A stretch of 25,002 nucleotides of DNA, from the NCBI GenBank assembly GCA_021399345.1, contig JAAFKI010000121.1, positions 1-25,002 on the forward strand, in the 5' to 3' direction. Positions 1 to 25,002 of this stretch are shown in pieces. A program made the translations under genes and the position numbers. The DNA is from Candidatus Heimdallarchaeota archaeon (lineage in GTDB: Archaea > Asgardarchaeota > Heimdallarchaeia > Heimdallarchaeales > Heimdallarchaeaceae). Below the pieces are notes generated by a model. That model did not search any database and was not told the DNA's origin. It saw only the letters and a program-made list of their open reading frames with translations. How positions within the stretch are numbered: the stretch's first letter is position 1; each line of letters starts with the position of its first letter.

Positions 1-34
1 ATATTGTCCCGAGACGTAATTAAAAAGTGATTAT

Positions 35-928
35 ATGAATAAAGCAGAAAAAAAAGGACCAGGAAGACCAAAAAAATATTCTACTGACGCTGCACGAAAA
101 AAAGCCTATCGTGATCGAAAAAAAGACGAACAAAGCAAATTAGTAGCAAATGTGAGCAAATTAGAATCAAATGTGAAAAAAGTCACAGAATTAAAAGGAA
201 GAATTGATAGTATGGAAAGAAAATTGGTAAAATCGACTTACACAGATCAACATGTACCTGAAGATATTTTAGAGATTCATGAACAAATTAAAGATCGTTC
301 AAGGAAGTACGCTCAATCGGAGTTAATGGATTTGGAAACTCATGAACTCAAACGTATCCAAACTGGTATTCAATCTCGATATCACGGAAGCTATTTTAAC
401 CCTCTACTTGCAGCACTTGAAAGTGCTATAATGCCTTCTGTTGATAGAGAATTTGATTCCAGAAAAGGGAGCATAGAAAGCAAACCTCGTGAAGTTACAG
501 TTAAAGAGAAACTGGCTAAACCAGACGATGAAGTTACTCCTAAAACTGAAATGAAAACAGATGAATATTTGCAGAAAGTGAAAGAAAAAGGTTTAGAGGT
601 TTCAGAAGAAGATCTTTTTGTTAAACCATCTAGAATGGAGAAGAAAAACAAAGATAGTTCAAAACATTGGAAATATTTGAAAGATATATTTAGAACTGAT
701 CAACTATTCGAAGTTTTTCAAGAACTAATACTTCTATACACAGTAGAAGCAGAACTATCTAGACGAGAAAGGGAAGTTATTCAAGCTAGAGATTTTGAAA
801 GATTGGAAAACCGACTAGAAGAACTTGAGAAAATCATGAAAGATGAAAAACTTCGACATGTTAAGAAATCTGTGAATGAGAAGAAGGCTAAGAAGAAAAG
901 TGATGAAAATGAAAAAAGAAAACAATGA
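35..928 (+). CDS. Hypothetical charged coiled-coil protein with an N-terminal AT-hook-like and bZIP-like basic/zipper region
   Basis: 297-aa ORF. N-terminus KKGPGRPKKYSTDAARKKAYRDRKK is followed by heptad hydrophobics L36/L43/V50/I57/L64, and the C-terminus is a K/E-rich coiled coil. Ends 61 bp upstream of actin on the same strand. Confidence 0.7.
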   Translation: MNKAEKKGPGRPKKYSTDAARKKAYRDRKKDEQSKLVANVSKLESNVKKVTELKGRIDSMERKLVKSTYTDQHVPEDILEIHEQIKDRSRKYAQSELMDLETHELKRIQTGIQSRYHGSYFNPLLAALESAIMPSVDREFDSRKGSIESKPREVTVKEKLAKPDDEVTPKTEMKTDEYLQKVKEKGLEVSEEDLFVKPSRMEKKNKDSSKHWKYLKDIFRTDQLFEVFQELILLYTVEAELSRREREVIQARDFERLENRLEELEKIMKDEKLRHVKKSVNEKKAKKKSDENEKRKQ

Positions 929-975
929 AACAAGAATTAATTGTAAAACGCATACGAAAGAAGAAATAGAGACCA

Positions 976-982
976 AAGGAGG
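976..982 (+). promoter_or_regulatory. Shine-Dalgarno site for actin
   Basis: AAGGAGG lies 7 nt upstream of the TTG start at 990. Confidence 0.7.
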
Positions 983-989
983 CATCTAG

Positions 990-2126
990 TTGTCCGACGA
1001 ACTCCACACCAAACCTCTGGTCTTAGATAACGGTACTGGCTTCACTAAAAATGGTTTCGCTGGTGAGGATCAACCTAGAAGTGTTTTTCCAACAATAATC
1101 GGATACCCTAAACATCCTGTTGTAATGCCCGATGTTGAAGGTTGGATAAGAGAGCACTACATTGGCGAAGAAGCAATGAACATGCGAGGTATACTCAAAC
1201 TTGTTTATCCAGTTGAACATGGACAAGTTCAAGATTGGGGTGCTATGGAAAACATATGGCATTATACTTTCTACAATGACTTGAGAGTTAATCCGAATGA
1301 ACATCCGATAATGCTTACAGAGCCTCCTTTAAATGACAACAGAAACAAGGAAAAAATGGCTGAGCTGATGTTTGAAATGTTCAATGTACCTGCTATGTAT
1401 ATTTCTATGCAAGCAATACTCTCACTCTATGCATCAGGAAGAACTACTGGGTTAGTAGTTGATGCAGGAGATGGTGTGATACATATTGTACCAGTGTATG
1501 AAGGTTTTGCAATCTCTCATGCAATTCACAGATGTGATATTGGAGGAAGAGATATCACCGATTATCTAAGAACTCTCTTGAAACAACGAGGATATTCTCT
1601 GACAACAAGTGCTGAAAGAGAAATAGTACGAGATATTAAGGAAAGACTATGTTATGTGGCACTGAATCCAGAAAAGGAGCTTCGATTAACAGAAAAAATA
1701 TCCAATATGGAGAAAGAATATACTATGCCAGATGGAGAAACTCTTACTTTAGGAGCAGAGCGTTTTATGGCACCAGAGCTTCTTTTTAGTCCAGGCGTAA
1801 TTGGTTCAGAAGAAGAACCACTTGATGAGTTGATCTATAGAATGATTCAGAGATGTGATGTAGACTTAAGACGGGATCTATTTTCGAATATTGTTTTATC
1901 TGGTGGAACCACGATGTTTCCTGGATTAAAGGAAAGACTCCATAAAGAATTAACAGATCTTGTACCTGATACAACAGAAGTAAAAATAATAGCTCCTCCT
2001 GAAAGAAGATATTCTGTTTGGATAGGTGGCAGTATTCTAAGTTCTCTAAAAACATTTAACAAACTATGGGTAACAAGGAAGGAATATAAAGAAACAGGAC
2101 CTACAGCTGTTTATCGCTGTATCTGA
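990..2126 (+). CDS. Asgard actin (lokiactin-related, eukaryotic actin family)
   Basis: 378 aa, collinear with eukaryotic actin: LVLDNGTG phosphate-1, YPVEHG, TEPPLN, MQAILSLYASGRTTG, VDAGDG phosphate-2, EREIVRDIKE, IVLSGGTTMFPG, PPERRYSVWIGGSIL. Confidence 0.97.
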   Translation: MSDELHTKPLVLDNGTGFTKNGFAGEDQPRSVFPTIIGYPKHPVVMPDVEGWIREHYIGEEAMNMRGILKLVYPVEHGQVQDWGAMENIWHYTFYNDLRVNPNEHPIMLTEPPLNDNRNKEKMAELMFEMFNVPAMYISMQAILSLYASGRTTGLVVDAGDGVIHIVPVYEGFAISHAIHRCDIGGRDITDYLRTLLKQRGYSLTTSAEREIVRDIKERLCYVALNPEKELRLTEKISNMEKEYTMPDGETLTLGAERFMAPELLFSPGVIGSEEEPLDELIYRMIQRCDVDLRRDLFSNIVLSGGTTMFPGLKERLHKELTDLVPDTTEVKIIAPPERRYSVWIGGSILSSLKTFNKLWVTRKEYKETGPTAVYRCI

Positions 2127-2144
2127 AAGCCGTTTCTTACATCC

Positions 2145-2170
2145 TTTAATTTACTTTTTTTTTCTTCTTC
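2145..2170 (+). terminator. Archaeal U-rich terminator after actin
   Basis: T9 run at 2155-2163 inside a pyrimidine tract about 30 nt after the stop codon. Confidence 0.5.
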
Positions 2171-2271
2171 GACACATTTTCCTTGGTTAAAATATATTAT
2201 TTTACTACTTTTTCACCTCTATTTAGAGTAAAAGTTATATTTTGATAGGATTATATTCTTTTAGTGATTAC

Positions 2272-2448
2272 ATGTCGGTGAAAAGACCAGATGCTTTTAT
2301 CTGTAATAACTGCGGAAATCGATTCAACAATGAAGAGAAAAAGACGCTAAAGGAACAAATAGATGGAATTTTTATCACAAAAACTGTATGTCCTAAATGT
2401 CTTTCGGCAGATATACGAACTACAATTACTGGGCATAGAGAAGAATAA
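2272..2448 (+). CDS. Small zinc-ribbon protein
   Basis: CNNC...CPKC knuckles. ATG at 2272 is preferred over the TTG at 2242. Confidence 0.65.
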   Translation: MSVKRPDAFICNNCGNRFNNEEKKTLKEQIDGIFITKTVCPKCLSADIRTTITGHREE

Positions 2449-2523
2449 GCTCTAAAATTTGTATTACGGGGGTAGTTTCCTTATCTTACCTATTCTATAA
2501 ATAAGTCCCACTATTTTATTATC

Positions 2524-2712
2524 ATGCAACCAGAGAATCTTGTAGAAGAAATGAATGGTATTCTCTCTAAAATGGATAAAGACTTGAAGAATTTAAATAG
2601 AGAATTAGACAAAATCTTGATTAAATATCCAAAGTTCATTGATGACGAGGAAAAGAAGCTGAAATATGCAATGTTCAAATTCAATGATGGTAAATTCAAT
2701 CACGGAAAATAG
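2524..2712 (+). CDS. Short hypothetical helical protein or gene fragment
   Basis: 62-aa ATG ORF with protein-like K/E/L composition and no recognisable motif. Confidence 0.35.
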   Translation: MQPENLVEEMNGILSKMDKDLKNLNRELDKILIKYPKFIDDEEKKLKYAMFKFNDGKFNHGK

Positions 2713-2822
2713 ATTGAAATTATTGTTATTCTGTTTGTTCAGAGAACTGAACTTTGTGGGTTACGTCAGTTCGTCGATTTTTATCTATATTTATATTTTT
2801 TGAGGAACAATTTTTATAACAA

Positions 2823-2836
2823 ATGACATTTGTCAT
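2823..2836. promoter_or_regulatory. Palindromic putative operator upstream of the DUF389 gene
   Basis: ATGACA-TT-TGTCAT lies just downstream of a TTTTATAA TATA-like box and 26 nt before the ATG at 2863. Confidence 0.35.
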
Positions 2837-2862
2837 AATTATAGTACTGTATAGGTTTTTCT

Positions 2863-3903
2863 ATGAAAGAAGTAAAGGTAATCATCCCCTCCGAAAAACT
2901 AGAGCTAGTTAAAGAATTAGAGGAGAAGCTTGGATTAGTATTTAATATATTAATATTCGAGAATGTAGTAACAATAAACACTACTTTAGAAAATCAACAT
3001 ACTTCTACCCTTTTAGAGGAACTAAAAGGACTGGGGGTTGGAACCGTTTTTGGTCGCATTACAGTATCTCCTATCGCTTTTGAGATTTCTTCAGATAAGA
3101 AGGAGTCAAAAGCTCGAGGAAGTGGGATTAGTATCGATGAAATGATTGCAAATATCAAAGGTTTAGCTTTAATTAATCCAACTTACTTAGGATTGATATT
3201 ACTTGCAGGAGCACTCGCTTCATTTGGACTTATCTATAATAATGTCATAATTGTGATTGCAAGTATGATTATAGCTCCTCTGTTGGGGCCCATTGCTTTA
3301 GCAGTTATTGGAACTATGACACCCAAGAATATCTATTCAAAGAGAGCAATTGCTACCGAAATACTAGGTATTGCATTCATAATAGGCTTTGGTGTAATTG
3401 TGGGTCTAATCTATAATAGTTCTGATCCTTCAATAATTTTAAACCAAGTTCCACCTTCAAATCCCGATACACAAATAGCCATTAGGATTTTACCAAATAC
3501 AGGAGATATCGTAGTTGCAATAGCTAGTGGTTTAGCTGCAGGAGTTTTCATAGTCAGGGGAGAAAATACTGCTATTGTGGGTGTTGCTGTAGCAGCTTCT
3601 TTATGCCCTCCCGCAGCAAATGTAGGCGTTTTACTTGCAAGTGGTGCTACAATAAGGATGGCTTCAGGATCATTGTTACTACTTGTTTTGAATATTATCT
3701 CAATATATGCATCCTGTGCGTTAATATTCTGGACATCACAATCCTTTGTCAGGGGAGGAACTTTTTCAACAAGACAATATAGAAAAATTAGTAAACTATA
3801 CATTATACAAATAGCTATGACAACTCTTATACTGGCTGGTATTGTTATTCTAATAGTATTGAACAATGTTTATGGATTTCTAGAAGTTCTTCTCTTCGGG
3901 TAA
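2863..3903 (+). CDS. DUF389 / TIGR00341-family integral membrane protein
   Basis: Short soluble N-terminal domain followed by several TM helices with the family motifs VIASMIIAPLLGP, VAIASGLAA and GVAVAASLCPP. Confidence 0.85.
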   Translation: MKEVKVIIPSEKLELVKELEEKLGLVFNILIFENVVTINTTLENQHTSTLLEELKGLGVGTVFGRITVSPIAFEISSDKKESKARGSGISIDEMIANIKGLALINPTYLGLILLAGALASFGLIYNNVIIVIASMIIAPLLGPIALAVIGTMTPKNIYSKRAIATEILGIAFIIGFGVIVGLIYNSSDPSIILNQVPPSNPDTQIAIRILPNTGDIVVAIASGLAAGVFIVRGENTAIVGVAVAASLCPPAANVGVLLASGATIRMASGSLLLLVLNIISIYASCALIFWTSQSFVRGGTFSTRQYRKISKLYIIQIAMTTLILAGIVILIVLNNVYGFLEVLLFG

Positions 3904-3911
3904 GAATTAGC

Positions 3912-4088
3912 TTACCTGAAGTGTTCAATCATAGATTTCATTACCATTTTTACTGCATGTTGAGCTTCTTCTGTTAGATCAGTGAAACCTTTACCACATT
4001 CTGGACAAGCTTCATAACCCTCAGGGTCACTTTTATCAAATTTAAATCCACAGTGGAAGCAGTAAACATCATTTGGAAGTTTGCTCAT
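3912..4088 (-). CDS. Small zinc-ribbon protein
   Basis: CFHCG...CPECG knuckles. ATG at 4088. Confidence 0.65.
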   Translation of the reverse strand: MSKLPNDVYCFHCGFKFDKSDPEGYEACPECGKGFTDLTEEAQHAVKMVMKSMIEHFR

Positions 4089-4210
4089 TTGAATCAATCA
4101 AAATATAGATTGGGTGCAAATAAACTTTTGTGAAAATTCTTTTTTCTCATTTTTTTCAAAAAAACGATATACTAAAAATTTATTACTCTCTATGCGTCAA
4201 AAAACACACT

Positions 4211-6136
4211 ATGACATCAGTAGAAAGATTGTGCGAAAAACATACTGTTGAAAATGCTTTAGAACACGGGAAAGCAGCTATAGGTCCTGTAATGGGTAGA
4301 GTCTTTAAAGCTAATCCCGAATTGAGAAAGAATGCAGACATCATCAGAGAAATATTGGGAAATAAGATTGATTATATTAACTCATTAAAGCCTGAAGAAA
4401 TACAACAACTCGCACAAGATAAGTATCCAGAACTTCTGCAAAAGAAGGAAGAAATAGTTCAGGAAGAAGCTGATTTCATACGAGAGATTATTGAAGAACA
4501 TAACCGAACCGGAAGATTTGGAGGAAAGGTCCATACTCGATTCCCTCCAGAACCCAATGGATGGCTTCATGTTGGTCATGCATATTCCATTAATCGAAAC
4601 TATAACTTTGCAGTAGAATATGGAGGTAAATTCAACCTAAGATTTGATGATACAAATCCTCTAACAGAAGAAGAAGAATTTGTTGATTCAATAATTAATG
4701 ATGTTCTTTGGTTAGGAGTTGACTATGAAGATAGACTTCTCTTTGCATCAGATTACTTTGACCAGCTCTATGAATATGCAGTTCAACTAGTTAAGAAAGG
4801 GTTAGCATATGTGGATGATTCAAGTGTTGAAGAAATACGAGAAATGAGAGGAACCATTACAGAACATGGTAAGGAAAGTCCATACAGAAACAGATCAATT
4901 GAAGAAAATCTAGATCTGTTTGAGAGAATGAAAGCTGGAGAATTTAAGGACGGGGAAAGAGTTCTTCGAGCAAAAATCGATATGGCTCATCCTAATATGT
5001 TAATGAGGGATCCGATAGTATACAGAATCCTTCATGCAAGTCATCATAATACTGGTGATAAGTGGTGCATTTATCCAATGTATGATTGGGCTCATGGTTT
5101 AGAGGATTCAATCGAAAGGATAACTCATTCAATCTGTACTCTGGAATTCGAAGTACATAGGTCACTTTATGATTGGTATATAGATCAATTAGACAATGAA
5201 GATGGTAATCCAATTCATCATTCTCAACAAATAGAATTTGCTAAAATGAATCTCTCCTACATGGTCCTTAGTAAAAGAAGACTGAGGATGCTTGTAGAGG
5301 AAGGTTATGTCAACGGATGGGATGATCCTCGAATGCTCACAATAGCCGGAATGAGAAGAAGAGGATATACACCAGAAGCAATACGAAATTTCTCTTTAGC
5401 TATTAACTTCACTAAAAGAGAAAAATTGATTGATATGTCTATCTTTGAACACTACATACGAGAAGATTTGGATAAAAGATGCCCAAGAGTTATGAGTGTA
5501 ATCAATCCTGTCAAACTAGTTTTAACAAACTATCCAGAAGATCAAGAAGAGGAGTTTACAGTTCCAAATCACCCATCTGATAAAGAAATGGGGACTAGAA
5601 AGGTTAAATTTAGTAAAAACCTCTTCATTGAGCAAGAAGATTTCATGGAAACTCCTCCTGAAGACTATTATCGTCTTTCACCAGGAAAAGAAGTTAGATT
5701 GAAATATGCCTATTTCGTAAAGTGTGAAAGTGTGGTCAAAGATGAAAGAACTGGGAAGATAACTGAAATTCATTGTACATATGATCCTACAACTAAAGGA
5801 GGAGAATCTCCAGATGGAAGAAAAGTACAAGGAACTATTCACTGGATATCCGCTAACAATACACTAGAAGTTGAAGTAAGATTATATGATAGAATGTATA
5901 CTAAGGAGAATCCAATGGATACTGAAGAAGGAAAAGAGTTCAAAGATTATATCAATCCCGATTCTATAAATATAATGAAATCATATGTGGAACCATTCCT
6001 AAAGGATAATGAACCAGAATCAAGGTTCCAGTTTGAAAGAAATGGGTATTTTGTTATAGACTTAGTCGATTCAACAAAAGAAAAATTGGTCTTAAACAGA
6101 ATAATTACTTTGAGAGATTCATGGGCTAAAAAATAA
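4211..6136 (+). CDS. glnS: Glutaminyl-tRNA synthetase (bacterial-type core) with an archaeal GluRS-like N-terminal domain
   Basis: From residue ~88 the protein is collinear with E. coli GlnS as I recall it: FIREII, TRFPPEPNGWLHVGH (HIGH), RFDDTNP, WCIYPMYD, ITHSICTLEF (Cys as in GlnRS, not the Arg of GluRS), VLSKR (MSK), GWDDPR, beta-barrel anticodon domain KVQGTIHW, FQFERNGYF, and terminal LRDSW. ATG at 4211 (641 aa) is preferred over GTG at 4130. Confidence 0.95.
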   Translation: MTSVERLCEKHTVENALEHGKAAIGPVMGRVFKANPELRKNADIIREILGNKIDYINSLKPEEIQQLAQDKYPELLQKKEEIVQEEADFIREIIEEHNRTGRFGGKVHTRFPPEPNGWLHVGHAYSINRNYNFAVEYGGKFNLRFDDTNPLTEEEEFVDSIINDVLWLGVDYEDRLLFASDYFDQLYEYAVQLVKKGLAYVDDSSVEEIREMRGTITEHGKESPYRNRSIEENLDLFERMKAGEFKDGERVLRAKIDMAHPNMLMRDPIVYRILHASHHNTGDKWCIYPMYDWAHGLEDSIERITHSICTLEFEVHRSLYDWYIDQLDNEDGNPIHHSQQIEFAKMNLSYMVLSKRRLRMLVEEGYVNGWDDPRMLTIAGMRRRGYTPEAIRNFSLAINFTKREKLIDMSIFEHYIREDLDKRCPRVMSVINPVKLVLTNYPEDQEEEFTVPNHPSDKEMGTRKVKFSKNLFIEQEDFMETPPEDYYRLSPGKEVRLKYAYFVKCESVVKDERTGKITEIHCTYDPTTKGGESPDGRKVQGTIHWISANNTLEVEVRLYDRMYTKENPMDTEEGKEFKDYINPDSINIMKSYVEPFLKDNEPESRFQFERNGYFVIDLVDSTKEKLVLNRIITLRDSWAKK

Positions 6137-6147
6137 GCAGAGCATTA

Positions 6148-6160
6148 GAAAAATTTAAAA
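6148..6160 (+). promoter_or_regulatory. Putative BRE/TATA promoter of tRNA-Gln(UUG)
   Basis: Purine-rich GAAAAA followed by TTTAAAA, 46 nt upstream of the mature tRNA 5' end. Confidence 0.4.
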
Positions 6161-6179
6161 TTGAAACAATAAATCAACG

Positions 6180-6201
6180 GTTGTCAAAGAAATTTGACAA
6201 C
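6180..6201. repeat. Perfect 9-bp inverted repeat with a GAAA loop in the tRNA 5' leader
   Basis: GTTGTCAAA-GAAA-TTTGACAAC ends 5 nt before tRNA position 1. Confidence 0.8.
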
Positions 6202-6206
6202 ACTTT

Positions 6207-6314
6207 AGTCCCTTGGTGTAGCCTGGAAACATTCCAGACTTTGAATCTGGCGCCGGGAGTTCAAAAGGTATTCTCTTGCGAGGAGAGCCTGAATTTATCT
6301 CCCAGGGACTACCA
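6207..6314 (+). tRNA. tRNA-Gln(UUG) with a 32-nt intron at non-canonical position 58/59 (intron 6265-6296) and encoded CCA
   Basis: Acceptor AGTCCCT/AGGGACT + A73 + CCA. D arm GTGT/ACAT. Anticodon arm CCAGA-CT-TTG-AA-TCTGG (TTG at 6241-6243). T stem GGGAG/CTCCC. Removing 6265-6296 restores the TTCAAAT loop, and the junctions fold into a bulge-helix-bulge. Confidence 0.92.
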
Positions 6315-6461
6315 ACTTTTTCTAATTAATGAGATCAAAAACTAGTATCTTTTGTTTCAAGTGATTCTTTCAGTTCAAGTAACAAGGATTTCTTATAAAA
6401 AAGAGTTAAATACGTACACTACTTCTGTATTTGTTGAAGAGATTAATAAGAAGGAGATTAT

Positions 6462-6794
6462 ATGAGCTCAGAGAAATTTAAGAGAAAGTTTCAAGCAATA
6501 TGGATTTCATTCAGACCTTTTCTGATTTTCTTATTGGTAATAGCTATTTTGTTTGCTATACCTCTGCTCATTATAGCTTTGGTTTTGTTATTTGATGATA
6601 ATAACGTTACTTTCCTTATTCTTGTAATTATAGACTTCTCTGTTCTTGGAATTTTTGCAATAGGATTCTTAGCTTTTGGATTCCAGTATGTAATATCATT
6701 ACTAATAGAAAAAGAAGAAGTAAAATGTATCAATTGTGGAAAGACAATATCTAGTAAAGCTAAAATCTGCTCTGTATGTGGTGTAGAGCAGTAA
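6462..6794 (+). CDS. Two-TM membrane protein with a C-terminal zinc ribbon
   Basis: Two hydrophobic segments followed by CINCG...CSVCG. An AAGGAG RBS lies upstream. Confidence 0.7.
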   Translation: MSSEKFKRKFQAIWISFRPFLIFLLVIAILFAIPLLIIALVLLFDDNNVTFLILVIIDFSVLGIFAIGFLAFGFQYVISLLIEKEEVKCINCGKTISSKAKICSVCGVEQ

Positions 6795-6943
6795 TAAGAG
6801 CAAATCAACACTAAAAGACTAACTAAATATAACAAACTAAGATTTCAATTTCTGAATCACTAAACACTTCGGATATAATAGTTTGAGAAATTCATTCAAG
6901 AAAAATTGTTTTTTGTATCAGAAAGAAAAAAAGGTTAAAGGAA

Positions 6944-8665
6944 TTAATTATTCCTTCTCTTCATTTTAAAAGTTATATAACTTGGTACTAATGTTATTAA
7001 TCCAATCATGATAAAAAGAGATTGTATAGGAAGCTCAGGTATCACTGGCGGGAGTTCTACTATAACCCATTCTTCATTCGATGAACGATTCAAATACTCA
7101 TTAGAAGCAACAACAATATAGTAATAAATTCCAGGTGTTAAAAAGAGATCTTCATAAGTTGTTGAGCTTGTAAGAGTTGCTAGTGGAGTTAAACTAGCAA
7201 AGGAAACTATAGGTATTAGTGAACGATAAATATAATATTTCTCTGTATTCGATACTGCATTCCAATTTAGAGTGATATTACCTGTAGTACTAACACTAGG
7301 TGAAATATCATCTAATATGGGATAAGGTAATCTTAGTAGCTTTCTATAGAAAATATCTATATCGTCTCCAGAATTAGTATAATTGGTCCAATCATGCCAT
7401 ACAATATGAATATTTCCTTCATCACTCCAAGTAACATCTGGAAAAGCAGCTCCATCTGTGCTTACTGTGGATACTAGTTCAGTTGTATTCCAAGTTGAAT
7501 CTGTAGAATTCCAAAATTTATAAAAAATGTCCCAGTCAGAGTCAGTCACTAGATAGTTTGTATAATCATGCCACACTACGTGGATATTATCAACGTTATC
7601 AACAACAAGAGCTGGATTACTCGATGAATCACTGCTTTCAGAAGACACTACCTCTGTAGTGGCCCATGAGGAAGTTATAGCAGATTTCTGTCTGTGAAAA
7701 ATGTCTTGATCAGGACCTCCATAAATGTCTATTATATCCTTCCAAGCTATGTGAACATTACCTAAACTATCAACATCAATAGAAGGTGTGTCTGAATATG
7801 CATTTGAATATGTAGAAACCACTTCTGTAATGGTCCAAATTCTACTTGTTGCATTCCAGAATTTATAAAATATATCTGAATCTGATCCACAAAATGCATA
7901 ATTTGTATTATCTTTCCATGCAATATGCACATCACCCAAAGTGGTGACTACAAGGGTAGGTTCATTTGAAGCTAATGTACTCTCAGTGGATACTACTTCT
8001 GTGGAATTCCAACTCATACTTGTTGCATTCCAGAATTTATAGAATATATCTGCATCTGTACCTGAGCCTGCATAATTGGTCCAATCAACCCAAGCTGCAT
8101 GTACATTTCCATTATCATCAACAGCTAAAGACACATACGCTGAAACCGAGGTACTCTCAGTAGCTAGTACTTCTGTAGAACTCCAACTCATACTTGTTGC
8201 ATTCCAGGATTTATAAAAAATGTCATAATCTGGCATATCAAACCAAGCTACATGTACATTTCCGTTACCATCTACGGCAATAGAAGGTAGTTGACTATCA
8301 AATGTACTCTCAGTGGATACTACTTCTGTGGAATTCCAACTCTTACTTGTTGCATTCCAGAATTTATAGAATATATCGGTATCTATACCACAATTTGTAT
8401 AGTTGGTGTAGTCATACCAAGCTACATGTACATTACCATTTGAATCTACTGCAATAGAAGAGCGACCTGATAAGCCATTACTTTCTGTAGATATTACTTC
8501 TGTTGTTAACCACATAGTTTCAGTGTAGCTGCTTTCTGTGTTAATATTTTGCACTTTTGAAGATTCTATTGATGCTATCATATCTTTTGAAATCATTATA
8601 GTTACTATGAGAAATATTAGTAAAACAGGTAAGCCTATCTTTCTTATTTTCTTATTTAATTTCAC
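6944..8665 (-). CDS. Cell-surface glycoprotein: signal peptide, 7-repeat beta-propeller, FN3-like domain, C-terminal sorting motif and TM anchor
   Basis: Seven ~58-aa repeats (TEVVSTES..S..P.I.VD..GNVH.AW.D....DIFYK.WN.T..W). FN3-like segment LNW..V...YYIYRS...Y.D...G.YYY.VVA.N. Ends in IPELP + TM + KMKRR. Many NxS/T sequons. Probable start is GTG at 8665 (ORF track gives 8737). Confidence 0.8.
   Translation of the reverse strand: MKLNKKIRKIGLPVLLIFLIVTIMISKDMIASIESSKVQNINTESSYTETMWLTTEVISTESNGLSGRSSIAVDSNGNVHVAWYDYTNYTNCGIDTDIFYKFWNATSKSWNSTEVVSTESTFDSQLPSIAVDGNGNVHVAWFDMPDYDIFYKSWNATSMSWSSTEVLATESTSVSAYVSLAVDDNGNVHAAWVDWTNYAGSGTDADIFYKFWNATSMSWNSTEVVSTESTLASNEPTLVVTTLGDVHIAWKDNTNYAFCGSDSDIFYKFWNATSRIWTITEVVSTYSNAYSDTPSIDVDSLGNVHIAWKDIIDIYGGPDQDIFHRQKSAITSSWATTEVVSSESSDSSSNPALVVDNVDNIHVVWHDYTNYLVTDSDWDIFYKFWNSTDSTWNTTELVSTVSTDGAAFPDVTWSDEGNIHIVWHDWTNYTNSGDDIDIFYRKLLRLPYPILDDISPSVSTTGNITLNWNAVSNTEKYYIYRSLIPIVSFASLTPLATLTSSTTYEDLFLTPGIYYYIVVASNEYLNRSSNEEWVIVELPPVIPELPIQSLFIMIGLITLVPSYITFKMKRRNN
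7974..8377. repeat. Intragenic near-identical direct repeat (7974-8050 and 8301-8377)
   Basis: Two 77-bp copies differ at one base and lie 327 bp (two protein repeats) apart. A more diverged copy sits at about 8151-8220. Confidence 0.85.
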
Positions 8666-8760
8666 AATTTCACTTCCATTTATTTTAAAAAAATTGAAAC
8701 ATTGTACATAAGACAGAGAAATATTTAAGTGTTTCATAGTTTTCTAAATTTTGAAAAAAT

Positions 8761-9195
8761 CTATTCAATGTAGCAAACAAGAATTTCGATGTCTGTATCA
8801 GCATATACCTTTTGGATAATTTCTCTAACTTTGGGCCATTCTAACCTATCAATTCCACTTCCTATCTTAGGCATTGCTAACTTCGTAATTCTTTTTTCAT
8901 CACATATCTCTCTCATTTTCTTCAAAGCTTTGGTCATAGTAAAATAAGTAGGTTTGTGATAAACCAAGTTCTTAGTAATCAAGTTGAATACTTTTCCTAA
9001 TAGAATACATGTAGGATGTTCTAGAATTGAAGGATCTGCTTTTTCTATCTGTTTGAATTGTTCTTTTAGATTAAATTTCTTGTTGAATGGAACTGCAATA
9101 CCTCCCCCCATTACAAAATCTGAACTTATGCAGTGAACTAAATAATAATCATCTGAAACTGTAAACAGATCTTTCTTGACTTCAGAATATTCCAT
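8761..9195 (-). CDS. Macrodomain protein, TARG1/OARD1 (DarG-related) class ADP-ribosylhydrolase
   Basis: KDLF, HCISSDFVMGGGIA, NLITK...HKPTY and AMPKIGSGIDRLEW. The Lys and Asp matching the TARG1 catalytic pair are retained. Confidence 0.88.
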   Translation of the reverse strand: MEYSEVKKDLFTVSDDYYLVHCISSDFVMGGGIAVPFNKKFNLKEQFKQIEKADPSILEHPTCILLGKVFNLITKNLVYHKPTYFTMTKALKKMREICDEKRITKLAMPKIGSGIDRLEWPKVREIIQKVYADTDIEILVCYIE

Positions 9196-9248
9196 ACTTT
9201 GTAAACTTCACAGATATTTTAAAAAATTTATTCTGAATTTTGAATTTA

Positions 9249-10002
9249 CTATTTCGGATTGAAAGCGATAACCTTTGTTTTATCCAAACCAGCCTCTCTA
9301 TCTCCTATCATCCTGTGTTCCTTTTTTAATCTCACTCTAAACATATCTTCAAAGATTTTTCGTGTATAATATTGCATAATAGCAAAAGATTCCCACTCTT
9401 GTTCAATTTCACCAATTATTGGTTTAACAACCTTACCTGTATGTTGAATACATCCACCTAATTTTGGTATAATTCGTACTACTTGTTTACTATATTGACT
9501 ATACGCTTTCTTTCCACTTACTTTGGTTCCAGTTTTGTTCTGATAATCAGCTTTGTTGAGGTATTTTAGAAAATTTAACATATCTACTGGTTCATTCAGT
9601 TTTTCATTAAATAACTGTGCAAATTGCTCTTTGGAAGGAAGGTGTGGAGAGTTCAATAAGTCATAATCAACTTCTTCAGTTAGGTAGAAAGTTTTAGGTA
9701 ATATTGAAAATATTCTTCTCATCAGAATCTTAAGAGACCCTATTACTACTTGTGGGACAGGTTTAACGATAATAACCCTTAGATTGTTAAATTCTGATTT
9801 CTGTAGTTTTTTTTATAGTTTCTTGTAAAAATTTAATCCTTCTAAACTTAACAAGTAATACTTTATCCCATTCCTCTTTTCCTTTACCAATCAATTCAAA
9901 ACCATTATTACCTGACCAGAGTAATTTTCCACCTGATATGTGCGATTTGAAATTACTCTCAGTTTCTCCATTATTAAATAGAATTAAGAGAGATTTGCTC
10001 AT
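9249..10002 (-). pseudogene. Tandem DUF1330-like (dimeric alpha+beta barrel) gene interrupted by a frameshift in an A8 run
   Basis: ORFs 9787-10002 and 9249-9722 both carry the GG...W/H.G....IG....W....LV.Y/F pattern. Deleting one base from the T8 run at 9807-9814 joins them into one open 250-aa frame (..ETIKKLQKSEFNNLRVIIVKPVP..MRR). Confidence 0.7.
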
Positions 10003-10104
10003 AATGGTTTTCCATAAATTTATTTTTTATGTTTATCTAATGATGTTAGGTTCCAAAGGAAGGATTTAAAATCTGTATCGAAGAAGAGGAGAAGTAGTTA
10101 GAAT

Positions 10105-10179
10105 AGCCCTGTGGTGTAGTGGCCAAGCATTGTAGGTTTTGGCTTGCAGACGGAAGTTCGAATCTTCCTAGGGCTACCA
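10105..10179 (+). tRNA. Degenerate tRNA-Gln(UUG)-like gene with a 6-nt anticodon loop and encoded CCA; possibly a pseudo-tRNA
   Basis: Acceptor AGCCCTG/TAGGGCT + ACCA. Typical archaeal Gln D arm TGGTGTAGTGGCCAAGCAT. T arm GGAAG-TTCGAAT-CTTCC. The anticodon stem GTAGG/CTTGC has two G-U pairs and closes the loop TTTTGG. Confidence 0.8.
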
Positions 10180-10197
10180 GTTTCTTTTATCTTTCTT

Positions 10198-10926
10198 TTA
10201 CCAAGGTAACTCATTACCTTCCCAATCAAAAAACTTTCCAGTTTCTTCTATTGACAGATTATCAATTACCTTTCTCATTCCCTTTATTGATTCATAAGTA
10301 GTTAATGGTGCATTTTCTGTGTATTCCATTGTAGTTTTAACCCAACCAGGGTGAATGGAAGCAACAGTAATTCCTTCTTCTTTCAGATCTACAGAAAGAG
10401 CTTTAGTGATCATATTTAGTGCTGCCTTACTTGCACTATAGCTGTATCCTCCACCTTTACGACTTCTTCTACCTATACTCCCACTTGTTGATGAAATATT
10501 AACAATAATGGGGTTCTTTCCAGTTTTTATTAGGGGCAAAAACTTCTCAACAATCAATAATGGTGCAACAGAGTTTACTGTGAAAATCTTACCAAAATCC
10601 TCTTTATACAATCTACCCAATTCATCATTAAACTTCTCATCTCCTCCAAAGCGGATACCAGCATTATTAATCAGTATATCCAACCCATCTATTTCTTTAG
10701 AGATTAGAAAGTAAGCATTATCAATAGAATCTTTACTAGAAACATCCAAATCAACAAGAACTAGTTTCTCCCCAAATTTATCCCTTAATTCCAAAAGATC
10801 TGAATATCTGAAAGGATCTCTATTGCAGGCAATAATCTTATCCCCATTTTCTAATAACTGTCTTACAAATTCGAAACCCAATCCTCTACTACTTCCAGTG
10901 ATCAAAACTCTTCTCATGTTTTTCAT
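10198..10926 (-). CDS. Short-chain dehydrogenase/reductase, C-factor (CsgA)-like
   Basis: TGSSRGLG, LINNAG, NISS, YSASK and IHPGWVKT motifs. Confidence 0.92.
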   Translation of the reverse strand: MKNMRRVLITGSSRGLGFEFVRQLLENGDKIIACNRDPFRYSDLLELRDKFGEKLVLVDLDVSSKDSIDNAYFLISKEIDGLDILINNAGIRFGGDEKFNDELGRLYKEDFGKIFTVNSVAPLLIVEKFLPLIKTGKNPIIVNISSTSGSIGRRSRKGGGYSYSASKAALNMITKALSVDLKEEGITVASIHPGWVKTTMEYTENAPLTTYESIKGMRKVIDNLSIEETGKFFDWEGNELPW

Positions 10927-10944
10927 CTCTAATTATTTTTTTTT

Positions 10945-11655
10945 CTACCAAGGAACATCGTTTCCTTTTCTATCTAGAAATTTACCTGATTCGGATATTC
11001 CACTTCTATCTGTCAGATCTATTATTTTTGAAATCGGTTCTTCTATTTCTAGAGGTGCGTTTGAACCTCCCATATCAGTTTTTATCCAACCTGGATGAAT
11101 TGCTATTGTTGTTATACCTTGATCTCTCAAATCATTTGACAATATTTTGGTTATCATGTTGAGAGCTGCCTTACTTGCTGCATAGGAATACTTCCCACCA
11201 ACGTTTTTACTTGCTATACTTCCATTTTGAGAAGAAATGTTAATGATTTTAGCTCCTTCACTTTTTTCTAATAAGGGTAAGAATTTCTCACTCATTAGTA
11301 AAGGAGCAATTGAATTAACTAAGAAAACTTTACTGAAATCCTCTTTGTAAATTTCTCCAAGAATTGAAGATTCTTTTTCATTTCCTGAAATTATTCCAGC
11401 ATTGTTAATGAGAATATCAATGTTATCAAAATCCTTCTCAATTTTCTCAAAAACAGCATTTCTAGACTGTTCATTTACCACATCAAGTTGAACAATATTT
11501 AACTTACTAGGAAATTTAGCTTCTAACTCCTTTAGAGCATCAGCTTCTTCTGGTTTTCTACAGCTTGCTATGACAATTTCACCCTTTTTCAGATATTGCT
11601 TAGTAAATTCTAATCCCAACCCTCTGCTTGCGCCAGTAATGAATATTTTCTTCAT
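10945..11655 (-). CDS. Short-chain dehydrogenase/reductase, C-factor (CsgA)-like; tandem paralog of the adjacent gene
   Basis: TGASRGLG, LINNAG, YAASK and IHPGWIKTDMGG motifs. Start is 11655 or 11673. Confidence 0.92.
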   Translation of the reverse strand: MKKIFITGASRGLGLEFTKQYLKKGEIVIASCRKPEEADALKELEAKFPSKLNIVQLDVVNEQSRNAVFEKIEKDFDNIDILINNAGIISGNEKESSILGEIYKEDFSKVFLVNSIAPLLMSEKFLPLLEKSEGAKIINISSQNGSIASKNVGGKYSYAASKAALNMITKILSNDLRDQGITTIAIHPGWIKTDMGGSNAPLEIEEPISKIIDLTDRSGISESGKFLDRKGNDVPW

Positions 11656-11760
11656 GCAATATTTTACCGACATACCTTTATATTTACTTTCCTTGATTGT
11701 TTGAAGCGTCTACCAAAACTTTTAATTTCCCAATATCTTTCTCAACTCAACTAAGAATAA

Positions 11761-11834
11761 AGACCCATCGTCTAGTGGAAGGATACGGGATTCTGGTTCC
11801 TGTGGCAGGCGTTCAAATCGCCTTGGGTCTGCCA
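11761..11834 (+). tRNA. tRNA-Gln(CUG), intronless, encoded CCA
   Basis: Acceptor AGACCCA/TGGGTCT + G73 + CCA. D arm GTCT/GGAT. Anticodon arm CGGGA-TT-CTG-GT-TCCTG (CTG at 11793-11795). T arm AGGCG-TTCAAAT-CGCCT. Confidence 0.93.
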
Positions 11835-11836
11835 TT

Positions 11837-12313
11837 TCAACATTTTAAGCAGTTTTTCCTTAAATGAATTGTTTTTTCATCACATTTAGAACAAAAGAAT
11901 ACACTAGTTTCATCTAATTCAAAATCCTTAAGTTCTTCTTCTAAATCTTTTTTGGAATTATAGATAATAATTGCAGTATTTGGACTTCCTTCAACCATTC
12001 TAGAAAGTGGTTTACTTTTTTCATTCAATAAACATATAACAGGTATATCATACTTGTATGCGTACATTATCTCCATCCCTACTCCATGAGATGGTTCATT
12101 GACATCAGCTATTATTTTTGCTGAATCTCTTAACCAATTCATATCTCTCTCAAAAACTACCTTTGATGAAGCATCCTCCATTTTTCCAGGAACAAAAGGA
12201 TGATAACCTTGATTTTCTGAGAAATCTATAAGAAAATCTAACAAAGAGAAGTCTAATTGACTTGCTTTTATCATGGAACAAGCTATGTAAACATTCTTTT
12301 CACTTTTAATCAT
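11837..12313 (-). CDS. Nucleoside 2-deoxyribosyltransferase / DNPH1(RCL)-like N-hydrolase with a C-terminal Cys cluster
   Basis: VYIACS, FERDMNWL, ADVNEPSHGVGMEI (catalytic Glu) and LSRMVEG. Tail is CSKC-x10-CLKC. Confidence 0.8.
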   Translation of the reverse strand: MIKSEKNVYIACSMIKASQLDFSLLDFLIDFSENQGYHPFVPGKMEDASSKVVFERDMNWLRDSAKIIADVNEPSHGVGMEIMYAYKYDIPVICLLNEKSKPLSRMVEGSPNTAIIIYNSKKDLEEELKDFELDETSVFFCSKCDEKTIHLRKNCLKC

Positions 12314-12356
12314 TGAATAAAATAAAAAAAGGGAAATATAAATGTAAGTTTCAAGC

Positions 12357-13772
12357 TTAAACTGTAGCTTCTTGTTCAGCTATTTTTTGTAAACCTATCA
12401 ATGCCATCAAAGCAATTGTTGTTTCTTCGATACTTGCATTCCATAATCCCTCTTTGTCTTGAATTGCAGCTAAGTAAATAGCTGCTTTCTTTAATGGTGA
12501 AGAATCAGCTGTTTCACTTGGGAGGAGGGCTTGGATCACATATCCTGTTGTACCAATATTAGCTGCCCAGGATCCTTCGATGAACTGGGTACCTACAACA
12601 GCTTGTACAAATTGTTGTCTTCTTGAAGGTGCTCTTCTAATATCTTGCAGTGATAACATCATCCTAGCAAACATTTCTATCGGAGTTTTTCCTGTTTGTG
12701 ATGTGGAGAATCGAGCATAACCTCTCTTAATTACAATGTCAATTGAAGCAGAGAATAAATTAGCCATCTTATCTAGCAATTTAATATTTCCTGTTATATC
12801 TCCCACATAGCTCATAATGATGTGCAAAGGAGTTGTTCTAGAACGAAGATTCGAAGTGAATCTATTCAATTTGTTTATGAAATCCCATTCTGTTTCTTCA
12901 AAAATAGAATCAACGAAATCATCAACTAAATCAGTTCTTGAATCGAAAATTGTTGGGTCAAAAAGACTTAGAGCATATAAAATGAAGAATTGTTCGTATG
13001 AATTATCAATAGTTTCAGCTGTTTCGACAATTGCTTTTAGACTTTCGATTGATTTACCGAGAGTTACTGTTTTCTTACCTTCTTCTGTATTTATTATCCA
13101 TTCAGTATCCTCATTATACCCCAATTTACTAAATAGTTCTAAAACACAAGCTGTTTCAAATGTTGGACTAAAATCTCCCCAAAATCCTTCTTCAGTTACT
13201 CTTCGTTTCAAGGCATTCAACCCTTTGGTAACAGCTTTATCTATATGTAGATCACCCAACTTTTTGTTCTCTAAACTTTTTTCAAGGATAGAAAATTGGT
13301 ATTCTAGTCCAAAAGTATTTGATCTATCGGTTCGTGGAATTGAAAACAAGAAATAAGCTGTTTCAATTACATTCAGCAGAAAGAACAAGACTATCAAAGC
13401 TATACTCTGTGGATGAACTTCTGGAGGAACTAAAGTATAGAAGCCTGGAATACTAGCATAAAGAATTATGACAACTAATGAGAGAAATGATAAAACTGAC
13501 ATCAATTTATTTGTATTTTCACCAAAAATGTCTATGAAGTAGTGATTTTCTATATAACTAAGAATAAGTACTAACTCAAAGAAGAAACCTAGTGGAAAGA
13601 AAATATATTTTCCTGTTGAACCAATTGGAGCAAAGGTTATAACGTATAAATAGACTAAAGTGATAGCAAAAACGGTTATACCGAAAACTAGTGTCTCGAT
13701 TAATCTTCTAAGACCAATCTGTTGTCCAAACTTAAGTACCCTCGAATAAATACGGTAAGTTTCTTGAGTCAT
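12357..13772 (-). CDS. Membrane protein (4 TM) fused to a prenyltransferase/squalene-cyclase-like alpha-alpha barrel
   Basis: Four N-terminal TM segments and QW-like repeats EEGFWG, QFIEGSW and QDKEGLW, each followed by a T...(A)L helix. Confidence 0.6.
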   Translation of the reverse strand: MTQETYRIYSRVLKFGQQIGLRRLIETLVFGITVFAITLVYLYVITFAPIGSTGKYIFFPLGFFFELVLILSYIENHYFIDIFGENTNKLMSVLSFLSLVVIILYASIPGFYTLVPPEVHPQSIALIVLFFLLNVIETAYFLFSIPRTDRSNTFGLEYQFSILEKSLENKKLGDLHIDKAVTKGLNALKRRVTEEGFWGDFSPTFETACVLELFSKLGYNEDTEWIINTEEGKKTVTLGKSIESLKAIVETAETIDNSYEQFFILYALSLFDPTIFDSRTDLVDDFVDSIFEETEWDFINKLNRFTSNLRSRTTPLHIIMSYVGDITGNIKLLDKMANLFSASIDIVIKRGYARFSTSQTGKTPIEMFARMMLSLQDIRRAPSRRQQFVQAVVGTQFIEGSWAANIGTTGYVIQALLPSETADSSPLKKAAIYLAAIQDKEGLWNASIEETTIALMALIGLQKIAEQEATV

Positions 13773-13838
13773 CAGATTAAACTTATATTACTTAATATAA
13801 AAAAATTGCTGATAGAGGAAAAGTAAAATATGAATATT

Positions 13839-14180
13839 TTAGGCGAACACATAACCAAGTATAATTATTATTGCACTGATTACTGTTATGGTTCCAAAAA
13901 TCCAAACCCATTCTTTAAATAATTTTTCAGCTTCTTCTGGTTTATCTCTTTTCTTCATTCTAAAAGAAGCAGCAATTCCTGCTAAACCTAAAGGATAGAG
14001 AATAAAAACAATATTAACAGCATTGAATATTCTACTTAGAAAAACAGAAACAAATGAAACTAAGAAAAGAACTATTCCGACAATAGAGATTAAATCCAAA
14101 ATCTTATCTCCAAAATCTACTTTTCCATATTCCTCTTTAACAGTTTTAAGTGTTTTAACAACGTTTTGTCGTATGTTCAT
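13839..14180 (-). CDS. Small 3-TM membrane protein
   Basis: 113 aa with three hydrophobic segments, co-oriented with its neighbours. Confidence 0.65.
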   Translation of the reverse strand: MNIRQNVVKTLKTVKEEYGKVDFGDKILDLISIVGIVLFLVSFVSVFLSRIFNAVNIVFILYPLGLAGIAASFRMKKRDKPEEAEKLFKEWVWIFGTITVISAIIIILGYVFA

Positions 14181-14269
14181 TGTTTTCCCCTATTTTATGC
14201 TCTCGACTTAAAGACTAATAATCTATTTATAAATCTTCTTTTCTCTTCGGAAAATTTGATGTACATTTT

Positions 14270-14641
14270 CTATTCAATACTCTCTATTCTTACTCCCGAG
14301 GACATTGTCAATGATGTGAAGATTTTCATGCCTTTTGTTATGGTCCCAATGTTTGCCATCTTAGAATCAAATCGTTTCTCTTCAAGAAGTACTATTATTG
14401 CCTTGGCTTTTGAATCGTAAATAATATCCCCCTTTCTCCCGGAAATTGCAGGTTTTTCAATAGTATAAAGAACATTTGTTGGGATTACAAACATTCCATC
14501 TCTTACTAAACCACGAGAAGTTATAGGTAAATTTCGATTAATGATTTCTGTTAAGTGAGGACCTTTGATGCGAATCAATTCTCCCTCTGCTTCACCCTTA
14601 CCAGGAAGAGTAAATTTGATGTTATATCTGTCTCCTATCAT
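14270..14641 (-). CDS. Cyclophilin-like fold protein (DUF369/DUF3830-like)
   Basis: EL....P.....I...LP, KGDIIY....AI.V and IG.I..G pattern of archaeal cyclophilin-like proteins. Confidence 0.6.
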   Translation of the reverse strand: MIGDRYNIKFTLPGKGEAEGELIRIKGPHLTEIINRNLPITSRGLVRDGMFVIPTNVLYTIEKPAISGRKGDIIYDSKAKAIIVLLEEKRFDSKMANIGTITKGMKIFTSLTMSSGVRIESIE

Positions 14642-14769
14642 TTCGTTTCTTCTGAATCTGAACCCATATTTATATTATTTGTTTGAAAGCGAAGAAAATT
14701 AGACAATAAATAAATAGTTAGTTGATATAATATATAATATCTAAAGAAAATGTTTCATAGTTGAGTAGG

Positions 14770-14967
14770 ATGAGTCGCTATATAACTCCCAAAGTAGATG
14801 TGAAAGAGCTGATTTTCGTTTCGGAAGAAGAATCTGAAGTAAAATGCGGTAAATGTAATAAACCGATGTTTTTCACAATTTATTATAAGGAGAAAGAAAC
14901 TTATGATTTTATGGTTTGTAAAGACTGTGAGATATATATGCAGAGAATTATCATAGATGATGACTAG
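14770..14967 (+). CDS. Small zinc-ribbon protein
   Basis: CGKC...CKDC knuckles. ATG at 14770. Confidence 0.6.
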   Translation: MSRYITPKVDVKELIFVSEEESEVKCGKCNKPMFFTIYYKEKETYDFMVCKDCEIYMQRIIIDDD

Positions 14968-15044
14968 TTTTTGAAGATATAACGAAGTGCGATATATTTA
15001 TTAATTCTATTTTTTCAACTTAATATCAGAAGAATGGAGGTGTC

Positions 15045-15134
15045 ATGAGCAAAATGATCGCAAGTTTAACTTTACAAAAAATCACAATTGTTTGCAAAGA
15101 AACAGTCACTATGACACCTAAGCTACCATTATAA
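15045..15134 (+). CDS. Putative 29-aa leader/small peptide MSKMIASLTLQKITIVCKETVTMTPKLPL
   Basis: Strong GGAGGTG SD (15036-15042) just before ATG 15045, TAA at 15132-15134. Not in the ORF track. Confidence 0.45.
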   Translation: MSKMIASLTLQKITIVCKETVTMTPKLPL

Positions 15135-15148
15135 AATTCTCTCTTCGC

Positions 15149-15175
15149 TTTTACAATTTTTACAATTTTTACAAT
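15149..15175. repeat. Tandem repeat (TTTTACAAT)x3
   Basis: Three exact 9-bp copies between the small ORF and the RIO kinase gene. Confidence 0.8.
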
Positions 15176-15243
15176 TCTTTCTTTATTGCATTCACTTGTT
15201 ATCGTTTTGTCTTGACCCCTTTATTTGTGGAAGTGTATCAAAA

Positions 15244-16035
15244 GTGATAAACAGAGAATATTTAGAAAAAAGAGATACTTCAAGCGAAATAACTGAGATA
15301 TCTACAACACAAGCCTTAGCTGAGGCTATCGAAAATGGACTTTTGGTAGAAGCAAAACAGGTTATCGGTCAAGGAAAAGAAGCTTTCGTTTGTTGGGGTA
15401 TAGACAAATATGAGCGAAACATTGCTGTAAAGAGTTACAAACTCTATAGAACCACACATAGAGGGGTCATACATGGAACTTATCGTACTTCTCCATATGT
15501 AGTGGTAGCACAATTTGCTAAACTCGAATATTATAAGAATTTAGATCTTTTCAAAGCTAAGCTTCCTGTTCCTCAACCATTCAAATATGCAGGTTTTAGC
15601 TACTCGATGAAGCTAATAGGAGATGAAAATGGTCCCGCTCCCCTTTTAAGAGATTTAAGTAAAAATTTTTTTGAGGATCCATCTGAAATACTAGAACAAT
15701 GTGTAGACATACTTTACAATATGTTTCAAGCAAGATATGTTCATGGAGATTTTAGTGAACACAATCTTCTCTGGTATGACGATCAAGTTTTTGTGATTGA
15801 TTTTCTCCAATCAAAGAACTTTGCCTTAAAAGATTCTGTTGGATACGGTTCTCCTCTTATTCCATTAACAAGAGCATATAGGATTCTAAAGAAAGACCTG
15901 AATTCTCTTCTACCTTTTTTCAAAAGATTGTTTAGAATTGAAGTAGACTATAACGAGGTGTTAAATTATATTTTAGGAGATGTCAAAGAAAAAATAAATC
16001 GAGAACTCGAACTACAACTAGAAACTAGTTCTTAA
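15244..16035 (+). CDS. RIO-family atypical Ser/Thr kinase/ATPase
   Basis: IGQGKEAFV, AVKSYK, EYYKNL, LPVPQP, VHGDFSEHNLL and VIDFLQS. Start is uncertain (GTG 15244 vs TTG 15196). Confidence 0.88.
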   Translation: MINREYLEKRDTSSEITEISTTQALAEAIENGLLVEAKQVIGQGKEAFVCWGIDKYERNIAVKSYKLYRTTHRGVIHGTYRTSPYVVVAQFAKLEYYKNLDLFKAKLPVPQPFKYAGFSYSMKLIGDENGPAPLLRDLSKNFFEDPSEILEQCVDILYNMFQARYVHGDFSEHNLLWYDDQVFVIDFLQSKNFALKDSVGYGSPLIPLTRAYRILKKDLNSLLPFFKRLFRIEVDYNEVLNYILGDVKEKINRELELQLETSS

Positions 16036-16051
16036 TCTCCTCTTTTTTTTT

Positions 16052-16732
16052 CTATATTTCTTTTATTTGTTTAAGAGTACCTAAACCATATTTGTCATCA
16101 AGCTTAGTTAAAACTGATTCAATCTTATTGATTTTCTTAGTAGCTTTTTCTTTTGAAATGTAACCAGATTTAAGTTGAAACTTAACTTTCATCATATCTG
16201 CCCAAGCTGCTAATCCCCTATCTTCTGGTTCTTCTAAAGCTATTTTAGAAGTATCTTCTAATGTTGTTATAGAAACCTCAACATCCCCTTTAATGAACTC
16301 ACTAACTCCTAAAAGCCACTTTGCCCAGAGCAAAGGAACTTTTTCACCAATGTCTTGTCTAATCTTATAGTCAGCTAACGCTGCCCGATAACCTGGTTCA
16401 ATGAATTTCGAATCTACACCATCGTCCATATTTGGGAAACAGCAAGAAGCAACATTGTGATTTAGCTTTCCAGCAGTTAGTTTATCTCCGTTTTCTAGAG
16501 CATAGCCAATAGCAATTTGTGAAAACTGAATAATTTCATCCATTGTTTCAATTTGCTTCCCTACTGGAGGCCAGTTTCCTCCTAGTTTTCTGAGTTGGTT
16601 TTGGACATTAAGAAGAGCTGTAAGTACATCTCTCTCATTATCGTAAATTTCTGTAAAAAAGAGTAAAATATCCGCTTGATTTCCACTCCTAATCAAGTTA
16701 AGAACCTTCTCTGCTATTTCTTGTGGTTCCAT
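16052..16732 (-). CDS. Hypothetical alpha-helical (TPR-like) protein
   Basis: Long ORF with an amphipathic helical-repeat character and no recognised family. Confidence 0.6.
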   Translation of the reverse strand: MEPQEIAEKVLNLIRSGNQADILLFFTEIYDNERDVLTALLNVQNQLRKLGGNWPPVGKQIETMDEIIQFSQIAIGYALENGDKLTAGKLNHNVASCCFPNMDDGVDSKFIEPGYRAALADYKIRQDIGEKVPLLWAKWLLGVSEFIKGDVEVSITTLEDTSKIALEEPEDRGLAAWADMMKVKFQLKSGYISKEKATKKINKIESVLTKLDDKYGLGTLKQIKEI

Positions 16733-16787
16733 TTGTATCAAGATAAAAAGGCAAGAAGTCTATTTATATTCTTTTGAAGACAAGATT

Positions 16788-17603
16788 TCATCCTAAAGTA
16801 TAATGGAATATAAGAAAGAAGATATTTCCTACAAGAATATTGACAATATACCCAATTAGTAAAAATACAATCCCAGGGGGTAGAACTTTTACCCAAATTT
16901 TCTTTCTTCCTGTTTTTTCTATATCATCTTCTACTTCCTTCTTGAATTTCTCTTCCTCTTCAATTTCTACAACTTGCATGAAGTGTTTAATCTCCCATTT
17001 GTCCTTGGTTTCATCGAACACTTCTGAATAAACAATATCTTGTCTATTCTTAGCTTTTTCAACAGGAGTGAGATAACCTGAAATTAGCATCAGAATCTTT
17101 TCTGCAAAATTACCTTCAGTTTTTTCAAATAGATTATTACCTCTTGCCTTACGATAAATGTTGTAGAATAGCAGTGGTAGTGGATAAAAAACTACCATTG
17201 CGAGCAACCAATTGAAGAAAGTATTGAAAATGGATGGGACCCAATTGTATATTGGGATTTGTAAGATTGCAAAATTAAAGAAATAAACTGGAGTATTGAA
17301 AGATAGTGCCATTACAGCTTTAGCATCAGCACCGCCCATTACTCCTGTGTAGTAAAGCAATAAACCCATAACAATTCCTACTCCAACATTGATACCAAAC
17401 ATAGTTCCCGCTTTGCCTTTATCCTCTGCAAAGATTATGAGAACTATAGATGTTATAACTCCTGTAACAATCATAACCAACCAAGGAATATCTGAGACTT
17501 CACGTTTAATTAAATCCATAATTGATCCAAAGAGTAAACATGCAATTACAATAGACATCTGAATATACAGCATAGTCTGATAAACAATCATCGGGTCCGC
17601 CAT
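16788..17603 (-). CDS. Prepilin/preflagellin peptidase, A24 family (FlaK/PibD-like)
   Basis: Catalytic Asp motifs MDLIKREVSD and MGGADAK, multiple TMs, and an A24B-type C-terminus IWV...P.IVFL. Confidence 0.88.
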   Translation of the reverse strand: MADPMIVYQTMLYIQMSIVIACLLFGSIMDLIKREVSDIPWLVMIVTGVITSIVLIIFAEDKGKAGTMFGINVGVGIVMGLLLYYTGVMGGADAKAVMALSFNTPVYFFNFAILQIPIYNWVPSIFNTFFNWLLAMVVFYPLPLLFYNIYRKARGNNLFEKTEGNFAEKILMLISGYLTPVEKAKNRQDIVYSEVFDETKDKWEIKHFMQVVEIEEEEKFKKEVEDDIEKTGRKKIWVKVLPPGIVFLLIGYIVNILVGNIFFLIFHYTLG

Positions 17604-17730
17604 TATACTTCAATCTTTTCAATAAGCAATATAATAAAAAACCTTACGTTACTTTTTGGAAAAATTGAAATAGCATAAATAAATCCCTTCTTAAATAGTA
17701 AATCATAAAATCAGATTCTGAGGGCTTTGC

Positions 17731-18522
17731 ATGTTTCACTCAAATTTTGAACAAATATCTATAGATTCATTGCCTGATTTAGTTAAGAGGTTAAATTCCG
17801 CTGTAGGAGAAAAGATGATTATTCTTTCTGGAAGATGTTCTGCAACATTTGATGGAAGAATTAAGTCATATTTAGGTGATGGGGATAGATTATTGGTGAT
17901 CAAGAGAGATCTATCTATAATCATGCATGGGCCAATAGGTGTGAAACCTCTGAATTGGCAAAAACCACAAGCTGGGCCTATAAGATTTTCTCAAAAAGAA
18001 ACATATTTGGAAATGTTAACTGAACGAGTAAAAACAAAAGAAGTTCTTGTGATAGATTTTTCCCATATTGCTTTCGTTGCCTTATGGCATGCTCAAGATG
18101 AAATAGAAATGACAATTTATGGAGATGAAAGTGATTTAGTGAAATATTTGGTCACTAATCCAGACCTAATTGAACCAGGATTTCAAGTTATCAGAACTGA
18201 ATACAACACAGATGTTGGTCCTGTCGATATTAGAGGTATGGGAAAAGATGGTGAGATAATTGTAGAAGTAAAGAAAAGAAATGCTTCTCCAGCAGATGCT
18301 CATCAACTTAAAAGATACATAGAGTATTTTGTTGAAAAGGAGAAAAAGGCTGTAAGAGGAATACTTGTGGCACCTAATTTTCCAGATAAGGTCCTGAAAT
18401 ATCTAAAAGAAAATAACTTAGAATCTAAACAAATCCCTTGGGATCAGGTGTTTCCAACTATTAAAAGATCAAAAAGTGCTCAACTAGAAGATTTTTTTCA
18501 AGAAAAAAAGAATGAAAAATAG
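17731..18522 (+). CDS. nucS: Mismatch-specific endonuclease NucS/EndoMS
   Basis: GDRLLVIK.D.S...H...GVKPLNWQ N-domain and a RecB-like nuclease with E.DL, GPVDI, VEVKK, QLKRY and RGILVAP. Confidence 0.93.
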   Translation: MFHSNFEQISIDSLPDLVKRLNSAVGEKMIILSGRCSATFDGRIKSYLGDGDRLLVIKRDLSIIMHGPIGVKPLNWQKPQAGPIRFSQKETYLEMLTERVKTKEVLVIDFSHIAFVALWHAQDEIEMTIYGDESDLVKYLVTNPDLIEPGFQVIRTEYNTDVGPVDIRGMGKDGEIIVEVKKRNASPADAHQLKRYIEYFVEKEKKAVRGILVAPNFPDKVLKYLKENNLESKQIPWDQVFPTIKRSKSAQLEDFFQEKKNEK

Positions 18523-18525
18523 GGA

Positions 18526-18855
18526 TTACTGAGATCCACATTGTTGTTCTGGTAAAACAGCCCAAAGGATAATATATATCCAGAAAGTAGCAGTTCCAAA
18601 TATAAGACCTAATATCATTAGTAATCTAACTAAGCCAACATCTAAGCCGAAATATCTCGCTAATCCAGAACTTACACCACCAATTTGCTTATCATCTGAA
18701 CATCTAACAAGTTTATCAGGACGTGTACGTTGAATAGGTTGTGCAGGAACAGCTTGCTGTTCAGGTTGTGCAGGAGCACCTTCTAATTCTCTACCACATT
18801 TTCCGCAGAAACTAGCGTGATCTGCGTTTTCAGTTCCACATTGAGGACAAATCAT
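18526..18855 (-). CDS. Zinc-ribbon + PspC domain membrane protein
   Basis: CPQCG...FCGKCG, a P/Q-rich linker, then PspC motif L.R..DDKQIGGV.SGLA.YFG.D...VR...YIILW...P. Confidence 0.88.
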   Translation of the reverse strand: MICPQCGTENADHASFCGKCGRELEGAPAQPEQQAVPAQPIQRTRPDKLVRCSDDKQIGGVSSGLARYFGLDVGLVRLLMILGLIFGTATFWIYIILWAVLPEQQCGSQ

Positions 18856-18990
18856 AGTTATCAACTAACATTTAGTGAAATCCCCCTTTAAAATGTATCC
18901 ATTAAAAGGGCTGAATCTTCCATATTTCAAGACCTTAAGAGATAATTTAGTGCATTAATTTTATATAGAAGTCAACGTCCTCTGAAATAT

Positions 18991-20010
18991 ATGGCTAAAG
19001 ACCCCTTTGTTGTAATTAATCCAAACGCGAATACTGGTAAATTAGGTAAAAAATTAGAAAAAGCACTTAAAATGACTAAAGAGCATATTGGTAATTTTGA
19101 CCACGCTGTCACAGAGGGGCCAAGGCATGAGATGGAATTAGCACAAAAAGCAATAATTGATGGATATAAGACTTTAATCGCTTTTGGTGGTGATGGAACT
19201 GCTACCAATATGGGTGATGTAATTGTCAATCACCCAGATGTGACATTAGGTTTAATATCTGCTGGATCTATGTGCGATTGGCACAAAACTCATTCTATCC
19301 CCTACAGCTTGGAGAAAAGTTTAGCCATCATAGCTGAAGGGCACAGTGAGAAATTCGCTGCAATTAAATGTAAAGGAGATAAAGAAACATACTCATTTGA
19401 TATGACTGATGGAGGATTTTCAGGAGAAGCTGCAGCTGCTGCTCATCATGAAATGAAATGGATGAAAATCGGGCCGATTAAATATAATTATCTTGCTCTG
19501 AAGTACGTAATTAAAACTAAAAACACTCCTTGCTCAGTTTCGATAGATGATCAAGAGCCGATTAAGATTGATGAACTATCAAACTTCTTTGTAGCTTTAG
19601 GAGATGATATTACTGGCTTTCATGTAATGCCAGGTAACCACGTTTTTTGTGATAAAAACAAGGATTTGGGACTAGGAATTGTCCATGGAAAGAAGGGATT
19701 CAGTAGAATAACCATGCTTGTAAAAGCAATTCCTGGAAACCATTTAGGTTTAGAAGGTGTATGGTTTTCTAGAGGAAGAAAGATTACAATTGAATCTCAT
19801 GAGGAACCTCTTTGTTGTGAAGCTGAAGGGGAAATCTATAATGAAGAGAGTTTGAAAGTTGAACTCGAGAGGGTTGATGACGCTATTAATCTTATAGTTC
19901 CAAAGGAACGCGAATATAAAATTGAATATGATGAATCATACTTCCATGAAAAATTCGAAGATTCCTTCGTAAAGCGCAAATATGAACGATTACCAGATTT
20001 TAAGAAGTGA
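18991..20010 (+). CDS. Diacylglycerol/lipid kinase family protein (DAGK/YegS-like), divergent
   Basis: VINPNA, T....H..ELA, AFGGDGT, and a C-terminal EAEGE corresponding to the DGE motif. Confidence 0.82.
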   Translation: MAKDPFVVINPNANTGKLGKKLEKALKMTKEHIGNFDHAVTEGPRHEMELAQKAIIDGYKTLIAFGGDGTATNMGDVIVNHPDVTLGLISAGSMCDWHKTHSIPYSLEKSLAIIAEGHSEKFAAIKCKGDKETYSFDMTDGGFSGEAAAAAHHEMKWMKIGPIKYNYLALKYVIKTKNTPCSVSIDDQEPIKIDELSNFFVALGDDITGFHVMPGNHVFCDKNKDLGLGIVHGKKGFSRITMLVKAIPGNHLGLEGVWFSRGRKITIESHEEPLCCEAEGEIYNEESLKVELERVDDAINLIVPKEREYKIEYDESYFHEKFEDSFVKRKYERLPDFKK

Positions 20011-20100
20011 TTCTCCTTAAAATCTATCCTTGTTGAAAAAAGATTTAAAAAAGTACATGCTTATTATTTACTAGCCACTATTTGCAAGCGGTGATAATTC

Positions 20101-20388
20101 ATGTCAAAAGACGAAATAAAGAACGCAATCTACATAGGTAAGAAAGGTACTATGAATTACTGTCTAGTAGTTGTTACAATCTTCAATAAAGGTGAAGAGG
20201 AATGCACAATACGTGCTAGAGGTAGATCAATTTCCAAGGCAGTCGATGTGGCAGAAATCACAAAACATAGATTTTTACCAGAAATAGTCGAAATTGCAGA
20301 TGTAACTATCGGTTCAGAAGTACTAGATAGTGATGGACAACCAAAAACAGTTTCTACCATAGATATATTAATGAAACGCAAAGTATAA
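20101..20388 (+). CDS. albA: DNA/RNA-binding protein Alba
   Basis: IYIGKKGTMNY, IRARGRSISKAVDVAE and VSTIDI. GGTGA RBS upstream. Confidence 0.95.
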   Translation: MSKDEIKNAIYIGKKGTMNYCLVVVTIFNKGEEECTIRARGRSISKAVDVAEITKHRFLPEIVEIADVTIGSEVLDSDGQPKTVSTIDILMKRKV

Positions 20389-20454
20389 TGGAAACAACTA
20401 TTCAAAATACAGTTGAAGGTTATCTTTTATTTTCTCTGCTTTTTATATTTTATA

Positions 20455-21195
20455 TTAGTGAAAGATTTGATTGATTACAACATCCAATTCAGGATCTTTT
20501 GGAGTTCCATCATAAGCAATAATTTTGTCTATGCATATAATTCTACTACAATAAGCTCTAAGCAACCCAAGATTATGACCAACAGTGACAATCGTTATTC
20601 CATGGGTGTGATTCAAGTAATCTAACAGCTCCATAACTTCCTCAGTCATTTTGAAATCAAGAGCACTTGTAAATTCATCTAAAAGCAATACTTCAGCTTC
20701 AGCTGCTAGAGCTTGAGCAATTAAAACTCTTTGTTGTTGCCCTCCACTTAAATGACCTATAGGACGTTCTAGCATGTGATCCATCTCGACAAGTTTCAGT
20801 GCATCAAGAGCTTTTTGCTTGTCTTCTTTTGTTAAAGACTTACCAATACCTGCTTTTGCATATCTCCCCATCTCAACAACATCTTTAACTAAAGCTGGGA
20901 AATTACGATCAATGTCTGATATTTGTGGGACATATCCAAACTTAAATTTAGTTTCTTTAGGGATTTTATCCTCAACTTTGTTACCAAACAAGGCTACTTG
21001 ACCAGTAAGAGGTTCCAATAGTCCCATAATCGTTTTTAACAGAGTAGTTTTTCCCGATCCATTAGGTCCACAAATACCTAGAAAATCACCTTTGCAAATG
21101 TCAACATTTACTTCATATAAAGCAACTAAATTACCGTATACTACATTGACATCCCTTAAACAAATAACAACATCTTGTGTAGCTTTAGAGCTCAT
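20455..21195 (-). CDS. Zn/Mn ABC transporter ATP-binding subunit (ZnuC-like)
   Basis: Walker A GPNGSGKT, YVPQ, signature LSGGQQQR, LLLDE and H-loop. Overlaps the permease stop (ATGA). Confidence 0.93.
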   Translation of the reverse strand: MSSKATQDVVICLRDVNVVYGNLVALYEVNVDICKGDFLGICGPNGSGKTTLLKTIMGLLEPLTGQVALFGNKVEDKIPKETKFKFGYVPQISDIDRNFPALVKDVVEMGRYAKAGIGKSLTKEDKQKALDALKLVEMDHMLERPIGHLSGGQQQRVLIAQALAAEAEVLLLDEFTSALDFKMTEEVMELLDYLNHTHGITIVTVGHNLGLLRAYCSRIICIDKIIAYDGTPKDPELDVVINQIFH

Positions 21196-22292
21196 TTCTC
21201 TTCCCCTCCAATATCATGTTCATGCCTTGTTAGAGACTTTTTCTTATCTAAATCGGTTTTATAGATAAGCAATCCCTTTTCATCATGTTTGTGAGGTATA
21301 TCTTTGGCTAAACAATTATCCTCTAAACAGTATTGTTTTCCTAAAATTGTTTTTGAGCAATAATCACAGTCAGCTACAACATGTCCTGTTCCTGATTTTC
21401 TTCTTTTTGGTGACAAAGCAAAAGAGACTATGAAAATTAATGTTGCCACTCCAACAATAGTTGAACCTGATGGCAAATCCCATAAATAGGAAATAGCTAC
21501 TCCTAGAAATCCAGATAACACACCAAAAAGACTTCCTAAAACAAGCATCTTCTTTAGCTTGAAAGTCCATTGATATGCAGCTGCAGCAGGTGTGATTATC
21601 ATAGCAAAAACTAAAATTGCTCCTACAGCTTTTAGGGAAATATCAATTGTTATAGCCATTAATGCAAGAAATAGATAATTAAGAAATCTTACTGGAATAC
21701 CAATGATAGCTGCCATTTCTTGATTAAACGTCATGAAGTATAGTTCTTTCTTTATACCCAAAATTATCAGCAGAACTGAAACTGCGACAAAGAATAAGAT
21801 AATCAGATTTTCTATGGAAACAAGGAAGATATTTCCAAACAGTATAGACCTTACGTCTGTTGAGTAAAAGGGCATGAGACCAATAAACAGAATTGCTAAT
21901 GCCATAAAACTTGTAAATACTATTCCAATTATCACTTCACTTTTCATTATCTTCTTTTCATTTACATAACCTACACCCATCGAAGCAATCAAACCAAATG
22001 CAATGATTGTGATAAGTGGATCAATACCTAGAAGAATTCCTAATGCAGCTCCTGCAAAAGCTGAATGAGCTATCGCCTCCCCAAGGAAAACCATTCCTTT
22101 TAGAAGTACAAAAACGCCTATTACTCCCCCTAAGACCCCTATGATTAACGCCGTTCCTAATGCTCTAATAAGAAAATTGTCAATAAATACTATAAATACA
22201 GTTATCAGCCCTCCTAGAACTACAATTGTAGCAATTGTTTTGAGAAGAAGTGATTCTTTGAAGGATTCAACAAATGTACTTACAACTGACAT
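21192..22292 (-). CDS. Zn/Mn ABC transporter permease (ZnuB/ABC-3) with a Cys/His-rich C-terminal tail
   Basis: GEAIAHSAFAG, ILFGNI, VGAILVFAMII.PAA and DLPSG.TI motifs. Confidence 0.92.
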   Translation of the reverse strand: MSVVSTFVESFKESLLLKTIATIVVLGGLITVFIVFIDNFLIRALGTALIIGVLGGVIGVFVLLKGMVFLGEAIAHSAFAGAALGILLGIDPLITIIAFGLIASMGVGYVNEKKIMKSEVIIGIVFTSFMALAILFIGLMPFYSTDVRSILFGNIFLVSIENLIILFFVAVSVLLIILGIKKELYFMTFNQEMAAIIGIPVRFLNYLFLALMAITIDISLKAVGAILVFAMIITPAAAAYQWTFKLKKMLVLGSLFGVLSGFLGVAISYLWDLPSGSTIVGVATLIFIVSFALSPKRRKSGTGHVVADCDYCSKTILGKQYCLEDNCLAKDIPHKHDEKGLLIYKTDLDKKKSLTRHEHDIGGEEK

Positions 22293-22373
22293 GAAATAAC
22301 TTATTCTTTCTAACTATTTGTTCATTGTGGTTTAACGACAAATAATAAATAAGTTCTTGGCAATGTAGCTTGA

Positions 22374-23390
22374 ATGAATCTAAAATTTAGAAGAGTCCTC
22401 TCTTTCACTTCGCTATTTATGTTCCTAGTTTCAACTTCTGTTATATCTGCAACAAACTTTGAACAAGGAGAAGATTACTCCTTTTCTGAAGAACCTACAG
22501 GTGAAATCAAAGTAGTTGCAAGTTTGTCAGTAGTTGCAGACTGGGCAGCTGAAATAGGTAAGGGTTTGTTTGTTCCAGCTGCTGTAGTTACTGGGGGCGA
22601 AGATCCTCATACTTTTGAGTTGTTACCTAGCGCTATAAAAATGATTTTAGAATCTGATCTTTTCATTATTATTGGACTGCCTGGACTTGAATCATGGATT
22701 GATTTAGAAGCTAGTGAATATTCTAGTTTGAATGTCTTATATTTAGCTACAGACGATATGATGGAAGTAGATCCCATCACAGGAAATACAAATCCTCATC
22801 TGTGGATGGATCCAAATTTGGCGAAAATTTTTACTCAAAACATTACTGATAAAGTTATTTTACTTGATATAGCTCATCAAACAGAGTATGAATCAAATAG
22901 AGATAACTATCTCGCAGAACTTGATGACCTATTAGTAAGTATACAAGAAACTCCTTTCAATCGAACTATTGGCTTGAAAGTAGTTGTACATCATCCATCT
23001 TTTCTCTACCTTCTGAATATATTAGGTGTTGAAAGAATGGGTGTTATTGAAGAACATGAAGGTTCTGAACCATCAGCTCAACACTTAGAGGAAATTGTTG
23101 AAACGATGATTACTGAAAATGTTTCTATTATTATTACACAGCCTCAGATTGAAGAGAAGCTGATAATTCAGATTGCGCGAGATACAAACGCTGAATTAGC
23201 AAAATTGACTCCTCTTCTAGGTATAAACAATATTTATACTTACATTGATATGATTGAGTACGATATTCTCTCTCTGCTGAATCCTGAAGCTGTGACAGAA
23301 AAAGGATGGGTATTAACAGCTTTCATAATTGGTATAAGTTTTTTCGGTGTAACTGTAATTGTGTTGGGTTATTATCGTTTCAAGAAGTGA
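22374..23390 (+). CDS. Zn/Mn ABC transporter substrate-binding protein (ZnuA/TroA cluster A-I) with a C-terminal TM anchor
   Basis: Signal peptide, His ligands in DPHTFE, NPHLWMDP and VHHPSF, EPSAQHL, and a C-terminal TM followed by RFKK. Confidence 0.92.
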   Translation: MNLKFRRVLSFTSLFMFLVSTSVISATNFEQGEDYSFSEEPTGEIKVVASLSVVADWAAEIGKGLFVPAAVVTGGEDPHTFELLPSAIKMILESDLFIIIGLPGLESWIDLEASEYSSLNVLYLATDDMMEVDPITGNTNPHLWMDPNLAKIFTQNITDKVILLDIAHQTEYESNRDNYLAELDDLLVSIQETPFNRTIGLKVVVHHPSFLYLLNILGVERMGVIEEHEGSEPSAQHLEEIVETMITENVSIIITQPQIEEKLIIQIARDTNAELAKLTPLLGINNIYTYIDMIEYDILSLLNPEAVTEKGWVLTAFIIGISFFGVTVIVLGYYRFKK

Positions 23391-23396
23391 AGTCTG

Positions 23397-24197
23397 ATGA
23401 ATGAAGAAGAAAAACCTTTTGCTGTTATAACCGGAGCATCAAGTGGAATTGGAGAAGCTTTTGCTAGAGGATTCGCTGTCATGGGATTTAATCTGATTAT
23501 TATAGCTCGAAGAGAAAATAAACTTCAAGAATTAGCTGCAGAATTACAAAAGAAATATGAAACTGCTGTTCTAACGATTAAAGCAGATCTTTCAAAAATT
23601 GAAGAAATTGATGCTGTTTATGATAAATTGAGAAAAACTGAAAATATAACTTTCCTAGTTAACAACGCTGGATATGGGATTCCAGGTAGCTTTATAGAAA
23701 GTGATTTGGCAAAACAAATAGATATGATTAATGTACATAATATTGCTAGTTTTCAGCTATGTAAAGCTGTTCTCCCTCAAATGGTTGAGAGAAACACTGG
23801 GACAATCATCAATGTATCTTCCATAAGTGGATTGATTGTAAAATATGGTAATGTAACTTATACAACAACTAAAGCTTTCTTGATAACTTTGTCTGAAGCA
23901 CTACAAGAGGAGCTGAAGCATACAAACATCAAAATTCAAGCTCTTTGTCCAGGGATGACTGAATCTGGTTTTCATGATACAAAAGAACTCGAGAAATTTG
24001 ATAGAACATCTGTCCCTAAGAAATTCTGGATGAGTTCAAATGAAGTTGCACAAAAATCTCTAGAAGCGTTATCAAAGAAGAAAACAGTTTATGTTCCAGG
24101 TTTTAGAAACAGATTAATTGTAACTTTGAGTAATAGCAAAATCTTTGGAAAAATAATAGAATCGTTAGCTAAAAGAAAATTATCTAAAAAGAAATGA
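23397..24197 (+). CDS. Classical short-chain dehydrogenase/reductase
   Basis: TGASSGIG, ARR, LVNNAG, YTTTK and LCPG motifs. Confidence 0.92.
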   Translation: MNEEEKPFAVITGASSGIGEAFARGFAVMGFNLIIIARRENKLQELAAELQKKYETAVLTIKADLSKIEEIDAVYDKLRKTENITFLVNNAGYGIPGSFIESDLAKQIDMINVHNIASFQLCKAVLPQMVERNTGTIINVSSISGLIVKYGNVTYTTTKAFLITLSEALQEELKHTNIKIQALCPGMTESGFHDTKELEKFDRTSVPKKFWMSSNEVAQKSLEALSKKKTVYVPGFRNRLIVTLSNSKIFGKIIESLAKRKLSKKK

Positions 24198-24207
24198 GAT
24201 TTCGAGT

Positions 24208-24864
24208 CTACTGAATTTGAACCCATCTAGGTTCAAAATTACCATGAGCAAACTTGATTCTTACTAATTGTTGTACGCCTTCTGATTCTTCTTCTCTTTT
24301 AGTTTCAACAACCATGTCAACAATTGTATGAAGAGTGTTTTCTGTTTGATCATCAATAACTCCAGAATCAAGTAATAACAGTGCTGATTGATCTCTTAAC
24401 CTGATACGAGCTGCTAATGTTTGTAAGAAATTCAAAACCTGCATAGGCGAATTGTAAAGCATAAGAATTGCTAATTGATCAAAAACAATACGTAGTTTCT
24501 TTGTTTTCTCAGCAAGATTATTAATTGTAACTGAAAGAGTCAGAAGATCACTTGCATGATCTAAGAAAAAAGTATTTTTTGGTCTTTTTTCTGGAACAGA
24601 ACGGTATGATATTGAATCAATAAAGTGAATTTTGCCCGTGTCAATATGAGTTTTTAACCCAGTGATTCCTGATTTGAGTTTTTTTATGTAATCGGCAGCT
24701 GAAGATGCAAAAAGAACTACTAGAATTGTGTCCCCATTAGTAAAACCATCTTCTATATATTTTTGTGCAAGATCTTCTTTTGCAGTTCCAGATTCTCCAG
24801 TCATTAGAATTAAGGAACTCTCAACTTTTTCAACAAGTATGTCAATTCTGGTTTGTCCTGACAT
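24208..24864 (-). CDS. KaiC/RAD55-like RecA-superfamily protein with a degenerate Walker A
   Basis: ILMTGESGTAKE, HFIDS, RIVFDQL (Walker B), D.VVE and RIK. Confidence 0.72.
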   Translation of the reverse strand: MSGQTRIDILVEKVESSLILMTGESGTAKEDLAQKYIEDGFTNGDTILVVLFASSAADYIKKLKSGITGLKTHIDTGKIHFIDSISYRSVPEKRPKNTFFLDHASDLLTLSVTINNLAEKTKKLRIVFDQLAILMLYNSPMQVLNFLQTLAARIRLRDQSALLLLDSGVIDDQTENTLHTIVDMVVETKREEESEGVQQLVRIKFAHGNFEPRWVQIQ

Positions 24865-24878
24865 CTTTCATCCCCATC

Positions 24879-25001
24879 TTAGGAAAGTTGCTTTACTACT
24901 TCTTTACAGAATTTAGTAGCTTTCGCTGCAAACTTATCTGTGTTAACTGTCTTTGCAGCTAGTCGTAATCGATGACTAGTTTGAATTGGCTCAATGTTAA
25001 T
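24879..25001 (-). CDS. 3' end of a hypothetical protein running off the window edge
   Basis: Open frame ...INIEPIQTSHRLRLAAKTVNTDKFAAKATKFCKEVVKQLS* with TAA at 24879-24881, 14 nt before the KaiC-like start. Confidence 0.5.
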   Translation of the reverse strand: MNIEPIQTSHRLRLAAKTVNTDKFAAKATKFCKEVVKQLS

Positions 25002-25002
25002 C

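Follow-up and report, generated by a model that had tools for sequence, protein, structure and literature searches.

How an archaeon comes to encode a glutaminyl-tRNA synthetase (GlnRS) beside tRNA-Gln genes, and what then becomes of its indirect route to Gln-tRNA(Gln), is the question raised by this locus. Archaea are supposed to depend entirely on the indirect pathway (PMC9499178, PMC8762117). Recent reviews still state that GlnRS is absent from archaea, and in one preprint the gene receives a brief mention. The window, that is, the 25,002-nt stretch of DNA that was analysed, is an entire 25-kb contig of a Heimdallarchaeaceae-like genome, a metagenome-assembled genome (MAG) of 199 contigs that is 88.6% complete. 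The features relevant to the question are as follows.

4211..6136, + strand: glnS, glutaminyl-tRNA synthetase, 641 aa (TIGR00440, 704 bits; PF00749/PF03950/PF20974)
4211..4525, + strand: YqeY-type N-domain, as in archaeal GluRS, joined to the GlnRS core (NF003169 match)
6207..6314, + strand: tRNA-Gln(UUG) with A1-U72, A37, A73, encoded CCA and a T-loop intron (read by hand; covariance model)
6265..6296, + strand: 32-nt intron at T-loop position 58/59, or equally 59/60 (6266-6297)
6462..9722, mixed strands: four unrelated genes between tRNAs 1 and 2, one (+) for a small membrane protein with a zinc ribbon and three (-) for a protein of beta-propeller repeats, a macro-domain protein and an unknown product
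10105..10179, + strand: tRNA-Gln-derived gene with the 6-nt anticodon loop UUUUGG, A1-U72, A73 and CCA (ARAGORN 'tRNA-???'; Rfam 42.6 bits)
10198..11673, - strand: two tandem short-chain dehydrogenase genes, between tRNAs 2 and 3 (PF00106, E 4e-41 and 1.4e-44)
11761..11834, + strand: tRNA-Gln(CUG) with A1-U72, G37, U38, G73 and CCA (ARAGORN; Rfam 52.4 bits)

Our reading, which we regard as probable, is that a GlnRS with a bacterial-type core and an archaeal N-domain acts on native tRNAs that have adapted to it, and that this direct route stands beside GluRS/GatDE. The order on the + strand is glnS, tRNA-Gln(UUG), the tRNA-Gln-like gene at 10105 and tRNA-Gln(CUG) at 11761. A first-pass annotation of this DNA had placed tRNA-Gln(UUG) 70 nt after glnS and had noticed only Gln tRNAs; the gap between the glnS stop (6136) and the tRNA start (6207) is indeed 70 nt, and the window has no tRNA gene besides these three. 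No further tRNA-Gln genes were found in the 88.6%-complete assembly.

The open reading frame at 4130-6136 scores 704 bits against the glnS equivalog TIGR00440 (cut-off 425.8) and 376 against the archaeal gltX model, under its cut-off of 401.75. The ATG at 4211 is the true start; the product then has 641 aa, as homologues do. The catalytic motifs are intact (HVGH for HIGH and VLSKR as the KMSKS-like motif). The enzyme is 63-65% identical to bacterial GlnRS; its core shares 56-65% identity with GlnRS of many bacterial phyla and 30% with GluRS, and the PDB matches are P. aeruginosa (673 bits), E. coli (657) and human (418). The N-domain has no Pfam match; by itself it matches positions 4-88 of the archaeal GluRS model NF003169 (E 8e-15), and it is 26% identical to the GluRS N-domain of the same genome (E 2e-11) and 33-40% to GluRS of Nitrososphaerota, Thermoprotei and Micrarchaeota. 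Residues 1-85 of Methanothermobacter thermautotrophicus GluRS form an N-terminal YQEY domain (PMC2978374). A domain of this type is absent from bacterial GlnRS, from the archaeal GlnRS of family f5 and from eukaryotes. The enzyme is thus chimeric, combining a YqeY-type N-domain like that of archaeal GluRS with a bacterial-type catalytic and anticodon-binding core, and its amino-acid and tRNA specificity is predicted from family membership.

A core 63-65% identical to bacterial GlnRS in a MAG of 199 contigs could be a binning or assembly artefact, a bacterial fragment within an archaeal bin. However, the same contig encodes actin, Alba, NucS and an archaeal prepilin peptidase, its GC content is flat, the protein itself bears the archaeal N-domain, and the gene recurs in about 40 MAGs and in four relatives with closed genomes. 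The artefact explanation is effectively refuted, with a negligible probability, and the earlier argument against contamination from actin, NucS and Alba is strengthened by the flat GC and by the locus in closed relatives. Overall, glnS was found in 43 of the 301 Asgard genomes searched, four of them closed, and is confined to three to four of the 30 Asgard families sampled, all in one class; it was not found in families f2-f4, which belong to the same order as f1. Within the genus, the glnS-tRNA-Gln arrangement recurs in 17 of 25 genomes, and the eight genomes that have no glnS are the same eight that have no tRNA-Gln match at all. Chance and artefact are excluded, and this is a genuine archaeal GlnRS locus.

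The synteny that the first-pass annotation had proposed to test is conserved across three Asgard families. Of 29 glnS loci fetched from other genomes, 19 (in f1, f5 and f6) have a tRNA-Gln that ARAGORN places no more than 1.5 kb from glnS, and in four more the tRNA-Gln was mis-typed or missed owing to an intron. All tRNA-Gln matches of the genus lie on the glnS contig, except for an intron-bearing UUG copy in G193 and a CUG copy in G123; these are on other contigs, and one begins at base 4 of its contig. Bacteria show such linkage too, with a tRNA-Gln beside glnS in about 10 of 78 loci, so that the linkage by itself does not set archaea apart. The neighbourhood might be incidental, arising through integration at a tRNA gene or by plain inheritance with no functional coupling. 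tRNA genes are frequent integration sites, glnS and tRNA-Gln are on the same strand in f1 and f6 but convergent in f5, unrelated genes are inserted between the tRNAs of the window, and the tRNA-Gln pair lies 13 kb from glnS in two closed f1 genomes and, as a G73 pair, about 117 kb away in the closed f5 genome G241. Nevertheless, a tRNA gene beside glnS is in every case one for Gln, both in the three families and in the bacterial loci; the adjacent copies are those with GlnRS-type A37/G73; and neither an integrase nor a duplicated tRNA 3' end was found in the window. We consider an incidental neighbourhood very unlikely.

The tRNAs themselves bear on whether enzyme and substrates arrived together, as the first-pass annotation had suggested. 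According to the archaeal literature, A1-U72 is characteristic of archaeal tRNA-Gln, and the linked tRNA-Gln genes have A1-U72 and acceptor stems identical to those of unlinked archaeal copies, which contradicts a joint acquisition. Among the 30 fetched glnS loci, 16 showed a UUG tRNA with A37 beside glnS, and none showed a glnS-adjacent UUG copy with G37. That annotation would have taken the same tRNA cluster in relatives lacking glnS, had it been found there, as a sign of incidental linkage. Three GlnRS-less relatives do have tRNA-Gln, but all six genes are unlinked and of the other identity type (A73 and G37), so that this outcome strengthens the case. The linked tRNAs are native archaeal tRNAs, yet they carry the GlnRS-type A37 and G73 that are lacking in GlnRS-less sister families. 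In f5 genomes, a G73/A37 tRNA-Gln pair without encoded CCA adjoins glnS in G256, G136 and G208 and is the pair some 117 kb off in closed G241; A73/G37 copies lie away from glnS, with both isoacceptors in G136 and one each found in G256, G208 and G241. Hodarchaeales-like genomes keep two full tRNA-Gln sets. The pattern is partial, in few genomes: G37 persists in f1 CUG tRNAs, as does A73 in f6 and in most f1 tRNAs; the CUG tRNA of congeners has G73 or A73.

The tRNA-Gln(CUG) at 11761 was called by ARAGORN and Rfam, as annotated before. The label 'UUG-type tRNA-Gln' for the gene at 10105 is unjustified, because its anticodon loop has six nucleotides and is UUUAGG or UUUCGG in congeners. The gene folds well, and ARAGORN assigns it no identity. 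In six congeners the loop reads UUU[U/A/C]GG (UUUAGG or UUUCGG in five of these), and comparison with congeners shows all 21 pairs kept, with two double compensatory changes; in G184 and G199 it begins about 100 nt past the UUG tRNA. It is a descendant of the ancestral archaeal tRNA-Gln and is probably non-decoding. The tRNA at 6207-6314 was missed by ARAGORN and Rfam and scores 69.7 bits with the tRNA-Gln covariance model R1. Without 32 nt, it is identical to the intronless tRNA-Gln(UUG) that lies 3' of glnS in the congeners G045, G184, G199 and G301; a run of A makes the intron position ambiguous (58/59 or 59/60). The intron fold is a relaxed BHB-like motif (helix GUUC/GAAU, bulges AAA and UUA) for which the T-stem has to slip by one base. 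G068 shares this intron, and there a U-to-C change makes the AGGU/GCCU helix stronger; in G142 and G274 the site is occupied by other introns. Among archaea, non-canonical tRNA introns whose BHB motif is relaxed are known mainly from Thermoproteales. Like those, this intron lies outside position 37/38, here in the T-loop, with a helix-bulge arrangement on its flanks; it differs in residing in an Asgard tRNA-Gln and in varying in presence among species of one genus.

In trees rooted with archaeal GluRS, Heimdall and bacterial GlnRS fall on one branch with 99-100% support, with eukaryotes apart. A clade of Heimdall and eukaryotic GlnRS was rejected (AU test, p 0.003); the bearing on the eukaryotic switch that the first-pass annotation had seen in the locus is one of analogy. 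From the bacterial-type core and the rejected eukaryotic clade, we infer that the GlnRS core in Heimdallarchaeia is the product of inter-domain transfer. Judging from the trees, the source is most probably Bacteria, with the direction statistically unsettled. When 40 bacteria of many phyla are included, the Heimdall sequences form a single clade (SH-aLRT 98.6) within Bacteria, and a FastTree of 158 rows nests them there as well. No donor phylum stands out, all bacterial phyla being 56-64% identical. This uniformity would also suit an old GlnRS in Heimdallarchaeia, sister or ancestor to all bacterial GlnRS, with Bacteria having received theirs from Heimdall-like archaea or proto-eukaryotes and the GluRS-type N-domain being a retained ancestral feature. 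In a 52-taxon tree (LG+F+R5), the bacterial crown is monophyletic (96.9/80), and f5 and then f1+f6 branch below it as a basal grade. A constraint that keeps Bacteria monophyletic with Heimdall outside was not rejected in three tests (p-AU 0.62, 0.07, 0.26), under the C20 mixture model the likelihood of the Bacteria-monophyletic tree exceeds that of the free quick tree, and divergence from GluRS is alike for the N-domain (26-40%) and the core (30%). However, the best trees with broader bacterial sampling place Heimdall deep inside Bacteria, and long-branch attraction to the long stem would itself give a basal position; the bacterial fusion protein P0130 shifted from basal to crown with better sampling. 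Moreover, glnS is restricted to three to four of 30 Asgard families and was not found in f2-f4, GatDE is retained nearly everywhere, and the N-domain is absent from f5, Bacteria and eukaryotes, so that by parsimony one gain is preferred to three or four losses. An old archaeal origin is therefore unlikely, and transfer from Bacteria is preferred.

The genome also encodes the indirect pathway that the first-pass annotation had proposed to search for: archaeal GluRS, gatD and gatE are all above cut-off with no stops, and gatD and gatE are full-length, adjacent and above curated cut-offs. Of the 83 genomes of the class, 78 have gatE, closed genomes with GlnRS among them, and gatD/gatE are kept in 27 of 30 f1 genomes. 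Because these genes are retained, GlnRS supplements the indirect pathway; of the module first proposed, supplementation of GatDE stands, and its replacement falls together with the acquisition of the tRNAs along with the enzyme. Whatever the split of labour between the pathways may be, they cannot have separate substrates in closed f1 genomes, which, like this one, have only two decoding tRNA-Gln genes. This small number could also mean that both decoding tRNA-Gln of this genus have in practice passed to GlnRS, with GluRS/GatDE redundant, decaying or otherwise employed, for example on the 6-nt-loop tRNA. The sole gene resembling the ancestral A73-type tRNA-Gln has lost its normal anticodon loop, and GatE scores of 375-410 bits in f1 versus 560-640 in GlnRS-less sister families suggest relaxed or shifted constraint. 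Against this, gatD and gatE are intact, their retention across f1 argues for continuing selection, and nothing ties GatDE to the 6-nt-loop tRNA. A takeover is unlikely, and coexistence is preferred.

In the scenario that we propose, the GlnRS core would have entered Heimdallarchaeia by inter-domain transfer, most probably from Bacteria; the transfer would be old, the composition having ameliorated and the gene being common to three families. An archaeal-GluRS-type YqeY domain is fused to the N-terminus of the core, and the native A1-U72 tRNAs would have gained nucleotides used by bacterial GlnRS, A37 in the UUG and G73 in the CUG tRNA. Like YqeY in Deinococcus GlnRS and the GatB-like domain in eukaryotic GlnRS, the appended domain may add tRNA affinity and so enable the use of A73 archaeal tRNA-Gln, and Hodarchaeales-like GlnRS, which lacks it, may be paired instead with a dedicated G73/A37 set. 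The gene content suggests a working direct system alongside ancestral GluRS/GatDE, in which both routes to Gln-tRNA(Gln) would coexist.

The archaeal enzyme shares its domain set, 56-65% core identity and clade (99-100%) with bacterial GlnRS (E. coli GlnS, P. aeruginosa 5BNZ), but adds the host-type N-terminal YqeY domain; bacterial substrates have U1-A72 and G73, whereas the tRNAs that it presumably charges carry A1-U72 and, for the most part, A73. To our knowledge, GatDE never occurs in Bacteria, whereas the archaeal GlnRS coexists with it. The Deinococcus radiodurans GlnRS-YqeY chimera (PMC1865053) and other bacterial GlnRS/YqeY fusions likewise join the core to a YqeY-family tRNA-binding module of the indirect pathway; in D. 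radiodurans this domain is C-terminal and GatB/YqeY-like (PF02637), whereas here it is N-terminal and of the archaeal GluRS type. As in M. thermautotrophicus with its ND-GluRS and GatDE (PMC2978374), all three genes are present and tRNA-Gln keep A1-U72; the difference is an added GlnRS and tRNAs shifted towards A37/G73. Eukaryotic GlnRS, with its GatB-like N-domain (PMC3333875, PMC4838373), resembles this system in that a lineage derived from archaea uses the direct pathway and the enzyme bears a tRNA sensor at its N-terminus, but differs in that N-domain (PF04558/PF04557, absent here) and in clade (human 418 versus E. coli 657 bits). Heimdallarchaeial GlnRS is thus a rare archaeal addition and not the ancestor of eukaryotic GlnRS, and the locus is an analogue, not an ancestor, of the eukaryotic switch to direct glutaminylation.

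The glnS gene and its tRNA neighbours form a real, conserved archaeal GlnRS/tRNA-Gln locus, in which an unusual chimeric enzyme accompanies coexisting pathways to Gln-tRNA(Gln). The window is the entire contig C50 of a 3.27-Mb MAG (199 contigs, 88.6% complete). Its GC content is even (30-38%), and actin (437 bits), NucS, Alba, RIO kinase and an archaeal prepilin peptidase are encoded on the same contig, in agreement with the first-pass annotation, which had argued against bacterial contamination. Among 301 Asgard genomes searched, 43 contain glnS, four of them closed. By family, it occurs in 20/28 genomes of f1 (the window's own family, Heimdallarchaeaceae by the NCBI names of close homologues), 12/21 of f5 (Hodarchaeales-like), 9/11 of f6 and 1/2 of f7; it was not found in the 26 other Asgard families of this set, including f2-f4, the sister families in the order of f1. 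Two 2022 reviews describe GlnRS as missing from all or almost all archaea, with the indirect route always taken instead, the reason given being that archaeal tRNA-Gln is a poor GlnRS substrate (PMC9499178, PMC8762117). Our literature search found archaeal GlnRS only as a passing mention in a 2024 preprint, which reports it beside cox genes in Hodarchaeales and Kariarchaeaceae, groups consistent with f5 and f6; on GlnRS, the principal genome papers for Heimdallarchaeia contained nothing.

Genes of the locus in the window
4211-6136 (+): glnS, encoding GlnRS
6207-6314 (+): tRNA-Gln(UUG), T-loop split by 32 nt; A1-U72, A37/A73
10105-10179 (+): tRNA-like gene, found by ARAGORN and Rfam; isotype unassignable, 2-nt anticodon by ARAGORN
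11761-11834 (+): tRNA-Gln(CUG), called by ARAGORN and Rfam; A1-U72, G37/U38/G73

The ORF at 4130-6136 scored 704.4 bits with the glnS equivalog model TIGR00440 (cut-off 425.8) and stayed under the cut-offs of the GluRS models gltX_arch (375.7; cut-off 401.75) and NF003169 (357.7; cut-off 516). Its product has a Rossmann/class I catalytic domain (PF00749, E 1.6e-99) and two beta-barrel anticodon-binding domains (PF03950, PF20974), and its translation reads HVGH at the HIGH motif and VLSKR at KMSKS. In the trees, the branch dividing GlnRS from archaeal GluRS has 100% support and a length >1. On these sequence features the enzyme is a GlnRS of the class Ib synthetases, with predicted specificity for glutamine, and NCBI records of its homologues already carry the annotation glutamine--tRNA ligase. 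The start at 4211 proposed earlier is correct, as the homologues have 641 aa and begin at the residue of that ATG. The collection's own gene call starts from an internal Met (566 aa, protein P0010), dropping the N-terminal domain, and several NCBI homologue records are shortened likewise (559-618 aa).

This N-terminal domain makes the enzyme chimeric. Pfam had no match for residues 1-~100 of the 641-aa protein; the match was recovered by NCBIfam and pairwise searches. Alone, the domain aligned with positions 4-88 of the archaeal GluRS model NF003169 (E 7.8e-15), with the N-terminus of its own genome's GluRS (BLASTP, 26% identity, E 2e-11), and with residues 5-83 of full-length GluRS from Nitrososphaerota, Thermoprotei and Micrarchaeota (33-40% identity). 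The corresponding region is termed the N-terminal YQEY domain in the structure paper on M. thermautotrophicus GluRS (PMC2978374). Because the domain is present in f1 and f6 GlnRS and absent from bacterial and f5 GlnRS, the parsimonious reading is that it was gained once, on the stem of f1+f6. YqeY/GatB-like modules help tRNA binding in Deinococcus and eukaryotic GlnRS, and by this analogy we infer that the archaeal domain may likewise aid tRNA binding. In the published accounts such modules are appended independently, C-terminally in Deinococcus and N-terminally in eukaryotes.

The GlnRS core is bacterial in character. It shares 63-65% identity with its best bacterial matches and 56-64% with GlnRS of ~78 bacteria from many phyla, and among PDB entries it scored 657-673 bits with the E. 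coli and P. aeruginosa enzymes versus 397-418 with those of yeast and human. The eukaryotic GatB-like N-terminal domain (PF04558/PF04557) was not found in the enzyme by Pfam. For the trees, eukaryotic GlnRS sequences were collected indirectly, with giant-virus GlnRS as a stepping stone (Amoebozoa, Anaeramoeba and plants were covered), and an outgroup of archaeal GluRS served for rooting. All trees joined Heimdallarchaeia and bacterial GlnRS apart from eukaryotes with 99-100% support. A clade of Heimdallarchaeia with eukaryotes was rejected, its thoroughly searched constrained tree being 48.9 lnL units worse (p-AU 0.003); the enzyme is thus, as judged by phylogeny, not a vertical precursor of eukaryotic GlnRS. 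With regard to the eukaryotic switch to direct glutaminylation, on which the locus had been said to bear, it is no evidence for where the eukaryotic enzyme came from, and taken alone it leaves that origin unexplained.

Basal branches inside the bacterial-type clade are very short, and placement varies with sampling. In a 52-taxon tree the Heimdallarchaeia sequences formed its basal grade; they were nested within Bacteria both in a FastTree of 158 rows and in an ML tree of 62 taxa that sampled bacteria across phyla, in the latter as a single clade (SH-aLRT 98.6). Monophyly of Bacteria was not rejected in three tests (p-AU 0.62, 0.07, 0.26). A set of fast constrained searches was clearly suboptimal, and the AU values from it serve only as "not rejected". 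A first quick 84-row tree, with two separate Heimdallarchaeia groups nested in Bacteria, was set aside because a constrained tree had better likelihood, and three more analyses were made. One conceivable reading, which we hold to be improbable, would place the Heimdallarchaeia enzyme as sister to, or at the stem of, the whole of bacterial GlnRS and make it no late bacterial import, with GlnRS and G73/A37 tRNAs operating parallel to ND-GluRS/GatDE and A73/G37 tRNAs, partly orthogonally, in the same cells. If this were true, direct glutaminylation would have been present in archaea related to eukaryotes, the lineage from which Bacteria would have obtained GlnRS. We favour transfer from Bacteria to archaea, which appears probable, the direction being not proven.

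Two further observations concern the sequences collected. Bacterial proteins of 1000-1140 aa in which GlnRS is joined to PF19269, the anticodon-binding domain of bacterial GluRS, are apparent GluRS-GlnRS fusions and occur in MAGs of WOR-3, Bryobacteraceae and Proteobacteria (P0124-P0130, P0136, P0138, P0159, P0163, P0185, P0217). The IMG/VR giant-virus contigs (loci L079-L118) carry GlnRS of at least two origins: some fall in the bacterial-type clade (L079, L081, L086, L096, L097), some with eukaryotes (L103, L105), and a further group is very divergent (L108, L110, L114).

The tRNA at 6207-6314 was overlooked by both ARAGORN and Rfam, and was recovered by hand reading, by a covariance model built from Heimdallarchaeia tRNA-Gln (69.7 bits) and by intronless orthologues. 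Its identity is settled by congeners, in which an intronless gene at the same spot after glnS equals the spliced sequence exactly. The intron lies at 58/59 or 59/60, placements made equivalent by a run of A, in a relaxed fold like a bulge-helix-bulge; the helix GUUC/GAAU with bulges AAA and UUA forms only if the T-stem slips one base. Seven genomes of the genus have the intron and nine lack it, and two of the seven intron-bearing species have other intron sequences at the same site. Archaeal tRNA-Gln is described as having a first pair A1-U72 and discriminator A73 (PMC9499178). All three window genes have A1-U72, with A73 at 6207 and 10105 and G73 at 11761. A bacterial origin of the linked tRNAs was considered because the CUG tRNA has UC at positions 8-9 and a GUCUAG D-arm. 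It was rejected, since the A1-U72 acceptor stems are archaeal, the T-arms do not resemble those of bacteria and GlnRS-less f4 shares this D-arm. The suggestion that the tRNAs were part of an acquired module is not upheld: they are archaeal, and their acceptor stems are those of the unlinked copies. The 70 nt that separate glnS from the tRNA (window 6150-6206) contain a TATA-like box rich in A/T (AAAAATTTAAAA) and, immediately 5' of the tRNA, a perfect 9-bp hairpin (GTTGTCAAA...TTTGACAAC); the other two tRNA genes have TATA-like boxes ~35-45 nt upstream.

The gene at 10105, which had been taken for a second UUG-type tRNA-Gln, is not one: it has a 6-nt anticodon loop (UUUUGG) on a 5-bp stem in place of the canonical 7-nt loop with U33 and a 3-nt anticodon. 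Five other congeners have the gene (L025:1168-1242, L031:1132-1206, L035:1165-1239, L283:564-638, L286:1501-1575), with the loop UUUAGG or UUUCGG, so that the loop is UUU[U/A/C]GG across six species of the genus. Over its 5' half the gene nearly matches the ordinary tRNA-Gln of a sister family without GlnRS, so that by sequence it is derived from an ancestral archaeal tRNA-Gln. Since the loop position that would alter the anticodon differs among species, we think that the gene is non-decoding. All 21 cloverleaf pairs are intact in each copy, and double compensatory changes occur at 7-66 (G-U/G-C/A-U) and 49-65 (G-C/G-U/A-U). These changes are suggestive of maintenance, the covariation being not significant (117/500 shuffles, four distinct sequences). 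The gene resembles a non-decoding tRNA that is being maintained more than a pseudogene in decay. Genome G130 has another aberrant tRNA-like gene (L152:1501-1577), 3.2 kb past its tRNA-Gln(CUG), which shows A1-U72 and A73; its AU-rich loop has ~8 nt, and ARAGORN reads a 4-base anticodon (attt) there.

Linkage of glnS to tRNA-Gln, proposed as a check of the locus, is seen in most f1, f5 and f6 loci, where the two lie 50-1000 nt apart; they share a strand in f1 and f6 and converge in f5. In closed f1 genomes a tRNA-Gln pair lies 13 kb from glnS. All tRNA-Gln hits of the window's genus are on the glnS contig except two: a UUG copy with intron in G193 and a CUG copy in G123, the latter starting at base 4 of its contig. 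In the genus, eight MAGs are without glnS, and the same eight are without a tRNA-Gln hit, which is what one would get from one linked locus missing from the assembly. In ~10/78 bacterial loci glnS also stands beside tRNA-Gln, there of bacterial type, so the linkage is a recurrent feature of glnS and no archaeal invention. When the window was searched for an att-like repeat of the tRNA 3' end, the tRNA itself was the sole match.

tRNA-Gln nucleotides 37 and 73 in relation to GlnRS
f2 and f4 (three genomes, six tRNAs), GlnRS absent: all A73 and G37, on separate contigs
Window, GlnRS with N-domain: UUG A37/A73; CUG G37/U38/G73
glnS-adjacent UUG tRNA of f1, f5 and f6, GlnRS present: read in 16/30 loci; A37 in 16/16, G37 in 0/16
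f5 (four genomes), GlnRS without N-domain: G73/A37 pair, no encoded CCA; adjoins glnS in three, ~117 kb off in closed G241
f5, A73/G37 copies at other places: canonical introns in most; G136 has both isoacceptors, while G256, G208 and G241 yielded one each

G73 and A37 are identity elements of E. coli GlnRS. The distribution, a partial pattern in few genomes, fits two answers to the substrate barrier: an altered tRNA in f5, whose enzyme has no N-domain, or an added tRNA-binding domain in f1 and f6, whose tRNAs mostly keep A73. ARAGORN mis-called the intron-bearing tRNA-Gln of f5 (L130, L137, L166-L181) as Pyl, Lys, Ser or Tyr. An unlinked tRNA-Gln(UUG) of the f6 genome G235 (L174:1501-1576) has U73, the eukaryotic state; its close relative G119 has A73.

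The indirect pathway is retained. The window's own genome encodes archaeal GluRS (428 bits), gatD (482 bits) and gatE (409 bits), all above cut-off, with gatD adjoining gatE; gatB was not found in a gene search of this 88.6%-complete MAG. As gatE is present in 78/83 genomes of the class, closed GlnRS-positive ones included, GlnRS supplements GatDE; of the two alternatives offered in the first-pass annotation, replacement is not borne out. The gatDE region of this genome (G000) is at C163:21350-24595, a gatE-like fragment lies at a contig end (C121:2111-2368), and tRNA-His(GUG) is found just upstream of gatDE both here (C163:25926-26000) and in the closed relative G026 (C1:2590822-2590896). GatE scores 375-410 bits in f1 versus 560-640 in f2-f4, and f6 has two gatE copies, of about 640 and about 320-437 bits. 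In closed G241 (f5) the archaeal GluRS model matched only GlnRS at E <= 1e-50, and the GluRS of this genome may have diverged or belong to a different type; GluRS of G054 (f2) is under cut-off at 349 bits.

The locus offers testable material on how new synthetase-tRNA pairs become established, and on natural near-orthogonal pairs, which are of interest to genetic-code engineering. It also adds to the bacterial-type translation parts known from Heimdallarchaeia, a list that is growing. It is an exception to the rule of GlnRS-less archaea and a natural case in which the substrate barrier was crossed, apparently in two ways, by the YqeY domain and by tRNA-Gln copies that gained G73 and A37. Direct and indirect pathways in one lineage represent the transitional state through which early eukaryotes and bacteria that acquired GlnRS are postulated to have passed.

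Follow-up and report, generated by a model that had tools for sequence, protein, structure and literature searches.

The N-terminal domains of the yeast and human glutaminyl-tRNA synthetases (GlnRS) act on tRNA. In Deinococcus, a YqeY domain appended to GlnRS has been shown experimentally to enhance affinity for tRNA-Gln in cis (PMC1865053). Reviews describe all archaea as lacking GlnRS, an absence explained by the orthogonality of archaeal tRNA-Gln to the bacterial and eukaryotic enzymes (PMC9499178, PMC8762117). The archaeal glutamyl-tRNA synthetase (GluRS) has an N-terminus that has been named a YQEY domain, with no assigned function and disordered in the crystal, and it lacks the bacterial-type tRNA-contact insertions, namely the acceptor unpairing hairpin and the G36-recognition loop (PMC2978374).

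Here we describe a GlnRS gene of a Heimdall archaeon (Candidatus Heimdallarchaeota archaeon, GCA_021399345.1) that joins elements of these systems. The window, the whole stretch of DNA analysed, spans 25,002 nt of contig JAAFKI010000121.1. As the original prediction had proposed from the sequence, the gene encodes a chimera, in which an archaeal GluRS N-terminal domain is fused to a bacterial-type GlnRS; homology searches confirm both parts. We consider it probable that a bacterial-type GlnRS was acquired once within Heimdallarchaeia and then received a GluRS N-domain by graft, which would act as a tRNA-affinity module. The gene and its parts are as follows.

4174..4185, + strand: A/T-rich TATA-like element aaaaatttatta with core TTTATTA, a putative promoter by position
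4211..6136, + strand: glnS, chimeric glutaminyl-tRNA synthetase, 641 aa plus stop, from profile matches and alignments
4211..4465, + strand: N-terminal domain, residues 1-85, homologue of the archaeal GluRS 'YQEY' domain (NF003169, 3AII, AF2)
4466..4525, + strand: acidic linker and DFIREII helix, residues 86-105, from alignments; the usual start of bacterial GlnRS
4526..5473, + strand: class Ic catalytic (Rossmann) domain, residues 106-421 (PF00749, E 1.4e-99; 5BNZ alignment)
5480..6061, + strand: two beta-barrel anticodon-binding domains, residues 424-525 and 542-617 (PF03950, E 4.8e-34; PF20974, E 8.3e-21)

Searched alone, residues 1-95 match archaeal GluRS models only (NF003169, E 6.8e-15, profile positions 4-87; TIGR00463, E 9e-8), and the N-domain aligns to residues 2-81 of 3AII (E 3.7e-8), to our knowledge the only solved archaeal GluRS. 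A search of 1.84 billion representative proteins returned 51 matches at E <= 1e-3; the full-length ones (541-608 aa) are aligned at their N-terminus, and all whose names were checked are archaeal GluRS. Judged by these sequence matches, the similarity is far beyond chance, in line with the claim that the first ~87 residues are archaeal GluRS-like. The motif that the original prediction gave for this domain (NA..H.GKA....V.G.V....PELR..A......VN.LS.EE) is visible in the alignment of GlnRS and GluRS N-domains, with core positions K10, N15, A16, G20, A22, N57 and P73 conserved in both. The search of representative proteins also returned multi-stretch matches in the long proteins P0126, P0129, P0138 and P0139, two of which are named TPR/CHAT and DUF1542. 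The AF2 model (pLDDT 89.5) predicts four helices with a fifth extending into the linker, a single long helix running across residues 73-100. Here A87-D88-F89 (DFIREII) starts at nt 4469-4472, in the frame and at the junction near nt 4470 that had been claimed. The DFIREII segment aligns to D-Y-L-P-E-I-V of the host GluRS, and the N-domain is collinear with those of 39 GluRS in the alignment, with the pre-Rossmann helix next. Because the join falls exactly at this shared helix (DFIREII/DYLPEIV), recombination between paralogues is a likely mechanism.

The remainder of the protein, residues ~88-641, bears out the description of a bacterial-type GlnRS. The GlnRS equivalog model TIGR00440 scores 704.6 bits against a cut-off of 425.8 (E 9e-212; residues 107-640, profile positions 1-524 of 524). 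Against bacterial GlnRS, residues 87-640 give a nearly gapless alignment, scoring 673 bits with 5BNZ and 657 bits with the E. coli enzyme, compared with 417 bits for human GlnRS. The catalytic domain contains HVGH and LSKR motifs, and the 5BNZ alignment passes through RGTITEHGKESPY and the anticodon-domain loops with no large gaps; both the class I motifs and the bacterial-type tRNA-contact insertions are thus present. As a whole the protein falls below the archaeal GluRS cut-offs (375.9 bits against 401.75 for TIGR00463; 357.7 against 516 for NF003169), and by its profile scores it is a GlnRS, not a GluRS.

The gene lies beside tRNA-Gln genes, and the window holds three loci of this kind.

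6207..6313, + strand: tRNA-Gln(UUG), A1-U72, A73, encoded CCA, ~32-nt T-loop insert
10105..10179, + strand: tRNA-Gln-like gene, abnormal anticodon loop UUUUGG (6 or 8 nt), A1-U72, A73
11761..11834, + strand: tRNA-Gln(CUG), A1-U72, G2-C71, G10, G73 (the bacterial-type discriminator)

The tRNA-Gln(UUG) gene (70.2 bits, covariance model R1) begins 70 nt 3' of glnS, and its copies in genomes G018, G026 and G034 are intronless and otherwise identical. The tRNA-Gln-like gene, a possible member of the system, is conserved in the genus, with UUUAGG. Synteny of tRNA-Gln(CUG) with glnS extends to 12 or more genomes of this genus, and N73 there is either G or A. A covariance model was used for the wider tRNA-Gln survey because DNA BLAST had reached only the window's own genus. 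Where GlnRS has the N-domain, in families f1 and f7, A73 is found in every tRNA-Gln(UUG), and tRNA-Gln(CUG) has either A73 or G73; in the family without it (f5), both isoacceptors beside glnS have G73. Enzyme and tRNA may have adapted to each other along two different routes, two families combining an N-domain with A73 and the third a domain-less enzyme with G73; the G73/A73 correlation amounts to effectively one phylogenetic contrast. A strict link between G73 and GlnRS was ruled out, as three genera of family f4 that lack GlnRS have G73 too.

GlnRS above the TIGR00440 cut-off was found in 41 of 400 Asgard genomes, confined to these three Heimdall families (20/30 genomes in f1, 10/12 in f7 and 12/22 in f5). 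The glnS frames of f1 and f7, which include the N-domain, span 650-690 aa, and the domain-less frames of f5 span ~580 aa. All 19 matches to an HMM of the domain are f1/f7 loci, with none in f5, and its absence from bacterial GlnRS, on which the chimera claim depends, is seen at each of 79 bacterial genome loci and 80 IMG/VR loci. Since glnS occurs on single-contig genomes (G015, G016, G064 and G066), its synteny with tRNA-Gln is conserved, and it adjoins an Asgard actin gene in this window, we do not take it for contamination.

To place the body we used a tree under LG+C20 PMSF, run as a careful search because a constraint search had found the quick-search tree to be suboptimal; eukaryotic GlnRS is represented in it by one eukaryote-type sequence (L226, which carries PF04558) and giant-virus sequences from IMG/VR. 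The eukaryote-type clade, including L226, has support 97/83 and stands apart from a clade of bacterial-type and Heimdall sequences (95/95), in which the Heimdall sequences form f5+(f1,f7) at 100/98, deep among bacteria. Forcing all bacteria into one clade costs 28 lnL units under PMSF and 35.9 under LG+F+G4 (bp-RELL 0.16). A first tree, built with the 80 bacterial sequences nearest the query, had put Heimdall basal to bacteria and was set aside because broader sampling reversed its topology. An origin of the body from a bacterium, with the Heimdall sequences nested among bacterial ones, is therefore favoured. Of the claim that a bacterial glnS had been imported, this much stands; under LG+F+G4 the AU test does not reject (eukaryote-type, (Heimdall, all bacteria)), with p-AU 0.149.

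The N-domain has a history of its own. In a tree of 78 columns, the GlnRS N-domains group with the N-domains of f5 'type A' GluRS (94/79, with starred inner nodes), to which they are 37-42% identical, against 24-26% to the host GluRS. Because the domain groups with a Heimdall GluRS type and not with the host GluRS, an old graft is the best reading; the proposal that glnS recombined with a copy of the host gltX thus holds as to a GluRS-domain graft, but not as a recent event involving the present gltX. Identity to any GluRS is saturated at ~30-40%, as between distant GluRS, so that the age and donor of the domain are not sharply defined. The domain is common to two Heimdall families while its nearest relatives are GluRS N-domains of a third, and since f5 and bacteria do not have it on GlnRS, a single gain on the f1/f7 stem is most parsimonious in either topology. 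The course of events would then be as follows: an ancestor within Heimdallarchaeia gained a predicted functional bacterial-type GlnRS once, with a bacterium as the most likely source; later, on the branch from which two families descend, this genome's among them, the N-terminus of that GlnRS would have been fused to the ~85-residue helical domain of a GluRS, the donor presumably being a Heimdall GluRS of a type that the third family has today.

This account presupposes that the domain belongs to the protein, and that it was gained. It is highly improbable that translation begins downstream, where the public 566-aa gene call puts it, and that the upstream frame is a mere remnant. The stored gene call for the contig (P0010) does start at residue 76, and several NCBI orthologue entries are 559-618 aa long; however, the P0010 start codon is CTG, no ATG occurs from residue 28 to the catalytic domain, and most independent gene calls of orthologues are ~640 aa. 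In this window the 641-aa frame runs from ATG 4211 to the stop at 6134-6136, and orthologues in Heimdall MAGs are 62-98% identical at about 640 aa. Across two families, 19/19 N-domain-bearing loci found begin at a shared Met, M(T/N/K)S(V/I/L)E, and their frames remain aligned. The center of the TTTATTA core lies ~29 nt 5' of ATG 4211, a spacing compatible with an archaeal mRNA that has no leader or a very short one, and the block ACTAAA(A/G)ATTTATTA is kept 5' of the same Met in G018, G033, G040 and G019. Furthermore, dN/dS is 0.06-0.26 for the N-domain, well below 1, next to 0.04-0.12 for the body: the N-domain is translated and under purifying selection. Taken together, conservation of the Met and of the TATA-like box and the low dN/dS make a downstream start unlikely and uphold the upstream start that had been predicted. 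Also unlikely, to a lesser degree, is that GlnRS was born in the Heimdall or proto-eukaryote lineage by duplication of an N-domain-bearing archaeal GluRS, such that f1 and f7 keep the original architecture, while the domain was lost in f5 and in bacteria, whose GlnRS would have come from a Heimdall-like source, and was replaced by another in eukaryotes. The non-rejected topology and the basal position of f1/f7 in the narrowly sampled tree would agree with such retention, as would the similar mean identities of N-domain and body to GluRS (31.7% and 31.2%), the Heimdall origin of the closest GluRS N-domain, the start of bacterial GlnRS exactly at the would-be domain end, and a weak structural match to residues 119-182 of the human GlnRS N-terminal domain (4YE6; VIA Z 5.8, within noise). 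The best trees, however, place Heimdall among bacteria, with a single bacterial clade in 0/200 bootstraps (a count that includes bacteria-nested giant-virus rows), and the Heimdall sequences cluster with bacteria rather than with the eukaryote type. Because the domain-less f5 is sister to f1/f7 in a monophyletic Heimdall clade, retention requires at least two or three independent losses where the graft requires one gain. Further against retention, GlnRS is patchy (3/7 families of the class, 0/~317 other Asgard genomes), f7 is nested within f1 in the gene tree despite belonging to another order, and the eukaryote-type N-terminal domain has no profile link to the Heimdall one (hhalign against that of L226, E 0.17). 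If true, retention would shift the birth of GlnRS from 'early eukaryotes' to Asgard archaea.

The remaining alternative keeps the graft and concerns what the domain does. In the reading we prefer, the enzyme would charge the adjoining tRNA-Gln directly, beside a retained GluRS/GatDE route, and the appended domain, by analogy with the Deinococcus YqeY appendage and the N-terminal domain of eukaryotic GlnRS, would serve it in cis as an additional module for tRNA binding or affinity, letting a G73-tuned bacterial-type enzyme use an archaeal tRNA-Gln that keeps A73. It is instead conceivable, if rather doubtful, that the domain is a regulator or a docking module for GatDE, a synthetase complex, EF1A or the ribosome. 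Docking would suit a domain that is net acidic, a charge that also tells against tRNA binding, that has no role assigned to it in archaeal GluRS, where the crystal structure shows it as disordered, and whose core residues, conserved with GluRS N-domains, could serve a shared partner. GatD, GatE and GluRS are all retained, and GatDE and GluRS stand beside GlnRS in nearly all GlnRS-bearing genomes, so that the direct route is perhaps not the main one; this coexistence also speaks for docking, as does the unusually divergent GatE of f1. That GatE had at first been read as having no YqeY tail (0/31 genomes at E <= 1e-10), a reading withdrawn when the host GatE tail scored 36.8 bits; the tail is divergent, not absent. 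Against docking, no partner is known, the archaeal transamidosome paper makes no mention of an N-terminal domain, and the characterised helical appendages on GlnRS (Deinococcus YqeY, PMC1865053; yeast; human) all act on tRNA. The A73/G73 pattern likewise points to tRNA, and suggests an affinity role like that of the Deinococcus appendage. The original prediction had offered recognition of archaeal tRNA-Gln or docking to host partners as possible functions; what the analysis adds to these proposals is the correlation with the discriminator base. As to whether the domain is itself YqeY-like, neither the Pfam YqeY/GatB models (PF02637, PF09424) nor the eukaryotic GlnRS N-terminal models match the N-domain or 60 family members, and Foldseek with the N-domain model finds no match in the PDB at E <= 0.001. 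An hhalign comparison with 20 GatE tails is weak (14% probability, P 0.0019, 52 columns, motif G..G.(V/L)MG.(V/I)M), and VIA against residues 97-148 of 1NG6 gives Z 5.2 (rmsd 1.9 A, 47 residues), a Z within the noise of small helical domains; the two weak matches fall on the same part of YqeY.

On the preferred reading of graft and tRNA affinity, the chimera has the look of an enzyme brought in from outside and adapted to an archaeal host. The tRNA-Gln orthogonality barrier appears to have been crossed in Heimdall genomes, and in two ways: by a bacterial-type enzyme with a host GluRS N-domain, predicted to work beside A73 tRNA-Gln, and by a domain-less enzyme beside G73 tRNA-Gln. This Heimdall pair offers a direct experimental handle on the transferability of synthetases between domains of life. 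In many public gene calls the N-domain is trimmed off. As no known lineage is closer to eukaryotes, and as the proposed direct pathway is present there next to GatDE, the case also bears on how the direct pathway replaced the indirect one in eukaryotes.

Compared with known systems, the first 85 residues are collinear with residues 1-85 of archaeal non-discriminating GluRS (M. thermautotrophicus, 3AII), sharing NA..H.GKA..G.VMG.V...PELR, the KYPE turn and the same helix after the domain; the body, in contrast, is only ~31% identical and under the model cut-offs. Bacterial GlnRS (E. coli GlnS, 1GTR/1QTQ/1O0B; P. aeruginosa, 5BNZ) aligns end to end with residues 87-640 at ~55-65% identity and shares the HIGH-type and MSK-type motifs, both beta-barrel anticodon domains and the acceptor 'unpairing' hairpin (RGTITEHG in the chimera, RGTLTQPG in E. 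coli). The Heimdall enzyme differs in its archaeal host and in the extra 85-residue N-domain, present in no sampled bacterial GlnRS; the tRNA-Gln beside Heimdall glnS has A1-U72 and mostly A73, whereas that of bacterial GlnRS has U1-A72 and G73. Eukaryotic GlnRS (human 4YE6, yeast 4H3S; PF04558/PF04557) has the same layout, an N-terminal helical appendage before the GlnRS core, in a lineage related to Heimdall archaea. Its core is much less similar (417 bits; E. coli, 657 bits; tree separation 95/95), its N-terminal domain is ~200 residues long rather than 85, and neither PF04558 nor PF04557 matches the Heimdall N-domain; the proposed convergence on the eukaryotic architecture thus stands for the layout, with no sequence or profile link beneath it (Pfam, hhalign). 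In Deinococcus radiodurans GlnRS-YqeY (2HZ7; NF011291), a bacterial-type GlnRS has likewise been joined to a small helical domain from the older indirect-pathway machinery. The NF011291 match in the Heimdall protein reaches from position 9 to position 558 of a 769-position profile, and only 24 residues follow PF20974, the C-terminal YqeY domain being absent; because the match is so limited, the NCBI name 'GlnRS/YqeY domain fusion protein' is a misnomer. The Deinococcus appendage sits at the C-terminus, spans 215 residues and clearly belongs to PF02637/YqeY, whereas the Heimdall one is N-terminal, 85 residues long, GluRS-derived and unseen by the Pfam YqeY/GatB models. The Heimdall chimera would be a third, independent case of GlnRS gaining a helical appendage, after Deinococcus and eukaryotes.

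The glnS gene of the window encodes a real chimera, and three tRNA-Gln-type genes lie on the same strand (A73 and G73 denote the discriminator base):

4211-6136, + strand: glnS, an uninterrupted frame of 641 codons
6207-6313, + strand: tRNA-Gln(UUG), A73, with a T-loop insert of ~32 nt, 70 nt downstream of glnS
10105-10179, + strand: tRNA-Gln-like gene with an abnormal anticodon arm, A1-U72, A73, encoded CCA
11761-11834, + strand: tRNA-Gln(CUG), G73

Pfam places the class Ic catalytic domain at residues 106-421 of the product, followed by both GlnRS/GluRS beta-barrel anticodon domains, and has no match in residues 1-105. By profile, the body can be firmly assigned to GlnRS, scoring 704.6 bits on TIGR00440 of NCBIfam (cut-off 425.8) with the entire profile covered, while the archaeal GluRS models of NCBIfam score under their own cut-offs. 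Among solved structures, residues 87-640 align nearly gap-free with GlnRS of P. aeruginosa (673 bits) and E. coli (657 bits), and human GlnRS reaches 417 bits on the same protein. Residues 1-95, taken alone, match only archaeal GluRS models (NF003169, E 6.8e-15, profile positions 4-87) and GluRS of M. thermautotrophicus (3AII residues 2-81, E 3.7e-8). The original prediction, an archaeal GluRS N-terminal domain on a bacterial-type GlnRS, was thus right in both content and coordinates. Against 1.84 billion representative proteins, the N-domain alone returned 51 matches at E <= 1e-3; in the full-length proteins among them (541-608 aa) the match sits at the N-terminus, and those with a name are archaeal GluRS, encoded in MAGs of Nitrososphaerota and Thermoprotei. 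Four long proteins, P0126 (864 aa), P0129 (1177 aa), P0138 (4004 aa) and P0139 (1250 aa), each align with the N-domain at 3-7 separate places (E 4e-9 to 2e-5), and two of them carry names, as TPR/CHAT and DUF1542 repeat proteins; these matches probably reflect helical-repeat resemblance rather than homology.

Several features indicate that the N-domain is translated. A Met start, M(T/N/K)S(V/I/L)E, is common to all 19 N-domain-bearing GlnRS loci found, most of which have an open frame without a further Met upstream of it. In the glnS of the window, the sole other ATG ahead of the catalytic domain is residue 28, within the N-domain; the public 566-aa call (P0010) begins at a CTG codon, residue 76. 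An A/T-rich block with TTTATTA lies ~29 nt upstream of ATG 4211 and is kept in four other genomes of the genus, at the spacing expected of a leaderless archaeal mRNA, from which we infer a promoter role. Pairwise dN/dS values of 0.06-0.26 for codons 1-85 and 0.04-0.12 for the body indicate purifying selection on the N-domain, somewhat weaker than on the core. Automated calls for this gene and several orthologues (NCBI entries of 559-618 aa) start downstream, losing part or all of the N-domain.

GlnRS scores above the family cut-off in 41 of 400 Asgard genomes, confined to three families of Heimdallarchaeia: the window's own (f1, 20/30), f7 (10/12) and f5 (12/22), with none in the remaining families of that set. 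The open frame runs to 650-690 aa with the N-domain in f1 and f7, and to ~580 aa with a bacterial-GlnRS-like start in f5. Every one of the 19 loci positive for an N-domain HMM belongs to f1 or f7; the HMM gave no hit in the f5 loci, nor in 79 loci from bacterial genomes and 80 from IMG/VR. The closest bacterial GlnRS (55-65% identity; Chloroflexota, Ignavibacteria, Acidobacteriota, Planctomycetota, Bacteroidota and others) are 551-586 aa long and align with the body only. The objection that a donor GlnRS already carried the domain therefore fails.

Where the body falls in trees depends on sampling. With only the 80 most query-similar bacterial sequences, Heimdall GlnRS sit at the base of bacteria; with sampling widened to more divergent bacterial GlnRS on prophage-flanking contigs of IMG/VR, giant-virus GlnRS and one eukaryote-type GlnRS (L226, with human GlnRS as its top PDB hit and the PF04558 N-terminal region specific to eukaryotes), they nest among bacteria. 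A careful search (LG+C20 PMSF, 1000 ultrafast bootstraps) recovered a eukaryote-type clade (97/83) and a clade of bacterial-type and Heimdall sequences (95/95), in which the Heimdall clade f5+(f1,f7) (100/98) lies several weakly supported nodes deep in bacteria, sister to a Bacteroidota-rich group (92/93). On these trees, Heimdall GlnRS is not the sister of eukaryotic GlnRS, and our reading is that it was acquired once in Heimdallarchaeia. Bacteria form a single clade in zero bootstrap trees, although giant-virus rows that fall among them contribute to that count as well. The best tree constrained to make bacteria one clade, (eukaryote-type, (Heimdall, bacteria)), loses 28 lnL units under PMSF and 35.9 under LG+F+G4 (bp-RELL 0.16, p-AU 0.149); a bacterial origin of the import is the preferred reading, short of statistical proof. 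Within the Heimdall clade f7 nests inside f1, though it represents another order, and this, with the patchy distribution, points to further movement of glnS among Heimdall lineages. Short bacterial-type GlnRS (~510-550 aa) also occur on giant-virus-sized IMG/VR contigs of 190-480 kb (L199, L201, L203, L217, L222), forming a clade nested beside Bacteroidota GlnRS and apart from the eukaryote-type GlnRS of giant-virus MAGs (L230, L233, L234).

The N-domain is collinear with GluRS N-domains of all Heimdall families and other archaea, at 24-26% identity to that of the host's own GluRS and at most 37-42% to any, the best matches being 'type A' GluRS of f5 and a few Nitrososphaerota and Thermoprotei GluRS. 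Identity saturates in so short a domain: for GluRS pairs whose bodies are 30-50% identical, N-domain identity is only 30-33%, and GlnRS-GluRS N-domain pairs lie on the same plateau (31.7%), which argues that the fusion is old, with no recent donor among the sampled sequences. In a 78-column tree, GlnRS N-domains group with f5 type-A GluRS N-domains (94/79, inner nodes starred), suggesting that the donor was probably a Heimdall GluRS. In the f5 genus g14, GluRS comes in two highly dissimilar types, one per genome (L152-L154 vs L157-L158), at E about 1e-116 to 1e-123 (type A) and about 1e-64 to 1e-74 (type B) against host GluRS; of the two N-domains, that of type A alone groups with the GlnRS N-domain. 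Since Heimdall GlnRS form one clade, and the domain is missing from the sister family f5 and from all bacteria, a single gain on the f1/f7 stem explains the pattern under either backbone topology, whereas retention from a GluRS-like ancestor requires two or three losses. The join sits at a helix common to both enzyme families (DFIREII in GlnRS, DYLPEIV in GluRS), which would permit recombination between the paralogues. Of the originally proposed route, an incoming glnS recombining with a copy of host gltX, the archaeal GluRS N-domain and the bacterial-type body hold; the age of the event and the low identity to host GluRS speak against a recent recombination with the present host gene. The best-supported history, which we consider likely, is that the domain was grafted long ago onto a bacterial-type GlnRS that had been imported.

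An AlphaFold2 model from a 60-sequence alignment (pLDDT 89.5) has five helices, four bundling residues 1-72 and a long fifth (73-100) running into the core. NCBI names these proteins 'glutamine--tRNA ligase/YqeY domain fusion protein' because of a partial NF011291 match from which the YqeY part is missing. Neither Pfam nor a Foldseek search with the model matched the N-domain. Alignment to 20 Heimdall GatE tails by hhalign gave P 0.0019 over 52 columns, with the G..G.VMG.VM motif opposite the C-terminal portion of the tail; VIA-align gave Z 5.2 (rmsd 1.9 A) to the C-terminal half of B. subtilis YqeY (1NG6 residues 97-148) and Z 5.8 to human GlnRS N-terminal-domain residues 119-182, both in the noise range for small helical domains. 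These tests are weak yet consistent with the name 'YQEY domain' that PMC2978374 gives to the archaeal GluRS N-terminus, and 'YqeY-like' is plausible but unproven.

The nearest homologues of the glnS product come from MAGs labelled Heimdallarchaeota/Asgard. The window also holds a full-length Asgard actin homologue 2 kb upstream of glnS (990-2126, + strand; PF00022, E 9.5e-131) and a 597-aa protein (6944-8737, - strand) of many near-identical ~45-residue repeats (D.DIFYKFWN.T...W..TEVVSTES), with a weak SBBP beta-propeller repeat match and a hydrophobic segment at its N-terminal and C-terminal ends. In the host genome (3.27 Mb, 88.6% complete), glnS is accompanied by exactly one further class Ic synthetase gene, which lies on contig 30 and encodes an archaeal GluRS, and by gatD and gatE side by side on contig 163, so the organism has the indirect pathway as well as GlnRS. 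Of the 83 genomes of the class, 78 encode GatE, with all GlnRS-bearing families represented. Host GatE (G000 contig 163, L003:1351-3288:-) belongs to a family, f1, scoring 375-410 bits on TIGR00134 vs 560-650 bits in GlnRS-less sister families, with a YqeY tail at 36.8 bits on PF02637 vs 80-95 bits elsewhere; f7 has both canonical and divergent copies. A possible reason for this divergence is that constraint on the indirect pathway has been relaxed or has changed.

In all three GlnRS families, glnS remains linked to tRNA-Gln genes. The UUG gene was missed by Aragorn and Rfam because of its insert, a non-canonical intron position, and is confirmed by its sequence, the tRNA-Gln covariance model and intronless sister-genome copies; insert-free versions occur in genomes G018, G026 and G034, and ~105-nt versions in G017, G033 and G028. 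The anticodon arm at 10105-10179 folds as 6 bp with a 6-nt loop, UUUUGG, or 5 bp with an 8-nt loop. Its counterparts (L243:2445-2519, L245:2461-2535, L022:1168-1242, L305:130-203; UUUAGG in sister genomes) lie among tRNA-Gln genes near glnS wherever position was seen, and in the version of a g3 genome, positions 1 and 72 are mismatched (A-A) and Aragorn reads the anticodon as UUA. This gene may be a pseudo-tRNA, or it may act as an unusual decoder or as a regulatory tRNA-like RNA.

Across the class tRNA-Gln has A1-U72, save one g3 CUG copy with G1-U72, and a variable discriminator, which is G73 in bacterial and A73 in archaeal tRNA-Gln (PMC9499178). Both isoacceptors carry G73 in f5, where GlnRS lacks the N-domain; in f1 and f7, which have it, UUG is always A73 and CUG is A73, but G73 in part of the window's genus. 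This single phylogenetic contrast fits two alternative adaptations, altering the tRNA or adding a tRNA-binding domain to the enzyme. GlnRS-less f2 and f3 have A73, and G73 also occurs outside GlnRS-bearing genomes, in the mixed family f4 (A73 in g9, g12 and g13; G73 in g8, g10 and g11). In the latter genera (L287, L288, L295-L300) both isoacceptors combine A1-U72, G2-C71, G3-C70 and G73, which comes near the acceptor identity set of E. coli GlnRS; GlnRS was not found in the seven f4 genomes with this set (63-86% complete).

Recent reviews still describe archaea as without GlnRS (PMC9499178, PMC8762117), and the searchable literature, whose coverage is incomplete, yielded for the enzyme only a mention in passing, beside cox genes, in Hodarchaeales and Kariarchaeaceae (bioRxiv 10.1101/2024.07.04.601786), and no description of the chimeric N-domain. 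A docking or regulatory role for the N-domain is a live alternative to the one we propose, a tRNA-affinity module. As such a module, the GluRS-derived domain would give extra affinity for archaeal tRNA-Gln and offset its non-bacterial acceptor-end identity, and the imported GlnRS could then operate beside the retained GluRS/GatDE route. The analogy is with Deinococcus GlnRS, whose YqeY appendage raises affinity for tRNA-Gln, in cis only (PMC1865053).
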